NCBI GenBank assembly: GCA_965219575.1
Contig: OZ244779.1
Coordinates: forward strand, 1,484,769 to 1,548,768
DNA: 64,000 bases
Source: Candidatus Oxydemutatoraceae bacterium
GTDB lineage: Bacteria; Pseudomonadota; Gammaproteobacteria; Poriferisulfidales; Oxydemutatoraceae
Direction of reading: 5' to 3'
The notes under the pieces are model-generated. The model did no database searches, had not been told where the DNA came from, and saw nothing but the letters and a program-made list of their open reading frames with translations. Within the stretch, counting starts at the first letter, position 1. Each line of letters starts with the position of its first letter. Below are positions 1 through 64,000 of this stretch, piece by piece. Position numbers and translations under genes: made by a program.

Positions 1-523
1 CTTCTCGTATCAGTGCTTCTTCGGTAGCCAAGCCGGACATCGGAGGCAAAAAAGCCAGTTTTGTCGCTATTGCCTTTGAGGGGACTTCCATACGAGTGAG
101 GTTATCTTCGGAGTCAATTCGTAAAGGACGGCAAAAAAATGCTTCCGGATTGGAATAGTCGAATTCCAACCCACATTCCCATTCCTCTCCTTGACTCATT
201 CCTTCGACTATTAAATCAATGCGTATATTTTCATTAGAGCCTCTGCGTACTTTACGATTGAACCAAATAGAATCTACTTCTGCTACCGGTAATGGAATTA
301 AATCCAATCTATTGATGGTGACACCCGGACGCTGAACAGGAATTTGATCTTTTGAGGCATATTTTTCTGCCCATTTCTGTAGACCTATATTCCATAAAGT
401 TAAGGCTTGCAAAGCCGATGTTTTACCACTGTTGTTCGGACCGACAAACAGAAATCCATTACCTAAAGGTATTTCTGCTGTCTCGAATAACTTAAAGTTT
501 CGTATGGTGATTTTTGTAAGCAT
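1..523 (-). CDS. AAA/ABC-type ATPase (AAA_15/AAA_21, OLD-like), N-terminal part; runs off the window edge
   Basis: Not in the ORF track. Manual translation from ATG at 523 gives MLTKITIRNFKLFETAEIPLGNGFLFVGPNNSGKTSALQAL, with the IRNFK strand and Walker A GPNNSGKT. A GAGG SD lies at 531-534 on the minus strand. Confidence 0.8.
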   Translation of the reverse strand, partial: MLTKITIRNFKLFETAEIPLGNGFLFVGPNNSGKTSALQALTLWNIGLQKWAEKYASKDQIPVQRPGVTINRLDLIPLPVAEVDSIWFNRKVRRGSNENIRIDLIVEGMSQGEEWECGLEFDYSNPEAFFCRPLRIDSEDNLTRMEVPSKAIATKLAFLPPMSGLATEEALIRE

Positions 524-734
524 TTTATGTCCTCTTATTGCAAACAAGGTTTTACCGGCGATATATAATGCAGCTACATGTTTTTTTCATAATTTGTTGA
601 TTATGCTCGGCAATCGGCAAAGCGTATCTTAATCGTTTATTATACAAAGATTTTCAAACACATCGTGTGGCAATTCTACCGTATATTATTTTGATGACTT
701 CAAAATATATCTAAGAATGTTTGCCGAATAGATA

Positions 735-1871
735 TCAAACCATCTTTTCTCTTTTACAGAAATCTTCGAAAGAAGTCAGGCTTATATTCCTCTCTATTTG
801 TCGGTTGTCGGCTTCCAACGATATTTGATAAAAGGTTTTGATAGGGGTTCTTTGCCGAAAGTAAAAGATGTGGGGAGAGATTGAGGTAGCTTTTAATTTA
901 CATTCCACGGCAAAGCACGGCTTTTTATTCTTGAGAACCACGAAATCTACCTCTCTTTTATCGGTATCCCTTAGATATCTCAATTCCATTTTGTATCCGT
1001 TCACATCCTCATGAAAATGGCAATACTTCAAGAGCTGACAAGCCATCATATTTTCAAATCTTATCCCCGGATCCTCTATTTGACTCCAATCCCATAGATA
1101 AAGTTTCTGCTCTTTTTTGACGGCACGTATTTGCGGCGATCCCCAAGGTGCAATTTGAAAGCAATAATAAAGTGCATCGAGAATACCCAGCCATCTTTTG
1201 GTTGTTTTAGAGTCAACTTCAAGGTCTTCCGAGAGAGAATTTATCGAAAGCGGGGAGCCGACTCGTCTAGGAAGTTCTTCCGCCAATAGTTCCACTTTAT
1301 CTATATCCTTGACACTTTCTAAATCGCGTAAATCTTCTCTGACGATTTTAGCTAATCTTTCTCGGTGCCATTTTCTTAGATGCTTTTTGTCCGCACGCAA
1401 AAAAACTTCGGGGAAGCCTCCGTATGTAAAAAGTTTATTTAGCTTATCTTTGCTTATACCGACTTCGGGAAGAGAGAAGGGGTGAAGCCTATAATAGTAA
1501 TATCTTCCTAGTAGAGAATCTCCGCCTTTTCTGAAATAATCGAGTCTTGCCGAACCGGTAATAATAAAACTATGCGTATTTTTCAAGGTGTCGTAGATAC
1601 CTTTGATCAGATTTCTCCAGTTCTTATATTTATGGATTTCGTCGAAGATAATAAATTTTTCGGAAGCCGGCCATTGGTGATCTTTGATTTTTCGACGGTG
1701 GCTTTCTAAATCCCAGTTTAGATAAGCAGGGTGTCCGTCTTTATAATTTTTTAGTAGAGATTGAGCCAATGTGGTTTTGCCCGATTGCCTAGGACCGCCC
1801 AAGAAAACCATCCTTTTTTTTAAATCCGAACGCACCGAACGCTCCAAATATCTTGTGAGTAAAACAGACAT
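735..1871 (-). CDS. AAA+ ATPase, AAA_14 + DUF4143 family
   Basis: Walker A GPRQSGKT, Walker B IIFDEIH, TGSA, YGGFPE and a C-terminal REVDFVV...AVECK nuclease-like motif. Confidence 0.9.
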   Translation of the reverse strand: MSVLLTRYLERSVRSDLKKRMVFLGGPRQSGKTTLAQSLLKNYKDGHPAYLNWDLESHRRKIKDHQWPASEKFIIFDEIHKYKNWRNLIKGIYDTLKNTHSFIITGSARLDYFRKGGDSLLGRYYYYRLHPFSLPEVGISKDKLNKLFTYGGFPEVFLRADKKHLRKWHRERLAKIVREDLRDLESVKDIDKVELLAEELPRRVGSPLSINSLSEDLEVDSKTTKRWLGILDALYYCFQIAPWGSPQIRAVKKEQKLYLWDWSQIEDPGIRFENMMACQLLKYCHFHEDVNGYKMELRYLRDTDKREVDFVVLKNKKPCFAVECKLKATSISPHIFYFRQRTPIKTFYQISLEADNRQIERNISLTSFEDFCKREKMV

Positions 1872-1872
1872 A

Positions 1873-1905
1873 ACTCCATTTTACTCATGAGTATTCTGGA
1901 GTCAA
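1873..1905 (-). promoter_or_regulatory. Sigma70 promoter overlapped by a 30-bp palindromic operator upstream of the DUF4143 ATPase
   Basis: TTGACT (1905-1900), 16-nt spacer, TAAAAT (1883-1878), then 6 nt to the ATG. Palindrome ACTCCA-ttt-TACTCATGAGTA-ttc-TGGAGT spans 1873-1902. Confidence 0.6.
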
Positions 1906-2055
1906 ACTATAGAATTATTACCGCACTGGGAAACAGTGATGCGGCTGATAGATTTTTGGCATTACACTCAAAGTGGATTTTTATACTATCGTTCCTGCAA
2001 ATACGCAATAAACTTGATGTTCGGTAGTACGAAGTTCCGGAGAGGGAGGAGGTTA

Positions 2056-2088
2056 CAAAAGAAAGAGGAGGATTATAAAATCCTCCTC
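2056..2088 (-). terminator. Intrinsic terminator downstream of uvrA
   Basis: Perfect 10-bp stem GAGGAGGATT/AATCCTCCTC (2065-2088), followed by TTTCTTTT on the minus strand. Confidence 0.65.
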
Positions 2089-2268
2089 AAATAGCCTTAT
2101 ACAATTACTCTTCATCGTATCATAGAAAGTCAAAAAACAAACAAAATTTTTAACAATCTCAAATCCATAGACAAAATGTAAAGACCACCTTGTCAGGCTT
2201 CGTTCTTTATGGAGAAGGAATACTACTTTTTTAGTAGTGCCGGGTTAGATCTAATCGATAACGATACT

Positions 2269-5088
2269 TTAGGATAGATACGGTTTGAGGTAGCGGCCGG
2301 TCCATGAATCGGGGTTGGCTGCAACCGTCTCGGGGTTACCGATTGCAATCACCTGTCCGCCTTTATCACCCCCCTCGGGACCTAAGTCTATAATCCAGTC
2401 GGCAGTTTTGATGACATCTAGGTTATGTTCTATGACGATAATCGTGTTGCCTTCGTTGCGTAGGCGATAGAGGACTTTCAACAGCTGCTCTATATCTTGA
2501 AAATGTAATCCGGTGGTAGGCTCATCCAATAAATATAAGGTTTTTCCTGTACTTCGCTTAGCAAGTTCACGCGATAGTTTAATACGCTGTGCTTCTCCGC
2601 CCGATAGCGTGGTGGAGTTCTGTCCGAGTTTGACATAAGACAAACCTACATCGACTAAGGTTTGTAGTTTATTGCGAATCACCGGAATGGCATGGAAAAA
2701 GACGATTGCTTCTTCTACGGTCATTTCCAGTATCTGATGGATATTTTTTTCTTTGTAGCAAATATCCAGTGTTTCTCGGTTATAGCGTAATCCTTTGCAT
2801 ACATCGCAGCGTACATAAATATCGGGCAGAAAGTGCATTTCTACTTTGACTACACCGTCGCCTTGGCAGGCTTCGCATCGTCCTCCTTTAACATTAAAGC
2901 TAAAGCGTCCGGGTTGATAGCCTCGGGTACGCGATTCGGGTGTTTTTGAAAATAATTCTCGCACCGGTGTAAATATACCGGTATAAGTTGCCGGATTAGA
3001 GCGTGGGGTGCGACCTATGGGGCTTTGGTCTATGTTGATGATTTTATCGACTTGCTCTAAACCGACGATTTCTTTGCACGGTGCCGGATGTAGATTGCTA
3101 CGATGTAGCGTGTTCGCAATATGTTTGTATAGGGTTTCGTTGATCAAAGTAGATTTTCCCGAACCGGATACCCCGGTAATGCAAGTCATCAGACCCAAAG
3201 GGATATTGACATTGATATTTTTGAGATTATTGCCGCGTGCTTTTTTGATTTTCAGCACACGCTTGGGTTGCATTGTCACACGCTCGGGAATTGCAATTAC
3301 GCGTTTGCCGGAGAGATATTGCCCGGTGAGCGACTTTGAGTTTTTGGCTATTTGACCGGGCTTACCGCAAGCGACCACGGTGCCGCCGTGCTCACCGGCA
3401 CCGGGACCTATATCCAGAATATAGTCCGCCGACTCGATTGCGTCTTTGTCGTGTTCTACGACGAGCACGCTATTACCCAAATCGCGTAGTTCGCTTAAGG
3501 TATTGAGTAACCTTTTATTATCTCGTTGGTGTAGGCCTATAGAGGGTTCATCCAAAATATACATCACACCGACGAGTTGCGAGCCGACTTGGCTGGCAAG
3601 GCGGATGCGTTGCGCTTCTCCGCCCGATAGCGTTTCGGCACTGCGGCTAAGCGACAAATAATCAAGCCCCACATTGACTAAGAATTTCAAGCGGTGGCGT
3701 ATTTCGGCTAGGATTTTATCGGCAATTTTGGCTTGTTTCTCGCCGAGTTTCAAATGCTTGAAAAATTCCAGTACCTCGGCTGTGTTCATTGCCGAGATCT
3801 CGGGCAACCGCGTTTTTGCGATATACACATGGCGTGCCGCCAAATTGAGCCTTTCACTGTCGCATACATGACAATTTTGTAGCGATAAAAAGCTCCGTAG
3901 TTTTTCTTTGACTTGTTCGGAGGTTGTTTGTTCGTAACGCTCCAGCATACCGGTGATGATGCCTTTGAAAGCATGGCGATGGCTGATATATTTACCGACA
4001 CTGTTGCGATAACGGAACTCTATCTTTTGTCTCTTGTCGCCGTAGAGTATCACTTGTCTCAGCGCATGTTTGAGCGTAGCGAATTTTTGTTCGGCATCGA
4101 AGCCGTAATGCCGAGCAAGTGATGTGATCGTATCCACATAATGTTCGTTGCGGCGATCCCAACCGCGTATCGCACCGCCCAACAAGCTAAGTTCGGGATT
4201 GACGATTTTGTCCTCGTCAAAGTACTCGATGACCCCTAAACCATCACATTCGGGACATGCCCCGACCGGATTGTTAAAAGAGAATAGGCGAGGTTCCAAT
4301 TCGCTTAGCGTATAACCGCAGTGCGGGCAGGAAAAACTTGCCGAAAAAAGCATTTGTTTCTCGGGGTGGTTCACCGGCAAGGCGATGGCAAGGTCGTTCG
4401 CCATCGATAACGCAACCTCCAACGACTCGGCGATACGTTGTTGTGCATTTTCTCTGACTTTCAGTCGATCTATTACGACCTCTATCGTGTGCTTTTTGTA
4501 CAGTGCCAATTTGGGTTGCTCGCCTATTTCGTATATCGTATCGTTGATGCGCACTCTTAGAAATCCTTGCAACTTCAGATCGTCGAATAACTTACTATAT
4601 TCGCCTTTGCGTTCGCGTACGATAGGGGCGAGGATCAGCAAAGCGGTATCTTCGGGAAAACTCATAATGCGATCGACCATTTGACTTACGGTTTCGCTCT
4701 TCAGCGGTACACGATGTTCGGGACAGTGGGGTGTACCGATACGCGCATAAAGTAGCCGCAAATAATCGTGTATTTCGGTGACCGTGCCGACCGTAGAACG
4801 CGGGTTGTGCGAAGTGCTTTTTTGATCGATGGAAATCGCCGGAGACAATCCTTCTATTTGATCGACATCGGGTTTTTCCATACGCGTCAGAAATTGCCGT
4901 GCGTAGGCGGAGAGCGATTCTACATAGCGTCTTTGACCTTCGGCAAAAATCGTATCGAAAGCTAGAGAGGATTTACCGGAACCCGAAAGCCCGGTGATGA
5001 CGACGAGCTTGTTTCTGGGGATTTCTATATCTACATTCTTTAAGTTATGGGTTCGGGCACCTTTTATGTGAATTATGTTCTTAGGCAT
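2269..5088 (-). CDS. uvrA: Excinuclease ABC subunit A
   Basis: GARTHNLKN start, two ABC cassettes ([26 protein letters not shown] twice) and CxxC zinc fingers. Confidence 0.99.
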
Positions 5089-5147
5089 TATAATACTCTG
5101 TTATCGGTTAACCCACTTACGACAAATCAGAAACTAAACAGCGAAAC

Positions 5148-6323
5148 ATGAATAAGATTGAACAGCGTACCGCGCTAAGTTTGAGTAGTGTTTACGCGCT
5201 TCGTATGTTCGGTTTATTTCTAATTTTACCGGTGTTTGCATTACACAGCTATGAGTTTAAGTTCGCAACATCTTCCTTAGCGGGGATTGCTCTGGGGATT
5301 TACGGTTTGACCCAAGCGTGCTTGCAGATTCCTATGGGATTGCTGTCCGATCGCGTGGGTCGCAAGACGGTTATTATAGCCGGGTTTGTATTATTTTGCA
5401 TCGGGAGTCTTATTGCCGCACTTGCCGAAACGATATACGGGGTCATTTGGGGTCGTGCGTTGCAAGGTGCCGGTGCGGTTGCATCTACCTTGATGGCATT
5501 GGCTGCCGACTTAACTCGCGAAGAACAGCGCGCCAAGATCAACACATTAATCGGCGGCGGTATTGTGCTGGCTTTTGCGCTGGCATTGGTGGGTGCACCG
5601 GTATTACATGGATATATCGCATTATCGGGTATATTTTGGTTATCGGCTCTGCTCGCTCCGCTTGCGATACTCATCGTGATATACGGCGTACCGAAGGTTC
5701 CCGACAACGATAAAACTTCGATTGCCGAACAATGGCAGGGCAATCGTATCAGAGATGCGTTGCGCAATAAGGAGTTATTGCGTCTGTACTTCGGTGTCTT
5801 CGCACTCCATGCGGCGATGGCGACAAACTTTCTAATCTTACCGCAGGCAATTATCGATCGTCTCGAGTTGGCGAGTGCCGAGCATTGGATTTTCTATCTG
5901 CTGATATTGATCGGTTCGGTATTGTTGATGTGGCCGGCGTTGGGCTGGGGAGAAAAAAAGAGGCGTGTCCGAGAAGTGTTCCTCGGCGCAATTTTTCTAC
6001 TCATTTTGAGTCAACTGTGCTGGTACTTGAGCAGCAGCGGTGCCACATTGTTTATCTTTATGTTATTATTTTTTACCGCATTCAATTATTTAGAAGCTAA
6101 TTTACCCGCTTTGCTGAGCCGTAAATGCCATCCATCGGCCAGAGGCAGTTGCATGGGAGTCTTTTCTACCGCCCAGTTTTTAGGAATATTCGTAGGTGCA
6201 AGCAGCGGTGGATTTTTATTGGGTTTTGGGGGAGTGAGTATAATAATTCCATCTGTATTAGTGCTGTTCGTCTGGTTTTTATGTGCGTTCGGCATGAAAG
6301 CCGAAACCGCAAGGCGTATTTGA
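5148..6323 (+). CDS. MFS transporter (YajR-like)
   Basis: Multi-TM protein with LSDRVGRK motif A, in the conserved position between uvrA and ssb. Confidence 0.9.
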   Translation: MNKIEQRTALSLSSVYALRMFGLFLILPVFALHSYEFKFATSSLAGIALGIYGLTQACLQIPMGLLSDRVGRKTVIIAGFVLFCIGSLIAALAETIYGVIWGRALQGAGAVASTLMALAADLTREEQRAKINTLIGGGIVLAFALALVGAPVLHGYIALSGIFWLSALLAPLAILIVIYGVPKVPDNDKTSIAEQWQGNRIRDALRNKELLRLYFGVFALHAAMATNFLILPQAIIDRLELASAEHWIFYLLILIGSVLLMWPALGWGEKKRRVREVFLGAIFLLILSQLCWYLSSSGATLFIFMLLFFTAFNYLEANLPALLSRKCHPSARGSCMGVFSTAQFLGIFVGASSGGFLLGFGGVSIIIPSVLVLFVWFLCAFGMKAETARRI

Positions 6324-6364
6324 GGCAATATGGGTATTTTTAACCAACATATAGGAGAATACTA

Positions 6365-6841
6365 ATGGCTAGAGGAATAAACAAAGCAATTTTAATAGGT
6401 AATTTAGGACAAGACCCCGAAATCAGATATGCGCCGAGTGGTGCTGCGATTTGTAATATGACGCTCGCAACCAACGAGAGTTGGAAAGACAAGGACAGCG
6501 GCGAGAGACACGAACGAACCGAGTGGCATAGGCTGGTATTTTTCGGTCGTTTGGCGGAAATCGCACATGAATATCTGCACAAGGGTTCACAAATTTACAT
6601 AGAAGGTAAGATACAAACTAGGAAGTGGAATACGCAAAGCGGAGAGGAGCGGACGACAACGGAGATTGTCGTCTCCGATATGCAGATGTTGGGTGGTAGA
6701 AGCAATACCGCGGAGTACGACAGCGACAAAACTTCGCACGGCAATAAACCACCCAATGCACCCGCTAAAACCGGAGTAGAGGATACCTTGGATGTAACGT
6801 CTTCCGCAGATTCCGAGATTAACGACGATATACCTTTTTGA
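6365..6841 (+). CDS. ssb: Single-stranded DNA-binding protein
   Basis: [19 protein letters not shown] start and C-terminal DDIPF. Confidence 0.99.
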
Positions 6842-6866
6842 TAGAAGTTGAGCATTTATACCGGCA

Positions 6867-7976
6867 ATGAAAGTTCTACAGGTAGGTAGATTTTATCCCC
6901 TACCGGTAGGTGGCGTAGAACAAGTCATACGCAATATCTTCGAGGGCTTGAATGTCGCCGGTATAAATTGCGATGTGTTGTCATACAGCAGAACCTTTAG
7001 ATCGTCGATCGAAGAGACTGCTACGGGTACAATCTATAGAAGCGCGAGTTTGGGGTGTTTTAGGTCAACTTGGTTAGCACCGTTATTACCTCGGCATCTC
7101 AAGCGACTCGTCGGTAATTACGATGTAATACACTTACATCACCCCGACCCGATGTCTGCTTTGACATTCTTTTTACTAAGACCGAAAGTGAAGTTGGTTT
7201 TTCATTGGCATTGCAATATCGTCAGGCAAAAGATAGGACGCCTGCTGGTTGCGCCGCTGATAAATTGGTTGTTGCGGCGAGCCGATGCGATTATCGTCAC
7301 AACGCCGAGCTATAAGCAAACCCGCCACTTGACAAAATGGTGTGATAAAGTACGCGTAATACCAATCGGTATCGGAGATGAAACCCCACCGATAAATGCC
7401 GAGCGAGTGCGAGCAATTCGCGATACCTATAACAATCGCTTTATCGTATTGGCAGTCGGACGGTTGATATACTACAAAGGTTTTGAATATCTGATCGAAG
7501 CAGCGCACTTGCTGGACGACTCAATTATAATTTTGATAGCCGGTGAGGGTAAGGACAGAAATAAACTGGAGGGATCGATTAAAAAGATGCAAATGCAGGA
7601 GAAGGTAAAGTTGCTCGGTTATTTAGACGAGGCGGATTTAGCGTGTTATTATCGAGCCTGCGATTTATTTTGTATGAGTTCGGTAGCAAATTCCGAGGCC
7701 TTCGGCATCGTACAACTAGAAGCAATGAAATTCGGTAAAGCCATCGTGTCGACGGTAATACCCGAATCCGGTGTGAACTGGGTTAATGCCGATCAAATCA
7801 GCGGTATTAATGTGCAGGCTAAAGACTCCCGAGCACTCGCCGAAGCAATATCGATTCTGCACCGACAACCCGCTTTACGTAAACGTATGAGCGAGCGGGG
7901 TCGGCAACGTTTCCAAGATATGTTCGGCCGCAAACGCATGTGCAGAAGTTTGATGCAACTGTATGAGTCTCTATAG
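6867..7976 (+). CDS. Glycosyltransferase, GT4 family
   Basis: GGVE near the N-terminus, VGRLIYYKG and EAFGIVQLEAM (ExFG-x-E) motifs. Confidence 0.92.
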   Translation: MKVLQVGRFYPLPVGGVEQVIRNIFEGLNVAGINCDVLSYSRTFRSSIEETATGTIYRSASLGCFRSTWLAPLLPRHLKRLVGNYDVIHLHHPDPMSALTFFLLRPKVKLVFHWHCNIVRQKIGRLLVAPLINWLLRRADAIIVTTPSYKQTRHLTKWCDKVRVIPIGIGDETPPINAERVRAIRDTYNNRFIVLAVGRLIYYKGFEYLIEAAHLLDDSIIILIAGEGKDRNKLEGSIKKMQMQEKVKLLGYLDEADLACYYRACDLFCMSSVANSEAFGIVQLEAMKFGKAIVSTVIPESGVNWVNADQISGINVQAKDSRALAEAISILHRQPALRKRMSERGRQRFQDMFGRKRMCRSLMQLYESL

Positions 7977-7979
7977 ATA

Positions 7980-8954
7980 ATGAATATCTTAGTTACCGGC
8001 GGAGCGGGTTATGTCGGCAGCCATATCGTATTGCAGCTATCCGATTCCGAACACCGTACGGTTGTATGCGACGATTTATCCAATAGTCGTGAAGAAGCGG
8101 TTATCGGGGCGGAATTCTATCGGATGGATATCGCCGATGTACGAATGGATGCATTATTCAAGCAGCATCACTTCGATGCGGTAATGCATTTTGCGGCATC
8201 GGTTAGTGTGCCCGAATCAATGCAGAATCCCTATAAATATTATGCGAATAATACGGTTGCGACGCTTAAATTACTCGAGCTATGCGCCCGTTATAAAATT
8301 TCTTATTTTATTTTTTCGTCGACCGCAGCGGTCTACGGCATGCCCGATAATATACCCGTAGACGAAGAAGCTCATCCGGTACCGATTAATGCGTACGGTC
8401 ATTCCAAGTTGATGGCCGAGCGGATGGTAATCGATGTTGCCGATCAAGCAGGATTTAAGTATGCCATTTTGCGCTATTTCAATGTTGCCGGGGCAGACTC
8501 GCAAGCTCGTATAGGTCAAAATAGTAAAGAAGCCACTCATTTAATCAAGGTAGCCTGCATGGCGGCGGTAGACCGAGTAGAACATATACAGTTGTACGGA
8601 ACCGATTACGATACTGCGGACGGCACTTGCGTGCGCGATTATATCCATGTGTCGGACATATCGGAGGCACACCTACAGGCTTTAGATTATTTATCGAGAG
8701 GCGGGAAATCGAATATCTTCAACTGCGGTTATGGTATCGGCTATAGCGTCAAAGAGATTTTGAGTGCGGTAAAAGATATCAGCCGGGTAGATTTTAAGGT
8801 CGTAGAAAGCGACCGTAGGGCAGGCGATCCTCCCGAATTGATTGCGAGTAACAACAAGATAAAAAAGATACTAGGATGGCAACCGCGTTATCGGAACCTA
8901 GATAGTATTATAGAAAGTGCTTTGGCTTGGGAACGAAAACTTGCAACCGGGTAA
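7980..8954 (+). CDS. galE: UDP-glucose 4-epimerase
   Basis: TGGAGYVGSH, FSSTAAVYG, YGHSK, LRYFNVAGA and DGTCVRDYIHV. Confidence 0.96.
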   Translation: MNILVTGGAGYVGSHIVLQLSDSEHRTVVCDDLSNSREEAVIGAEFYRMDIADVRMDALFKQHHFDAVMHFAASVSVPESMQNPYKYYANNTVATLKLLELCARYKISYFIFSSTAAVYGMPDNIPVDEEAHPVPINAYGHSKLMAERMVIDVADQAGFKYAILRYFNVAGADSQARIGQNSKEATHLIKVACMAAVDRVEHIQLYGTDYDTADGTCVRDYIHVSDISEAHLQALDYLSRGGKSNIFNCGYGIGYSVKEILSAVKDISRVDFKVVESDRRAGDPPELIASNNKIKKILGWQPRYRNLDSIIESALAWERKLATG

Positions 8955-8995
8955 AACATTCGTCGCACTATTTCCGTAGAATTTCATAAACCGTC

Positions 8996-10072
8996 GTGTC
9001 CGTTTATTTGATTTATATATCGGCTTTTGTCGCCTCTTTTGCATTGACCTATTTATGCTATCGGATATTATTGTCGTGGCGCGTTATGGATTTACCGAAT
9101 AGCAGAAGTTCGCACCTATCTCCGGTACCGCGTGGCGGTGGTATCGCTATTTTGATAACTTTTTTTTTAATCGTCGCTTTGACCGAATTGAGCGATGCAC
9201 CGGATCCCGGCTTTATGCAAGCCTTAACCTTCGGCGGTATCGCTATCGCACTGGTCGGATTTATCGATGATGTCTACAGCTTAAATCCCATCGTCCGTTT
9301 TCTCGCAACCCTATTGGTTACGGTATTGTGTGTCGCACAGATAGGTATGCCGTCGGTTTCGTTCATGGGTTTGACGATGCAACCTTCTCCAATTCTATTC
9401 GTGTGCGAAGTTTTGGCGATATTATGGATACTCAATTTATTTAACTTTATGGACGGTATAGATGCGATTGCATCGCTGGAAGCGATCAGCGTGCTATTGA
9501 TTGCCGTCGCGTTATTGTTGCTGGCTCCGAGCTATGAATCGTCTCGTAATCAAGTTGAGATTTTACTTATAATTGCTTTTGCTACGGCAGGTTTTTTGGT
9601 ATGGAATTGGCCGCCGGCAAAAATTTTCATGGGGGATGTAAGCAGTAGCTTTTTAGGTTTTGTGCTGGCGTTGTTCGCAGTGCAAACTTCGATAGAGCAA
9701 ACGATGAATGTCTGGGTTTGGCTCATTTTATTAGGTGTGTTTTTTATGGATGCGACCGTCACGATTGTTTTACGCGTATTCGATAAGCAAAAATTTTATC
9801 GGGCGCACCGCCAGCATGTCTATCAGCGTCTGGCGTTATATTTTCAGAAAAACAAAGTGACCGAAGCGGAGCAGGCGAGAGCTTATGCACACAAAACGGT
9901 ATCCTTAATCGTCGTTGCAATTAACTTTTTATGGTTGGCACCTTGGGCTTATATGGCGAAGCGACACCCCGAGCAAGCGATGCTATATGCACTGATTTCA
10001 TTGACACCTTTATCGGTATTGCTTATATTAGCACATCGTAGATTTCCGTCGGAATACGCCGACCACAAATGA
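8996..10072 (+). CDS. Undecaprenyl-phosphate HexNAc-1-phosphate transferase (WbpL/WecA, MraY-like)
   Basis: RSSH..PVPRGGG, GFIDD, NFMDGID, KIFMGD and HRQHVYQ motifs; polytopic membrane protein. Confidence 0.92.
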   Translation: MSVYLIYISAFVASFALTYLCYRILLSWRVMDLPNSRSSHLSPVPRGGGIAILITFFLIVALTELSDAPDPGFMQALTFGGIAIALVGFIDDVYSLNPIVRFLATLLVTVLCVAQIGMPSVSFMGLTMQPSPILFVCEVLAILWILNLFNFMDGIDAIASLEAISVLLIAVALLLLAPSYESSRNQVEILLIIAFATAGFLVWNWPPAKIFMGDVSSSFLGFVLALFAVQTSIEQTMNVWVWLILLGVFFMDATVTIVLRVFDKQKFYRAHRQHVYQRLALYFQKNKVTEAEQARAYAHKTVSLIVVAINFLWLAPWAYMAKRHPEQAMLYALISLTPLSVLLILAHRRFPSEYADHK

Positions 10073-11943
10073 CAATGGATAAAATACTAGAGCGATTACT
10101 TCAATTACCCAGAATTTTCAAGAAAATTATTCTAGCCACCTCGGATATCGTAATCAGCTTATTTGCCTTAGAGATTGCATTTTTAATGCGGCTGGAAGAG
10201 TGGGTTAGGGTGGACGGCAAATGGTTCCCGTTATTCGTGCTAACGCCTTTGCTCACACTGCTTGTCTTTTACTTACTCGGCTTATATAGGACGGTTATCA
10301 GGCATGTCTCTTTGGATGCCGTCATTCGCATTATCGCAGCGGTGGGTGCCGTCTCCGTTTTAATCTGGACTATCAATTACTTTTTCCTGAAGGTGCCCGG
10401 ATTGCCGCGCTCTTTGATTGCCATTTTCGGTTTGGTACTCTTGAGTTTGGTACTCGGTAGTCGTATCGCAATGTATTTAATTTCGTTTTGGGAACTAAAA
10501 GAAAGAAAAAGAAAGATACCGGTTGCTATCTACGGCGCCAACAAAATCGGTATACAACTTGCCACTTTATGGAAAGGTATAGACTCCGATTATCGACCGT
10601 TGTTTTTCATAGACGAGCGCGCGGAAAAGCAATCTCAAGAGGTGGGTGGATTGCGTATCTATCCGTTGCAATCGTTGGCAAAACAACTGACTAAATATCG
10701 CGTCAAAGATATTTTTGTAGCCTGGTCTCCCGACACACTCGACGAGCGCATAGCAATACTCGATAAACTCAGTTCGTATCCGGTCAAAGTTAAAATATTG
10801 CCGGCTGCACCGAAACCCGGATTTAGAGCGCAAGATCTTAAACCGATGAAAATAGAGGATTTAATGGAACGCAATAGAGTGCCGCCTATTCAAACGCTAT
10901 TGGAACGAGATATAAAGGCCAATAATGTATTGGTCACCGGTGCCGGAGGCTCTATCGGGAGCCGGTTGTGCGAGCAAATCATACGCTTGCATCCCGATAA
11001 GCTATTCGTCGTGGAGCAGTCGGAATACGCATTATTTCGTCTGCTAAACCGTCTGAAGAATATAAAGCCGGCGATCCAAACAGAGATAGTATCTTTTTTG
11101 GAATCGGCAAGCAACCGCCACTTCGTAGACAAATTATTAGCGCAAAACCACATCGATGTAATCTATCATGTCGCAGCTTATAAGCACGTACCGTTGGTAG
11201 AGGAGAACATGATCAGCGGTATTGCCAACAATGTTTTGAGTACCCAAATCATTGCCGAATCGGCACTACGGCATAAAGCGGGTTGCTTGGTATTGATTTC
11301 TACCGACAAAGCCGTGCAACCGGTGAGTATTATGGGCGCGAGCAAACGGTTGGCGGAAATGATAATACAATCGTTGGCTTCGCACGATAATAAAACGCGC
11401 CTGTGTGCGGTACGTTTCGGCAATGTGATGGGGAGTTCGGGGTCGGTGATACCGCTATTTCAAGAACAAATCAATAAACGCGAAGCGATTCATGTAACCG
11501 ACCCCGACGCAGAACGTTATTTTATGACGATAGAGGAGGCAGCGCAGTTGATCATCCAAGCCGGTGCTATGGGCAGCAAAGGAGAGATATTTTTATTGGA
11601 CATGGGAGAAGCTATTAATATACTGGAGATGGCTAAGAAGATGGTGCATCTGAGCGGTCTGGAGATCAAAGAAAACGGACAAGGCGATATTGAGATTATC
11701 TATACCGGTTTGCGCCCCGGAGAAAAACTGAAAGAGCAACTGTATAGTAGCTCGGATATTCGCGCAACCGAGCATCCTAAAATAAAGCAAACTACCGAAG
11801 CTGTCGAAGATTGGGAGCAATTATCGCTTGCATTGTCGAATTTATACCTATATATCGAACAAAGAGATGCAAATAAAATTGAGAAATTAATCGCAGACAT
11901 GGTACCATCTTATAAGCCCAACACGACACGGAGAAACGAATGA
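10069..11943 (+). CDS. UDP-GlcNAc 4,6-dehydratase (WbpM/PglF/CapD family)
   Basis: Four N-terminal TMs, [34 protein letters not shown] and GLRPGEKL. Confidence 0.94.
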
Positions 11944-13265
11944 CTAAGCAAAAAGTATATGTCAAGACGCACGGTTGCCAGATGAACGAATACGATTCGG
12001 CAAAAATTTACGATTTGCTACATCATTCGGATGGGTTTTGCAAAGCCGAAACCGGGGAAGAGGCCGATATACTATTGCTGAACACCTGTTCGGTACGAGA
12101 AAAAGCACAAGAGAAAGTGTTTTCGGAGCTAGGTCGCTGGCGAGCTATCAAAGAAGCCAAGCCGAATGTGTTGATCGGTGTCGGAGGCTGTGTTGCAAGC
12201 CAAGAAGGAGAACATCTAGCGCGTCGCGCCCCGCAAGTCGATATCGTCTTCGGTCCTCAAACAATCCATCGTTTACCGGATTTAATCGAGCGAGCGAGAC
12301 GCAGCACAATACCGATAATCGATATCGCTTTTCCCGAGATAGAGAAATTCGACAACTTGGTCAAACCGCATGTCGACGGACCCGGTGCTTTTGTTTCTAT
12401 CATGGAAGGGTGCGACAAGTATTGCAGTTTTTGTGTGGTGCCTTATACCCGAGGCAAAGAAATCAGTCGCCCGCTCGACGGCATACTGGATGAAATCAAG
12501 CTGTTGACCGAGCAGGGTGTACGCGAGATTACCCTGCTCGGACAAAATGTCAACGGTTATTATCGAGAGGAGCGGAAAGGCACGGTTGACTTTGCGTTAT
12601 TGTTATATTACATCGCAGCACTCGGCACGGTAGAGAGAATAAGATATACCACTTCGCACCCTATAGAATTTAACGACGGATTGGTACAAGCACACGCCGA
12701 TATTCCTCAGCTGATGCCGCATTGCCATCTGCCGGTACAAAGCGGTTCGGATCGTATTTTGGCGGCAATGAAACGCGGCTATACGGTATTGGAATACAAA
12801 AACATTATTCGCAAACTCAAAAATGCATGTCCGAATATTTCCATAACTTCCGATTTTATCGTGGGTTTTCCGGGTGAGGAAGAAAAAGACTTTGAAAAAA
12901 CTATGGAATTGATAGAATATGTCGTCTATGACCAGTCATTTAGTTTTTTATATAGTATGCGCCCCGGCACGCCGGCCGCCTATCTACAAGACACGGTGTC
13001 CGTAGAAGTCAAAAAAGCACGCCTGAAAAAATTGCAAGCGCGTATCGATGAAATGGCTCGTGGATTTTCCGAAGCGATGGTAGGCACTATTCAAAAAGTT
13101 TTAGTAAGCGGTTATTCCAAAAAAAGTAAAACGCAACTCTGTGGTCGTACCGAGAATAATCGTGTCGTCAACTTCGACGGCGATGCCGGCCTGATAGGAA
13201 AAATTCATCGTGTCGAGATTACTCAAGCGATGTCTAATTCGCTTCGCGGTACATTACTAACATAG
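11940..13265 (+). CDS. miaB: tRNA-2-methylthio-N6-dimethylallyladenosine synthase
   Basis: [18 protein letters not shown], radical [11 protein letters not shown] and a TRAM domain. Confidence 0.98.
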
Positions 13266-13282
13266 GGAGATTGTAAAAGCCT

Positions 13283-14248
13283 TTGGACGCTCAACCGGGT
13301 AATGCAGAGCTCGTTATACTAGAGCCTGCGAACCTATCAAAAATTGCCAGCCTCTGTGGCCCTTTGAACGAGCATATTCAGCAACTCGAACGACACTGCG
13401 GAGTACGCATCAGTCATCACGGTAACGAGTTTGCCATTCGCGGCAAACGAGCCTCCAGGCAAGTCGTAGCGCATCTGCTAAAACAGCTCTATCGTAAAGC
13501 CGATAAAGAATTGACGATAAACGATATTTTTATCAGCCTCCAGAAAAGCTCCATAGCGGAAATCGAGCATGATTCCGAGGCGAATCTCGTTGAAATTAAA
13601 ACCAAGCAAAAGAAAATAAGGGCGCAAGGAGATCATCAACGTATGTATATACGGAACATGAATCGGAACGACTTGAATTTGGTCTTCGGTCCGGCCGGCA
13701 CCGGTAAGACCTACTTAGCCGTTGCCAAGGCGGTAGAGACTTTAGACTCCGGTGTCGTCGATAAATTGATTTTAGTGAGACCGGTAGTGGAGGCAGGAGA
13801 GAATTTAGGCTTTTTACCGGGAGATTTATCGCAAAAAATAGACCCTTACTTGCGACCGGTGTACGATGCATTACACGAGTTTTTAGGGACGAGCAAAGTG
13901 AACCGCTTGATAGAGGACGGTACCATAGAAATTGCACCGCTTGCTTATATGCGCGGACGCTCGCTGACCAATGCGTTTATTATTTTAGACGAAGCTCAAA
14001 ACACGACGGTTGAACAAATGAAAATGTTTTTGACGCGTATCAGTTTCGGATCCAAAGGTGTAGTCGCCGGCGATATCACGCAGATAGATTTACCCAAAAC
14101 ACAAAAATCGGGGTTTGTGCATGCTTTGCCGTTATTAAAAAATATACCGGGCATTGCAATCAATAGCTTGGAAGCCGACGACATCGTGCGCCATCCACTG
14201 GTGCGTAAGATAATCGAAGCATACAAGGAGCAAGACGCACAAAGATGA
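13283..14248 (+). CDS. ybeZ: PhoH-family ATPase
   Basis: GPAGTGKT, RPVVEAGENLGFLPG, APLAYMRGR and DEAQN; miaB-ybeZ-ybeY synteny. Confidence 0.95.
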   Translation: MDAQPGNAELVILEPANLSKIASLCGPLNEHIQQLERHCGVRISHHGNEFAIRGKRASRQVVAHLLKQLYRKADKELTINDIFISLQKSSIAEIEHDSEANLVEIKTKQKKIRAQGDHQRMYIRNMNRNDLNLVFGPAGTGKTYLAVAKAVETLDSGVVDKLILVRPVVEAGENLGFLPGDLSQKIDPYLRPVYDALHEFLGTSKVNRLIEDGTIEIAPLAYMRGRSLTNAFIILDEAQNTTVEQMKMFLTRISFGSKGVVAGDITQIDLPKTQKSGFVHALPLLKNIPGIAINSLEADDIVRHPLVRKIIEAYKEQDAQR

Positions 14249-14715
14249 TGCCTCGTGTAAGTATCCAAATTGAATCGGAGAGTTGCGACTCATCCGAAGT
14301 TCCCGATAACAAAAACTTCGGACATTGGGCGGCAGCAACTATCGAGCCGTCCGCCGAAGTCGGGGTACGCATCGTCGGTAGTGCGGAAGGGAGACGCTAC
14401 AACCGACGATATCGTCATAAAGATTATGCGACGAATGTATTATCGTTTCCGTTCGAGACACATGTTTTCGAGGAACAAAATTATTTGGGGGATGTATTGA
14501 TGACTGCATCGGTTATCGTGCAAGAAGCACGAGCGCAGAATAAACCGCTACTCTCGCACTGGGCACATCTATTCATACACGCACTTTTGCATTTGCAAGG
14601 CTATCGGCACGATAGCGATACAGAAGCTCGTGCGATGGAAGCACAAGAAAGCAAGATTATGGCGACTTTGGGTTTTCCCGACCCTTGGTCGTGCGACTCT
14701 AATGAACCTAAATAG
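14245..14715 (+). CDS. ybeY: rRNA maturation endoribonuclease
   Basis: TNVLSFP and HLFIHALLHLQGYRH metal motif. Confidence 0.96.
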   Translation: MMPRVSIQIESESCDSSEVPDNKNFGHWAAATIEPSAEVGVRIVGSAEGRRYNRRYRHKDYATNVLSFPFETHVFEEQNYLGDVLMTASVIVQEARAQNKPLLSHWAHLFIHALLHLQGYRHDSDTEARAMEAQESKIMATLGFPDPWSCDSNEPK

Positions 14716-14724
14716 GAGAACCGT

Positions 14725-15537
14725 ATGAACAACATAGAACCGTATATTACATTGTTCAAAAATTTGTTGGCTAAAAAGTCCACGGATTTGTCCGTTGCGA
14801 TAGAAGCACTAAAACAAGCCGACGAACAAAATTTATTGAACGCCAATACGCTGTCGATGATAAAGGGGATATTCGATGTCGGTGAGATGCATGTACGAGA
14901 GGTCATGGTGCCTAGATCGAAGATGATATGCATCTCCTATAAATCGGACTTGGAAGATATTATGAATACCGTGATCGGTAGCGGACATTCGCGATTCCCG
15001 GTCAGCAACGACGATTTGGACGATATCAGAGGCATTCTGCTTGCCAAGGATTTATTGCCGATATTAAAAGATCGGCAAGACAAGCTAAACCTCGACGATA
15101 TTATCAGGCAGCCGGTAATCATACCGGACAGTAAACGCTTGAATGTCCTACTGGCGGAGTTTCGAAAGAGCCGTCACCACATGGCAATCGTGGTCGACGA
15201 ATACGGCGGAGTTTGTGGTTTGGTGACCATAGAAGATGTGCTGGAGCAGATTGTCGGCGATATCAGCGACGAACACGATGCACAACACGAGCACTATATA
15301 TACAACCACGGCGATCAGAGTTATTCGGTGAAGGCATTTACGCCCATAGACTATTTCAATCGCTACTTCACGGTCAAAGTCCGCACCAAAGAGACGACGA
15401 TAGGCGGCATGGTGATGGAACGATTAGGGCATATCCCTAATCGAGACGAGAGCTTGGAGATAGAAGGGCTGTTGCTCAAAGTAAGCAAAGCAAATACACG
15501 CACGGTTGAGTTATTGGATGTTAAGCGAATCAGTTGA
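14725..15537 (+). CDS. corC: CBS-domain Mg/Co homeostasis protein CorC
   Basis: [15 protein letters not shown] and [24 protein letters not shown]; synteny. Confidence 0.93.
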
Positions 15538-15540
15538 ATC

Positions 15541-15616
15541 ACCGATTGAGCCGGTGGGTCAATCGGCAATTTTGATGTCCGCCCCTACGGTTTATGGATA
15601 CTTTTTCAATAGCCCT
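15541..15616 (-). mobile_element. Left half of REP-containing MITE (copy C)
   Basis: Minus strand reads AGGGCTATTGAAAAAGTATCCATAAACCGTAGGGGCGGACATCAAAATTGCCGATTGACCCACCGGCTCAATCGG, which matches the first ~75 nt of the copy at 51153. Confidence 0.85.
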
Positions 15617-15628
15617 ATAAAATCATAA

Positions 15629-17131
15629 TTGCAGAAACCCGCTATGTTGCGTTTGGGCATCTTAAATATCGGCGCGGGCGGGTTAATCCTTTTAGCATTT
15701 GCCCCGTGGTCATGGTATCCGGCTGCTATTTTGGCACTCGCCTCGGTATTGCCGGGTTGGCTGAACAACACCCCTAAACAAACATTCAAACTCGGGTATT
15801 TGTTCGGCTTTACCTATTCCTTGGGAAGCAGTTATTGGATTTATTACAGTTTTCACGATTACGGACAGGCTCCGGTGTTTCTTGCCGTATTATCGGCAGT
15901 TTTGCTCGCTGCTATTCTATCGTTATTTTTTGCCTTGGTCGCAAGCCTGATGTCGTATTATCGCCGCTATCACGGAATGTGCATTTATTTACTGATATTT
16001 CCGGCGTTATGGGTCGCAATGGAGTGGGGACGAAGTGCATTGTTTGTCGGGTTTCCGTGGAATTTATTGGGACAAGCCCTCGTAGACTCACCGTGGCGCG
16101 GTGTTTTGCCGATATTCGGTATCTTAGGTGGCAGTGTATTGGTGGCAATTTGTGCGGGAAGCGTCGTTTATTTTTTCAAACTAAAAGGTCGCAGTAAAAT
16201 AATTTTAGCTTCGTTTCTGGTCGTGTTTTTATCGGCAACGGCGACACTGCAAACTATAGAATGGACACAAGCGACCACAGATAGCTTGAAGACATCGGTA
16301 ATACAAGCGAATATCCCTCAAAAATTAAAGTTTGATAGACCCTATTTTGAAAAGTTGATGAACCGATACTTGAGTTTAAGCGCGCGGCAAATGAACAGCG
16401 ATTTAATTTTATGGCCGGAGACGGCAATTCCGGTTTATGCCGATATGCTCGATAAACAAATCCTATCTTTGCGCGAACAATTCGATAAAAATAACACCGT
16501 CTTAGTGACGGGTATTTTTTACCGAGATAAGGAACAAGCGAAGCGTTATAATAGCCTGATGAATATCAACAGCAACCGCTTTTATCACAAACAAAGATTA
16601 GTGCCTTTCGGTGAATACATCCCGATGCGAACACTTTTTGAAGTGTTTTCAAAATGGATTATAATTCCGATGTCGGATTTGCATTCGGCAAATATGACAC
16701 CGATTCTGAATGTATCGGGTTATACCGCAGGCGTTTCTATTTGTTACGAGGTCGCCTTCGCAGACGATGTTGCCGATAGTTTGCCGATGGCCGATTTTCT
16801 TATCAATGTCAGCAACGATTCGTGGTTCGGCGATTCATCGGCACCGCATCAGATGTTGCAAATGGCGCGTGTACGCGCAGCCGAAAACGAGCGATTTATG
16901 GTACGGGCGACCAATACCGGTATATCCGCAATAATAGACCCTCGCGGGCGCATTATCGAATACAGTGAATTATTCGAAGTAGGAACGATTAGCTACGATA
17001 TTACGATGAGAACGGGGCTTACCCCGTATGCGCAATGGCGCAACATTCCGATACTGATTTTTATTACGACATCGTTGCTCGTCGCTTACTTTTTTAATTT
17101 ATATACGAATAGAACCAGGGGGAAACTATAA
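15629..17131 (+). CDS. lnt: Apolipoprotein N-acyltransferase
   Basis: GFPW, WPET, KQRLVPFGEYIP, ICYE, SNDSWFG and RATNTGIS. The true start may be the ATG at 15644. Confidence 0.96.
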   Translation: MQKPAMLRLGILNIGAGGLILLAFAPWSWYPAAILALASVLPGWLNNTPKQTFKLGYLFGFTYSLGSSYWIYYSFHDYGQAPVFLAVLSAVLLAAILSLFFALVASLMSYYRRYHGMCIYLLIFPALWVAMEWGRSALFVGFPWNLLGQALVDSPWRGVLPIFGILGGSVLVAICAGSVVYFFKLKGRSKIILASFLVVFLSATATLQTIEWTQATTDSLKTSVIQANIPQKLKFDRPYFEKLMNRYLSLSARQMNSDLILWPETAIPVYADMLDKQILSLREQFDKNNTVLVTGIFYRDKEQAKRYNSLMNINSNRFYHKQRLVPFGEYIPMRTLFEVFSKWIIIPMSDLHSANMTPILNVSGYTAGVSICYEVAFADDVADSLPMADFLINVSNDSWFGDSSAPHQMLQMARVRAAENERFMVRATNTGISAIIDPRGRIIEYSELFEVGTISYDITMRTGLTPYAQWRNIPILIFITTSLLVAYFFNLYTNRTRGKL

Positions 17132-17133
17132 CA

Positions 17134-18603
17134 ATGAGTACGAAATGTATACCGATTATCTTAAGCGGTGGCTCCGGCACCCGCCTGTGGCCACTGTCTC
17201 GACATCATTATCCGAAACAATTTATACCTTTATTCGATAACAAAAGCCTATTTTCTCGTACGGTTGAGCGAGTTATACCTTTGGATCCCGAGCATGTCGT
17301 TGTAGTCTGCAATGAAAAACATCGTTTTATGGCTTTAGAAAACCTGCATGTGGCAGGAATAAAAAATTGTACCGTCATTGCCGAACCCGCATCGCATAAC
17401 ACTGCACCGGCAATTGCACTGGCAGCTTTTTGGTTACGCGCCCGCTTTCCGGATAGTGCTATGCTGGTACTACCTTCGGATCATTATATGGAAGAGGACG
17501 GTTTTAGCGATTATATCGATGACGAATTAATCGCTGCGACGGCAAATGATTTTATAACTTTCGGTATCAAACCTACGCGACCCGAGACCGGTTATGGCTA
17601 TATAGAAGTAGCAAACGGAACAGTACGAACGGACAATAAAGACAGGCAAGTAAATAGCCGGCTTGCTCGAGTCCTTAAATTCGTAGAAAAACCGAAGCTG
17701 GAAGATGCCGAAAGATATATCAAAAACGTATCGTATTACTGGAATAGCGGAATTTTTCTCATCAAAACCGGTCATTATTTATCGGCTCTGCAAGCTCATC
17801 GAGCGGATATTTATAAAGCCAGCGATGAAGCGTTATCCGAAGGTAAACAAGCAGTTATCGACGATTATTATGTTGTCAATCCCCATCCCGAGAGTTTCTC
17901 TCGAAACCCCGATATATCGATAGATTATGCCGTCATGGAGCGAGTTGATAATATCCGCCTATGTCCTTTGAGTATCTACTGGTCGGATTTAGGCACTTGG
18001 CAGGCATTTTCCGAAATTCAAGGCACCGACGGCAATAACAATGTCTTAAGCGGCAAAGGTGATACCGTTGTTGAAGATTCTAGAGATAATATCGTTTATG
18101 CCGGCAACAGACTCGTTGCATGCTTGGGGATAAAGAACCAGTTAATCGCAGAAACAAAAGATGCCATACTCGTCGCCGATCGTTCGCGCGGGCAAGAAAT
18201 AAAACAACTGGTCGACAAACTAAGAGCCGATGAATATAGCGAGAGCGATTTACACGCGAAAGTATATCGTCCATGGGGATCTTACGAGTCGGTAGATCAA
18301 GGAACGAATTTCCAAGTCAAGCGAATCATCGTCAAACCGGGGCATAAATTATCGCTACAAAGTCATCGATACCGAGCCGAGCATTGGGTAATCGTCGAAG
18401 GAAAAGCTAAAGTGACCCTAAACGACGAAGTGCTCGATTTAGAAGTCAACCAATCGGTCTATATTCCGATCGGTGCAAAACATCGATTGGAGAACGAAAG
18501 CGCGACCGAGTCTCTGCATTTGATAGAAGTTCAGTGTGGTGGTTATTTGGGGGAGGACGATATCACACGCTACGAGGATAGCTACGGGCGCATCGATGAG
18601 TGA
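17134..18603 (+). CDS. manC: Mannose-1-phosphate guanylyltransferase / mannose-6-phosphate isomerase
   Basis: GGSGTRLWPLSR, PETGYGYI, FVEKP, SIDYAVME and C-terminal cupin RPWG...SLQSH. Confidence 0.96.
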   Translation: MSTKCIPIILSGGSGTRLWPLSRHHYPKQFIPLFDNKSLFSRTVERVIPLDPEHVVVVCNEKHRFMALENLHVAGIKNCTVIAEPASHNTAPAIALAAFWLRARFPDSAMLVLPSDHYMEEDGFSDYIDDELIAATANDFITFGIKPTRPETGYGYIEVANGTVRTDNKDRQVNSRLARVLKFVEKPKLEDAERYIKNVSYYWNSGIFLIKTGHYLSALQAHRADIYKASDEALSEGKQAVIDDYYVVNPHPESFSRNPDISIDYAVMERVDNIRLCPLSIYWSDLGTWQAFSEIQGTDGNNNVLSGKGDTVVEDSRDNIVYAGNRLVACLGIKNQLIAETKDAILVADRSRGQEIKQLVDKLRADEYSESDLHAKVYRPWGSYESVDQGTNFQVKRIIVKPGHKLSLQSHRYRAEHWVIVEGKAKVTLNDEVLDLEVNQSVYIPIGAKHRLENESATESLHLIEVQCGGYLGEDDITRYEDSYGRIDE

Positions 18604-21151
18604 CATAAAACCTTACGATGCCGATAAATTAGAAAGTGAAGCTCAGGAATTTTGGCATGAAAATAACTGCTTCAATGTAGCAGCGGACCCTAAACGAGAA
18701 AAATTTTACTGTTTGGCAATGTTTCCGTATCCGAGCGGACGCTTGCATATGGGGCATATCAGAAATTACACCATCGCCGATGCAATCAGTCGCCACCAAC
18801 GCATGCTCGGCAAGAATGTTTTGCAACCTATGGGATGGGATGCATTCGGTCTACCCGCCGAAAACGCTGCTCGACAAAGCGGCACCTCACCGGCCGAATG
18901 GACACACGATAATATCACCCGTATGCGCTCACAATTAAAGCGATTGGGTCTGGCGTACGATTGGAACAGAGAATTGGCAACTTGCGATCCCGGTTATTAC
19001 CGCTGGGAACAATGGTTTTTTACCAAACTTTTGGAAAAAGGAATTGCATATCGCAAAGAGGGTTGGGTGAATTGGGATCCCGTAGATCAAACGGTGCTGG
19101 CCAACGAGCAGGTCGTAGACGGCAAAGGCTGGCGGTCGGGTACTCCGATAGAGCGAAAAAAAATCTCTCAGTGGTATTTAAGAATAGAAGATTATGCCGA
19201 AGAACTATTGGCGGGATTGGATGAATTGGATGGCTGGCCCGAGCAAGTCAAACAAATGCAACGTAATTGGATCGGTCGTTCGCGTGGCATCAATATCCGT
19301 TTTGATCTGAGCGATAACTTCGGACATCTGGATGTCTTTACAACCCGACCCGATACCCTAATGGGGGCAAGCTATCTGGCTATTGCTGCCGAACATCCGC
19401 TTTTGCTACTGGCAACGGCCAATCGTTCCGAGCTCGACGAACTGATTGCCGAATGCAAGCGTAGACCTACGGCGGAGGCAAGTACTATGACTTACGAGAA
19501 AAAAGGTGTCGATACGGGTTTGCGCGCCGATCATCCGATTAGCGGAGAATCTCTCCCGATTTGGTGTGCTAATTTTGTTTTAATGGAATACGGTTCCGGG
19601 GCCATTATGTCGGTACCGGCACACGATCAGCGAGATTGGGAGTTTGCCCAAAAGTATGGATTGCCGATAAAAAAAGTCATCGAAGCTAGCGGCGATGACT
19701 CTACTTCGGAATCGCAATATCGAGCCTTTACCGATTACGGCATCGTATGCAATTCCGGAAAATACGACGGCATGAATTATCGGCAAGCCTTCGAGGCGAT
19801 ATTGAAAGATTTGCAGGCGATGGATAAAGGAGAGGAAACCGTGCAATACCGCTTGAAGGATTGGTGCGTATCGCGACAAAGATATTGGGGAGTACCCATA
19901 CCCGTCGAATATATAAGCGACGAACTCCAAGCGACCGACGGCGAGGAACTACCGGTTTTATTACCGTCGGCAATCTCGGAAGGCGACGACTCGTTGACCG
20001 AGACCGTTAAATACTTCAAAAATGATTTTGCATTAGACCCTGAGGCATCGGCCTCGGAATTACTTCGGGAACAAGCATTCGAGAGTATATTACCGCTATC
20101 TCAAAGACCGGAGTTTTATCGATTGAACAATACCTATAGCAAGCGTGAGACCGATACTTTCGATACTTTCGTAGAATCCAGTTGGTATTATGCTCGTTTT
20201 GCATGTCCCGATTGCGACGATGCAATGCTCACCGAAGAAGCAGCTTACTGGCTACCGGTAGACCAATATGTAGGGGGTATAGAACATGCGATATTGCACT
20301 TGCTTTATGCCCGTTTTTTTCATCGTTTGATGAGAGATCTAGGGTTATTGCAAAACATTTCCGACGACCGTAAAAACGAACCGTTCAAACGCTTATTGAC
20401 GCAAGGTATGGTGCTTAAAGACGGGGTTAAAATGTCCAAATCCAAAGGCAATATCGTAGATCCCGACCGACTGATTGAAAAGTACGGTGCCGATACCGTA
20501 CGTTTATTTATTATGTTTGCCGCACCGCCTACCCAGTCTTTGGAATGGTCCGATTCCGGGGTGGAGGGCGCGCACCGCTTTTTGAAGCGTCTGTGGAAGC
20601 AGATTAATACACACATACAAACCGAGCCGCTCGCGGAAGCCGCCGTCAACGATGCCGAATTGAATAAAATACAACATCTAATCCATAAAACAATCGCTAA
20701 GGTGAGCGACGACTACGATAGACGTCAATCTTTTAATACCGCAATCGCCGCAAACATGGAATTGAGCAATGCACTATCGAAGTTCGACGATCGATCGTCG
20801 CAAGCGTATCGCCTAAAACGCGAAGCATTCGAGGCGATTATCAAAATGTTATCCCCGATTACACCGCATATTATGCATCATTTATGGCAACGCCTAGGGC
20901 ACGACACACCCCTGATAGATTGTCGGTGGCCCGATTATAAAAAGGAATTATTACAGACCGATAGATGCGAAGTGGTAGTACAAATCAACGGTAAATTAAG
21001 AGCAAAATTAAATGTTGCGCGCGACAGCAACGAGGCAACCGTAAAAGCATTGGCACTATCCGACGCTAAAATTAAAAAATATTTGAACGGGATGGCAACA
21101 TCCAAAATTATTTATGTCAAGGATAAGATTATTAACTTTGTTTGCCGCTGA
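18596..21151 (+). CDS. leuS: Leucine--tRNA ligase
   Basis: MFPYPSG.LHMGH, FTTRPDT editing domain and KMSKS. Start moved to the in-frame ATG at 18596. Confidence 0.99.
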   Translation: MSDIKPYDADKLESEAQEFWHENNCFNVAADPKREKFYCLAMFPYPSGRLHMGHIRNYTIADAISRHQRMLGKNVLQPMGWDAFGLPAENAARQSGTSPAEWTHDNITRMRSQLKRLGLAYDWNRELATCDPGYYRWEQWFFTKLLEKGIAYRKEGWVNWDPVDQTVLANEQVVDGKGWRSGTPIERKKISQWYLRIEDYAEELLAGLDELDGWPEQVKQMQRNWIGRSRGINIRFDLSDNFGHLDVFTTRPDTLMGASYLAIAAEHPLLLLATANRSELDELIAECKRRPTAEASTMTYEKKGVDTGLRADHPISGESLPIWCANFVLMEYGSGAIMSVPAHDQRDWEFAQKYGLPIKKVIEASGDDSTSESQYRAFTDYGIVCNSGKYDGMNYRQAFEAILKDLQAMDKGEETVQYRLKDWCVSRQRYWGVPIPVEYISDELQATDGEELPVLLPSAISEGDDSLTETVKYFKNDFALDPEASASELLREQAFESILPLSQRPEFYRLNNTYSKRETDTFDTFVESSWYYARFACPDCDDAMLTEEAAYWLPVDQYVGGIEHAILHLLYARFFHRLMRDLGLLQNISDDRKNEPFKRLLTQGMVLKDGVKMSKSKGNIVDPDRLIEKYGADTVRLFIMFAAPPTQSLEWSDSGVEGAHRFLKRLWKQINTHIQTEPLAEAAVNDAELNKIQHLIHKTIAKVSDDYDRRQSFNTAIAANMELSNALSKFDDRSSQAYRLKREAFEAIIKMLSPITPHIMHHLWQRLGHDTPLIDCRWPDYKKELLQTDRCEVVVQINGKLRAKLNVARDSNEATVKALALSDAKIKKYLNGMATSKIIYVKDKIINFVCR

Positions 21152-21680
21152 CGAATACCGTATTCGCTTTGCCGTAACGGTATTTTCGGTGGCGATTATA
21201 ACTACGCTTATTACGAGTTGCGGTTATCGTTTAAGCGGTAGCGACAACGGAACGCAGTTATTTTCTCCGCTATTAAAAAATATCTCGATAGAAGGCGCAC
21301 CCAGATACGATGCGTTTAGGATGCAACTGAAGCGTGATTTACTCGGATATAGAATGAAAGTCGTAGCCCCCCGATCGGCGACAGCCGGCATCATCATAAG
21401 AAACAAAGAAGTTAAACGGCATGCGATTACCCTAGGCGACGATGCAAAAGTTCGCGAATACCTTGTGATAGCTCGGGTTGATTTTCAAGTCGTTGTCAAT
21501 GCCGATAAATCAAAACAAGAATACGCGATGCAGTCCGTACAATCCGAGACCAGCTATGCTTATTACCCGCAATATGTATCTATTAGTTCAAACGAAAAAA
21601 AGCGGGCTTTGACTTTTATAAATCAAGATCTGAGTTCTAAATTGATTGCCCGACTTCGCGTGCTGACTAAAAACGATTAA
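21114..21680 (+). CDS. lptE: LPS assembly lipoprotein LptE
   Basis: Lipobox ITSC-GYRL, directly after leuS. The exact start is uncertain. Confidence 0.85.
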   Translation: MSRIRLLTLFAADEYRIRFAVTVFSVAIITTLITSCGYRLSGSDNGTQLFSPLLKNISIEGAPRYDAFRMQLKRDLLGYRMKVVAPRSATAGIIIRNKEVKRHAITLGDDAKVREYLVIARVDFQVVVNADKSKQEYAMQSVQSETSYAYYPQYVSISSNEKKRALTFINQDLSSKLIARLRVLTKND

Positions 21681-21705
21681 TGAATCGCAATGTGACCGAT
21701 ATGTT

Positions 21706-21804
21706 GGCACGATTTATACATTCATCCATCCAATTTATGGAAACCATTATTTGTTGGCGCAAGCGGTTACAGTTGCATGCTGACAATACTTTTTCAACAG
21801 CCCT
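21706..21804 (+). mobile_element. Right half of MITE with internal deletion (copy D)
   Basis: GGCACGATTTATACATTCATCCATCCAATTTATGGAAACC...GGCGCAAGCGGTTAC...AATACTTTTTCAACAGCCCT matches the copies at 34240 and 51153. Confidence 0.85.
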
Positions 21805-21880
21805 ACGGTGGGTAAACACATTAGAAAAATCTCTTATGCTATTATTATACGCCGTATCAATAACACATAGATAAATTTCA

Positions 21881-22768
21881 ATGGCAAAGAAAATACGCAA
21901 AGCAATATTCCCGGTGGCCGGCTTAGGTACTCGTTTTATACCCGCCACCAAAGTAAGCCCTAAAGAAATGCTGCCTATCGTCGATAAGCCACTTATCCAA
22001 TACGCGGTCGAAGATGCCGTGCAAGCAGGCATCACCAGCCTTATTTTTATAAACGGGAGAAACAAACGTGCAATAGAAGATCATTTTGACAGTGCGCCGG
22101 AACTCGAGCAACTCTTACTAAACAAGAGAAAACATCAATTGCTGAAGCAAATTCACGAGATTATTCCCCCTAACACCAACTGCATAAACCTTAGGCAAAA
22201 AGAACCTAGCGGCTTGGGGAGTGCAATATTCTGTGCAAGGGCTATAGCCGAAAAGGAGCCCTTTGCCATAGTGCTGGCAGACGATCTGATTATCAACGGT
22301 GCCAACAATTCAATCATGCAAATGATCGAGTATCACAAGGGCTACTCCGGAAATTTGGTTATGGTCGAAGAGGTGGCGCACGATCAGGTTGGTAATTACG
22401 GTATCATAAAAGGGAAACAAGTCGAAGAGGGTGTCTGGGAAGTCGATCGTATTATAGAAAAACCTAAGCCGCAAGACGCACCGAGTAATCTAGGCGTTAT
22501 AGGTCGCTACATATTAAATCCCACTATTTTCAAGTATATAAGGCAAACACCTATGGGCTTTGGTAAGGAGATACAATTAACCGACGCCCTTGCGCTGCAA
22601 ATGCAACACGAACCCTTGCACGCCATCCTATGCAAAGGAAAACGCTACGATTGCGGTAGCAAATTGGGCTATTTGCAAGCCAATGTGGACTTGGCATTAA
22701 AACATAAAGAAATTAAGGAAAATTTTAGGGCTTATCTAAAGTCTTTGGTAGAATCCGAAGATTTCTGA
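21881..22768 (+). CDS. galU: UTP--glucose-1-phosphate uridylyltransferase
   Basis: KAIFPVAGLGTRFIPATK..PKEMLP, EKP, EIQLTDAL and YDCGSKLGY. Confidence 0.97.
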   Translation: MAKKIRKAIFPVAGLGTRFIPATKVSPKEMLPIVDKPLIQYAVEDAVQAGITSLIFINGRNKRAIEDHFDSAPELEQLLLNKRKHQLLKQIHEIIPPNTNCINLRQKEPSGLGSAIFCARAIAEKEPFAIVLADDLIINGANNSIMQMIEYHKGYSGNLVMVEEVAHDQVGNYGIIKGKQVEEGVWEVDRIIEKPKPQDAPSNLGVIGRYILNPTIFKYIRQTPMGFGKEIQLTDALALQMQHEPLHAILCKGKRYDCGSKLGYLQANVDLALKHKEIKENFRAYLKSLVESEDF

Positions 22769-22778
22769 ATAGAACTTT

Positions 22779-24647
22779 TTAATTTATATCGTCTCCGACA
22801 AATTGTTTTATGCTTTTTTCTATACCTTCAATATCCAATCCCGCTTCTGTCAACAATTCCCCGCGCGTCCCGTGATCCTGAAAATAGTCTGGTAATCCTA
22901 AAGTTAGTGTACGAATCTGAATTTTATTTAAGCTCAAAAATTCCAAAACCGCACTGCCGGCACCGCCCGAGCGAACATTGTCCTCCAGAGTGATTAAATA
23001 ACGATGAGATTTAGCAATTTCGGTTAACAAATCTTGATCCAACGGCTTGACAAATCGCATATCGATAAGCGTTGCGTTTAATTTATCGGTGAGTTCAATC
23101 GCCGTGCTAGTCGGGCTTCCGAAACCGAGTATGGCAATGTTTTTTCCTCGTTTGATAATTTCCGCTTTCGCAATAGGCAGCGGTTGTAAAGAATCATCGG
23201 GTAAAACACCGCTACCGATGCCGCGAGGATATCTCACTGCCGATGGTCCGTTGTGGTGATACGCGGTATTGAGTAGGGCGCGTGTCGTTTTTTCGTTGCT
23301 CGGTGTCATAATCACGGTATTCGGAATACAACGTAAAAAGCTCAGATCAAAACTGCCGGCGTGTGTTTGACCGTCGGGACCGACGACACCGGCACGGTCT
23401 ATTGCCAACATAACCGGTAGATTTTGTATCGCGATATCGTGTATAAATTGGTCGTAGGCGCGTTGCAGGAAAGTAGAATAAATGGCAACGACCGGTTTCA
23501 TTCCCTCGCAAGCCAAGCCTGCGGCTAAGGTGAGCGCATGTTGTTCGGCTATACCGACATCAAAATAACGTTCGGGAAAGCACTGTTGAAATTCAACCAA
23601 GCCCGACCCTTCTCGCATCGCCGGTGTGATCGCTACGAGGCGCGTGTCTTGTGCCGCCATATCGCAGATCCATCGGCTGAATATCTGCGTATAACTCAGT
23701 GCTCGAGCTTTGTTATTTTTTTGCAATCCTATATCCGGGTCAAAAGGAGAAACCGCATGGTATGCCACCGGCTTTTGTTCGGCGCGTTTATAGCCTTTGC
23801 CTTTGCGAGTTACGATATGAAGCAGGCGAGGGGAGTCTTTTTTCTTGATATTGCTTAATGTTTGTACCAATTGCTTTACATTATGCCCGTCTATAGGACC
23901 GTAATAGCTAATACCCAACTCTTCGAAGAAAGAACCCGGCACTATCATACCTTTGATATGTCCTTTGGTGTTTTTAGCTAATTTTTGTACGGTCGGCATC
24001 GGTTCGAGTAACTTTTTACCACTTTGTTTTATGTTCAAATAAAGCGGACTCGATATTATTCTGGTCAGATAATTGCTGAGGGCACCGACATTGTGCGATA
24101 TCGACATATCGTTGTCGTTCAGGATTATTAGTACATCCGAACCTAGAGAGCCGATATGGTTCATTGCTTCATAAGCCATCCCGGCAGTCATGCCACCGTC
24201 TCCGATAATAGCGACTATTTTGTTCTTTTTGCCGAGTAATTTTTGAGCGACTGCCATACCTATCGCAGCACCTATAGAGGTACTAGAGTGTCCGACACCG
24301 AAGCTATCGTAACGGCTCTCCGAACGTTTGGGAAAGGGGGCTAAACCGTTGCGGATTCTGATTTTATCGATTTGATCGCGCCGTTCGCACAATATCTTAT
24401 GCGGGTAGCATTGATGACCTACATCCCACACCAATAAATCGTCCGGTGTGTCGAAAACATAATGTAATGCAACGGTTAGCTCTATCACGCCTAAACCGGC
24501 GGCAAAATGCCCACCGCAGTTGGCAACGGTATCTATAAGAAAAGCTCTTAACTCTTCGCATACTCGATCCAATTGCTCCATAGATAGCAATCTCAAGTCT
24601 GCAGGTACCGTGATTTGGTCCAGTAAAAGTCTTTTAGATGTAGGCAT
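22779..24647 (-). CDS. dxs: 1-deoxy-D-xylulose-5-phosphate synthase
   Basis: WDVGHQCYPHK, GHSSTSI, GDGGMTAG...NDN, IAEQH and YSTFLQRAYDQ. Confidence 0.99.
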   Translation of the reverse strand: MPTSKRLLLDQITVPADLRLLSMEQLDRVCEELRAFLIDTVANCGGHFAAGLGVIELTVALHYVFDTPDDLLVWDVGHQCYPHKILCERRDQIDKIRIRNGLAPFPKRSESRYDSFGVGHSSTSIGAAIGMAVAQKLLGKKNKIVAIIGDGGMTAGMAYEAMNHIGSLGSDVLIILNDNDMSISHNVGALSNYLTRIISSPLYLNIKQSGKKLLEPMPTVQKLAKNTKGHIKGMIVPGSFFEELGISYYGPIDGHNVKQLVQTLSNIKKKDSPRLLHIVTRKGKGYKRAEQKPVAYHAVSPFDPDIGLQKNNKARALSYTQIFSRWICDMAAQDTRLVAITPAMREGSGLVEFQQCFPERYFDVGIAEQHALTLAAGLACEGMKPVVAIYSTFLQRAYDQFIHDIAIQNLPVMLAIDRAGVVGPDGQTHAGSFDLSFLRCIPNTVIMTPSNEKTTRALLNTAYHHNGPSAVRYPRGIGSGVLPDDSLQPLPIAKAEIIKRGKNIAILGFGSPTSTAIELTDKLNATLIDMRFVKPLDQDLLTEIAKSHRYLITLEDNVRSGGAGSAVLEFLSLNKIQIRTLTLGLPDYFQDHGTRGELLTEAGLDIEGIEKSIKQFVGDDIN

Positions 24648-24650
24648 TTA

Positions 24651-25541
24651 TTATATGTTTCTGGCCGTAATATAGTGTGCAAGCGATCGCAGTGCATCGG
24701 CTTTCTCATCGATACAGTCCAGATAACATAAACAACGAGCGGAGAGTTCGGTTAATAATTTTTGAGTTTCCGTCATACCTATGATAGAGGGATAATCGAT
24801 TTCGCCGTTGGAATAGTCCTTGTGTTGTGTCTGCTCTTGGGCATCTAAAATGTCGTCTCGTATCTGAAAGCACAAGCCGATATCGGATGCAAAAGCTGCC
24901 AGCGAGCGACACATAGAATCGGGATAATTATCTTTGCATGCCAGAGGTATCGTGATGCAAGCACTCATCAAGCTACCGGTTTTTAATCTGTGCGTCTTCT
25001 CCAGATAAACTACATCAACCGCGTTGTCCATACCTTTGATATCCATCGCTTGTCCGCTTGCCATCCCGGCCAAACCTGCCGCCGATGCCAGCATGCGAAT
25101 AGCTTTGAGTTTGTCGGCATCGGAAAGCCGTTCGGCATCGGTCAAACATTCAAAAGCGAGTGCTTGCATCGCATTACCTGCGAGTATCGCCTCGGCCTCT
25201 CCGAAGGCTTTGTGACAAGCAGGCTTACCTCGCCGCATATCGTCGTCGTCCATAGCCGGTAAATCGTCGTGGGTAAGGGAGTAACAGTGAATCAATTCTA
25301 TCGCACAGGCAATCGGATCTACCAGATCGAATTCAAGATCCAGGGCAAGTGCCGTTGCATACACCAATCCCGGTCGTACGCGTTTGCCGTCCGCTAAACT
25401 TGCATAGTGAATTACATCTACTAACGGCTTATCTCGATATACGGCAGTGGTATTTTGTATTTCACGGATTACACGCGCAGCGCACTGTTCTAAAAATGTT
25501 TCGGCAGAACGTTCAGTTTCCCGAGTTATCGTTTTCGTCAA
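24651..25541 (-). CDS. ispA: Farnesyl diphosphate synthase
   Basis: GKRVRP, HDDLPAMDDDDMRRG, KTG and FQIRDDILD. Confidence 0.96.
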   Translation of the reverse strand: MTKTITRETERSAETFLEQCAARVIREIQNTTAVYRDKPLVDVIHYASLADGKRVRPGLVYATALALDLEFDLVDPIACAIELIHCYSLTHDDLPAMDDDDMRRGKPACHKAFGEAEAILAGNAMQALAFECLTDAERLSDADKLKAIRMLASAAGLAGMASGQAMDIKGMDNAVDVVYLEKTHRLKTGSLMSACITIPLACKDNYPDSMCRSLAAFASDIGLCFQIRDDILDAQEQTQHKDYSNGEIDYPSIIGMTETQKLLTELSARCLCYLDCIDEKADALRSLAHYITARNI

Positions 25542-25770
25542 AATTCTTTAGCCTTTCTTCGGATTGTTCTTTCATTAGCAAACTCACTCGTAGTTCTGCT
25601 TCGTCCAGTGCTTTGCGACATTGTTCAACCAGCTTCATGCCTTCCTCGAAGCGATCCAGCATTTTCTCCAATGGTTGCCCACCTTCTTCCATCTGCCGAA
25701 TAATATCTTCCAATTTCGACAGTGTGTCTTCAAAATTCAACTTTTTAGTCTGTGTGCTACTTTTTTTCAT
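25513..25770 (-). CDS. xseB: Exodeoxyribonuclease VII small subunit
   Basis: FEDTLSKLEDII..ME.G..PLE....FEEG; xseB-ispA-dxs synteny. Confidence 0.96.
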   Translation of the reverse strand: MKKSSTQTKKLNFEDTLSKLEDIIRQMEEGGQPLEKMLDRFEEGMKLVEQCRKALDEAELRVSLLMKEQSEERLKNFDENDNSGN

Positions 25771-25800
25771 GATAGAATTGTTAAAATAATATAAATAATC

Positions 25801-25815
25801 GCATAATCATTATAT
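25801..25815. promoter_or_regulatory. Possible PerR/Fur-family box upstream of rubrerythrin
   Basis: GCATAATCATTATAT matches 12 of 15 positions of TTATAATNATTATAA, but the region is very AT-rich. Confidence 0.35.
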
Positions 25816-25884
25816 TGTAATTTAGTTAATGGATTTATATTATATTCGTATTGATTTTTAGATTAAACTCAACCAGGAGAAATT

Positions 25885-26304
25885 ATGAACTTAAAAGGCA
25901 GCCAAACAGAGGAAAACCTTAAAGTAGCGTTTTCCGGTGAATCGCAAGCAAATAGACGTTATCTATATTTTGCCGCCAAAGCCGACGTTGAGGGTTATAA
26001 CGATGTGTCCGTAGTTTTTCGTTCTACCGCAGAAGGGGAGACCGGTCATGCACACGGTCATCTAGAATACTTGGAGGAGTGTGGTGACCCGGCAACCGGC
26101 GAACCTATAGGCGACACCTGTGCCAACCTAAAAGCAGCCATTGCAGGTGAAACACACGAATACACCGATATGTACCCGGGTATGGCTAAGACGGCACGCG
26201 ACGAAGGTTTTGACGAAATTGCAGATTGGTTTGAAACCTTAGCTAAAGCGGAACGCTCGCATGCAAATCGTTTTCAAAAAGCCTTAGACACGCTGGATAA
26301 TTAA
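25885..26304 (+). CDS. Rubrerythrin (short aerobic-type, no rubredoxin domain)
   Basis: [31 protein letters not shown] and AERSHA di-iron motifs. Confidence 0.96.
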
Positions 26305-26312
26305 TTCGTTAC

Positions 26313-26345
26313 AAGAGAACCAAGGACTCTTCTATTGGTTCTCTT
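26313..26345 (+). terminator. Stem-loop after rubrerythrin (partial terminator or mRNA stabiliser)
   Basis: 11-bp inverted repeat AAGAGAACCAA / TTGGTTCTCTT. Confidence 0.5.
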
Positions 26346-26398
26346 ATCTTATATTCAACAAATCCTTATAATCCGGATTAGGGATTAAACTATTCTAT

Positions 26399-27727
26399 AT
26401 GAACAAAGAAAAAACTAATATCGAGGGCGGACTCGATACACCGACACGCCACCCTATAGATTGGCGTGGCAACGATTATTACGACGAAGGCAAACTCCAT
26501 AAAGAGATGGAGCGAGTATTCGATATATGTCATGGATGTCGACGGTGCGTTAATTTATGCAAAGCCTTTCCGACTTTGTTCGATTTAGTAGACGAATCTT
26601 CGACAATGGAAGTCGACGGTGTGGATAAAAACGACTACGGCAAAGTTGTAGACCATTGCTATCTATGCGATATGTGCTTCATGAGTAAATGCCCGTATGT
26701 GCCGCCGCACGAATGGAATATAGACTTCCCGCATCTTATGTTACGTGCCAAAGCAGTAAAATTCAAAAACGGAGAGATTGCCAAGCGCGACCGCCTACTC
26801 AGTTCCACCGATGCAATCGGCAAGTTTGCATCAATTCCGGTCATCAATCAAACCATAAATACGACGCTTACGAGTAAATTTGCCCGTAAGCGTATGGAAT
26901 CATTATTAGGGGTGGACTCCGAAGCTCACTTGCCACGATATCATAGTGATACCGCAGATAAACGTTTCGCAAAATCACAAAAAGCCTCGAATAAACAAAA
27001 TGCCGATAAAGTCGCATTGTTTATTACATGCTACGCTAATTACAACGATCCTAATCTCATTTCCGATATGATGGCAATATTCAAACATAACGGAATTGAA
27101 TGTACACCGATCAAGGCTACCGTATGTTGCGGTATGCCGAAACTCGAGATAGGAGACTTCAAGCAAGTTGCAGAACTAAAACAGAAAAATGTTGCACAAT
27201 TACTGCCGTATCTCGATGCCGGCTATAATTTTATCGCACCGATACCGTCGTGTAATTTAATGTTTAGAAAAGAACTGCCGTTGATGTTTCCCGAAGATCG
27301 AACACTTAAAAAATTACAGGAACACATTTTCGATCCTTGCGAATACTTGATGCTCAAACATAAACAAAATTCTTTCAATACCGAGTTTGAAACCGAACTA
27401 GGAAAGGTAATCTATCATGTCGCCTGCCATCAACGAGTACAAAATATCGGTGCTAAAACACGACAATTACTTGAATTAATGCCTATAAATCAACTAGAAG
27501 TCGTCGAACGTTGCTCGGGGCACGACGGCTTATACGGTGTGCGATCGGAAACCCGGGAAGCATCGATAAAAATTGCCTCGGCTGTAGCCAAGCGCGCGGA
27601 AAAAATGGAAGCCGATTATTTGGTGAGCGACTGCATATTGGCAGCTAACCATATAGCGGATATTGCAAACAAAGAAATCTCGGTGAGACATCCTTTTAGC
27701 CTGCTGAGAGAAGCCTACGGAGTATAA
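26399..27727 (+). CDS. Rubrerythrin-associated Fe-S oxidoreductase (GlpC/CCG domain)
   Basis: CHGCRRCVNLC, CYLCDMC...CPY, CCGMP and CSGHDG; rubrerythrin-RFO-DUF3501 order. Confidence 0.9.
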   Translation: MNKEKTNIEGGLDTPTRHPIDWRGNDYYDEGKLHKEMERVFDICHGCRRCVNLCKAFPTLFDLVDESSTMEVDGVDKNDYGKVVDHCYLCDMCFMSKCPYVPPHEWNIDFPHLMLRAKAVKFKNGEIAKRDRLLSSTDAIGKFASIPVINQTINTTLTSKFARKRMESLLGVDSEAHLPRYHSDTADKRFAKSQKASNKQNADKVALFITCYANYNDPNLISDMMAIFKHNGIECTPIKATVCCGMPKLEIGDFKQVAELKQKNVAQLLPYLDAGYNFIAPIPSCNLMFRKELPLMFPEDRTLKKLQEHIFDPCEYLMLKHKQNSFNTEFETELGKVIYHVACHQRVQNIGAKTRQLLELMPINQLEVVERCSGHDGLYGVRSETREASIKIASAVAKRAEKMEADYLVSDCILAANHIADIANKEISVRHPFSLLREAYGV

Positions 27728-27741
27728 GGAGAGTTTAGAGC

Positions 27742-28323
27742 ATGGAAAAGCTGAAGCATTCGGATTTATATACGCTGGAAGAGTACGATAGAAAACGTGC
27801 CGAGATTCGCGCACAAGTCATGCAATACAAAAAACCGCGTACCGTGCATGTAGGAGAACATCTGGGTTTATATTTCGAAGATCGCCGGACGATACACTAT
27901 CAAATACAAGAGATGCTACGAGCGGAAAAGATATTCTCTTTCGACGGTATAGCCGAAGAACTCGCTACTTATAATCCACTCATCCCGGACGGCAGTAACT
28001 GGAAAGCCACGATGATGATGGAGTATAAAGACCCCGAAGAACGAGCGGTGCGCCTGAGAGAACTCATCGGTATAGAACGCAGGCTTTATATAAAAATAGA
28101 CGATATGGCGAAAATCTATCCGATTGCAAACGAGGATTTAGATCGTGAAACTGCCGATAAAACCTCTGCGGTTCATTTCTTACGTTTTGAATTGACTGCC
28201 GAAATGGTAAAAGCGTTTAAGGCCGGCGCGGGTATTCTCTTTGCCGCCGAGCATCCGCATTACCGAGCAACGCTTACCGCCTCCTCCGAAACTCGTGCCT
28301 CGCTGGTCAATGACTTGGATTAG
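27742..28323 (+). CDS. DUF3501 family protein
   Basis: FEDRRTIHYQIQEMLRAE, YNPLIP and KTSAVHFLRF; cluster context. Confidence 0.9.
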   Translation: MEKLKHSDLYTLEEYDRKRAEIRAQVMQYKKPRTVHVGEHLGLYFEDRRTIHYQIQEMLRAEKIFSFDGIAEELATYNPLIPDGSNWKATMMMEYKDPEERAVRLRELIGIERRLYIKIDDMAKIYPIANEDLDRETADKTSAVHFLRFELTAEMVKAFKAGAGILFAAEHPHYRATLTASSETRASLVNDLD

Positions 28324-29162
28324 CGAGCTTTATCGGGTGGGGTAGGGGGCATATCATAAACTATCTGTTCGTGCTTGTGATAGACTAAAAAGGCTTTGCC
28401 TTTGGCTCGCGCAATCATCATCACATTCAAGTCTTCCGCCAGCTGTAGACCCATTTGCGTAATACCCGATCTGGACAATAAGATAGGTATACTCATGTGC
28501 GCGGCTTTCATGACGATCTCGGATGTCAACCTGCCTGTGGTGTAAAAAATTTTATCGGCACCGCTAATCTCGTTCAACCACATCATACCGGCGATCGCAT
28601 CGGCTGCATTGTGTCTACCCACATCCTCTACAAATTCTAAAATTTTATCGCCTTCGCACAAAGCACAGCCGTGTACCGCACCGGCAGCTCTATAAATCTC
28701 ATTGCGCTGCGCAATCGCACCGAGGAGTGCATAGATCGTCGATTGTTCGAGCTGCACATCGGGAAGCCTTTGATCGTATAATTTATCCAAAGTGCAGCTG
28801 AAGACGGTGCCTTGACCGCAGCCGCTGGTAACGATGCGTTTGGAGAGTTTGTTCTGCCAATCGTTTATCGCATAAGCATCCTTGAGTTTGACATCGACCG
28901 ACTCTCTCTCCCAATCAACCGTCACCGATGCAATATGATCTATATCTTCGACCAACCGCTGATTACGCAGATAACCGATTGCAAGTTCTTCGGGGTAAGT
29001 ACCTAAAGTCATTAAGGTTACCACTTCTTGTCCGTCGACTATCAAGGTCAACGGCGACTCGCCGGCAACATTTACCGTACGATTTTGATTATACTGATCT
29101 TGCGCTTGCACCGAGTAGGTAGGCGACAATCTCCGGTAAGTTCTTTGTAGTGTTTTTTTCAT
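28320..29162 (-). CDS. fdhD: Formate dehydrogenase accessory sulfurtransferase
   Basis: TSGCGQG, GAVHGCAL, EDVGRHNAADAI and TTGRLTSEIV.K. Confidence 0.95.
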   Translation of the reverse strand: MKKTLQRTYRRLSPTYSVQAQDQYNQNRTVNVAGESPLTLIVDGQEVVTLMTLGTYPEELAIGYLRNQRLVEDIDHIASVTVDWERESVDVKLKDAYAINDWQNKLSKRIVTSGCGQGTVFSCTLDKLYDQRLPDVQLEQSTIYALLGAIAQRNEIYRAAGAVHGCALCEGDKILEFVEDVGRHNAADAIAGMMWLNEISGADKIFYTTGRLTSEIVMKAAHMSIPILLSRSGITQMGLQLAEDLNVMMIARAKGKAFLVYHKHEQIVYDMPPTPPDKAR

Positions 29163-29166
29163 TTGT

Positions 29167-31647
29167 TCAGGTTTTTCCCATCGGTCTGAAAGTCATTAGC
29201 AACGAGGGTAGCAATGTCAACGCACCTAATAGGGCAATCAACATTGCAAGCCCGGTGAGCAAACCGAAGTAAATCGTCGGAATGAAATTGGATAATGTCA
29301 AAATGGAAAAGCCGGCGATAATCGTGACCGAAGTATAATACATCGCTCGACCGATGCTGTTATGGCATCGTTTGACCGTTTCTTTATAATCACGATCTTG
29401 AACATATTCCCGCTTGAAGCGAACGATATAATGAATGGTATTATCGACCGATATACCGATACTGATTGCAGCAAGCATGATAGTCATCAAATCGAGCGGT
29501 ATACCCAACCATCCCATGAGACCCAAAACAACCGACGCCGAGAGCGCATTCGGAATAATCGCAATAACCGCAAGCGACACAGACCTGAATAACAGCAAAA
29601 ACATCAAAAATATTACGATGAGAACGGTTCCCAAAGTTAAAATCTGCGATTGGTATAAACTTTGTAGCATATTGTTATATAGCACCAACATACCCGAAAG
29701 CCTGAATTGGTCTTCGCTATAACCGAAATCCAGTAATTGCTGTCTGGATTGCTCGATTAATTCTTTGCGCTTTAGATCTTTATCCGAATCGATGACGCGC
29801 ATACTGATACGCACCTCGTTGCCGTCTTCGGATATATAAGGCGAATAAAGCACCTTTTTAATATCCTCCGGAAGTAATTTACTAACAAAAGCCACTTCGA
29901 AATCGTTAAGCGGCTTGCCGTCGTTCAATATCTCCACAAGTTCAACCAACGTTGCTAAAGACAGGACTTTTCCGACCTCCGGTTTTTTATCAAAATAATC
30001 ATGTATCTTTTTGATTTCTTTGAGCTTTACCGGGCTAATCCAGTAGTTTTCGAGGCTTTGTTCTTCACCTAGATAATCGGCGAGAAAATCCTCTTCGACG
30101 ATGGTCGGCGGCAACGCCTCGGATGTGTCCGTGGCTTCGGGCGCGTTGAGTATCACATCGAACGGCGTAGTGCCGCCTAATTTTCTATCTATTTCCAACA
30201 TCCCTTTGTAAATTTCGGTATCTTTATCAAAATAATCTATGAACCGATTTTCTACTTCCAGACGACTCATGCCGACGGCACCGGCGATCGCCAGCAATGC
30301 CGAAATTAAAATTATCGGACGATGATATTTGCGGCTCAAGTTTGAAAAAGTATTGGTTATTTTATATGTAAAGTCTTTTTCGTTGTATTCCTTACTTCTT
30401 TTGGTCAAACATATAAAGCTGGGGAATAGGGTGAACACCACCACGAACAAGAGCACGATACCGATAGTCATGACATAGCCGAAATCAATGACCGGGCGTA
30501 TACCACTCGCCAACAGTGAGACGAATGCAACGATGGTCGTCAAGGCAGCATATAGACACGGGATATACATAAATCGCACGGTTTGCTTGCTCAGTCCTAG
30601 AACATCGGTTTGTGGTTGCTTCGCTTGTAATTCTCGAAAACGCACGATCAGATGCATCACCATAGACATCGCAATAATCATCAACAAAGAGGCAAAATTA
30701 GCCGAGATTACGGTGACCCGCTGATTCATCAGAGCCAAAACACCCATCGTTGCGACCGCAGAAAATATTGCGCACATCATTGCAACACCGATCCAACGCG
30801 GGCTTCGGAAAATAACACCGAGTAAAACGATTAAAAATATGATGATGGCACTGCCGAAGACAATCATATCGTTATATACCATCGTAATCATATCGGTTAC
30901 AATCATCGGCAAACCACCTAAAAATATAGCGTTATTCTGTTGGTAGCGCATGATGACCTCGCGGATTTTCATGGTCGTGTTGCGTTCGTTTCGGGTATAT
31001 ACGACCTGATATTCCTTGAACGCGCGTTCTGCCTCGGCAAGTGCCGGCACGGAATAATCGCCACCGCTGCGCTTGAGCTCTCGCAACCGTTCTCGCTCTG
31101 CCAATAATCGCTTATGAGTCGCATCGCTTTCCAGATACGCCAACAACATTGCCGTATTACCGTCGGGACTGAGCAATAAGTTTTTGTATAAAGGGCTATT
31201 TTGGAATTCATTTCTGGCTAGTTGCAAGTCCACATTTTTACTTTCTATGGTTCTGGTGTTTTCCGACAGTTCACTCAAATCGAGCGGCGGACTTTGCAAT
31301 AGCGGTACATCGAGTAGAGATAATACCCGCTTGATGCCGGGGACATCTGCGATATCGTCGGCAAGGCGCCGCATCTCTTCGAGTGTTTCTCTCTCGAATA
31401 ATTGTCGTGGGGGAATAGGCTTGTATGTAATAGCAAAGAAATTATCCGAACCGTAGCGCTTGATTAGTTCGCGGTAGTATTTGAGGTCTTCGTCGTTTTC
31501 TAAAACCAACGAATCGGCCGAAGCGTCCACTCTAAAATTGTCCAGATGGCTCGCAAGCCAGGCAATTAAAGCGAGCAATACAACCAAGGTGATAACAGGT
31601 TTTCCGAATATCAGGAATTCATAAATTTGCCAGATTGTTTTTTTCAT
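29167..31647 (-). CDS. MMPL/RND-family transporter
   Basis: Two repeats of TM + large periplasmic loop + 5 TM; GISVDNTIHY motif. Confidence 0.9.
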   Translation of the reverse strand: MKKTIWQIYEFLIFGKPVITLVVLLALIAWLASHLDNFRVDASADSLVLENDEDLKYYRELIKRYGSDNFFAITYKPIPPRQLFERETLEEMRRLADDIADVPGIKRVLSLLDVPLLQSPPLDLSELSENTRTIESKNVDLQLARNEFQNSPLYKNLLLSPDGNTAMLLAYLESDATHKRLLAERERLRELKRSGGDYSVPALAEAERAFKEYQVVYTRNERNTTMKIREVIMRYQQNNAIFLGGLPMIVTDMITMVYNDMIVFGSAIIIFLIVLLGVIFRSPRWIGVAMMCAIFSAVATMGVLALMNQRVTVISANFASLLMIIAMSMVMHLIVRFRELQAKQPQTDVLGLSKQTVRFMYIPCLYAALTTIVAFVSLLASGIRPVIDFGYVMTIGIVLLFVVVFTLFPSFICLTKRSKEYNEKDFTYKITNTFSNLSRKYHRPIILISALLAIAGAVGMSRLEVENRFIDYFDKDTEIYKGMLEIDRKLGGTTPFDVILNAPEATDTSEALPPTIVEEDFLADYLGEEQSLENYWISPVKLKEIKKIHDYFDKKPEVGKVLSLATLVELVEILNDGKPLNDFEVAFVSKLLPEDIKKVLYSPYISEDGNEVRISMRVIDSDKDLKRKELIEQSRQQLLDFGYSEDQFRLSGMLVLYNNMLQSLYQSQILTLGTVLIVIFLMFLLLFRSVSLAVIAIIPNALSASVVLGLMGWLGIPLDLMTIMLAAISIGISVDNTIHYIVRFKREYVQDRDYKETVKRCHNSIGRAMYYTSVTIIAGFSILTLSNFIPTIYFGLLTGLAMLIALLGALTLLPSLLMTFRPMGKT

Positions 31648-32915
31648 TGTTTATGCTTTTGTATGCGCGGTAGTATTTTGACTATTTTAATTGCATTTTT
31701 ATGCGTTTTGACGACTTCAAAAGGATGTCCTTCGATTAATACGCCGATTGCCGATTTGGGGATGAGTTCCAAATGTTCCAAGACCAACCCGTTAACGGTT
31801 TTAGGGCCGTTTTCGCTGAGCTCCCATTCCATCGTTTTATTCAATTCTCGTATATAGCAACCGCCGTCGACGATGACACTGCCGTCTTTTTGTCGTGTAA
31901 TCATCGTGTCGTAAGTTTTAGGATCGTTGGTGAACCGACCGATTATCTCTTCGAGTAAATCATCCATAGCTGCCAAGCCTTGAACTTCGCCGAACTCGTT
32001 TGTCACCAATGCGACTCGCCGCTTGTTCTTCTTAAAATTTACCAAAGTCTCGGTCAACGAGGTATGTTCACCGATGAAGTAGGGCGAGCGTGACATTTTT
32101 TTTAGTGCGTCGGCATTAAATTCCTTGATGTTTGCGGATACAAGATGACGCAGATGTAAGATACCGACGATGTTGTCAATCGTTTTGTCGCATAACGGGA
32201 TGCGCGTATAAATCGCACTGCTTATATTTTTTTCTATTTGTTCGATTGGATCGGAGAGATTGATTGCATAGATTTCCGATCGTGGCACCATGATATCGGC
32301 AACCGTTTTCTTATCCAGATCCAATATCCCCAGCAACATATTGCGATATTCGGTAGGGATGAGTTTTCCTGCGGTGGTAACCGCAGTGCGCAATTCTTCG
32401 CGATTGAGTGCCTCTACGGTGTTTGCGTTTCTCCGAACTCCCAATAATCTGAGTAAACTATTGGTAATCAAATTACTAAATCTGATAAAAGGGTAAAGCA
32501 CGATACGCAATACTACATAGATTCGTCCGGCGATAGCGGCCAATCTATCCGGATAGATCACCGCTAGGGTCTTGGGTGTCATCTCGGCAAATATCAACAA
32601 TAAGAAAGTCAATACGAGTGTCGCAACGGCTATGCCTATTTCGTTGTAGATGCGATAACCTATATAGGCGGCGATCTGAGCAATCAGGATATTGATTAAG
32701 TTGTTTCCCAGTAAAATTAAGGCAATGAGTTGATCCGGCTTCTTTAATAGTTTCAGCACTCGTTTTGCATCTTTTTGTCCGGCTTTGGCTCGGTGAACCA
32801 AGCGATAACGGTTCGCTGCCATCAATGCCGTTTCCGAACCGGAAAAGAAAGCGGATAAGAAAAATAAAAATATAACGATTAAAATCGGTATATAGAGCGG
32901 GATGTCTTCCAGCAT
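31644..32915 (-). CDS. CNNM/HlyC-CorC family protein (YfjD-like)
   Basis: SAFFSGSETA, ILLGNNLINI, FAEMTPKT and CBS pair; follows ypjD. Confidence 0.92.
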   Translation of the reverse strand: MLEDIPLYIPILIVIFLFFLSAFFSGSETALMAANRYRLVHRAKAGQKDAKRVLKLLKKPDQLIALILLGNNLINILIAQIAAYIGYRIYNEIGIAVATLVLTFLLLIFAEMTPKTLAVIYPDRLAAIAGRIYVVLRIVLYPFIRFSNLITNSLLRLLGVRRNANTVEALNREELRTAVTTAGKLIPTEYRNMLLGILDLDKKTVADIMVPRSEIYAINLSDPIEQIEKNISSAIYTRIPLCDKTIDNIVGILHLRHLVSANIKEFNADALKKMSRSPYFIGEHTSLTETLVNFKKNKRRVALVTNEFGEVQGLAAMDDLLEEIIGRFTNDPKTYDTMITRQKDGSVIVDGGCYIRELNKTMEWELSENGPKTVNGLVLEHLELIPKSAIGVLIEGHPFEVVKTHKNAIKIVKILPRIQKHKQ

Positions 32916-32922
32916 TGCGCTT

Positions 32923-33729
32923 CTATATTTTGTCGAGTATGACTTCGAGGACGAATTTACTGCCTAAATAGCCTAGTATCAGTAGCCCGGTGGCAATTAG
33001 GACTAAACCAACCGCAATACTCGTGCGCCACCCATATAATTGCTTGCCGACCAAAACGATACCGAAAACCAACCAAGCCATTACCGATAATACGGTCTTG
33101 TGCATCAAATGCTGTGCAAAAAGATCCTCGTGATAAAGCCAACCACTCACTAAACCGATTGTCAATAATACGATGCCGAGCTTGATTAAGGCAAATAGAA
33201 AAGACTCCATTGCATCGAGTGTCGGTAGTGTGGATATTAGCCGATGTGTAGATTGATCTTTTAGCTTTAAGTAGGTAGTTTGCCTATAGATCGCTAAGGC
33301 TTGTATGCTTGCCATGATCAGCAGACTATAAGCTAGTAGCGACGCTACGATATGTAGCTGTATGCCCGCCGAGATTGCACTGCTCACCAGTTTGTCGGCG
33401 GTTTCTATAGGAGCTAGAGCTACGCAAACAGCCGTTATCGGCAAGATAATCATTCCCATCGCCGAGAGTGCTTGTCGTGTGCAGACAATGAATAAAATCA
33501 ATGAAATCAGTAATGCCGATAGCGAAATTGCATTGAACAACGATAGGTCTATACCGTCCGCAGTAATAACTTCGGGCATCAAAGCACCCGCGTGGCATAA
33601 CATTGCCAGTAGCCAAAGTGCTAATGAAGACTTTGCCGCAACGCCTAGTCCCGAGCGTACGCTACGCAACAACATGAACGCTGCTATCAAATATAGAGCA
33701 ATAGAAGCTAGACTAAAGAACAGAACCAT
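32923..33729 (-). CDS. ypjD: Cytochrome c assembly family membrane protein (YpjD-like)
   Basis: HIVASLLAY, LPTLDAME, HKTVLS, GWR and LGYLGSKFVLE. Confidence 0.88.
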   Translation of the reverse strand: MVLFFSLASIALYLIAAFMLLRSVRSGLGVAAKSSLALWLLAMLCHAGALMPEVITADGIDLSLFNAISLSALLISLILFIVCTRQALSAMGMIILPITAVCVALAPIETADKLVSSAISAGIQLHIVASLLAYSLLIMASIQALAIYRQTTYLKLKDQSTHRLISTLPTLDAMESFLFALIKLGIVLLTIGLVSGWLYHEDLFAQHLMHKTVLSVMAWLVFGIVLVGKQLYGWRTSIAVGLVLIATGLLILGYLGSKFVLEVILDKI

Positions 33730-33868
33730 GACATCCTGCAGTTATATGTATCATGAGTGAATTATAGCAAATAGCGGGGCGGTGCAATGGATTTGTTGGT
33801 TTCAAAATTTGTTAGATAGGAGGGCTGGGTATAATATCGCTTTTGAAACCATTAATGGAAAAATAGAG

Positions 33869-34132
33869 ATGACCGATACTGCTTTGTATAACTTATTGCG
33901 ACGGATACCTGACACCACTGATGATGAAGTAGAGAAAGCGGTTGCCGATGTTGCGAGTTCAAAGGAAATAGCAACCAAAGCCGACTTAAAAGCAGAGATA
34001 GCAAAGGTAGATAAAACGATAGCAGAACTAAAAGGTGAATTATTAGCGGAAATGTACCGCTTGAATAATCGTACGATCATGTGGATGGCCGGTATTGGTT
34101 TAGCGATTATCGGAGTCATTAAATACCTATGA
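33869..34132 (+). CDS. Small coiled-coil protein with C-terminal TM helix (DUF1640/CCDC90-like, often phage-associated)
   Basis: ATKADL motif, heptad segment and C-terminal IMWMAGIGLAIIGVIKYL. Start moved to the ATG at 33869. Confidence 0.65.
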   Translation: MTDTALYNLLRRIPDTTDDEVEKAVADVASSKEIATKADLKAEIAKVDKTIAELKGELLAEMYRLNNRTIMWMAGIGLAIIGVIKYL

Positions 34133-34140
34133 TGAGCCTG

Positions 34141-34222
34141 GAGCCTGTTAACTATTTTGTGTAACTTCGTTTTCCTCAATATCAAATCTACCTTCGTATT
34201 CAATAGCTAATCGGTTCATCGA
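34141..34222 (-). mobile_element. IS256-family right-end remnant
   Basis: GAGCCTGTTAACTATTTTGTGTAACT resembles IS256/IS285-type termini. The minus strand encodes SMNRLAIEYEGRFDIEENEVTQNS*, like the C-terminus of IS256 transposases (from recall). Confidence 0.65.
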
Positions 34223-34239
34223 AATAATTTAAGGTACTT

Positions 34240-34494
34240 GGGGCTGTTGAAAAAGTATCCACGAACCGTAGGGGCGGACTAACATGTCCGCCCGTAACGC
34301 GTTGGCCGGCACGATTTATACATTCATCCATTCAATTTATGGAAACCAAAACCATACGGCGCAAGCGGTTGGTGTCGTGCAGAACGGTACTTAAGGGCAG
34401 ACACACAGGTCTGCCCCTACGGCTTGGTGGTTATTATAAATTCACGGCGCAAGCGGTTACGGTTGCACGCCGGCGATACTTTTTCAACAGCCCC
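34240..34494 (+). mobile_element. Complete 255-bp MITE containing an inverted GTAG-REP pair (copy A)
   Basis: Perfect 20-bp TIR GGGGCTGTTGAAAAAGTATC / GATACTTTTTCAACAGCCCC and 4-bp TSD ACTT on both sides. REPs at 34268-34293 and 34395-34420. Confidence 0.92.
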
Positions 34495-34537
34495 ACTTGA
34501 CTAGTTTAGGGGGTACGATTTGATAAAATAACTAGTA

Positions 34538-35212
34538 ATGACAACACCTAACAGACATTTTAGAGGGGCGCATATTTCAAACAGGAAAATGGGAAGCTTA
34601 GTTATTTATAGAACCGAACGAAATACTGGCAAAGTAGATGTTGAGACTGGCGATGTGGATGTTGATATCAACGATCCGCTGGATAGTCTGCTAGGTTATG
34701 TTCTTTCATTTGTCCCTATTGATGAATCTATTACCGATAAAGGGGAGTTGGAAACCTACTTGGAAGATCCGCTAGAACCGATAAAAGAGATGTATGACGA
34801 TGACTTTATCCGTCATCACAAAACACGTTATGAAGCATTAAAAAAAGCAACCGCCGCAAACTCTAAAGGTTGGTACGTGTACTACTCTGGTGATGACCAA
34901 TGCTACGACACTACCAACACCAAGGAGCTTCTTATCTTGCTTTGTACGATCCTTAAAAGGAAATACCCGAAGTATGAATTTGCGATATTTTATGACCAAT
35001 TCACAGGGGACGGGTGTTACGATATGAAGGAGATATATTTTACTATTCGACACGAAGGCAAGATAAACTACAAAACGCTGAAAGCAAAACTACCGCTTTA
35101 TTATAGCGATACCGTGTTGACATGGTATATAAAACAGCTGTCTGAACTTGGTTTGGTAAACGTTGAGTTGAGTAAAGCAGAGCCTCACAAAATTATATCA
35201 GTTAAGGCTTAG
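34538..35212 (+). CDS. Hypothetical protein (orphan, Asp/Tyr-rich)
   Basis: 224-aa ORF filling the gap between the MITE and dif; no family recognised. Confidence 0.7.
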   Translation: MTTPNRHFRGAHISNRKMGSLVIYRTERNTGKVDVETGDVDVDINDPLDSLLGYVLSFVPIDESITDKGELETYLEDPLEPIKEMYDDDFIRHHKTRYEALKKATAANSKGWYVYYSGDDQCYDTTNTKELLILLCTILKRKYPKYEFAIFYDQFTGDGCYDMKEIYFTIRHEGKINYKTLKAKLPLYYSDTVLTWYIKQLSELGLVNVELSKAEPHKIISVKA

Positions 35213-35239
35213 TTGAAAACTTTTATTCAATTATTTTTA

Positions 35240-35267
35240 ATTTAACATAATATATATTATGCGAAGT
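35240..35267 (-). other. dif: dif site (XerCD chromosome dimer resolution site)
   Basis: Minus strand ACTTCGCATAA-TATATA-TTATGTTAAAT versus E. coli GGTGCGCATAA-TGTATA-TTATGTTAAAT. The XerD arm is identical and the site is intergenic. Confidence 0.92.
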
Positions 35268-35301
35268 ATTCTAAGTCGCTACTTTCATAGAACCGGCAGT
35301 G

Positions 35302-36201
35302 CTATGCAGTAAGGGCTTCAATTCGTTGCTCTGCTTTGCGGGCTATCTCAATATCTATCTCGGTACCGACGAAGTCTCTGTTTTCTAAACGTGCCGCAAC
35401 ACCGGTTGACCCCGATCCTGCAAAAGGATCAAAAACTACGGCGTTCTCGGGAGAAAAAATGCGTATTAGATGTTGTAGCAAATCGACTGGTTTTGTTGTC
35501 ATATGACCATGCCTTCGTCGTGGTTTTTGAGCAGCAATCACCGTTCCGGGAAAGCGATCAGGGTCTATTAACGGGTCGTGCGGATCAATCAAACCGGTTT
35601 CCCATTTGTCCCAATTATCAACGAATGTTCCCTCTCGCGGTGCTTGAGCCATTACGATTAATTCGCATTGTGGTTTGAGTTGCGGAGTTTTTCTCCCTCC
35701 AAGTTTTTTTATTAACCTCTTTTTTTCGGATTCCGGGATACGCCGCTTATGGATAAAATGTTCCTGTGAAAATGCCTTCGCTTGACCTTCATAACGCCAT
35801 ACAAAAATATCTCTAATCTCAAAACCGGCCATTTCTATAGCCATAGCTGTGCGGTGTACGAGACGATTTTGCGCAAAGCAAAGAATAAATCCGCCGGGTT
35901 TAATCAATCTTATCCATTCGCTTGCGATAGGCTGCAGGAATGATTGTAGTCTTTCGCCTTGCGTCACATCAAATTTCATTCCCACGGGCAAAGACCCAAC
36001 CACACCACCGGGTCTTAATCTACGCGCAAGGCTATCGTTATTCCACTCATCCCCCATTCCATCGATAAAATAAGGTGGATCGGTCACGATAAGAGAAACA
36101 CTCGAGTCTTTCATTGTCGGCATATGTTTGCGACAATCCTTTGCTATGACCCAATGCGATTGTTTTTGTTTTCTTGGCTTGGCGGAAGGTTGGGGTTGCA
36201 T
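35302..36201 (-). CDS. DNA methyltransferase (N6-adenine/N4-cytosine, beta class), solitary
   Basis: Motif IV TDPPY is N-terminal; H.T.KP and motif I DPFAGSGST are C-terminal. Confidence 0.92.
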   Translation of the reverse strand: MQPQPSAKPRKQKQSHWVIAKDCRKHMPTMKDSSVSLIVTDPPYFIDGMGDEWNNDSLARRLRPGGVVGSLPVGMKFDVTQGERLQSFLQPIASEWIRLIKPGGFILCFAQNRLVHRTAMAIEMAGFEIRDIFVWRYEGQAKAFSQEHFIHKRRIPESEKKRLIKKLGGRKTPQLKPQCELIVMAQAPREGTFVDNWDKWETGLIDPHDPLIDPDRFPGTVIAAQKPRRRHGHMTTKPVDLLQHLIRIFSPENAVVFDPFAGSGSTGVAARLENRDFVGTEIDIEIARKAEQRIEALTA

Positions 36202-36329
36202 TTTATGTCGTTAGTTGTTGATTAAATATGCCTTGTTAATTCCGACTGACTCCCACCGGTTTATGGCCGGCAATCGTTGAACACTATACAGCATAAAACA
36301 GAATATCCAATATCAGAACGAAAATAGAT

Positions 36330-36428
36330 TTGACATTTTCATAAAGTTCATGTTATAAATAGTTCTTTATTGCCTCCCTCTAAGGCGATAAATCTTAGAT
36401 CTAAGATACATTTAATTTATTAAAGGAG
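36330..36428 (+). promoter_or_regulatory. Strong-looking sigma70 promoter and SD for the Met-rich lipoprotein
   Basis: TTGACA (36330-36335), 18-nt spacer ending in TGT, TATAAA (36354-36359); AAGGAG at 36423-36428. Confidence 0.55.
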
Positions 36429-36436
36429 TTTAAACA

Positions 36437-36748
36437 ATGAAGAAATATTTAATTGCAATGCTTGCTACAGCGACAGTGTCTTTAGCAGGTTGTGGTATGA
36501 TGTCGGAAGACCAAATGATGATGATGGAAAATCAAACGATGATGATGGAAGAAATGAGTGCTCAGATGAGTGAGATTCAATTCCAAGTCAACTCTAATGC
36601 GGCGGCTGCGGCTAGTGCTAAAGATATGGCAAACGAAGCAATGATTAAAGCCTCCATGATGGACATGGACGGTCGCTCGATGACGCATGACCGTAACATG
36701 AAGATGCACGATCGTGGCATGATGCATAACAGAGACATGATGAAATAA
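36437..36748 (+). CDS. Met-rich Lpp/OprI-like lipoprotein
   Basis: Signal peptide with lipobox LAG-C19, Ala-zipper NAAAAASAKDMANEA, 25 Met in 103 aa and C-terminal Lys; convergent with an L,D-transpeptidase. Confidence 0.8.
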   Translation: MKKYLIAMLATATVSLAGCGMMSEDQMMMMENQTMMMEEMSAQMSEIQFQVNSNAAAAASAKDMANEAMIKASMMDMDGRSMTHDRNMKMHDRGMMHNRDMMK

Positions 36749-36775
36749 TTATAAAGATTTCATATATAGCAAAAT

Positions 36776-36807
36776 AGAAAAGGGGGCTTATTCAAGCCCC
36801 TTTTTCT
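36776..36807. terminator. Bidirectional intrinsic terminator
   Basis: AGAAAAGGGGGCTT-ATTC-AAGCCCCTTTTTCT between convergent genes. Confidence 0.85.
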
Positions 36808-36813
36808 TAGCCG

Positions 36814-37770
36814 TCAAAAGATGTAATCCCTCTTTTTCTTAAACTGGTTCGCTCTCTCTATCCTAACCAACTCTAAAGGATAATCCCCTAAATTAACAGC
36901 CGTCGGGATGCCTCGTGACTCCTTGGCTATTCGTATGAATTTCTCCCAATCTATACTGATAGATTTGCCTTCCGATAACTTACTCATGGTTATAATTGCT
37001 TGGCCTAAATAATCGGCCAGTATCCGAGGATCGTCACCGTCGTGAGCCTCTAGATAAGCTATACCGTCATCGATAGCAACCTTAAAAGGTTCATATTTAA
37101 TCGTCACCGAAGTCTGACGCGGTGTTTTATCGAATAGTACCTCGATGTCTGCCGGACGCATTCGTATGCATCCGTGCGTTACCCGCATGCCGATACCTTC
37201 GGGACGATTCGTTCCGTGTATGAAGTAGCTCGGTAAATCCAACTGCAGTGCATATTTTCCCAGTGGATTATCGTCTCCGGGCGGCACCGATGCCGGAAGT
37301 ATATCGCCCCTCAAAGCATGTTGCTCTCTTACGCTTTCCGGTGGATACCATGTCGGATTTACCAATTTATCGATAACTTTAGCATTCGCACGAGGGGTCA
37401 ACCAATCACCCTGCCCTATGCTGATCGGATAAGTGTCTACCGAATTTTCCTCGATATAATGGTATATACGCATTTCCGCTAGATTGATATAAATACCTTT
37501 GTAATCCGGTTGTGGCAATATGAAGCGACCGGGCAAAATGATCGTGCTATTCTCTCTCGGGACCCAAGCATCCAGATTCGGATTGGCAACTCTCATTTCG
37601 TCGTAGCCGAGTGAATATTGCTGTGCTAAGGCAACAAAAGTATCGTCGGGTTGTGCGGTGACACTACGCAACGAACCTACTATAATATGTTCCGGATCGT
37701 AACTGAAGTTTTCAGCCTCGGCAACACCGACCAGACCAAGTACTAAAACTGTTTTTAATAGATAAATCAT
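36814..37770 (-). CDS. L,D-transpeptidase (ErfK/YcfS/YnhG family, LysM-like N-terminus)
   Basis: Signal peptide, ANPNLDAWVP, INLAEMRIY, NPTWYPP, PGDDNPLG and catalytic IHGTN...THGCIRM. Confidence 0.95.
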   Translation of the reverse strand: MIYLLKTVLVLGLVGVAEAENFSYDPEHIIVGSLRSVTAQPDDTFVALAQQYSLGYDEMRVANPNLDAWVPRENSTIILPGRFILPQPDYKGIYINLAEMRIYHYIEENSVDTYPISIGQGDWLTPRANAKVIDKLVNPTWYPPESVREQHALRGDILPASVPPGDDNPLGKYALQLDLPSYFIHGTNRPEGIGMRVTHGCIRMRPADIEVLFDKTPRQTSVTIKYEPFKVAIDDGIAYLEAHDGDDPRILADYLGQAIITMSKLSEGKSISIDWEKFIRIAKESRGIPTAVNLGDYPLELVRIERANQFKKKRDYIF

Positions 37771-37771
37771 A

Positions 37772-38929
37772 GTGGATATTATAAAAGCAATCGTAGATGA
37801 ATTTCCACATACCGATATAATTCATCTAAATCATGCCGGCGTGGGTCGGTGGCCGATGCGCACCGTTCATGCGATACATCGCTTTGCCGAAGAGAACGCG
37901 CGATACGGTGCGATACATTCGCCGGATTGGTCTAAACATGCCTACACTTTGCGAGCCATGCTCACAAACTTGATCAATGCGAAAAGCGAAGATGAAATTG
38001 CCTTGCTCAAAAATACCTCGGAGGCTTTATCGCTTATCGCTTACGGCATAGATTGGCAAGCCAAGGATAATATCGTGGTCGGCAAGCAGGAATTTCCCTC
38101 TAATAGAATAGTTTGGGAGTCCTTGAAAAATACGCATGCCGTAGAAATACGGGTCGTTGACTTATATGCAGCAAAAACTCCCGAGCAAACATTGATCGAG
38201 GCAAGCGATGCGCATACTCGTTTGATTGCGGTTAGTTCCATACAATACGCAACAGGCTATCGCATGGATCTAAATTACTTAGGTCGGCATTGCCGCACTG
38301 CCGATATTCTGTTTTGCGTCGATGCGATACAAAGTTTAGGTGCAGCTGCAATAGATGTGCAGCATAGCTTCATTGATTTTTTAGCTGCCGATGCCCATAA
38401 ATGGTTATTGGCTCCCGAGGGTATCGCCCTGCTCTATTGCAAAGACCTACATATACCCAAATTAAAATTAAACCAGTACGGTTGGAATATGATGGACGAT
38501 TGCAATAATTACGATGCGCTATATAACGAAGCCGATATAATGAAATGGCAACTCAAAGCAAATGCACAGCGTTTTGAATGTGGTAGCTTGAATCATCTAG
38601 GTATTTATGCATTGCATGCCAGCTTGGCTTTGTTGATGGAAATCGGTCCTGCCGAGATATATAGTCGGATTGCCCTGAATGTCGGTTATTTGGCAAAGCA
38701 CCTAGACCGAAACCGATTTGTACCGCTTACACCCGATGATAAAGCCCGACGCGGCGGTATCTTCACGTTTAAGTCATTGAGACGAGATACTAAAACCTTG
38801 TTTAAGCATCTTATCGAAAATAAGGTATTTTGCGCTTATCGCGGTGGTGGCATACGCTTGTCTCCGCATTTTTACAATAAAGCCGAGGATTTAGATACGG
38901 TGCTTGAAATACTACACGAAAACAGTTAA
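37772..38929 (+). CDS. Class V PLP-dependent aminotransferase / cysteine desulfurase-like
   Basis: LNHAG, NTSEAL, EFPSN, VDAIQSLG, ADAHKWLLAPEG and IRLSPHFYN. Confidence 0.9.
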   Translation: MDIIKAIVDEFPHTDIIHLNHAGVGRWPMRTVHAIHRFAEENARYGAIHSPDWSKHAYTLRAMLTNLINAKSEDEIALLKNTSEALSLIAYGIDWQAKDNIVVGKQEFPSNRIVWESLKNTHAVEIRVVDLYAAKTPEQTLIEASDAHTRLIAVSSIQYATGYRMDLNYLGRHCRTADILFCVDAIQSLGAAAIDVQHSFIDFLAADAHKWLLAPEGIALLYCKDLHIPKLKLNQYGWNMMDDCNNYDALYNEADIMKWQLKANAQRFECGSLNHLGIYALHASLALLMEIGPAEIYSRIALNVGYLAKHLDRNRFVPLTPDDKARRGGIFTFKSLRRDTKTLFKHLIENKVFCAYRGGGIRLSPHFYNKAEDLDTVLEILHENS

Positions 38930-39882
38930 CGATTGTAGGTAGCCTTCCGCCATTCCAGCAACCCTCCTTCTAATAATAGGCGCGGATTAATATTCTGTTT
39001 GGCAAAGCGGCAGCGCTCGATTTGTCGCTGATACAACCAATAGAGCAGATTTTTCGGATTAGCTCCGGTTGATTTCGGATCTATCTTACCGGAAGCTATC
39101 TCTTTAGCCTGCCTTGTTATCGTATGTTGCAGATGTTCCAACAACCACCGCTGAATTGCATCGGCAGGCCTGTCGCACCAGTGATCGACAAAATCGTGGG
39201 TAGTAATCTGCTTAGTCATCCATTGCTCGAATTCTTGATAAAATAATAGCTTATCCGACTCATCGGATGTTTCCTCTAAAGCTATTAATGGACTATTACC
39301 GCAAAGCAACAGTTTTTGCTTTGCGTCTTCCTCGGATATAGACATTCGGGAGGCAAGCCAAGCGGAAGCTTCCGTTCCCGGCTCTTTGATATGAATGCGA
39401 TGACAGCGGCTGCGTATAGTCGGGGTCAATGTCGAGGGCTGTCTGCAAGTCATCAGAATGATTGACTCTGCAGGAGGTTCCTCCAATGTTTTAAGCAGGC
39501 TATTCGCTGCTGCATAATTCAGATTATCGACCTCTTTAATCAATACGATCTTATGGTTCGGATAATGCCGGCTCAGTTGTAAAAAGTTTATAGCATAGCG
39601 AATTTGTTCTATTTTGATTTGATCTTGCTCGGCTTCTATCATCAAATAATCAGGGTGATTGCCTGTCAGAAAAAGTCGACAACCTTCACATTTGAGACAA
39701 GGCTTAGAGTTATTATCACTATTACATAATAAGCTACAGCATAATCTTAGAGCAAAATCGCTGACGCCGCAGCCACAATGCCCGTGCAACAACAATGCAT
39801 GCGGTACTTTTGATTGGGTCAAATAATGCTGCCAATTTTGCCATGTATCACGTTGCCATGGGTAAAGTTCATGCGTCATCAT
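38926..39882 (-). CDS. holB: DNA polymerase III subunit delta'
   Basis: YPWQ, HALLL, C..C..C zinc site, HPD, AANSLLKTLEEP and TIRSRC; follows tmk. Confidence 0.95.
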   Translation of the reverse strand: MMTHELYPWQRDTWQNWQHYLTQSKVPHALLLHGHCGCGVSDFALRLCCSLLCNSDNNSKPCLKCEGCRLFLTGNHPDYLMIEAEQDQIKIEQIRYAINFLQLSRHYPNHKIVLIKEVDNLNYAAANSLLKTLEEPPAESIILMTCRQPSTLTPTIRSRCHRIHIKEPGTEASAWLASRMSISEEDAKQKLLLCGNSPLIALEETSDESDKLLFYQEFEQWMTKQITTHDFVDHWCDRPADAIQRWLLEHLQHTITRQAKEIASGKIDPKSTGANPKNLLYWLYQRQIERCRFAKQNINPRLLLEGGLLEWRKATYNR

Positions 39883-40496
39883 GGTTGTTTCATCAGCGGT
39901 CTCAAGTGTTCTATGATCATTTTTGTCACCTCGGTTATGTCCTGCTCGGCATCGATGATTTTAATGCGCTCGGGGTGATTGTCGGCGCATTGCAAGTACG
40001 CATTTCGTACCCGTTCAAAAAACACCTTATCTTCTCGCTCGAAGCGATCCAAGTTTTTAGAATTTATTCGTTTCCATATATGTTTAGGAGACATATCTAA
40101 TAATAAAGTCAAATCCGGTTTTATAGATACCGCCATTCGATCAAGTTGCCTTATATAATCCAATGGAATGTTGCGTCCTCCTCCCTGATAAGCATAGCTG
40201 GAGTCCATAAAGCGGTCACAAATTACCCAGGCACCTTTTTTGAGGGCGGGCTTTATTTGCCGTTCTACATGTTGCATGCGAGCCGCATAAAACAACAATA
40301 ACTCGCTTATTTCGGTTATCCGATGGTCGGGATCCAGCAACCACTGCCGTATTTTTTCTCCCAATCGAGTTCCTCCCGGCTCCTGCGTGATATAGATCTC
40401 TACACCTTTGTTGCGCAAATACTCGGCTATTTCCGCCGTTTGTGTGCTTTTCCCTGTTCCCTCCAGACCCTCTAAGGTAATAAACTTGGCATTCAT
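39879..40496 (-). CDS. tmk: Thymidylate kinase
   Basis: FITLEGLEGTGKST, EPGGT and DRFMDSSYAYQG. Confidence 0.98.
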   Translation of the reverse strand: MNAKFITLEGLEGTGKSTQTAEIAEYLRNKGVEIYITQEPGGTRLGEKIRQWLLDPDHRITEISELLLFYAARMQHVERQIKPALKKGAWVICDRFMDSSYAYQGGGRNIPLDYIRQLDRMAVSIKPDLTLLLDMSPKHIWKRINSKNLDRFEREDKVFFERVRNAYLQCADNHPERIKIIDAEQDITEVTKMIIEHLRPLMKQP

Positions 40497-41512
40497 CGTT
40501 TTAATTGATATTTTTTGACTGCTTTTAAGTGCTCTGCATATGTTTTGGAAAAATGATGGCTCCCATCGCCTTTAGCGACAAAATATAGATAATCGCCATA
40601 TTCCGGGTGCATCACCGCAGTAATAGAGGAAAGGCCCGGCATCGCAATCGGTGTCGGAGGCAGTCCTTTACGCGTATAGCTATTGTATGGTTGGTCTTCC
40701 TTCAAGTCTCGCGAACGAAGATTGCCGTCGAAGCGCTCACCCAAACCGTAAATTATAGTAGGATCTGCCTGCAACAGCATATTTTTTTTAAGACGGCTAA
40801 TAAAAACCCCCGCTACTCTTGGACGTTCCTCTATTTTAGCGGCTTCTTTCTCTACTATCGATGCGAGGATTAACGCTTGATACGGTGAGGCTAAAGGCAG
40901 CTGTGGGTCTCTGGTTTGCCATGCTTCTGTCAATACAGTCTGCATTTTTTGATGGGCTTGTTTGAGTAGATCTATAGAATCGGTGCCGACAGTATAATAA
41001 TATGTATCGGGGAAAATCCAACCTTCGGGTGAAGACTGTGAGATACCTAGATGCAAGCTAATATCGGCATAATCCGTACTACTCGTATTGATATGAGGTA
41101 TCGCTTCCATTGCATCCAGTATCTGTTTCATTGTGTAACCTTCTATGATACTGAATTTTCTCTGCACAACTTCACCGGCAAACGCTTTGTCCAGGAATTG
41201 ATACAATTTCATATCCGGCTTTAGCAGGTATTCACCGGCTTGTATTTGCTCCAATCTCATCCCACCGATCTGTGCATAGAGCCTTATATACCAAGATAAC
41301 GGCACGATACTATCATGAGGTTTTAATAATTGCTTATCGTGCATGTCCGATAAGATATTCTGAAAGTTATCGCCTAATCGTATCGAAAAGTTGTAATCAT
41401 CGTTTATATTCATAGATTTTAGATATATCTGTCTCCTGAAATCATAACCCAAAATTGACACGATAAGCACACCGATAACCAATGTAATAATCGCAAGTCG
41501 TTTCCCTGTCAT
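40493..41512 (-). CDS. mltG: Endolytic transglycosylase MltG
   Basis: EGWIFPDTY, LASIVEKE, LQADPT, YNSY...GLPPTPI and YLYFVA. Start moved to the ATG at 41512, overlapping the pabC stop. Confidence 0.96.
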   Translation of the reverse strand: MTGKRLAIITLVIGVLIVSILGYDFRRQIYLKSMNINDDYNFSIRLGDNFQNILSDMHDKQLLKPHDSIVPLSWYIRLYAQIGGMRLEQIQAGEYLLKPDMKLYQFLDKAFAGEVVQRKFSIIEGYTMKQILDAMEAIPHINTSSTDYADISLHLGISQSSPEGWIFPDTYYYTVGTDSIDLLKQAHQKMQTVLTEAWQTRDPQLPLASPYQALILASIVEKEAAKIEERPRVAGVFISRLKKNMLLQADPTIIYGLGERFDGNLRSRDLKEDQPYNSYTRKGLPPTPIAMPGLSSITAVMHPEYGDYLYFVAKGDGSHHFSKTYAEHLKAVKKYQLKR

Positions 41513-42345
41513 AATGCAATACCTAATTCGGCAAATGCGAGCGGTTGTAATAATCGATGCACTATCCGTATGTCGAAATGGCAAGTCTCCAAGTTGCGTA
41601 CCGGCCAGATTCGTATTAAGGCGTTGCAAAAAAATAACCCATCCGCTTCTAATATCGCTTGTCTGTCTATTTCGGTCTCAACCACCGTGATGTGGTGTTC
41701 GTTGCATTGCTCGATAATCCATTCTCGCATCACACCTTGAACACCACAGTTGGCTAAGCACGGCGTTATTAATGCCGAGTCTTTTACAATAAACAGGTTG
41801 CTCATCGTCCCTTCTATCGCGTTATTTTGATAATCAAACATAATGCCCTCGTGATATTCATCTTGCCATTCCATTCTTGCGATCACCTGCTCCAGTCGGC
41901 ATAAATGTTTGATTCGAGCCAATCTCGGATTATGGGCCAACCGTTGCTCGCAAAAACATGCCGTAATCCCCTCTTTGTATAAAATTTCCGAAAATGTCCG
42001 TCTCTCCTGGAATTGTACGACTCGGCAAGGTTCATCCGAGTTTTGTATGCGATAGCCCAATGCCTTTGAACCTCTCGTAATAACAATTTTTATAACACCA
42101 CACGGCTTTGCCTGTTTTGATAATAGAAATACTTCTTTTTCCAGTTCAGATATATTCTCAAATATAATTCCTAAGCTATTACATCCCCTTAATAATCTAT
42201 GCAAATGCTTCTGCCATAGGCAAGGTTTCCCGTTAATAACCGATACGGTTTCAAAAATACCGTCGCCGTAAGCAAGGCCTCTATCGGTAATGGGTAGATA
42301 ATCGGTAGATTGACCGTTGACTAAAGCTGAGGCTATATTCGGCAA
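41509..42345 (-). CDS. pabC: Aminodeoxychorismate lyase
   Basis: DRGLAYGDGIFET, IKHL.RLEQV and EGTMSNLF; fabF-pabC-mltG synteny. Confidence 0.95.
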   Translation of the reverse strand: MPNIASALVNGQSTDYLPITDRGLAYGDGIFETVSVINGKPCLWQKHLHRLLRGCNSLGIIFENISELEKEVFLLSKQAKPCGVIKIVITRGSKALGYRIQNSDEPCRVVQFQERRTFSEILYKEGITACFCEQRLAHNPRLARIKHLCRLEQVIARMEWQDEYHEGIMFDYQNNAIEGTMSNLFIVKDSALITPCLANCGVQGVMREWIIEQCNEHHITVVETEIDRQAILEADGLFFCNALIRIWPVRNLETCHFDIRIVHRLLQPLAFAELGIAL

Positions 42346-42357
42346 GATTGGCTAGGT

Positions 42358-43599
42358 TTAGATTTTCCGAAATGCAAGCGATGCATTGGTTCCGCCGAAA
42401 CCGAAAGAATTGGATAATATGCAGTTAACCGCTGTTTCTCGGGCTTGTCCGGGAACATAGTCCAAATCGCATTCGGGATCGGGCGTTTCTATATTGATGG
42501 TCGGCGGCACTATCTGATCCCTCAATGTCAACACCGAAAACACCGCCTCTACACCTCCGGCCGCCCCCAGTAGATGACCGATCATCGATTTAACCGAACT
42601 GATTGCGATTTTGTTTGCATGTCCCTTAAAAACATTTTTGACTGCGTCGCTCTCTATTTTATCGCCTAGCGGTGTAGAGGTACCGTGTGCATTGAGACAA
42701 TCGACATCGTCGATATTCAGTGCGCCGTCTTTTAAGACATCGCGCATACAACGACCGGCTCCCTCGCCTTGCGGCGAGGGTTGGGTAATATGATAAGCAT
42801 CGCTCGATGCACTGTAGCCGATGAGTTCGCAATAGATATTCGCACCGCGGTTCACCGCATGTTCGTACTCCTCTAAGACGACGACACCGGCACCGTCACC
42901 CAATACAAAGCCGTCGCGGTTTAGATCCCACGGTCGGCTCGCTTTTTCCGGTGTGTCGTTGTGCGATGCGCTCAACGCGCGAGCCGCCGCAAACCCACCG
43001 ATACCTAGCGCAGTGCTCGCTTTCTCGCTGCCTCCGGCAATCATTACATCGGCACCGTCGGCAGCGATAATACGAGCAGCTTCACCGATATTGTGGGTTC
43101 CGGTCGCGCAAGCGGAAACTATCGAATAGTTGATTCCCTTAAAGCCGTATTTGATGGATAAGTTCCCGGATACCATATTGATAATACTCCCGGGAATAAA
43201 AAAGGGCGATAATTTAGCACTGCCTTTATCCTTCAATACATCGTGTTGTTTTTCAATCAAGGGCAAGCCGCCGATACCCGAACCGACCATGACACCAATG
43301 CGATGTGCCTCGGCTTCGTCGACAACGATACCGGAGTCGGCAATTGCCTGACTGCCGGCAGCGATACCGTAATGTATAAATTCATCGCATCGTCTCTGCT
43401 CTTTGGGAGATAAATAATCGTCGGCATTGAATCCTCTCACCAGACCGGCGATGCGCACCGAAATATCGGTATTTTCAAGTTCGGGGACTATGCAAATACC
43501 GCTCTCTCCCGCCAGTATCGCTTGCCAAGCACTCTCTATATCGCTCCCTAGAGGGCATACGATGCCGAGTCCGGTTACTACGGTTCTTCTACCTTTCAA
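42358..43599 (-). CDS. fabF: 3-oxoacyl-ACP synthase II
   Basis: SACATG, NAHGTST, KSMIGHLLGAAG and NSFGFGGTN. Confidence 0.98.
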   Translation of the reverse strand: MKGRRTVVTGLGIVCPLGSDIESAWQAILAGESGICIVPELENTDISVRIAGLVRGFNADDYLSPKEQRRCDEFIHYGIAAGSQAIADSGIVVDEAEAHRIGVMVGSGIGGLPLIEKQHDVLKDKGSAKLSPFFIPGSIINMVSGNLSIKYGFKGINYSIVSACATGTHNIGEAARIIAADGADVMIAGGSEKASTALGIGGFAAARALSASHNDTPEKASRPWDLNRDGFVLGDGAGVVVLEEYEHAVNRGANIYCELIGYSASSDAYHITQPSPQGEGAGRCMRDVLKDGALNIDDVDCLNAHGTSTPLGDKIESDAVKNVFKGHANKIAISSVKSMIGHLLGAAGGVEAVFSVLTLRDQIVPPTINIETPDPECDLDYVPGQARETAVNCILSNSFGFGGTNASLAFRKI

Positions 43600-43620
43600 G
43601 GTATCACTCCCGAATCTATA

Positions 43621-43854
43621 TCAAGAATTATTTTTGATATAGTCTATGGCCTGCTTGACCGTCGTGATTTTTTCGGCTTCTTCGTCCGGAATAGCACACT
43701 CGAATTCCTCTTCGAGTGCCATTACCAATTCAACGGTATCGAGCGAGTCTGCATTCAAATCGTTGACGAAAGAGGCATCGTCGGTCACCTTATCTTCGGT
43801 TACGCTGAGTTGTTCCGCTACAATTTTTCGGACTCTAGATTCTATATCTTCCAT
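43621..43854 (-). CDS. acpP: Acyl carrier protein
   Basis: [16 protein letters not shown]. Confidence 0.99.
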
Positions 43855-43887
43855 TATGTTCTCCTTTTAAGTTTGTAAAAAATAGTT

Positions 43888-44631
43888 TCAGGACATATAC
43901 ATGCCGCCGTTAATATGAATAGTCTCTCCGGTAATATATCCGGCATTTTCGGAAATTAAGAAGCGGGTTAAATATCCGATCTCGCTCGGCATGCCGAAAC
44001 GCCGCAAAGGGATAGTTTCCAGTAATCTAAGGCGTTGTTCCTCGGCAAGCGGTGCGGTCATATCGGTTTCTATAAAGCCGGGGGCGATATTGTTCACCGT
44101 GATGTTGCGAGGAGCCAACTCTCTCGCCAGGCTCTTGGTCAAACCCAGTGCACCGGCTTTTGCCGCAGCATAATTGGATTGTCCGGCATTTCCGGTGGCT
44201 GCGATCACCGAAGTGATATTGATAATCCTACCCCACTTTTTTTTCATCATCTGCTTGACAAAGGCTTTGCTGATTCTATAAAGCGAGGTTAAATTGGTAG
44301 TAATTACATCTTGCCAATCTTCGTATGTCATTCTAAGCAAAAGATTATCACGGGTAATGCCGGCGTTATTGACGATAATGTCCGGTAATTTATCTTGCTT
44401 TTTAAGATAGTCGGCTATTTGCTCGATCGAGTCGTGTTTGTCTACTCGTAATATCAAGCCCGCGCCTTTAACATCATTGCTTTTTAGTTTTTCCGATATG
44501 GCTGCGGCCCCTTTATCGCTGGTTGCGGTACCGTAAATCTCCAGCTTATCGATCATCAGGCTGTCTAAAATGGCAGCACCTATACCGCGTGAGGCACCGG
44601 TAATCAAAACGGTTTTAGAGGGCTCTATCAT
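43888..44631 (-). CDS. fabG: 3-oxoacyl-ACP reductase
   Basis: TGASRGIG, NNAGITRDNL, YAAAK and PGFIETDMT. Confidence 0.98.
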   Translation of the reverse strand: MIEPSKTVLITGASRGIGAAILDSLMIDKLEIYGTATSDKGAAAISEKLKSNDVKGAGLILRVDKHDSIEQIADYLKKQDKLPDIIVNNAGITRDNLLLRMTYEDWQDVITTNLTSLYRISKAFVKQMMKKKWGRIINITSVIAATGNAGQSNYAAAKAGALGLTKSLARELAPRNITVNNIAPGFIETDMTAPLAEEQRLRLLETIPLRRFGMPSEIGYLTRFLISENAGYITGETIHINGGMYMS

Positions 44632-45572
44632 GCTATAAATTCTTCCAGTGCGTAGTTGAGGCTCTTGATATCGTTAACACTATAAGTCGTAAAACTTTTA
44701 TCTATGCGCTTGATTAAAGACGATAGCACTCGTCCGGGACCTATTTCTACATAATGTTCTATACCGTTTGCCGAGATGTTCTGTATGGTATCGACCCACC
44801 TCACCGGCATGTATAACTGCTTAATCAATGCATCCAGTATATGCCGGGGACTGTCATGGGATTGCGCGTCGCAGTTATGGACAATCTTAACTTTGGGTGT
44901 TTTGATTTTCACTTTCTTAAGTTCTTCGGAGAATTTTTCCGCAACTTCTCTCATGACCGAGCAATGCGAAGCCACCTTGACCGGAAGTAAAATACATTTA
45001 CTGGCACCTTTGGATTTGGCTTCTTCGAGTGCTTTATTCACTTGCGCTTTTTTTCCTGCGATTACGGTTTGCAAAGGTGCATTAAAATTGACGGCTTCCA
45101 CCCTATCACATTCGGTAGATATTTTCTCACACAACTCAACGATTACATCCTTCTCCAAACCTATGATGGCTGCCATAGAACCTTTAGAGCCGAGCGGCGA
45201 GTTTTGCATAAATTCGGCTCGCTTCGAAACCAAATGTAATGCCGACTTAAACGATAAAGAATTACCACAAACCAAAGCACTGTATTCGCCTAAACTGTGC
45301 CCGGCCATTACCGTCGGCATATGGTTGGTGGAATTCGTCCAAATTCGCCATACCGCAACGCTGGCGGTTAGCATAATCGGTTGCGTATTGGTAGTGTGAT
45401 TCAACTCTTCGGCGGTTCCTTTAACAAGTAGTTTATAAAGATCGTGCGATAGTATATCGGACGCTTCCTTAAAAGTAGTCCGTACCTCTTTATACTTGGA
45501 GGCTAATTCTTTTAGCATGTTGATACTTTGAGAGCCCTGTCCCGGAAAGACAAAAGCGGTTTCAGCAGACAT
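44628..45572 (-). CDS. fabD: Malonyl CoA-ACP transacylase
   Basis: FPGQGSQ, GHSLGEY and EIGPG. Confidence 0.98.
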   Translation of the reverse strand: MSAETAFVFPGQGSQSINMLKELASKYKEVRTTFKEASDILSHDLYKLLVKGTAEELNHTTNTQPIMLTASVAVWRIWTNSTNHMPTVMAGHSLGEYSALVCGNSLSFKSALHLVSKRAEFMQNSPLGSKGSMAAIIGLEKDVIVELCEKISTECDRVEAVNFNAPLQTVIAGKKAQVNKALEEAKSKGASKCILLPVKVASHCSVMREVAEKFSEELKKVKIKTPKVKIVHNCDAQSHDSPRHILDALIKQLYMPVRWVDTIQNISANGIEHYVEIGPGRVLSSLIKRIDKSFTTYSVNDIKSLNYALEEFIA

Positions 45573-45673
45573 GTTTAAACTTCTCGAGTTTTTTCATATA
45601 GGTTTACGCAAAAATAATTTTCTATATAATATACGATTTATGTTTGTAGCAACCGAATTAAAATTTATAATTT

Positions 45674-45892
45674 ATGCCCAAGGAACAAATTTTTGAAATC
45701 GACGGCGTTGTCACAGAGGTACTGCCGAATACCGTTTTCAGGGTCAAACTTGAAAACGGACACATCGTCACCGCCCATATATCCGGTCGTATGCGCAAGC
45801 ATTATATACGCATATTAGCCGGCGATAAAGTAACAGTTGAGATGACACCCTACGACCTAACACGCGGTAGAATTATATACAGGGAAAAGTGA
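45674..45892 (+). CDS. infA: Translation initiation factor IF-1
   Basis: [14 protein letters not shown]...AHISGRMR...[10 protein letters not shown]. Confidence 0.99.
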
Positions 45893-45897
45893 TGCTT

Positions 45898-48147
45898 TCA
45901 ACATTTGATCGGTTTCTTTTTGGGTGCTTTTATATCGAATAGTATCTCTTTCCCTTTCAGTGTATAAGATAATTCTCCACCTTTTTTTAATTTCCCGAAT
46001 AATATTTCGTCCGATATAGGCTTTTTGAGTTTATCCTCTATTAAGCGGTGTATAGGACGCGCACCCATCGTTTCGTTATACCCGTTATCGGCAAGCCATG
46101 CGCGTACTTTTTTATCTACGTCGAGCACGATGTTATGGCTCTCGAGTTGTGCTTGAAATTGGGTCAGGGCTTTGTCTACAACCGACAACACGATTTCCCT
46201 GTCCAATGAATTGAAGCGGACGATTGCACTCAGTCGGTTGCGAAATTCGGGGGTGAATACGCGGTTGATGGTTTCCATCCCGTCGAGTTTTCTGTCGCGT
46301 TCGGTAAAACCCATATTGCCTTGCATAATTTCGTCGGCACCGGCATTCGTAGTCATGATGATTATGGTGTTCCTAAAATCTATTTTGCGACCGTTGGTAT
46401 CGGTTAGCATACCGTAGTCCATCACTTGCAACAGTAAAGCCGAGACATCCGGATGTGCTTTCTCCATCTCATCGAGTAGTACGACCGCCTGAGGGTTTTT
46501 CAGTACGGAATCGGTGAGCAACCCGCCCTGGTCGTAGCCGACATAACCCGGCGGCGCGCCGATAAGTCTCGACACCGTATGCCTTTCCATGTATTCGGAC
46601 ATATCGAAGCGCAATAGCTTTTTGTCGAAATTTAATGCCAACTGTTTAGCGAGCTCGGTTTTGCCTACTCCGGTAGGTCCGGCAAATAAAAATGCACCTA
46701 TAGGTTTATCTTTTTCTTTCATACCGATACGAGATAATTTGATAGATGTCACTACTTGTTCCACGGCTTCGGACTGACCGAAAATGACCATCTTAAGGTT
46801 ACGCTCCAAGTTTTGTAATCCTTGCATATCGCCGGCCGATATACTCTTCGTGGGGATGCGTGCAATTTGGGCAATAATCTCTTCGATGTCTTTGGAGCGC
46901 ACCGATTTGCGCTCGTCGGCAACCGCCGATATTCGCGCCCGTGCACCGGCTTCGTCGACGACATCGATTGCTTTATCGGGTAATCGACGCTCGTGTATGT
47001 AGCGCGATGCGAGTTTGCTGGCCGTATCTAAACTCTGCTTGGAATAACGAACCTTATGGAAATCCTCAAAACCTTGTTTCAAGCCCAGCAGTATTTTGTA
47101 TGTCTCTTGAGTTGTGGGTTCCTTAACATCTATTTTTTGAAAACGGCGCGCCAGCGCATGATCTTTCTCGAATATATTACGGTATTCTTGATAGGTGGTA
47201 GAGCCTATACATTTGAAATGATTGGCCAGTAGCTGCGGTTTTATCAAGTTCGAAGCATCCAAAACACTACCGGAGGCGGAACCGGTACCGATTAGGGTAT
47301 GGATTTCATCTATGAAGAGTATCGCATGTTTTTCTTTCTCCAGTTGCTTAAATACCGTTTTTAAGCGTTTTTCAAAATCGCCTCGGTATTTGGTACCGGC
47401 AATCAAGCTCCCCAAATCCAGAGAAAATACGACCGCGTCCTGCAGTATCTTGGGTACTTTATTAGCCACTATTCTGGAGGCAAATCCTTCCGCCAACGCA
47501 GTCTTTCCGACACCTGCTTCACCCACATAAAGCGGGTTATTCTTGGATTTGCGGCACAGTATTTGTACAGTTCTCTCTATCTCGGTCTCGCGACCGATCA
47601 GCGGATCGATTTTACCCGCTTGTGCTTTTTTGTTTAAGTTCTCGGCATAATCTTCCAACGACGCCGCTTTTTGTGAAGTTTCGGTATCGTTCGCATATTC
47701 GTATTGAGAAATATCGTCTTTTCTTATGTTATGCGCTATGTAGTTGACGATATCCAATCTTTCTATATCGTAGTGAGATAGAAAATAAACCGATTGGGAT
47801 TCCTGTTCCTCGAACAACGCAGCTAATACATTTCTACCTTTGATTTTTTCTTCCACAGGCATCGCTTGATTGCGAAAAATAGCACGTTGCAAGGTACGTT
47901 GAAAGCCTAAGGTGGGACGCGTATCATCACCCTTGACATTGAATTTAGGTGTTGTTTTTTCTATATGTCCGATCAACTTCTGCGATAACTCTTCTAAATC
48001 GGCACCGCACGCTTCCAATACTTCGGCGGCATCGGGATTGTCTATCAACCCCCAGAGTAAATGCTCGGTTGTCACGTATTCATGACGGTGCGAACGAGCA
48101 AAATCAAATACACCGGCTAAAGTCTCTTCCAATTCTTTATCGAACAT
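45898..48147 (-). CDS. clpA: ATP-dependent Clp protease ATP-binding subunit ClpA
   Basis: GEAGVGKT and GPTGVGKT AAA modules, DMSEYMERH and downstream of clpS. Start taken at MFDKELE (48147). Confidence 0.98.
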   Translation of the reverse strand: MFDKELEETLAGVFDFARSHRHEYVTTEHLLWGLIDNPDAAEVLEACGADLEELSQKLIGHIEKTTPKFNVKGDDTRPTLGFQRTLQRAIFRNQAMPVEEKIKGRNVLAALFEEQESQSVYFLSHYDIERLDIVNYIAHNIRKDDISQYEYANDTETSQKAASLEDYAENLNKKAQAGKIDPLIGRETEIERTVQILCRKSKNNPLYVGEAGVGKTALAEGFASRIVANKVPKILQDAVVFSLDLGSLIAGTKYRGDFEKRLKTVFKQLEKEKHAILFIDEIHTLIGTGSASGSVLDASNLIKPQLLANHFKCIGSTTYQEYRNIFEKDHALARRFQKIDVKEPTTQETYKILLGLKQGFEDFHKVRYSKQSLDTASKLASRYIHERRLPDKAIDVVDEAGARARISAVADERKSVRSKDIEEIIAQIARIPTKSISAGDMQGLQNLERNLKMVIFGQSEAVEQVVTSIKLSRIGMKEKDKPIGAFLFAGPTGVGKTELAKQLALNFDKKLLRFDMSEYMERHTVSRLIGAPPGYVGYDQGGLLTDSVLKNPQAVVLLDEMEKAHPDVSALLLQVMDYGMLTDTNGRKIDFRNTIIIMTTNAGADEIMQGNMGFTERDRKLDGMETINRVFTPEFRNRLSAIVRFNSLDREIVLSVVDKALTQFQAQLESHNIVLDVDKKVRAWLADNGYNETMGARPIHRLIEDKLKKPISDEILFGKLKKGGELSYTLKGKEILFDIKAPKKKPIKC

Positions 48148-48497
48148 CAGTTCTCCTCCATAACACATAGCAAAGGATGTTTATGCTCTCTAGAGTATCT
48201 ATTCACATCGGCAACTTTAGTCTCCGCTATGTCTTTAGTATAAATACCGCATACACCTTTGCCGCGAGTGTGAATCTGCAACATCAAGCGCGTTGCATCC
48301 TCGGTATTCATCCTAAAAAAGTTAATCAATATATAAACCACAAACTCCATCGGTGTAAAATCATCGTTCAGTAATATCACTTTATAAAGAGGCGGTTGTT
48401 TAATTTTAAGTTTTCGTTTCCTTTTTGCAATAGTGCGAACTGTCTTTTCCTTTACCGAATTATCCGAAGTAGCTTGCGGATGTTTTATATAACCCAT
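48147..48497 (-). CDS. clpS: Clp protease adaptor ClpS
   Basis: [19 protein letters not shown]...CG and HPLLC. Confidence 0.98.
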
Positions 48498-48731
48498 TCA
48501 CCCTCCTATTATCACAATAAGAAATCTAGTTCCGTCGGTCGAATTAATTCTATCCATAACCGTATAAAATATACTCTACGATTTCCGATTATAAAGTGTA
48601 CACATCATCAAAATAAAGTTCAATATGGGGATAGAGATTTCGTGTATAGCTTCGGTTGACATATATAAGAAGTAAATGACTCTGCAATATTCGGTTCGTA
48701 ATTAGTATAGCATGACCTCAATATACGCAAT

Positions 48732-49829
48732 ATGAAAAATTTTATCGATACTAAAAAGATCATCGTCGGCTTATCGGGTGGTGTAGATTCGGCAGTGGGT
48801 GCCCTGCTTCTACAACAACAAGGTTGGTGTGTGGAAGCATTATTTATGAAAAATTGGGAAGAAGAAGACGACGAACACTGTGCGGCAGCGGAGGATTTGG
48901 TACAAGTACGACACATCACCGACATTCTAGACATACCCCTACATACCGTCAATTTCGCCGCCGAGTATTGGGACTCGGTATTCACTTATTTTCTAGACGA
49001 ATATCGCGCCGGACGCACACCCAACCCGGATATAGCATGTAATAAAGAAATCAAATTTAAGGCGTTCATAGACTATGCGCATACATTCGGTGCAACATAC
49101 ATTGCAATGGGACATTACGCCGAGGTGCAACATAACGATAATAATCATCGCTTGTTGCGAGCCAAGGATCAAAGCAAAGATCAGACTTATTTTCTTTATA
49201 CTCTAAGCCGAGAGCAGTTGTCCCACGCCATATTTCCTCTTGCAAACCTGCATAAGTCCGAGGTACGAAAAATCGCAAAACAACATAACTTCCCATGCCA
49301 CGATAGAAAAGACAGCACCGGTATTTGCTTTATAGGAGAACGCAATTTTGCTCGTTTCTTGGCTCGTTATATTCCTGCCGAAGCGGGTGACATTCTAGAT
49401 ACGGACGGCAATAGACTCGGCCGTCATAAAGGTTGCTGGCAGGCAACGATAGGTCAACGACACGGGTTGGGAATCGGTGGTGTTAAAGGCGGAAACGGCG
49501 GCGCGTGGTATGTAGTAGCCAAAGATACCGATCGTAATACATTGACCGTCGTGCAGAATAAAAATCACCCTTTATTATTCCGCTCCGAGATTGATATCGC
49601 CGATATCAATTGGATAAACGATGCGCCACAAGAAGACGAATGCTTGGAATGCAGAATACGGCACGGGCAGGTATTACAAAAGTGCCGAATACACTTCGGT
49701 GAAAATAAATCGTATCTATCGATACATTTCGAGCAACCACAACGCGCAGTTGCAACGGGGCAATCGGCAGTGCTTTACCGAGGGCGAGAATGCATAGGTG
49801 GCGGTATTATCTATAGAGCTAGGACATAA
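48732..49829 (+). CDS. mnmA: tRNA 2-thiouridine(34) synthase
   Basis: SGGVDS, TPNPDIACN, KDQTYFL, DSTGICFIG and GQSAV. Confidence 0.98.
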   Translation: MKNFIDTKKIIVGLSGGVDSAVGALLLQQQGWCVEALFMKNWEEEDDEHCAAAEDLVQVRHITDILDIPLHTVNFAAEYWDSVFTYFLDEYRAGRTPNPDIACNKEIKFKAFIDYAHTFGATYIAMGHYAEVQHNDNNHRLLRAKDQSKDQTYFLYTLSREQLSHAIFPLANLHKSEVRKIAKQHNFPCHDRKDSTGICFIGERNFARFLARYIPAEAGDILDTDGNRLGRHKGCWQATIGQRHGLGIGGVKGGNGGAWYVVAKDTDRNTLTVVQNKNHPLLFRSEIDIADINWINDAPQEDECLECRIRHGQVLQKCRIHFGENKSYLSIHFEQPQRAVATGQSAVLYRGRECIGGGIIYRART

Positions 49830-51150
49830 AGCCGGCCGGCATTTTGGCGAGTTTGGGAGACTTGCCGAGCTTTTTTGCCGCTTTTTGCATTTGTTGGTGT
49901 TGCTTTAAGACGCGGTTAATATCTTGTATCGCCGTCCCCGAACCTGCCGCAATCCGTTTTTTACGAGAACCGTTGAGACGCTCGGGGTGTTCGCGCTCGA
50001 AAGGTGTCATCGAATCGATTACTGCGACACTGGCTTTTAATTGAGTTTCTTGTGTTGCCGATTTAAGCATTGCATTTTTTCTCATTGCAGCCGGCAGTTT
50101 ATCCAGCATCGCCGAAACACCGCCCATATTTTTTATTTGCCCGATCTGATCTTTCACGTCGTTTAAGTCGAATTTGGCACGCCTCACCTTAGCGGCGAGT
50201 TTTTCGGCATCTTTTTTGTCGGTCTTTTGTTCGATGTCTTTGAGCAAGCTCTCTATCTCACCCAAGCCCAGAATACGCGCAGCAATGCGATCGGGATCGA
50301 AAATTTCCAGCTGATCTAATTTTTCTCCGGTACCTATTAATTTAATCGGTTTGCCGGTGACCATCTTGGCGGATAATGCGGCACCGCCGCGACTATCGCC
50401 GTCGGCTTTGGTCAATACAATGCCGGTTAACGGTATACGCTCGGAAAACGCCTTTGCCGAATTAACCGCGTCTTGTCCGCTCATACTATCTACTGCGAGT
50501 AAAACCTCGTTAGTCGGCACCGAGTCATGAATACGATGTATCTCATCCATCATTCCGGTATCTACATGCAATCGCCCGGCGGTATCGATGATCAAAACAT
50601 CGAATAATTCTCTGGAAGCTCTCTCGTATGCTTGTTTTGCGATTTCATCGGGTCGGAGTTCCGACGGTGTCGGATAGCACGATGCCTTAGTTTGTCGACA
50701 CAGCACTTTGAGTTGCTCGACCGCAGCCGGACGATGTACATCGCAACTGACCATCGCCACCATTTTTTTTTGTTTTTCTAAATGGCGCGCCAGTTTAACT
50801 GCAGTGGTTGTTTTACCCACACCTTGCAGACCTACCATCAATAGGGTTACAGGTGGTTTGGCTTTGAGTTTAAGTTCGATGTCGGAATCGGCGATTAAGG
50901 CGACAAGCTCGTCTTTGATCAGACGGGTTAATAATTGTCCGGGATTTATGTCTTTTTGGATACGAATATCAACCGCTTTGCTTCGTATCGCATCGCTGAA
51001 TTTATCTACGACAAAAAGTGCAACATCGGCTTCTATCAATGCCGTTTTAATCTCGGCCAAGGCATTGTCGATATGTTCGGCACTCAGATATTTGTAGCCT
51101 TGAAGGCGATTTACGATGGCACCGAATTGATTACTAAGTTGCTCAAACAT
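49819..51150 (-). CDS. ffh: Signal recognition particle protein
   Basis: GLQGVGKTT, DTAGR, TKADGDSRGGAALS, GTGEK and M-domain SRKKRIAAGSG. Confidence 0.98.
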   Translation of the reverse strand: MFEQLSNQFGAIVNRLQGYKYLSAEHIDNALAEIKTALIEADVALFVVDKFSDAIRSKAVDIRIQKDINPGQLLTRLIKDELVALIADSDIELKLKAKPPVTLLMVGLQGVGKTTTAVKLARHLEKQKKMVAMVSCDVHRPAAVEQLKVLCRQTKASCYPTPSELRPDEIAKQAYERASRELFDVLIIDTAGRLHVDTGMMDEIHRIHDSVPTNEVLLAVDSMSGQDAVNSAKAFSERIPLTGIVLTKADGDSRGGAALSAKMVTGKPIKLIGTGEKLDQLEIFDPDRIAARILGLGEIESLLKDIEQKTDKKDAEKLAAKVRRAKFDLNDVKDQIGQIKNMGGVSAMLDKLPAAMRKNAMLKSATQETQLKASVAVIDSMTPFEREHPERLNGSRKKRIAAGSGTAIQDINRVLKQHQQMQKAAKKLGKSPKLAKMPAGFMS

Positions 51151-51152
51151 GT

Positions 51153-51440
51153 GGGATTGTTGAAAAAGTATCCACGAACCGTAGGGGCGGACATCATAAC
51201 TGCCGATTGACCTACCGGCTCAATCGGCGGCCTTATCCTGCCCGTAACGCATCGGCCGTCACGATTTATGCATTCATCCATCCAATTTATGGAAACCAAA
51301 ACTAAATGGCGCAAGCGGTTACGGTTGTTCCGGACAGTACTTAAGGGTAGACATGCAAGTCTGCCCCTACAGGTGGTTTGCGTAATTGGGTGGCGTAAGC
51401 GGTTGGATTTTTGCGCTGCCAATACTTTTTCAACAGCTCC
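51153..51440 (+). mobile_element. Complete 288-bp REP-containing MITE (copy B)
   Basis: TIRs GGGATTGTTGAAAAAGTATC / AATACTTTTTCAACAGCTCC and 4-bp TSD ATGT (51149-51152 and 51441-51444). GTAG-REP starts at 51181 and an inverted REP ends CTAC at 51370. Confidence 0.9.
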
Positions 51441-51514
51441 ATGTGTGCCGCACCTACGGATTAAATCGGTGATTCTATTTTTCAATATTGCCATATCTTC
51501 CAACTTGAGGCATG

Positions 51515-51589
51515 CCATTAAATTAGGATGAATGAATGTATTGTGTGCTAGTCCGTCGCGTTCGGGCGGACATATAAGTCCGCCCCTAC
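51515..51589 (-). repeat. TIR-less GTAG-REP unit homologous to the MITE core (copy E)
   Basis: Minus strand GTAGGGGCGGACTTATATGTCCGCCCGAACGCG...ATACATTCATTCATCCTAATTTAATGG parallels copy A from 34268 to 34342. Confidence 0.8.
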
Positions 51590-51644
51590 AGTAGCAGATA
51601 ATTCTTAAAAGATTTGTGAGGACACTCGCATCGAGCAGATACTC

Positions 51645-53190
<1,546 letters not shown>

Positions 53191-53258
53191 AATTTAAAAC
53201 TTTCGAGTTTTTGCCGGATTTTGCCGAAGCTCTATCCGAGCAAAATGGGTTTAATCGA

Positions 53259-53357
53259 CTCAACGCAAGCGCCCACACAAATCTTCTATGCTATTTTTAA
53301 AAGAACATTAAAATATATAAGCTGTGCATTATACAATGATATTGTTATAAAATGCAA
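53259..53357 (-). promoter_or_regulatory. rRNA promoter, boxA-like element and RNase III leader arm
   Basis: TTGCAT-18 nt-TATAAT-GCACAGC, then boxA-like TGTTCTTTTAAAAA. Leader AAGATTTGTGTGGGCGCTTGCGTTGAG can pair (with GU pairs) with trailer CTCGATGCGAGTGTCCTCACAAATCTT at 51609-51635. Confidence 0.7.
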
Positions 53358-53437
53358 GCGGAAAACGGCAATTCTACATTGCCGTTTAAACAATTTAGCA
53401 TGTAAAACTCTGGTTATTGATAGTTGCTCGTATAAAT

Positions 53438-54211
53438 ATGAAACATTTTATCGTTCTTTTAATCGGCATGATTTTAGTTGCCGTAGGCGGTCGGGGGATT
53501 ACCGGTGATGAATTTTCCGATTACCGCAAGAATAACGAAAATTACGACGGCATTTGGAACGGATATTTCGACATCAACGGTCGCGGAAATTTTAAGTTCA
53601 ATGCGCTTTATGTCGCCAATGAACTAATCGCTTTCAGTCCCGATGCCAGAGTTTCATATAAAGGAACGGTTGATATCAAAAACAATGTTTATCACTCCGA
53701 AATGGAAATGTACTTGTTGACCAACGGCGGTTATTTCGACTCGGTGACGCTCGAGGGCAAAGTAATATCACCCGATAAAATAGAAGCTCGTTTTCTGACT
53801 CACGATGCCAAAGATGCCGGCACACTCAAATTGGAAAGAGATAAATCTTTATACGAGAAAGATGCACGGATAAGCAAGGTGAACGATGAATGGATTTATT
53901 ATCACGGTTTTACGATTACGAAATTTACTATCCAGGAAAACGGATACATCGCCGGTGCCGACACCAACGGCTGTGGTTATGAAGGTGAGATCAATGTTAT
54001 CGCACCCGATTATAATGCGTACCGTGTAAAATTATTGCTCAATTCCTGTCACGAATTAGACGGTTTGTATCACGGTATGGCTTATCTACTCGGCAGTGTA
54101 GAAAAAGACGATACACTAAATGTCCAAGTTTATAAAGACGGACAAGCACTCTATCTGCCTATCGTGCGCAACACCAAAGACTCCGAGTCTTCATCGCAAA
54201 ACCCTACTTGA
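53438..54211 (+). CDS. Hypothetical exported protein (beta-rich, two similar halves)
   Basis: MKHFIVLLIGMILVAVG signal-like N-terminus, YDGIWNG and a Cys pair (NGCGYEG...NSC); no family recognised. Confidence 0.7.
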   Translation: MKHFIVLLIGMILVAVGGRGITGDEFSDYRKNNENYDGIWNGYFDINGRGNFKFNALYVANELIAFSPDARVSYKGTVDIKNNVYHSEMEMYLLTNGGYFDSVTLEGKVISPDKIEARFLTHDAKDAGTLKLERDKSLYEKDARISKVNDEWIYYHGFTITKFTIQENGYIAGADTNGCGYEGEINVIAPDYNAYRVKLLLNSCHELDGLYHGMAYLLGSVEKDDTLNVQVYKDGQALYLPIVRNTKDSESSSQNPT

Positions 54212-54245
54212 ATAACCGGTTGGTAGGCTAACAATATGCTTCGAT

Positions 54246-54321
54246 TGGTGGAGCTAGGCGGGATCGAACCGCCGACCCCTTGCATGCCATGCAAGTGCTC
54301 TCCCAGCTGAGCTATAGCCCC
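54246..54321 (-). tRNA. tRNA-Ala(GGC)
   Basis: GGGGCTATAGCTCAGCTGGGAGAGCACTTGCATGGCATGCAAGGGGTCGGCGGTTCGATCCCGCCTAGCTCCACCA: 76 nt, G3-U70 and encoded CCA. Confidence 0.98.
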
Positions 54322-54375
54322 AATCGATATTAAACATTATATCATGTGCATTTGCACCCTAAGGCAACGATAAAA

Positions 54376-55185
54376 TCAGCCTCTTTGACTCGGCAAGATA
54401 CCGCGATGTTTGCCGTCCATACTCGTTTCTATAAATTCAATCAGATGTTTAACCTCGAAGCACTGTTCGGCAACTTGATACTGCTCGTCTATATTCATTT
54501 TATAATCGGCTGGCGAGCGAAGTAATTTCAAATAGCTTTGGTGTAATTTTTGTATAACATCCTCGGAAAAACCGGCTCTTCTCAGCCCGACCTTGTTAAG
54601 CCCGTGCGTTTGTGCCGGAAGTCCGGCAGCGAGTAAATAAGGAGGCAAATCTCTATTCAGGCCGCTTCCCATACCGCCGTATGCGTGTTGTCCTATACGG
54701 CAGAACTGATGTACCATCACAAAGCCGCTCAGCGTGGCGTAATCGCCGACCTCTACATGCCCTGCCAGACTTGCCGCATTGGCAAAAATAGTATGGCTGG
54801 CAATTTTACAATCGTGAGCTATGTGTACATAAGCCATAAAAAAGTTATCATCGGCTATCGTCGTTTGTCCTCCTCCCGCTATCGTTCCGCGGTTGATCGT
54901 GCAATACTCACGAATCGTATTGTTGTCTCCTATTATCAAACGACCACCGCTATTCTCGGGGGTCGGATTGCGGCATCGTTTATCCTGGGGTAATTCTCCT
55001 ATCGAACAAAACTGAAAAATTCGGTTATTGCACCCGATTTGCGTAGATCCTTTGATAATCGTATGCGAACCGATCCGTGTTCCCAACCCTACGGAAACTT
55101 CGGAATCAATGATACTATAAGCACCTACGGATACATCCTCGGCAAGTCTTGCGTCATCGGCAATGATTGCAGTCGGATGTATCAT
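54376..55185 (-). CDS. lpxA: UDP-N-acetylglucosamine acyltransferase
   Basis: MIHPTAII hexapeptide repeats, HIAHDC, LAGHV, VHQF and GLNKVGLRR. Confidence 0.97.
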   Translation of the reverse strand: MIHPTAIIADDARLAEDVSVGAYSIIDSEVSVGLGTRIGSHTIIKGSTQIGCNNRIFQFCSIGELPQDKRCRNPTPENSGGRLIIGDNNTIREYCTINRGTIAGGGQTTIADDNFFMAYVHIAHDCKIASHTIFANAASLAGHVEVGDYATLSGFVMVHQFCRIGQHAYGGMGSGLNRDLPPYLLAAGLPAQTHGLNKVGLRRAGFSEDVIQKLHQSYLKLLRSPADYKMNIDEQYQVAEQCFEVKHLIEFIETSMDGKHRGILPSQRG

Positions 55186-55207
55186 AACTGAACACCCCAA
55201 TCCGAGT

Positions 55208-55663
55208 CTATTTCATCATACATTTCAAGGTTGCAACGGCAACTGTTTGCTCGTCCACCAAAGCCAAGCAATGAAACACGGCATAATTTTTCTTAAATTT
55301 TTCTAAGACGACATCCAGCATCAACTGATCGCCGGGCACTACGGGGGCTTTGAATCTTGCTCGCTCGATACCGGCGAGTAAAATGAGCTGTTCGCCACTC
55401 TCGCCGATCGATTGTTCTCTGATATGCGCTTCTTTCAGAAGCAGCAAACACGATGCTTGTGCCATCGCTTCAATAATCAGCACACCCGGCATAACGGCTT
55501 TTTGTGGAAAGTGACCGTTGAAAAAATCTTCGTTAATGGTCACATTTTTAATTGCCTTCAGACGCTTTCCTTTGTTGTATTCAACGACTCGGTCAACCAA
55601 AAGCATCGGAAATCGATGCGGCAATATATGTTTAATTTCTTTTTCAAAATCAAATGAATGCAT
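55208..55663 (-). CDS. fabZ: 3-hydroxyacyl-ACP dehydratase
   Basis: LPHRFPMLLVD and GHFP...MPGVLIIEAMAQ. Confidence 0.98.
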   Translation of the reverse strand: MHSFDFEKEIKHILPHRFPMLLVDRVVEYNKGKRLKAIKNVTINEDFFNGHFPQKAVMPGVLIIEAMAQASCLLLLKEAHIREQSIGESGEQLILLAGIERARFKAPVVPGDQLMLDVVLEKFKKNYAVFHCLALVDEQTVAVATLKCMMK

Positions 55664-55673
55664 ATTAATCTTC

Positions 55674-56690
55674 CTATCTTTTATCCGATTTATTCAAATT
55701 ATCAAGTAGTTTATATAACTTCTTGAAATAAATACTATTTTTCAACCATTCACTGTGTTCAACAGGGAGCAAACCAGAACTATAACGTCCTTTTTTTGTA
55801 ATAGATTTATGGATGCGCGTTGCCGGTGTAATCGTCGTGCCGTCGCAAATGCTAATTTGCCCGTTGATCATTGCCGCACCGCCGATTTTACAATCTTTGC
55901 CTATCGTAGTACTGCCGGCGATGCCGGTGCAAGCAGCGATGACTGTCCTGTCTCCTATGCTATCGTTATGGCTGATATGCACCAAATTATCTATTTTGAC
56001 TCCGTTTCCTATGACGGTGCTACCCAAGGTCGCTCTATCTATTGCCGTGTTCGCACCGATCTCTACATCGTCGCCTATTTCCACATTACCCAGATGCTCT
56101 ATCTTCACCCAATCGTCGCCGTCCGGCACGAAACCGAAACCATCGCCACCGATCACCGCACCCGGTTGTATTATGACACGCCGGCCGAGCTTGGTTTTAT
56201 CGGCAAGCACGACATGCGCCTTAAGCAAAGCATTTTCTCCTATATGGCAATGATTTCCTATCGTACAGTTCACTCCGATCGTAACATTATCGGCTAAGAT
56301 ACAATGCCTTCCGATTGCGGCACCTGATCCTATAAAAACACCTTGCCCTATCCGTACGTCGGTTGCAATATCGGCAGTCGGATGGATCGTATTGGTCGGC
56401 GAACGATTGTCGGTTCCGAATAGATGAGTGAGTCGTGCAAAAGCAAGGTATGGATTTTCGCAAAGTAATGCCGGCTGTTTGCACAAGTGTCGGTCTTCGG
56501 GTTTGATTAAAACCGCACCTGCTCGAGTTGTAGCTAGAAAATCTCGTTGCTTGGAATTGGCATAAAACGAAATTTGATTCGGTTGCGCATCGCGCAAACT
56601 TGCAATGCCGTCGATTTCGGTATCCCCCGGTGATTTGGAAACATTAATATGCTCTGCCAGTTCGGCTAAAGAATAAGACCGCTTGGTCAT
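55674..56690 (-). CDS. lpxD: UDP-3-O-acylglucosamine N-acyltransferase
   Basis: NPYLAFA, IGGDGFGF, EIGANTAIDR and KIDNLVHISHN. Confidence 0.97.
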   Translation of the reverse strand: MTKRSYSLAELAEHINVSKSPGDTEIDGIASLRDAQPNQISFYANSKQRDFLATTRAGAVLIKPEDRHLCKQPALLCENPYLAFARLTHLFGTDNRSPTNTIHPTADIATDVRIGQGVFIGSGAAIGRHCILADNVTIGVNCTIGNHCHIGENALLKAHVVLADKTKLGRRVIIQPGAVIGGDGFGFVPDGDDWVKIEHLGNVEIGDDVEIGANTAIDRATLGSTVIGNGVKIDNLVHISHNDSIGDRTVIAACTGIAGSTTIGKDCKIGGAAMINGQISICDGTTITPATRIHKSITKKGRYSSGLLPVEHSEWLKNSIYFKKLYKLLDNLNKSDKR

Positions 56691-56704
56691 AGTAGATATA
56701 ACCG

Positions 56705-57229
56705 TTATTTAGCTCGTTTTTCCAATACATCCAGCACTTGATCGGTTAAATTAACTTGATCGTCGGCATAAAGTATAGGCTCGGAGACAACCATATCAAA
56801 ATCCTTTCTCTTTGCCAACTCTTTGATAATCTCCAGAACCTCTTGTTGTATCTTAGCCTGCTCTTCGGTGCGCCGTTTATTGAATTCCTCCTTAAATTCT
56901 TCCCGTCTTTCCTTGAATTCCCGTTTCATAGAAATAATCCTCGCTTGCAGACGTTCTCTTTTTTCTTCGTCCATATTTCGCGACGAGCGTCTGAGTAAAA
57001 TTTCACCCTTTCTGATATCGTCTTCCAGCTCCAGTAATTGGGCATCTTTTTTGTCAAACTCCGCTTCCAAGCGTTCAACTGCGGCGATAGATTGGGGGGC
57101 TTTCTGCATCACGATAGAGATATTGACGAAGCCCACGCCTGCCGCAGAACTACTCGTATTGATCAGTAAAGCTACGATCAAAATAAACCCTTTCAAGGGT
57201 ATATCGTTGTTTTTTATGGTCATATTCAT
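56705..57229 (-). CDS. skp: Periplasmic chaperone Skp/OmpH
   Basis: Signal peptide, VGFVN, long coiled coil and NLTDQVL; between bamA and lpxD. Confidence 0.93.
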   Translation of the reverse strand: MNMTIKNNDIPLKGFILIVALLINTSSSAAGVGFVNISIVMQKAPQSIAAVERLEAEFDKKDAQLLELEDDIRKGEILLRRSSRNMDEEKRERLQARIISMKREFKERREEFKEEFNKRRTEEQAKIQQEVLEIIKELAKRKDFDMVVSEPILYADDQVNLTDQVLDVLEKRAK

Positions 57230-57232
57230 TGC

Positions 57233-59557
57233 TTAAAAATTGGTTCCTAAATCGAATTGAAAACTCTCGGTTCTATCTTCACTCTGATCATTATACTGCG
57301 TTGCGAAGTTAAAAGTAACCGCACCGATCGCGGTTATCCAACTTACATTAACCCCTATGGCACCTCGCAACTCGGAAAAATCAAAATCGCTAAAATCCTC
57401 GAAAACATTGCCGATATCGCTGAAAATACTTGCGCGTAGTCGTTTGGGGTCGTATAAAAAGCCGGTCGGAAAGTACAAATCAAAATTTCCCACCGCCCTA
57501 AAATTACCACCCTCGGCACGATCGAGCCTGTCTCTGGGACCTAATGAATTATTCAAGTAACCGCGAACCGTTTTGGTTCCTCCGGCGAAAAAGCGATCGG
57601 TGCACGGTACTTCCGGCGTATCACCGTATTTATCGGCGTACGATAACAACAACCTAGGCGCAAAAACAAAATCCTTATCGTCGTCTAAAGGAAAAAAATG
57701 CCGATGCGAGTAATTCGCCTTATAATATTTCAAACCGCTACCCGGTCCGTAGACTTCTAAATTGGTCGATATCCTTGCGCCGTCGGTAGGGAATAGCGAA
57801 CTGTTCCGAGTATCGTAAGCCACGCCTGCGGTGACGGCATAATTTCTGAACACATAATACTCGAAATCTTCGTCTTCTCTACCCAGACACTCTCTCAAAC
57901 TGCTAAAACGATTCCCCACGAACCGTCTATCCAGACTATCCTCGTAGCGAACTTCTTCCCACCGTATACCCAGTCCCAGGGTATCCACTTCGGAGATAGG
58001 AATACCGTAATGCACCCCCAAATTAATCTCATCGGTATCTATATAAGAGACATCTCTCTCACCGTAGTCGGTTGAACTATAACTCGCCGACAAAGTGCGG
58101 CTCACGCCGTCTATGGTATAGTTCGGGTCGGTAAATCGCAACGCATAACGCGTGTTTGACTTGCTATTATTGAAGACCGTACTGACTCGATTACCGGTGC
58201 CTAAAAAATTAGACTGGCTCAGTTGCAAACTCACCACCGCACCGTCACTATCCGAAAATCCCGCACCTATATTAAAACTTCCCGATTTACGTTCCTCTAC
58301 CTCAAAACTTAAATCGAGCTGATTAGTCGACCCTTCGACCGGGGTTTCTTCTATCTTTACACCACTCACAAAAGGTAATCGTTGCAGTCTCTTTTTAGAG
58401 AGTTCTATCTTCTGCGCCGAATAAGGCGCACTCTCGATCTGTCTCAATTCGTGTCTGAACACTTCACCGTCGGTCGCCATATTACCGTGTATGTTGATAC
58501 GCCGCACATAAGTCAACGGACCGGGGTTCGGAAAAAAAGTCACATCGACGGTATTATTTTCGCTATCGGGTTGAGGAATGGCATCGACTTTGGCCGATGC
58601 ATAACCTCGATCTTTTAGAATATTGCCGATTTGGGCACTCGCTCTCAATGCTTCTCGACGCGAAAAAATTTCATCTTTTTTAATACGCTCGTTTATTATT
58701 CCGGTGATTTTACCTCGCTCGGGTACGGAGACCGAAGCAAGATTGGCCTTGTCGATACGATACGGTTGCCCCTCTCTTATTTTGATTAAAACATCGATAA
58801 AACGCCGATCGGGTGTCAGTGTCACTTTGGTCTCTTCGACGGCAAAATCCAAATAGCCCCTATCCTGATAAAAAGCTTGCAATGATTCTATATCCGCTGC
58901 CAGCTTAAATCTGGAGTACTTATCTTGGTCTTTCCAAAATTCGTACCATTTTTTGTTTCCCGACTCGAAATTCTCTATCAACAGCTTCTTGGGTAAACGG
59001 CGATTTCCTATGATTTCGATGTTTCTGACGCGAGTAGTCTCGTTTTCGTTGATTCGCACGACAAGGTTGATCTGATTGTCGGGTAGTGCTAGGGTATCTA
59101 TGTTGATATTGACGGCATACTTTCCCAGTGCATGATACTGCTTTCGAAGTTCCTGCTTAATTCTATCAAAAGTGGCATATTTGTAGATGCGCCCGGGGGC
59201 AATATCGTTAACTTCCAGGGCTTCCAATATCGCTTCTTCCGGTACTTCGTCGCTTCCTTCTACATAAATCGCAGCGATGCCCGGCCTTTCGCTAACGATA
59301 ATATATAAGCGATTCCGATCGTAGCGTAATTCTACTTCCTCAAAGTAACCTTCCGCATATAGCGACCGAATCAACTCCGGAGAATTCGAAAAATCAAAAT
59401 AATCGTTGATACGAAACGGTAGTATCAAAAAGATACTACTTGCATCGACACGATTGAGGCCCTTTATTTCTATATCTTGGATAACGAAGCCGTCGGCATG
59501 AACAACGCCGTATAAAGCGATTAGAATAACGGTTAAAAATTCACGAACGAACTTCAA
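57233..59557 (-). CDS. bamA: Outer membrane protein assembly factor BamA
   Basis: POTRA repeats (DIEIKGLNRV), NFLGTG, VRGY motif and C-terminal FQFDLGTNF. Confidence 0.97.
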   Translation of the reverse strand: MKFVREFLTVILIALYGVVHADGFVIQDIEIKGLNRVDASSIFLILPFRINDYFDFSNSPELIRSLYAEGYFEEVELRYDRNRLYIIVSERPGIAAIYVEGSDEVPEEAILEALEVNDIAPGRIYKYATFDRIKQELRKQYHALGKYAVNINIDTLALPDNQINLVVRINENETTRVRNIEIIGNRRLPKKLLIENFESGNKKWYEFWKDQDKYSRFKLAADIESLQAFYQDRGYLDFAVEETKVTLTPDRRFIDVLIKIREGQPYRIDKANLASVSVPERGKITGIINERIKKDEIFSRREALRASAQIGNILKDRGYASAKVDAIPQPDSENNTVDVTFFPNPGPLTYVRRINIHGNMATDGEVFRHELRQIESAPYSAQKIELSKKRLQRLPFVSGVKIEETPVEGSTNQLDLSFEVEERKSGSFNIGAGFSDSDGAVVSLQLSQSNFLGTGNRVSTVFNNSKSNTRYALRFTDPNYTIDGVSRTLSASYSSTDYGERDVSYIDTDEINLGVHYGIPISEVDTLGLGIRWEEVRYEDSLDRRFVGNRFSSLRECLGREDEDFEYYVFRNYAVTAGVAYDTRNSSLFPTDGARISTNLEVYGPGSGLKYYKANYSHRHFFPLDDDKDFVFAPRLLLSYADKYGDTPEVPCTDRFFAGGTKTVRGYLNNSLGPRDRLDRAEGGNFRAVGNFDLYFPTGFLYDPKRLRASIFSDIGNVFEDFSDFDFSELRGAIGVNVSWITAIGAVTFNFATQYNDQSEDRTESFQFDLGTNF

Positions 59558-59573
59558 TAATATCCACCCTTAA

Positions 59574-60941
59574 TCAAGAACCCAACAGACGTTGTAGATC
59601 GTTGTACAAAGCCAGCACTATCAAAGAACCGATCATTACCATACCGACCAACTGGGCTTTGGCTTGCGCCGCTATGGACAGTGGCTTGCCGGCGATAAAT
59701 TCCCATAAGTAGTGCAATAAATGACCGCCGTCCAATACCGGCACAGGAAGTAAATTGAGTACGCCGATACTGATGCTGATTATCGCCAGCACACTCAGAT
59801 AGCTCACGATACCCAATAGAAAAGAAACACCGGCAACCTCGGCGATGGTGACCGGACCGCTGATATTGGAAAGCGATACCGAGCCGGTGATCATGTGCCC
59901 AATAAACTTAAAAGTCAGTATCGTCATCGTCCAGGTTTGCTGTGCAGCTTTTACAATCGAATCGAACAAACCATAACGTATATGAACCCGATAAGGTTCA
60001 AACAGCGATGCCGGGCTATGCACTACGATCCCGGCCTTACCGATCGAATTCTCTCCTTGCACCTGCGCATCGGGTCTAAAATCTATCGTCATTTCTTGTC
60101 CGTCTCGAAGAATCGTTAATTCTACCGATGTATCGGGATTGGCTCGTATTTGTTCGGTCAACCGGCTCCAATTATCTACGGGCAATCCGTCGAACCGAAC
60201 AATGCGATCGTTTTTGATTAAGCCGTAGCGTTCCGCCGCACTGCCTGCCAATACTTCGCCGACGATTGCTTCCAATTCCGGTTGCATCAAAGTCATACCC
60301 AATTTTTCGAACGGCGAACGACTTTCGTCATTAATAAATGTCTCGTTATCTATTTCCAATGTATGTTGTCTACGATTGCCATTTCCGGCAACGACCTCCA
60401 CCGTAATACGAGGACTACCCAAAGCAGCTTCGATAATGGCAAGCATCGTCTGTCTAGTTCCCTGCACCGTACGACCTTCGACGGCATAAATCTCGTCTCC
60501 TCTCTGCAAGCCGGCATTGATCGCCGCACCTTGGGGTTCCATTTCTCCTACGATGACCCGACGCTCGAAAGAACCCACCATGAACACGACGATGTAAAGT
60601 AAGAACGCCAGTATGAAGTTTGCCAGCGGTCCTGCGGCAACAACCAAAGCTCGTATACCCAAGGACTGACGATTGAATGCTCTGTGTGCTTCTTCGGCAG
60701 GCACTTCACCCTCGCGCTCGTCGAGCATTTTCACATAGCCTCCTAAGGGAATACTGCCGACTATAAAATCGCTTTTGTCGGGACCGAATTTTCTGCTGTA
60801 TATCGCCTTACCGAAACCTATTGCAAAGCGTAGAATCTTGACATTCGCTCTGCGAGCAACCCAATAATGTCCGAATTCATGGAATGCAATCAGTATGGTA
60901 ATTGCTATGAGAAATCCGACGGCACCGATAATGTAATCCAT
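59574..60941 (-). CDS. rseP: Intramembrane metalloprotease RseP
   Basis: HEFGH, PLGGYVKM, two PDZ domains and NLLPVPVLDGGH. Confidence 0.98.
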   Translation of the reverse strand: MDYIIGAVGFLIAITILIAFHEFGHYWVARRANVKILRFAIGFGKAIYSRKFGPDKSDFIVGSIPLGGYVKMLDEREGEVPAEEAHRAFNRQSLGIRALVVAAGPLANFILAFLLYIVVFMVGSFERRVIVGEMEPQGAAINAGLQRGDEIYAVEGRTVQGTRQTMLAIIEAALGSPRITVEVVAGNGNRRQHTLEIDNETFINDESRSPFEKLGMTLMQPELEAIVGEVLAGSAAERYGLIKNDRIVRFDGLPVDNWSRLTEQIRANPDTSVELTILRDGQEMTIDFRPDAQVQGENSIGKAGIVVHSPASLFEPYRVHIRYGLFDSIVKAAQQTWTMTILTFKFIGHMITGSVSLSNISGPVTIAEVAGVSFLLGIVSYLSVLAIISISIGVLNLLPVPVLDGGHLLHYLWEFIAGKPLSIAAQAKAQLVGMVMIGSLIVLALYNDLQRLLGS

Positions 60942-60997
60942 AATAGTCTCCTGGTTAGCTTCATATTATAGCGATATTTCAATAAATCATATCAAAT

Positions 60998-62233
60998 TTA
61001 CCGGATTATATGACGATTAGTCCGGTTATCGGGAAAAAAGACGACATTACTCCTATCTCTATTGATGAGGGTTTTAGTGAGACGGCGAGTACGACGGTCT
61101 ATTTCTAGAATATGCTCCAAACCATCGGCATTTTCAAAAGTGCTCTCTTCCATGAGTTCGGAGCATATCGTCGCGATGCAATCAAAGTTGATGCGACCAT
61201 CCAAAAAAGCACTTACCGCCTCTTCGTTTGCCGCATTCAGAACGATAGGCGCACTGGCTCCTATTTGCATCGCATCGTAAGCCAAAGATAAACAAGGAAA
61301 TCGTTCGTGGTCGACCGCATAAAATTCCAATTTTCCGCACCGTTCGAGGTCTAGATAAGTATGCGCTTGATCGAATAAGCGTTCCGGTTGCGCTAAAGAA
61401 TACGCAATAGGAATACGCATATCCGGTTTTGATAATTGTGCAATAACCGAGCCGTCCTTCATCTCGACCAAACCGTGCACGATACTCTGCGGGTGTATCA
61501 AAACTTTGATTCGCGATAATTCCATATCGAATAACCAACGCGCTTCTATGACCTCCAGCCCTTTATTCATCAAAGTTGCCGAATCCACCGAGATTTTAGC
61601 CCCCATATTCCAGTTGGGATGGGCGCACGCTTGCTCGGGTGTTGCTTGATGCAATTTTCCCAGCGGCCAATTCAGCAACGGTCCACCCGAAGCGGTTAGC
61701 GTAATGTGCCTGACTTCTATACCGGCTCTTGAACTATTGCCCAAGCACTGAAAAATTGCATTGTGTTCGCTGTCTATGGGTAGTAATTCTGCCGAATATT
61801 TTTTCACGGTTTGCATCAGCAAAGTACCGGCGACAACCAAGGCTTCTTTGTTAGCAAACAAAATTCTTTTACCCGCTTGCGCCGCACTCAAAACGGACTG
61901 TAAGCCGGCCATACCCGAAACGCCGGTAACGATAGTGTCATAGTCTCCATCGATAATCAGATCGTCGAGCATGGTCTGTGGCAGCACCTGGGTAGGTAAT
62001 TTGTATTTTTGTAATAAGGCTTGTAACTCGACGAGCTGATTTTTATCGGAAAGTATTGCGTAGCTCGGCTTAAATTCTAAGCATTGCTCGGCTATTTTTT
62101 CTGCAGAACTGTAAGCAGTTAAAGCAAATACCTCATAATGGTTAGAGCGTGACCGTATCACATCCAAAGTCTGCATCCCGATACTACCGGTAGAACCCAA
62201 TACGATAATTTTTCTGCTACCCGAACTAATCAT
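60998..62233 (-). CDS. dxr: 1-deoxy-D-xylulose-5-phosphate reductoisomerase
   Basis: LGSTGSIG, ANKE, PIDSEH, TASGGP and HPNWNMGAKISVDSATLMNKGLE. Confidence 0.99.
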   Translation of the reverse strand: MISSGSRKIIVLGSTGSIGMQTLDVIRSRSNHYEVFALTAYSSAEKIAEQCLEFKPSYAILSDKNQLVELQALLQKYKLPTQVLPQTMLDDLIIDGDYDTIVTGVSGMAGLQSVLSAAQAGKRILFANKEALVVAGTLLMQTVKKYSAELLPIDSEHNAIFQCLGNSSRAGIEVRHITLTASGGPLLNWPLGKLHQATPEQACAHPNWNMGAKISVDSATLMNKGLEVIEARWLFDMELSRIKVLIHPQSIVHGLVEMKDGSVIAQLSKPDMRIPIAYSLAQPERLFDQAHTYLDLERCGKLEFYAVDHERFPCLSLAYDAMQIGASAPIVLNAANEEAVSAFLDGRINFDCIATICSELMEESTFENADGLEHILEIDRRTRRLTKTLINRDRSNVVFFPDNRTNRHIIR

Positions 62234-62244
62234 CTCTTAAACCC

Positions 62245-63063
62245 TCAAAGATATAAAACGCCCAATGCAATAACCGGTGCCACGGCGATGAATGCATCCA
62301 ATCTATCGAGTAGACCGCCGTGTCCCGGCAATACATTACCGCTGTCTTTGACACCGGCACATCGCTTAGCCATACTCTCGGTCAAATCCCCTACGACACC
62401 TGCGATACAAGCGATCAAGCTCAAAAGCGTCCATGATACCACATTCAACGGCGTGCTATTCTCGAAGAACAAAATTGCGGTTGATAAACTCAAAATCGTC
62501 GTAGCAAACAGCGCACCCCAAAATCCTTCCTTGGTTTTTCCCGGGCTGATTGTCGGAGCAAGTTTGTTTTTGCCCATCCGGCGACCTACATAGTAAGCCG
62601 AAGTATCGCTAACGATAACCAATATCACCGCATATAACAGTAAAGCCCAAGCCATTCGATGCAACAGATAGACAGCGACACCACAAGCCGCCAGCGCAAC
62701 GACGATATGAAGCGATAAAAACCATCTGAAAATCGTGTTTGCAGACAATTTTCGGTCATAAAAAATGCCGATCAACAGTGCTATAAACCACCATATCGCA
62801 GCGACATACAGGATTATTTTGTTATCGTAATAAATAGACGACGATGCGAGAAACAAGGTGCCGAGTGCGCTTATCGATAGATACAAGCGTTGCTTATTCT
62901 CACTATCTTTATACATCAACCGTCCCCACTCATAAACGGCTAATACACCGAGCAATGCAAAAATACCGGTGATCGTCGGACTCGGTAAAGCGATAATACA
63001 AAATACGATAACGGCCGATAATACGCTACCGACCGCTAATCTTTGTGTGTGTTGATTCATCAA
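62245..63063 (-). CDS. cdsA: Phosphatidate cytidylyltransferase
   Basis: SDTSAY, SPGKTKEG and GDLTES..KR..GVKDSG..LPGHGGLLDRLD. Confidence 0.97.
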   Translation of the reverse strand: MMNQHTQRLAVGSVLSAVIVFCIIALPSPTITGIFALLGVLAVYEWGRLMYKDSENKQRLYLSISALGTLFLASSSIYYDNKIILYVAAIWWFIALLIGIFYDRKLSANTIFRWFLSLHIVVALAACGVAVYLLHRMAWALLLYAVILVIVSDTSAYYVGRRMGKNKLAPTISPGKTKEGFWGALFATTILSLSTAILFFENSTPLNVVSWTLLSLIACIAGVVGDLTESMAKRCAGVKDSGNVLPGHGGLLDRLDAFIAVAPVIALGVLYL

Positions 63064-63764
63064 TCGGTCACACCGCCGAAACGTCTTTGCCTGAGGCTAA
63101 ACCAGTCCAACGCTTTGAGAAACTCTGCGCGACGAAAATCCGGCCATAAAATTTCGCTGAAATATAACTCTGCATAAGCACTTTGCCACAACAAAAAATT
63201 ACTGATGCGAGACTCACCACCGGTGCGAATCATCAGGTCTACATTGCCCACACTATTGCATCTCAGATATTCGCATATTTTGGCTTGTATCGTCGAATGA
63301 TCGGATAACTCCTGGTTTTGACCGTACAGATATTTCACTGCGTTGGCAATATCCCATCGTCCGCCGTAGTTTAATGCGATATTCAGGCGTAACTTATCGA
63401 GTTTTGCGGTTATTTTTTCGGCATGGATTATCTCCTCTACGATGCTTTCGTCGAAGGCCGATATATCTCCTATAAAGCGTACCCGTACTTGGTTTTTTAT
63501 CAAGTCATCCAACTCGGCTGCCAAAGTTTCTTTGAACAACCTCAATAAAGCGTTGACCTCCATCGAAGGCCTAGACCAGTTTTCGCTACTAAAGGTATAA
63601 AGTGTAAGTTCGGGAATTTGATATTCAACTGCGAGTTCTACGACTCTTCTCGTACTTTTAACTCCCATTCGGTGTCCGTAAATTCTGCTTTTCCCGAGAA
63701 GTTTTGCCCACCGCCCGTTACCGTCCATGATAATCGCAATATGCCGAGGCACAGGCTTATCCAT
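63060..63764 (-). CDS. uppS: Undecaprenyl diphosphate synthase
   Basis: HIAIIMDGNGRWA, FSSENW, NYGGR and RTGGESRISNFLLWQ. Confidence 0.98.
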   Translation of the reverse strand: MDKPVPRHIAIIMDGNGRWAKLLGKSRIYGHRMGVKSTRRVVELAVEYQIPELTLYTFSSENWSRPSMEVNALLRLFKETLAAELDDLIKNQVRVRFIGDISAFDESIVEEIIHAEKITAKLDKLRLNIALNYGGRWDIANAVKYLYGQNQELSDHSTIQAKICEYLRCNSVGNVDLMIRTGGESRISNFLLWQSAYAELYFSEILWPDFRRAEFLKALDWFSLRQRRFGGVTD

Positions 63765-63771
63765 TTTAGGT

Positions 63772-64000
63772 CTAAATCTCCATTAATTCTTTTTCCTTCT
63801 GCTCCAGTAAATGGTCTATTTGCTTGACATAATCGGCGGTTAATTTCTCGATGCGAGTATGAAACGCCTGTTCTTCGTCTTGACTGATTTCTTTGGCTTT
63901 GGTCTGCTGTTTTAATTGCTGATTGCTATCGCGACGAATGTTGCGTATCGCAATTTTAGCGGTCTCGCCGTATTGTCTGACGATTTTGTTCAGTTCTTTG
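63772..64000 (-). CDS. frr: Ribosome recycling factor, C-terminal part (5' end outside the window)
   Basis: Manual translation KELNKIVRQYGETAKIAIRNIRRDSN...EQKEKELMEI*; directly upstream of uppS. Confidence 0.95.
   Translation of the reverse strand, partial: KELNKIVRQYGETAKIAIRNIRRDSNQQLKQQTKAKEISQDEEQAFHTRIEKLTADYVKQIDHLLEQKEKELMEI

Follow-up and report, generated by a model that had tools for sequence, protein, structure and literature searches.

At positions 34240 to 34494 of the window (the whole 64-kb stretch of DNA analyzed here), terminal inverted repeats (TIRs) and a target site duplication (TSD) enclose two GTAG hairpins, in the genome of a member of a genus of sponge-associated, sulfur-oxidizer-like Gammaproteobacteria. 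The locus raises the question of whether one or two mobile systems have shaped this element, and of which enzyme would act on each of its parts. The initial annotation proposed that a REPIN had been captured by a DDE-type MITE and was spreading as a unit open to two transposase chemistries. The placement of REPs inside a TIR- and TSD-bounded element and the separability of the two layers are supported; the DDE attribution is unsupported, and the single REPIN calls for revision.

Structure and insertion site of the 255-bp element

The element has the perfect 20-nt TIRs first ascribed to it. The left TIR (GGGGCTGTTGAAAAAGTATC, 34240 to 34259, plus strand), which has 58 exact copies in the genome and 472 at up to four mismatches, is complementary to the right TIR (34475 to 34494, minus strand) at 20 of 20 nucleotides, and the match reaches 21 nt once the flanking T/A is included. 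The proposed ACTT TSD is likewise found on both flanks (34236 to 34239 and 34495 to 34498), and uninterrupted paralogous sites, with the sequence GGTACTTGACTAG, back it independently. The insertion point, between GGTACTT and GACTAGTTTAGGG, lies in the terminal repeat of an IS1016-like insertion sequence (IS), whose first 7 nt occupy 34233 to 34239 and whose left end continues at 34495 to 34590 on the plus strand, with 96.9% identity over 96 bp to a 753-bp IS family. This terminal repeat is intact at the corresponding left end in 8/8 genomic copies, which represent empty sites.

Both inverted GTAG hairpins are also present. Hairpin 1 (GTAG-GGGCGGAC-taacat-GTCCGCCC, 34268 to 34293, plus strand) consists of a GTAG head, an 8-bp GC-rich stem, and a 6-nt loop and lies 29 nt from the left end, and hairpin 2 (GTAG-GGGCAGAC-n6-GTCTGCCC, or GTAGGGGCAGAC..GTCTGCCC, 34395 to 34420, minus strand) lies 75 nt from the right end. 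An internal direct repeat, ACGGCGCAAGCGGTT, forms the core of the module preceding the second REP (copy 1, family D1; 34356 to 34370, plus strand) and recurs at 34444 to 34458 (copy 2; plus strand), where it is followed by the right TIR rather than by a hairpin; the same module flanks REPs next to RayT in a congener. The two REP arms are 32 nt each, 75% complementary, 93 nt apart, and not symmetric in the element, which is not the close inverted pair folding as one long hairpin that defines a REPIN. No open reading frame (ORF) of 60 amino acids or more lies within 34240 to 34494. With its TIRs, a TSD with empty sites, a small non-coding interior, and a high copy number, the element is a TIR-bounded, TSD-making non-autonomous transposon (MITE) of a genus-specific mosaic family.

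All five related pieces initially listed for the window (two complete, two halves, and one TIR-less core) were found. The second complete member is 288 bp long (51153 to 51440, plus strand; genome positions 1535921 to 1536208) and is flanked by an ATGT TSD (51149 to 51152 and 51441 to 51444). The others are a partial member with the right TIR and a REP whose loop is split by another hairpin unit (15563 to 15616, minus strand), a truncated member reduced to a solitary TIR (21788 to 21804, minus strand), and a REP hairpin with no nearby TIR (51564 to 51589, minus strand); two additional weak end-like sites, each with three mismatches, lie at 52969 and 55511. At up to three mismatches, the TIR 20-mer occurs six times in the window against 0.01 expected, a count reached in 0 of 100 shuffles, and the GTAG box occurs six times against 0.17 expected.

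In the closest relative (G036), whose flanks are 96% identical, the ~1-kb segment holding the IS-like end, the MITE, and an ORF is wholly absent, and this genome therefore cannot serve as a clean empty site for the MITE by itself. The locus is represented in five runs, and the contigs of X1, X3, X4, and X5 end inside the repeat, with the joint of 34239 to 34495 in none of them; since short-read contigs break at repeats, this comparison is uninformative on insertion polymorphism.

The genome-wide family and the search for a parent transposase

The 2.37-Mb genome that contains the window (G000) has TIR-like sequences at 622 sites, and 175 neighboring pairs that face inward and span 100 to 450 bp were taken as intact elements; the 34240 to 34494 element used as a BLAST query matched 579 segments. 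Exact TSDs flank 56 of the 175 elements against ~4 expected: 27 are of 4 bp (shuffles: mean 2.4, maximum 9) and 29 are of 5 bp (shuffles: mean 1.8, maximum 8). The ANNT pattern proposed from the two window copies fits 23 of the 27 four-bp TSDs, and a 5-bp class exists in addition, 21 of whose 29 members fall in the repeat-B site; another 31 copies of this site are uninterrupted. The preferred targets are ANNT tetramers, among them some in REP loops and in the terminal repeats of two further IS families, and a 19-bp site with the sequence TGCAGA-N7-SRACCA, which belongs to a different repeat. The family makes up several percent of the genome.

The interiors of these MITEs are mosaics of the REP and two other hairpin units. 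Such a combinatorial build from a few short motifs around REPs, together with tandem arrays, recalls BIMEs, which to our knowledge have neither conserved TIRs nor TSDs. The only genes found inside TIR- and TSD-bounded units encode RayT and Rpn/PDDEXK_2 nucleases. The TIR is present in 5/5 genomes of the genus and in 0/48 other genomes of the order, and in a draft congener with five TIR sites (G033) no IS lies at those sites. A twin of at least 99% identity was found for 29 of the 175 elements. In G036, 20 similarity-chosen regions gave 14 intact elements, none with a close twin, a sample too small and too selected for a rate to be drawn.

The ends were first attributed to an IS1182/IS5-like DDE transposase, and a classical DDE MITE has some points in its favor: the parent IS would be lost, unsampled (on a plasmid, in a phage, or in another strain), or diverged at its ends, and the REPs and genes would be passengers. 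TIRs with short variable TSDs are a textbook DDE signature, and some DDE families generate 3- to 5-bp TSDs; the eight-member subfamily to which the 34240 to 34494 element belongs yielded 4-bp and 5-bp TSDs alike. Moreover, a 17-nt terminus has been kept over many subfamilies with unrelated interiors in five species, as expected of a transposase that binds double-stranded DNA ends. In size (100 to 400 bp), TIR length (17 to 20 nt), short TSDs, non-coding interior, high copy number, and a location in intergenic or repetitive sequence, the family resembles bacterial MITEs such as Correia/NEMIS, RUP, and Nezha, which are named in PMC3733652 and PMC2817692, but it differs from them in having no DDE IS with the same ends, mosaic interiors, and a TSD whose length, 4 or 5 bp, varies with the target.

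However, neither TIR-pair scans nor a survey of multi-copy repeats found an IS with these TIRs in this genome. In G000, no DDE gene lies between adjacent TIR pairs of up to 4 kb or between any TSD-bearing pair of up to 6 kb, so that none of the coding units with these ends carries one, and the multi-copy IS families (IS3, IS481-like, two IS1595 types, and IS110) all have other ends. Searches with eight Pfam families (Tn3, DDE_Tnp_1, _1_2, _1_4, _1_6, ISL3, IS1595, and IS240) returned only ISs with other ends or non-transposases, such as the ISL3 match, which corresponds to the C-terminus of a desaturase-like ORF; PF13586 and PF13751 had no match in the genome. Individual candidates were also rejected. 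IS1380-family elements generate 4- to 5-bp TSDs, and for that reason the resident IS1380-type IS (PF01609 and PF13701 matches) was considered as a parent; its ends, CCCTAAATCCGCA, are unrelated to the TIR, and a MITE insertion splits its transposase gene, the only IS1380 one in the genome. The resident IS1016-like IS has the ends GGTACTTGACTAG and 8-bp TSDs. The TIR terminus presumably resembles IS6-type ends; no IS240-family gene is present, no true IS240 match was found in the genus, and the weak IS240 matches in two congeners (G034 and G035) are IS3-type orfB genes. With no DDE transposase found to have these ends, the IS5/IS1182 attribution is unsupported. The TIR also has no match in 72,556 plasmids, and the 29 twins indicate recent amplification, which argues that the enzyme is still present. 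Altogether, we consider descent from a DDE parent possible but on balance unlikely.

REP hairpins and the RayT-like genes

The link made at the outset between the GTAG hairpins and a RayT-like HUH transposase is upheld, as inverted REPs flank such a gene in three genomes: a plus-strand REP lies upstream and a minus-strand REP downstream in three G000 copies and at loci in G035 and G034. The ORF of 188 amino acids matches Pfam Y1_Tnp with 24.1 bits (cut-off 23) and NCBIfam REP_Tyr_transpos with 49 bits (cut-off 80; E = 5e-13), shows HUH (PNHIHFI) and WQRSYWD motifs by eye, and has >1000 homologues, several of them called RayT in their source records. A genome-wide search with PF01797 gave no match, a sensitivity miss given that a direct Pfam scan of the ORF passes. 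The hairpins themselves agree with the definition of REPs in the accessible text of PMC2817692, a GT(A/G)G head and a GC-rich imperfect palindrome in high copy.

At up to one stem mismatch, the genome holds 294 REP hairpins, every one with a 6-nt loop. Of these, 63 lie 27 to 31 nt and 160 lie 66 to 76 nt from a TIR, and 20 are located within other hairpins. The notion of a single captured REPIN is not borne out by these positions, since 223 of the 294 REPs are fixed-register subterminal modules. The system shares with REP/REPIN-RAYT systems (Nunvar 2010, PMC2817692; Bertels and Rainey 2011, PMC3116915), as far as the accessible text describes them, GTAG with a GC-rich palindrome in hundreds of copies, a Y1 HUH gene with flanking inverted REPs, and a REP sequence that co-varies with the transposase paralogue. 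It departs from them in that most REPs are modules of a TSD-making TIR element, that the REPs of one element lie ~100 nt apart and form no clean REPIN hairpin, and that RayT has three copies and lies within a TIR unit, in contrast to the single copy typical of published RAYTs (PMC5581495, accessible text). Seven IS110 copies share a single insertion position in the REP loop, as with REP-targeting IS110 elements such as ISPpu9 (described in part in PMC12288879); they are guests of the REPs, have no TIR in common with the family, and do not explain its TSDs.

REP and TIR behave as two separable systems, in that the type and number of REPs track the RayT paralogue of each genome and the TIRs do not. 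The variant REP-b is restricted to the two genomes with a REP-b-flanked RayT (154 and 132 copies against 0, 0, and 0), where in both (G034 and G035) it takes the same 28-nt slot behind the TIR; REP-a numbers 272 and 116 in the genomes with a REP-a-flanked RayT and 37, 36, and 0 in the others. Taken together, these observations suggest that the element is probably a two-layer composite, an end-defined MITE carrying RayT-dependent REPs, a judgment that concerns the composite as a whole, apart from the identity of the TIR-acting enzyme. In the first layer, the conserved 17- to 20-nt ends are cut and then joined to target DNA that is opened with a 4- or 5-nt stagger. In the second, the internal GTAG hairpins are, by association, REPs, the recognition sites of the RayT-like HUH tyrosine transposase. 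This REP layer turns over independently, and single REP units are also present as insertions in the loops of other hairpins. The MITE scaffold would carry REPs as modules, just as TIR pairs may carry genes.

A REP is present in each of the 29 recently amplified elements, and a recent twin was found for 0 of 31 REP-less elements (Fisher p = 0.003, copies not being independent). This observation, together with the location of a RayT gene in a TIR- and TSD-bounded unit, speaks against full independence of the layers. It also fits the proposal that RayT alone moves the whole element, as in TIRtrons or REPtrons, so that a 1.1-kb TIR-REP-RayT-REP-TIR unit would be autonomous and the MITEs its internal-deletion derivatives. 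The RayT unit at 66166 to 67266 of G000 is 1,101 bp long and has TIRs and a 5-bp TSD in a canonical repeat-B site; a second copy (copy B) is 99.5% identical over 1,126 bp, with swapped flanks, and a third, of 787 bp with a truncated gene, is a deletion derivative that resembles an intermediate of this kind. A 208-bp subfamily has 44 matches in the RayT-bearing genome G000 against two in G036, which lacks RayT. The tip of the TIR (GGGGCTG) is similar to the stem of the REP (GGGGCGG), and one and the same module is found ahead of either a TIR or a REP. According to the accessible text of Di Nocera 2013 (PMC3733652), Y1 genes with long or composite TIRs repeated in the genome (TIRtrons or TIRYTs) are known, a description that fits the 66166 to 67266 unit and its twin, and Pseudomonas RAYTs have composite TIRs of REP plus stem-loop, with hundreds of "bizarre" structures of a REP and an unrelated hairpin.

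Several findings nevertheless make a single RayT enzyme improbable. IS200/IS605-type enzymes give no TIR-bounded TSDs, as stated in the accessible text of PMC2817692, and their elements, which lack TIRs and TSDs and have subterminal hairpins on one strand, differ from the present ones with TIRs, TSDs, and inverted hairpins. TSD sequences here differ among near-identical copies. The terms "target site" and "duplication" are absent from the accessible text of PMC3733652, and the motif given there, GGGGWSAS, is not matched by a TIR starting with GGGGCTGT. The TIR also occurs without RayT and bounds Rpn/PDDEXK_2 genes: G036, with 94 TIR sites, gave no RayT in protein and family searches, and G034 has 343 such sites with REP-b RayT as its sole type. 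In G035, RayT-a lies between REP arrays that come with no TIR, and a TIR borders RayT-b on a single side. An immobile family, in which homologous recombination, tandem amplification, and segmental duplication of old copies produced the pattern, is highly improbable, for although no exact TSD flanks 119 of the 175 elements, swapped flanks (e.g., RayT copy B) and tandem arrays are common, and no across-element joint appeared in the contigs of four runs (an absence that contigs broken at repeats cannot establish), the 29 elements with twins of 99% to 100% identity lie at unlinked sites with different TSDs, and insertions split the IS1380 transposase gene and a 99%-identical IS1016-like copy.

Rpn/PDDEXK_2 units and what the family may mean

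Within the two-layer composite, the remaining question is which enzyme acts on the TIRs, and the other genes found between them, of the Rpn/PDDEXK_2 family, are tentatively our best candidate. The proteins match TIGR01784 with 104.8 and 109.7 bits (cut-off 52.1) and PF12784 with 105.5 bits (cut-off 27.4). A putative catalytic core, "VVLDL...IEMQ", is visible by eye in their translations. The family occurs in 5/5 genomes of the genus and 0/14 other genomes of the taxonomic family, the genus-level co-occurrences described here all representing one clade. Inward TIRs within 450 bp bound 9 of 45 copies, against a background of 14 of 799 ORFs, and 6 of these 9 have exact 4- to 6-bp TSDs; the TIR-bounded, TSD-flanked units measure 1.2 to 1.7 kb. 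The distance from the upstream TIR to the gene is fixed at 205 to 206 nt in six copies (G000 and G036) and at 375 to 378 nt in nine copies (G000, G034, and G036). G000 and G036 have a 1.23-kb unit in common, at 91.6% identity, with homology stopping at the TIRs. Other observations weigh against this candidate. The G000 copy of that unit has an in-frame TAG and no TSD, no more than 9 of the 45 gene copies lie between TIRs, and five TSD-bearing units of G034 have common flanks and thus possibly represent as few as two insertion events. We know of no PD-(D/E)XK enzyme that performs strand transfer alone. At PDDEXK_2 loci of other Gammaproteobacteria, flanking inverted repeats were found in 0 of 23, a single 12-nt match lying inside the ORF.

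The proposed TIR enzyme would then be non-DDE and encoded by the 1.2- to 1.7-kb units, with the MITEs mobilized in trans and sharing the TIR alone; that so little sequence beyond the TIR is common to MITEs and Rpn units (at 10 and 3 of 622 ends) counts against the candidate. The fuller version of this proposal, which we regard as doubtful, is that the GGGGCTGTTGAAAAAGT-ended elements constitute a new IS family whose transposase is Rpn/PDDEXK_2 rather than of the DDE, HUH, serine, or tyrosine type, with 4- to 5-nt staggered cuts and hundreds of MITEs that carry an unrelated RayT system's REPs and even its gene. Like RayT, Rpn/PDDEXK_2 could instead be cargo, given that E. coli RpnA is reported as a non-specific endonuclease (PMC5350276, accessible text) and that Rpn proteins are described as toxic and antiphage (PMC10400941, accessible text). 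The present genes resemble the Rpn/YhgA-like/PDDEXK_2 "putative transposases" of Kingston 2017 (PMC5350276), which match TIGR01784 and PF12784, are multi-copy and patchy, and have long been suspected of mobilizing DNA; in contrast, "inverted repeat" occurs 0 times in the accessible text of that paper, and TIR- and TSD-bounded units were found only in this genus.

Because the REPs of this family ride in a conventional cut-and-duplicate MITE, the role of RayT and that of the end-binding enzyme in the still debated spread of REPs and REPINs can be asked about separately. Because the family repeatedly targets IS terminal repeats and REP loops, it also shapes the genome structure of these symbionts. 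If Rpn/PDDEXK_2 does mobilize these elements, they would represent a new mechanistic class of bacterial transposon and would tie the Rpn family for the first time to a concrete element that has ends, TSDs, and non-autonomous derivatives, which would explain a widespread, multi-copy family annotated as "putative transposase" without a known element.

Insertion site of the element

The element at window positions 34240–34494 is a real insertion. As the initial annotation described, its terminal inverted repeats (TIRs), GGGGCTGTTGAAAAAGTATC (34240–34259) and GATACTTTTTCAACAGCCCC (34475–34494), are complementary at all 20 positions, ACTT borders it on either side, and it encloses two GTAG-headed hairpins (REPs), each made of GTAG, an 8-bp stem, and a 6-nt loop, at 34268–34293 (+) and, inverted relative to the first, at 34395–34420 (−). 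No ORF of at least 60 aa lies inside it. The other related pieces reported from the window are all present: a complete 288-bp copy with an ATGT duplication (51153–51440), two partial copies (15563–15616 and 21788–21804), and a hairpin without an end (51564–51589). The end motif and the GTAG box were each found six times in the window, against 0.01 and 0.17 expected, respectively.

The element interrupts the TIR of an IS1016-like (IS1595-family) insertion sequence (IS) of 753 bp, which makes 8-bp duplications and has eight genomic copies; the break falls between GGTACTT and GACTAGTTTAGGG, and this junction is unbroken at the corresponding end in 8/8 copies. The eight copies constitute paralogous empty sites and show the duplication of ACTT. 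Another IS1016-like copy carries a family member at the mirror position of its opposite end (AAGT). The closest relative (G036) provides no orthologous empty site, because it lacks the whole 1-kb segment. That missing segment includes a 224-aa ORF at window positions 34538–35212 (+), which has no Pfam match; its leader and first ~17 residues originate from the IS1016-like transposase gene, and it diverges afterwards.

A MITE family that duplicates its target site

The element belongs to a family of non-autonomous TIR transposons (MITEs) that make target-site duplications (TSDs). In the source genome (G000; one contig, C1, of 2,369,097 bp, 47% G+C), BLAST with the element returned 579 segments, and the 20-mer TIR has 58 exact occurrences, or 472 when ≤4 mismatches are allowed. 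Scanning with a 15-nt core (≤3 mismatches) gave 622 TIR sites, including 175 adjacent inward pairs of 100–450 bp. When TSDs were tabulated for these 175 elements, 56 had an exact one (4 bp in 27, 5 bp in 29) and the other 119 had none. These counts lie far above those for shuffled flanks (mean 2.4 and maximum 9 for 4 bp; mean 1.8 and maximum 8 for 5 bp). In many members, the flanks are swapped or neighboring copies abut.

The 4-bp duplications fit ANNT in 23/27 cases, and 21/29 of the 5-bp duplications fall within a 19-bp site, TGCAGA-N7-SRACCA, of another repeat (“repeat B”), which also has 31 unbroken copies. The family also repeatedly hits ATGT/ACAT, both in REP loops and in the terminal repeat of an IS481-like IS. 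Full-length twins (≥99% identity) account for 29/175 elements. The largest subfamilies have 30 (208–210 bp), 10, and 8 members; the element in the window belongs to the 8-member subfamily, which yields 4-bp and 5-bp duplications alike. Interiors are mosaic, with a constant 17-nt terminus followed by at least 12 different sequences.

A 208-bp member is 99.5–100% identical between G036 (locus L067:288–495) and G000 (C1:1842224–1842431) at non-orthologous sites, while orthologous DNA of the two genomes is about 96% identical, suggesting either that the member moved from one co-resident symbiont to another or that a master copy is strongly conserved. Self-comparison of C1 also revealed very large internal duplications in blocks of 20–38 kb at ≥85% identity (e.g., 1599366–1711579 and 898174–950142) and a highly repetitive 9-kb region (2203203–2212523).

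REPs are tied to a RayT-like enzyme

A 188-aa ORF between two family ends (genome positions 66166–67266) encodes a protein with HUH and WQRSYWD motifs that resembles RayT, the HUH tyrosine transposase of REPs. Its match to Pfam Y1_Tnp (24.1 bits) is barely over the cut-off (23), that to the NCBIfam model “REP-associated tyrosine transposase” (E = 5e-13) is under the model's cut-off, and several of its >1000 homologues are called RayT by their sources; a six-frame Pfam search of the whole genome did not pick up the gene. G000 has two intact copies (99.5% identity over 1126 bp) and a truncated one, all three with a GTAG hairpin upstream (+) and downstream (−). These hairpins and flanks agree with the definitions set out in PMC2817692, where a REP consists of a palindrome headed by GT(A/G)G and inverted REPs delimit RAYT genes.

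Among five genomes of the genus (G000 and its congeners G033–G036, “candidatus Porisulfidus”), the RayT repertoire is tracked by REP type and abundance and not by the TIR. TIR sites number 360, 5, 343, 413, and 94 in G000, G033, G034, G035, and G036, respectively; REPs of the type in our element (REP-a) number 272, 0, 37, 116, and 36; a second type (REP-b) numbers 0, 0, 154, 132, and 0; and RayT hits number 3, 0, 1, 5, and 0. In G035, arrays of the REP seen in G000 border one RayT paralogue, where no TIR is present, and the REP flanking a second G035 paralogue and the G034 gene differs (GTAGGGGAGGGC). The TIR layer and the REP/RayT layer are thus separable in phyletic behavior, and the view of the GTAG hairpins as RAYT-type REPs holds.

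Within the TIR elements, REPs occupy fixed positions. The distance to a TIR is 27–31 or 66–76 nt for 223 of the 294 G000 REPs; another 4 have a TIR elsewhere in the surrounding 130 nt, and for 67 that range contains none. Single units nested in another hairpin's loop account for 20 of the 294 REPs. In G034 and G035, the position 28 nt behind the TIR is filled by REP-b, as it is by REP-a in G000.

Beyond the genus, the same REP type as in our element (GTAGGGGCGGAC-N6-GTCCGCCC) adjoins RayT homologues (45–46% identity) in two unrelated metagenome-assembled genomes (loci L024 and L025), and a Calditerrivibrio plasmid (hit H2) matches hairpin 2 at 27/27 nt; this RayT/REP pairing is therefore widespread. 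REPs also host guests: seven IS110-family copies (C1: 883758, 1306699, 1375521, 1384818, 1429115, 2071209, and 2328204) each sit at one same position of the REP loop, and their common junction in the hairpin, between ...GTAGGGGCGGACTnnCATG and ATGCCTTATT..., indicates site-specific insertion.

Candidate enzymes for the TIRs

TIR pairs carry genes, and Rpn-like ORFs, well over the cut-offs of PF12784 and TIGR01784, repeatedly adjoin TIRs. Our leading, though tentative, candidate for the enzyme acting on the TIRs is this Rpn/PDDEXK_2 nuclease family. It occurs in 5/5 genomes of the genus (13, 2, 16, 6, and 12 matches) and in 0/14 genomes from five other genera of the same taxonomic family, so that its distribution within the family is that of the TIR, one clade only. 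Inward TIRs at ≤450 bp enclose 9 of the 45 Rpn gene copies examinable in the genus, against a G000 background of 14/799 ORFs of similar size, and 6 of these 9 have exact 4–6-bp duplications. The five G034 units with duplications are each inserted at ACAT of REP-b loops and, because their flanks are common, could go back to just two insertions. A 1229-bp G000 unit (433049–434277), with an in-frame TAG in its gene and no duplication, shares 91.6% identity with a 1232-bp G036 unit, the homology stopping at the TIRs; the G036 unit has ACTTCG at either side, within a repeat-B-like site. The upstream TIR lies at 205–206 nt in six copies from two species and at 375–378 nt in nine copies from three. 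Tandem Rpn arrays separated by family TIRs were also observed in G034 (L082, 8 genes), G036 (L083, 3), and G035 (L085, 3). However, 0/23 homologous loci in other Gammaproteobacteria have flanking inverted repeats, and the MITEs share little with the Rpn units beyond the TIR. Moreover, RpnA is characterized as a non-specific endonuclease in PMC5350276, a paper that never uses the term “inverted repeat”, and Rpn proteins are presented as toxic antiphage proteins in PMC10400941. In the literature searched, no element of the Rpn family bounded by TIRs is described.

An unsampled DDE transposase, the type named in the initial annotation, is nearly as probable a source of the TIR activity as Rpn/PDDEXK_2. 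TIR-pair scans, comparison of multi-copy ISs, and Pfam searches found no DDE IS with family ends in G000, and no TIR match occurred in the plasmid collection. Adjacent TIR pairs ≤4 kb apart enclose only RayT, IS110-family, or Rpn-like ORFs or ordinary genes, and among all pairs ≤6 kb with matching 4-/5-bp flanks, the RayT unit is the only gene-bearing one resembling a single insertion. Multi-copy ISs have ends unlike the TIR (IS3, 10 copies; IS481-like, 8; IS1016-like, 8; a second IS1595 type; TnpB units; IS110). Genome searches with eight Pfam models (Tn3, DDE_Tnp_1, _1_2, _1_4, _1_6, ISL3, IS1595, and IS240) yielded the known IS1595 copies, one IS1380-type IS, and one false ISL3 match. The IS1380-type IS (C1:1764033–1766156) was rejected as TIR source: its ends differ (CCCTAAATCCGCA / TGCGGATTTAGGG), and its transposase gene, which also has an in-frame TGA, was itself split when a 293-bp family member inserted and duplicated ACAT. 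The weak DDE_Tnp_ISL3 match (31.6 bits) is the C-terminal part of a 419-aa fatty-acid-desaturase-like ORF (C1:64214–65470).

Two of these ISs have features of their own. The 1.92-kb IS481-like IS (ends TGTCAACCC...; C1:214284–216208 and seven further copies) makes unusually long target duplications (13–17 bp), and its terminal repeat is a MITE hot spot. TnpB-type genes (OrfB_IS605 plus a Cas12f1-like TNB domain) lie in ~1.26-kb units (C1:229776–231036, 267402–268671, and others) whose two ends bear the inverted repeat GGGAATTATATAG.., that of a 1.35-kb IS1595-family IS (458818–460169); these shared ends suggest that the DDE IS1595 transposase may mobilize the TnpB cargo.

That RayT itself acts on the TIRs is improbable, given that the duplications vary in sequence and that G036 has its 94 TIR sites without RayT, even though it has real support: the RayT unit is bounded by TIRs and flanked by a duplication, a 787-bp derivative of it exists, REPs are carried by 29/29 recent twins and recent twins number 0/31 among REP-less elements (p = 0.003, copies not independent), one subfamily has 44 matches in G000 versus 2 in RayT-less G036, and PMC3733652 describes Y1 genes with long or composite flanking TIRs (“TIRtrons”). 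IS200/IS605 enzymes have neither TIRs nor larger duplications according to PMC2817692.

Altogether, the element is probably a composite, a TIR scaffold with REP modules riding inside; this part of the original proposal is essentially kept, and its DDE label is dropped. REPs, RAYTs, MITEs, BIME-like mosaics, TIRtrons, and IS110 targeting of REPs are already known. Three features are new here: REPs sit as fixed modules in a TIR element that makes TSDs, the RayT gene itself lies inside an element of this kind, and Rpn/PDDEXK_2 genes are the sole TIR-bounded cargo besides RayT. If the tentative assignment of the TIRs to Rpn/PDDEXK_2 were proven, the importance of the system would rise sharply.

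Follow-up and report, generated by a model that had tools for sequence, protein, structure and literature searches.

A stretch of 64,000 nucleotides from the genome of a Candidatus Oxydemutatoraceae bacterium (contig OZ244779.1), here termed the window and used for all coordinates unless genome positions are indicated, was found to carry a gene for a methionine-rich lipoprotein (36437–36748, plus strand) that converges on a gene for an L,D-transpeptidase (LDT; 36814–37770, minus strand). The lipoprotein gene is an open reading frame (ORF) of 103 aa with the lipobox LAG/C. The signal peptide (aa 1–18, 36437–36490) closes with the L-A-G of the lipobox (aa 16–19) ahead of Cys19 (36491–36493), and in an alignment of 19 orthologues neither the Gly nor the Cys of the lipobox varies (19/19). 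The mature product of 85 aa contains 23 Met, among them an MMMM run at aa 27–30 and an MMM run at aa 35–37, together with 3 His and a C-terminal Lys. It can be divided into an N-terminal Met block (aa 20–46, 36494–36574), characterised with the trimer model described below and with TRF, an alanine-zipper core (aa 47–75, 36575–36661), characterised with the same model, an hhalign match and the match of family NF040598 to aa 2–73, and a Met/His/Arg tail (aa 76–103, DMDGRSMTHDRNMKMHDRGMMHNRDMMK), which together with the stop codon occupies 36662–36748 and has Lys103 as its last residue. This C-terminal Lys is invariant in 19/19 orthologues and a final Lys is present in 117 of 126 wider homologues, and the tails of relatives are shorter and end in HMMHxKxMMK. 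The ORF and the trimer model confirmed most of a preliminary description of this DNA, which had listed the lipobox, the Ala-zipper, the C-terminal Lys, the 23 Met in 85 aa and both Met runs. The strict 7-residue repeat that it read in the tail did not hold up, as the units RSMTHD, RNMKMHD, RGMMHN and RDMMK follow one another at intervals of 6, 7 and 6, and TRF found no DNA repeat in the tail-coding region. A His-rich ORF of 81 aa on the opposite strand (36482–36727) was considered and set aside. It is a mirror of the ATG runs, since CAT complements ATG, and it is the plus-strand frame that has the Shine-Dalgarno sequence, lipobox, homologues and synteny.

A promoter-like site precedes the lipoprotein gene (36330–36359, plus strand) and comprises TTGACA (36330–36335), an 18-nt spacer that includes TG (36351–36352), and TATAAA (36354–36359). 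The motif is kept in four of five same-genus loci, the fifth having TTTGCA. A consensus scan reported 0 promoters at the locus because it demands T at the last position of the −10 hexamer. Judged by its sequence, the site looks like a plain strong sigma-70 promoter and not like one of the ECF type. In the 5’ leader (36366–36436, plus strand), two hairpins (36367–36391 and 36392–36407) are followed by the Shine-Dalgarno sequence AAGGAG (36423–36428), 8 nt ahead of the ATG. The fold of the leader (−12.7 kcal/mol, z −1.52) was matched by 14 of 200 shuffles and hence is not significant alone; the leader sequence is conserved across the genus. A 16-nt palindrome in the leader, ATCTTAGATCTAAGAT, was considered as an operator, but no regulon can be drawn from it as it occurs once in the genome even when up to 2 mismatches are allowed. 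In other genera, a scan of four g2/g3 loci showed an element containing CATTATGCGAA upstream of the lipoprotein gene in three of them, where it follows an unrelated gene of 257 aa.

The convergent genes share a hairpin at 36776–36807 (−21.3 kcal/mol, z −4.4, matched by 0/200 shuffles) with an A run on its 5’ side and a T run on its 3’ side, and it reads as an intrinsic terminator in both directions; the terminator scan listed it on the minus strand only. A comparable GC hairpin lies 3’ of the lipoprotein gene in 11/11 related loci. An Rfam search of 36150–36900 returned nothing at the gathering score, with weak matches falling on the terminator hairpin. Sequence reading and folding accordingly bore out the promoter, Shine-Dalgarno sequence and shared bidirectional terminator noted in the preliminary description. 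The region is also present in RNA libraries, as contigs from two of three runs of one study span 36366–36733 and 36399–36784 with 0 differences, such contigs giving no strand, level or true ends. The contig of run X2 starts at 36366, 7 nt past the −10 hexamer, though a contig end is not proof of a transcript start. Run X9 gave no cover, X1 and X2 gave none of the neighbouring genes, and relative expression cannot be deduced from them.

The convergent gene encodes an LDT of 318 aa that has a signal peptide, matches LysM weakly and contains a YkuD domain (PF03734, 75.2 bits versus a cut-off of 23.4) that includes the catalytic His185 and Cys201 in the motifs HGT185 and THGCIR198–203. It is the sole ErfK-type enzyme among the four YkuD genes of the genome, and is 38–43% identical to LdtA, LdtB, LdtC and LdtE of E. 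coli. Its scores in the equivalog families (172.2, 154.4 and 152.3 bits) are far below the cut-offs of 517, 480 and 583, and in a tree it branches outside the common clade of the four E. coli enzymes (98/100 support), such that the division of labour between these paralogues is not transferable to it. The lipoprotein gene was found beside an ErfK-type LDT gene in 30 of 31 loci (11/11 and 19/20, in sets that overlap), in line with the pairing expected from the preliminary description, and the same arrangement is seen in E. coli K-12, where lpp converges on ldtE. As LdtE is described in a review (PMC12729407) as making 3-3 cross-links and not attaching Lpp, adjacency alone does not show that the LDT attaches the lipoprotein. 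Beyond the LDT, and given here as context only, is a class-V aminotransferase gene (37772–38929, plus strand; Pfam PF00266, 163 bits), which occupies this position in 11/11 loci of one set and 18/20 of the other. The neighbourhood comprises genes for a DNA methylase, the LDT and the aminotransferase, with holB and tmk recognised by ORF reading.

The lipoprotein is a divergent member of the Lpp/OprI alanine-zipper group. NF040598 matched it with 25.7 bits (E 1.2e-5), below the curated cut-off of 43, and is the best NCBIfam family for 19/19 orthologues, every score being under that cut-off. No Pfam family matched the focal protein; PF11839 matches 8/19 orthologues, and the best of these matches (from genome G007, 27.6 bits) exceeds the 23.1-bit cut-off. 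Comparison by hhalign with low-Met, PF11839-bearing alanine-zipper proteins gave 78.6% (E 1.7e-5), and the Atlas look-alikes shown belong to Lpp or alanine-zipper clusters (0.90–0.91), which serves as a lead only. PDB sequences searched with a profile yielded only unrelated coiled coils, at E values of at least 0.13, and not Lpp.

The monomer was modelled too poorly (pLDDT 54.6) to be used in searching for similar folds. A parallel trimer was predicted with an ipSAE of 0.77 (median of 3 runs) versus 0.00 for the best control; partner pLDDT was 75 or higher, the runs had at least 71% of their contacts in common, and contacts were in register from 47-47 to 65-65. In calibration of the method, 20 of 30 solved homo-pairs attained the ipSAE mark applied, as did 1 of 23 single chains. 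Solved structures of Lpp trimers exist, and so this result may reflect only likeness to Lpp. The coiled-coil trimer anticipated in the preliminary description is therefore supported as a model, in which Ala (A57, A58, A61, A65, A68 and A72) is predicted at the core. The interface residues common to all three copies are I47, V51, N54, A57, A58, A61, K62, M64, A65, A68, M69, K71, A72 and M75 in the zipper core, and M22, M30, Q33, M37, M40 and M44 in the Met block. Overall the model places 12 of the 23 Met in some interface list, 8 of them in the interface of all three chains, and leaves 11 outside every confident list, including the whole set in the tail (0/8 in any confident interface list). 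It also arranges Met residues in rings of three.

With a Met share of 23.5%, the lipoprotein ranks first among the 7,728 ORFs of at least 60 aa in this 2.37-Mb genome. The proteome is not Met-rich, the mean share being 2.0% across the 1,356 ORFs of at least 200 aa. Conservation among 41 homologues is 90% or higher at M22, M27, M29, M40 and M64, and across 124 lipoproteins the Met share is graded from 3.9% to 30.3%, orthologues low in Met having a core built from Leu, Val and Ile. Within the N-terminal Met block TRF detected a tandem repeat of 21 nt, equivalent to one heptad, at 36497–36552 (2.7 copies, 82% matches), and G000 and G001 share this additional heptad, which G002, G003 and G004 lack. 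The orthologue in G006 has five MMH units at its N terminus and that in G012 the Met-rich string MMKDDMMKGDMMK. Different genera acquired such blocks of Met separately, be it at the N terminus, over the helix surface or in the tail, and frequently together with His. The Met load grew by in-frame repeats, independently and at different sites in different lineages, in this genus by a heptad duplication. The top rank, the conserved positions, the gradient and the independent growth in several lineages make the load look selected, and the Met content of homologues, which the preliminary description proposed as a check, proved to be both conserved and graded among relatives.

The explanation that best accommodates these data, plausible if somewhat short of probable, is that the lineage's Braun/OprI-type tether has been loaded with Met to become a wall-anchored thioether store, chiefly for Cu(I), whose Met would also be oxidised and repaired by MsrPQ. 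Held in the outer membrane by its lipid, the lipoprotein would form a parallel three-stranded coiled coil, and its C-terminal Lys would most likely be joined to the meso-diaminopimelate of peptidoglycan by the convergent ErfK/YbiS/YcfS/YnhG-type LDT. Within this group of sulfur-oxidising Gammaproteobacteria, Met has been added progressively to the putative tether; in the model it takes the place of Leu, Val and Ile in the N-terminal core, which makes M30, M37, M40 and M44 into rings of three thioethers along the trimer axis. The helix surface holds further Met, and the tail, presumably next to the wall, bears Met/His/Lys motifs. A dense store of this kind may bind soft metal ions, Cu(I) above all, and keep them from co-located thiol-dependent steps, namely the catalytic Cys of the LDT and lipoprotein maturation, and exposed Met may also undergo oxidation by hypohalous acids followed by MsrPQ repair. 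Of the preliminary proposal of a Braun-type lipoprotein paired with an LDT and acting as an antioxidant or copper buffer, the structural half is supported by the predicted trimer, the invariant Lys and the synteny, and the antioxidant or copper-buffer half is kept here as a conditional reading. The wording that the most abundant envelope tether has been converted was too strong, since abundance, like wall linkage, is something that we infer.

Several observations lean towards copper as the principal ligand. His accompanies Met in the HMMH, MxH[DN] and DMMH repeats, similar Met/His strings occur in the genome's own CopA-type multicopper oxidase, and the ORF that ranks second in the genome for Met content encodes a tandem paralogue of an HvfA metallophore precursor. 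The genome yielded no P-type ATPase, and no copper ATPase scored above cut-off in 41 genomes of the order. LDTs and DpaA are inhibited by copper, according to a preprint (bioRxiv 10.1101/2021.02.21.432140). Against copper, the surroundings of the lipoprotein gene contain neither a copper or msr gene nor a site for a copper regulator; a copA/copB-like pair is located about 390 kb away, the copA-type oxidase gene being at 1,128.8–1,130.4 kb of the genome. The Pfam and NCBIfam scans of the focal lipoprotein listed no copper family, CusF was not found in the genome, and several very Met-rich homologues (P0005, P0003 and P0009) are devoid of His. When the CopA-type oxidase, the copper ATPase and msrP were tried as correlates, none separated Met-rich from Met-poor lineages; the oxidase and msrP are non-discriminating because they occur in relatives whatever their Met load. 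That Met makes up more than a quarter of a protein in the position of E. coli Lpp suggests that the tether may also take up copper or oxidants, and we lean a little more towards Cu(I) buffering than towards an oxidant sink.

The oxidant sink itself, a possible but rather doubtful account, holds that the wall-anchored tether is mainly a sacrificial scavenger of hypochlorous and hypobromous acid and of chloramines, with Met re-reduced by periplasmic MsrPQ. Precedents are MrpX, a Met-rich periplasmic protein oxidised by hypochlorite and regenerated by a reductase of the YedY/MsrP type, as described in PMC4436054, and BcrX, a Met-rich protein of MXKDX repeats that shares an operon with msrQP, as described in PMC8315932. 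Both msrP (461.6 bits, cut-off 207) and msrQ (160.2 bits, cut-off 130) were detected in the genome, as had been proposed for checking, and each of the 29 genomes from the two lipoprotein-bearing families has msrP; it is, however, equally present where the orthologue has just 5–7 Met. The msrPQ genes (869.4–871 kb of the genome) are moreover unlinked, being about 650 kb from the lipoprotein gene (1,521 kb), with no Met-rich ORF beside them. MXKDX-like units, MMKDDMMKGDMMK being one, are found in the tails of relatives, and some tails resemble the pentapeptides of hypochlorite scavengers rather than copper motifs, but family TIGR02953 gave no match at E ≤ 0.01 in the 19 orthologues and none at E ≤ 1 for the focal lipoprotein, and its best genome-wide score (14.5 bits) falls at another gene. 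The sigma-70-like promoter is likewise unlike the ECF type that drives mrpX and bcrX. In the trimer model the 11 Met outside the confident interface lists would be available for oxidation, yet for the 8 in the three-chain interface oxidation should unzip the tether and access by the reductase would be poor. Of the named relatives among the matches listed, uncultured 'Ca. Porisulfidus' MAGs are nearest (at least two loci confirmed), a name that suggests a sponge host, which presumably could supply oxidants.

A purely structural explanation appears unlikely. Here Met would be a flexible hydrophobic residue of the core and a filler of the linker, the ATG-rich repeats would have expanded by slippage with no chemical role, and Met might be cheap for a sulfur oxidiser. 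Met is an ordinary residue of coiled-coil cores, the model puts 12 of the 23 in an interface list, the Met blocks consist of 21-nt repeats or ATG runs and differ from one close relative to the next, and no functional partner gene is linked to the lipoprotein gene. This account is countered by the 2.0% mean of the proteome, which is not Met-rich, by the specific Met positions at least 90% conserved in the 41 homologues, by the separate rise of Met blocks at the N terminus, helix surface and tail in different genera, often with His, and by the low-Met orthologues that make the same core from Leu, Val and Ile. It is more improbable still that the lipoprotein is no wall tether and remains free, perhaps partly surface-exposed, beside an LDT that makes 3-3 cross-links only, for although its positional counterpart LdtE cross-links and does not attach Lpp (PMC12729407) and the focal LDT, with scores under the cut-offs and a place in the tree outside all four, cannot be assigned to LdtA/B/C or LdtE, this LDT is the only ErfK-type enzyme of the genome and a co-orthologue of the Lpp-attaching enzymes too, and the C-terminal Lys is invariant in the orthologues (19/19) and final in 117 of the 126 wider homologues.

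Returning to the preferred reading of a Met-loaded, wall-anchored store, a conserved subfamily with at least a quarter of its residues as Met would give the tether a chemical role, in metal buffering or oxidant scavenging. The usual view of Braun-type lipoproteins is that they act as passive struts and determine how wide the periplasm is. The Met load is predicted to sit in the trimer core and in the wall-proximal tail, where thiol enzymes sensitive to copper or oxidants act. A bolder extension, which we regard as improbable, is that the modelled Met layers M30, M37, M40 and M44, and further on M75, form an axial stack of three-sulfur sites that loads Cu(I) or Ag(I), such that metal or Met oxidation would alter the stability or length of the tether, and the envelope would both store and mechanically sense soft metal. 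If true, this is a role that has not been described for any Braun-type lipoprotein. Full-text literature searching found no published description of such a Met-rich Braun-type lipoprotein, and the subject belongs to uncultured sulfur oxidisers whose envelope biology is otherwise inaccessible.

Compared with known systems, the lipoprotein resembles MrpX of Azospira suillum and BcrX of Brucella in being secreted and very rich in Met, with Met units flanked by Lys and Asp and MsrPQ encoded in the genome. MrpX and BcrX are soluble and encoded in operons with msrQP under an ECF sigma factor, whereas the lipoprotein is lipidated and a predicted coiled coil, its gene is unlinked to msrPQ and has a sigma-70-like promoter, and TIGR02953 gave it no match at E ≤ 0.01. 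Periplasmic proteins that bind Cu(I) or Ag(I) through Met and His include the Met-rich inserts of CopA/PcoA/CueO, CopB, PcoE/SilE and CusF, and the Met triads of CusA and Ctr1 bind the same ions. Likeness to these consists in the MxxM, MxxxM and MxH motifs of the lipoprotein, the comparable Met/His string of the genome's own CopA-type oxidase and the modelled Met rings of three; neither homology to them, in the Pfam and NCBIfam scans, nor cop/cus linkage was seen for the lipoprotein. The LDT has the same domain type and catalytic motif as E. coli LdtA, LdtB and LdtC, which attach Lpp, and LdtE, which forms 3-3 cross-links.

The closest parallel is Lpp, with which the lipoprotein has in common the lipobox, a similar size, a heptad and alanine-zipper core, a predicted parallel trimer, the C-terminal Lys and a gene convergent with that of an ErfK-type L,D-transpeptidase. 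Identity with E. coli Lpp is 22.7% over 66 residues, and the focal protein is below the curated cut-offs of the Lpp/OprI families (NF040598, PF11839 and the PF04728 group). The main difference is one of composition: Met makes up 3.4% of E. coli Lpp (2 in 58 mature residues) versus 27% here, the N-terminal core in this lipoprotein is lined with Met in the model, and its tail of Met and His ends in MMK in place of the YRK of Lpp.

The lipoprotein gene (window 36437-36748, + strand) is an ORF of 103 codons, whose product has a signal peptide with a terminal lipobox LAG↓C. The mature protein (85 aa) contains 23 Met, 10 Ala, 4 Lys and 3 His and has Lys as its final residue, and it contains MMMM at aa 27-30 and MMM at aa 35-37; the Met count, Met runs, lipobox and C-terminal Lys of the preliminary description were thus all read in the ORF. 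The Met share of the ORF, 23.5%, is the highest among the 7,728 ORFs of at least 60 aa in this single-contig 2.37-Mb genome, where the average is 2.0% (1,356 ORFs of at least 200 aa); in mature E. coli Lpp, 2 of 58 residues are Met. A His-rich ORF on the opposite strand was rejected as a mere mirror image of the ATG runs.

By sequence reading, a promoter-like site precedes the gene on the + strand, consisting of TTGACA (36330-36335), an 18-nt spacer and TG-n-TATAAA (36351-36359). A promoter consensus scan listed none upstream of the gene, because its rule demands T as the final base of the -10 element. Four of the five same-genus loci retain the motif and the fifth has TTTGCA; a Shine-Dalgarno sequence, AAGGAG, lies 8 nt ahead of the ATG. 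Two small hairpins can be drawn in the leader, the fold of which is not significant (z -1.52), and around the gene Rfam gave no match at the gathering score. Between the stop codons of the lipoprotein gene and the convergent L,D-transpeptidase (LDT) gene, a GC-rich hairpin at 36776-36807, preceded by an A run and followed by a T run, is significantly stable (-21.3 kcal/mol, z -4.4, equalled by 0 of 200 shuffles), in agreement with the proposed common terminator; a terminator scan placed it on the - strand only. RNA-library contigs identical to the window (two of three RNA runs from one study) span 36366-36733 and 36399-36784 and take in the leader and the gene, one of them beginning 7 nt past the -10 hexamer; as assembled contigs they are no proof of transcript ends, strand or level. 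Upstream of the gene are an intact N6/N4 DNA methylase gene (35302-36201, - strand) and a 224-aa ORF (34538-35212, + strand); the same-genus genomes G003 and G004 have only short, frame-broken methylase remnants at the corresponding place.

A Pfam scan of the protein returned no family, and the best NCBIfam match was NF040598 (Lpp/OprI alanine-zipper; 25.7 bits, E 1.2e-5), below the cut-off of 43. Homologues at E <= 0.01 numbered 40 among 5.8 billion proteins, and just 8 matches at E <= 0.001 came from 1.84 billion cluster representatives searched exhaustively, so that the distribution of the Met-rich form is narrow. Across 41 same-order genomes, 11 proteins matched the Met-rich profile A1; NF040598 matched 27 at E <= 0.01, all below cut-off. 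For each of the 19 orthologues gathered from these matches NF040598 was the top family, every score being below cut-off; PF11839 (Alanine_zipper) matched 8 of the 19, the top one, from the relative G007, at 27.6 bits (cut-off 23.1). When aligned, the 19 are invariant at four positions: the start Met, the Gly of the lipobox, the Cys that is lipidated and the Lys at the C terminus. When the Met-rich set was compared as a profile with 17 low-Met PF11839 proteins, the probability was 78.6% (E 1.7e-5). Among the matches listed, Atlas look-alikes were Lpp or alanine-zipper clusters (0.90-0.91), which is a lead only, and a profile search against PDB sequences failed to retrieve Lpp. The 19-orthologue profile matched 163 proteins at E <= 0.001, 120 of them listed; among 126 homologues shorter than 200 aa, drawn partly from those 120, 124 have a lipobox, 117 finish in Lys and 66 in MMK. 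The nearest named relatives among the matches listed are uncultured 'candidatus Porisulfidus' MAGs, a group reported as an outgroup to the SUP05 sulfur oxidisers (PMC9123188). On the basis of orthology and architecture, with no curated threshold reached, the protein is read as a divergent lipoprotein of Lpp/OprI type; we consider a Braun/OprI-type tether its likely identity, and infer that it is covalently linked to the wall.

Among 41 Met-rich homologues, compared for Met content as the preliminary description had suggested, conservation reaches 90% or more at M22, M27, M29, M40 and M64, and the consensus finishes HMMHxKxMMK. The Met content is graded across the order: 5-6 Met in 77-87 mature residues in family f2, 5-7 in 58-64 in genus g4, 12 in 67 in g6, 15 in 89 in g5, 13-15 in 61-63 in g2, 20 in 83 in g3 and 14-23 in 64-85 in the genus of the window. 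For the 124 lipobox-bearing homologues below 200 aa, partly from the best 120 of 163 matches, Met makes up 3.9% to 30.3% of the mature part. A 21-nt duplication, one heptad long, occurs in the window's genome and in G001, and not in G002, G003 or G004; the G006 lipoprotein has five MMH units at its N terminus, that of G012 has the tail MMKDDMMKGDMMK, and the tail units here are RSMTHD, RNMKMHD, RGMMHN and RDMMK. Low-Met orthologues carry Leu, Val and Ile at the corresponding core positions. These Met additions arose separately in different relatives, and the Met load evolves as though selected. Low-Met orthologues (f2 loci L019-L037 and wider homologues P0099-P0127) also have a conserved ACCDANS(H/R)R near the C terminus, with two adjacent Cys, which is absent from the Met-rich forms.

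The monomer was modelled poorly, as all helix (pLDDT 54.6). For three mature chains with an alignment, a coiled-coil trimer, as had been envisaged, was predicted with an ipSAE of 0.77 (median of three runs; best control 0.00), a partner pLDDT of 75 or more and 71% or more of the contacts common to the runs. In calibration 20 of 30 solved homo-pairs and 1 of 23 solved single chains attained this ipSAE mark; the counts are only roughly valid for a trimer since they were made with two copies and other alignments. Lpp trimers are already solved structures, and the pass may therefore reflect likeness and not independent evidence. The lowest-error contacts pair equal residue numbers (47-47, 51-51, 54-54, 58-58, 61-61 and 65-65), and the predicted bundle is therefore parallel and in register. 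The interface in all three copies comprises M22, M30, Q33, M37, M40, M44, I47, V51, N54, A57, A58, A61, K62, M64, A65, A68, M69, K71, A72 and M75; the model thus places a methionine lining in the N-terminal half of the bundle and an alanine zipper in the C-terminal half. At least one interface list includes 12 of the 23 Met; the other 11 (M27, M28, M35, M77 and seven tail Met, 82 to 102) are in none.

The preliminary description proposed that the tether had become a wall-anchored antioxidant or copper buffer. Buffering of Cu(I) is a tentative reading, consistent with the His that accompanies Met, with the predicted Met rings on the trimer axis and with further metal-related proteins of the organism that carry Met/His or Cys repeats; against soft-metal binding stand MXKDX-like tails in some relatives, the absence of His from some very Met-rich homologues, the exposure of about half of the Met in the model and the presence of msrPQ in the genome. 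The latter pair, which the preliminary description had proposed to look for, is indeed encoded at 869.4-871 kb (msrP 461.6 bits, cut-off 207; msrQ 160.2 bits, cut-off 130), about 650 kb from the lipoprotein gene, with no Met-rich ORF beside it. An oxidant sink is a slightly less probable reading; MrpX (PMC4436054) and BcrX (PMC8315932), reported as Met-rich periplasmic scavengers working with MsrP-type reductases, are precedents for it. A purely sacrificial role is disfavoured by the core Met, whose oxidation would be expected to unzip the tether. No true MXKDX peptide was found in the 19 orthologues or the genome. As msrP is encoded by all 29 genomes of the two lipoprotein-bearing families (and by 0 of 11 in small-genome families), it does not track Met load. 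The distance between msrP and the alanine-zipper lipoprotein gene is 13-19 kb in the f2 genomes G022, G024, G026, G030, G034, G036, G038 and G040, against 650 kb here. That the Met load is purely structural seems improbable.

As to copper, a CopA-type multicopper oxidase with a Met/His insert (682.7 bits) is encoded at about 1,129 kb; the adjoining 235-aa ORF has no NCBIfam match and, from its position, may be CopB. CusF was not found in the genome. P-type ATPase (PF00122) gave no match in this genome, and no copper ATPase was above cut-off in the 41 same-order genomes; control genomes gave 14 of 14 in both cases. Most of the 41 have the CopA-type oxidase; within the two lipoprotein-bearing families the counts are 15 of 18 genomes in one and 6 of 11 in the other, so that it also fails to discriminate by Met load. 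Elsewhere on the contig, a secreted protein (G000:C1 419580-420185, + strand) has about 14 HGDGMMKDA(D/G) repeats and 16.5% Met, a share exceeded in this genome by the lipoprotein ORF alone, and just downstream is an HvfA-type Cys-repeat metallophore precursor (420539-421039, + strand). The two have the precursor's N-terminal part in common (41% identity, E 6e-27), in which they are paralogous; the pair looks like a metallophore precursor accompanied by a tandem paralogue in which Met/His repeats replace the CGEGxCG repeats. The two readings, Cu(I) buffering and oxidant sink, are mutually compatible. Full-text literature searches turned up no earlier account of a Braun-type lipoprotein rich in Met; the protein is well defined by sequence and has a candidate, testable chemical role.

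The neighbouring gene (36814-37770, - strand) encodes a secreted YkuD L,D-transpeptidase of 318 aa (75.2 bits, cut-off 23.4) with HGT185 and THGCIR198-203. It scored 172, 154 and 152 bits against NCBIfam PRK10190, LdtE and PRK10260, each far below cut-off, and its identity to E. coli LdtA, LdtB, LdtC and LdtE is 38-43% in every case. In a tree of 22 sequences these four form a single clade (98/100 support), outside which the lipoprotein-adjoining LDTs of the order fall. The genome's three other YkuD proteins have very long branches and are classed by NCBIfam as weakly DpaA-like, as an ElsL-like carboxypeptidase and, for one, without class, leaving this as its only ErfK-type LDT. By the tree it counts as a co-orthologue of the Lpp-attaching and cross-linking enzymes of E. 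coli alike. L,D-transpeptidases and DpaA are reported to be inhibited by copper (bioRxiv 10.1101/2021.02.21.432140). The annotated LDT ATG (ending at 37770, - strand) and aminotransferase GTG (37772, + strand) abut within 37768-37774, leaving no room for promoters; the true start of either gene, or of both, may be more internal.

The pairing pointed out in the preliminary description recurs in homologues: the order lipoprotein, convergent LDT, class-V aminotransferase is found in 11 of 11 loci retrieved with the Met-rich profile, and 19 of 20 loci retrieved with NF040598, from two families, have an LDT adjoining the lipoprotein gene, the two sets overlapping. Adjacency is no proof that this LDT attaches the lipoprotein, since in E. 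coli LdtE is described as making 3-3 cross-links and LdtA, LdtB and LdtC as attaching Lpp (review PMC12729407). The arrangement itself is like that of E. coli K-12, where lpp (1757421-1757657, + strand) is paired with ldtE (1757721-1758725, - strand), and the lipoprotein gene is accordingly the positional counterpart of lpp.
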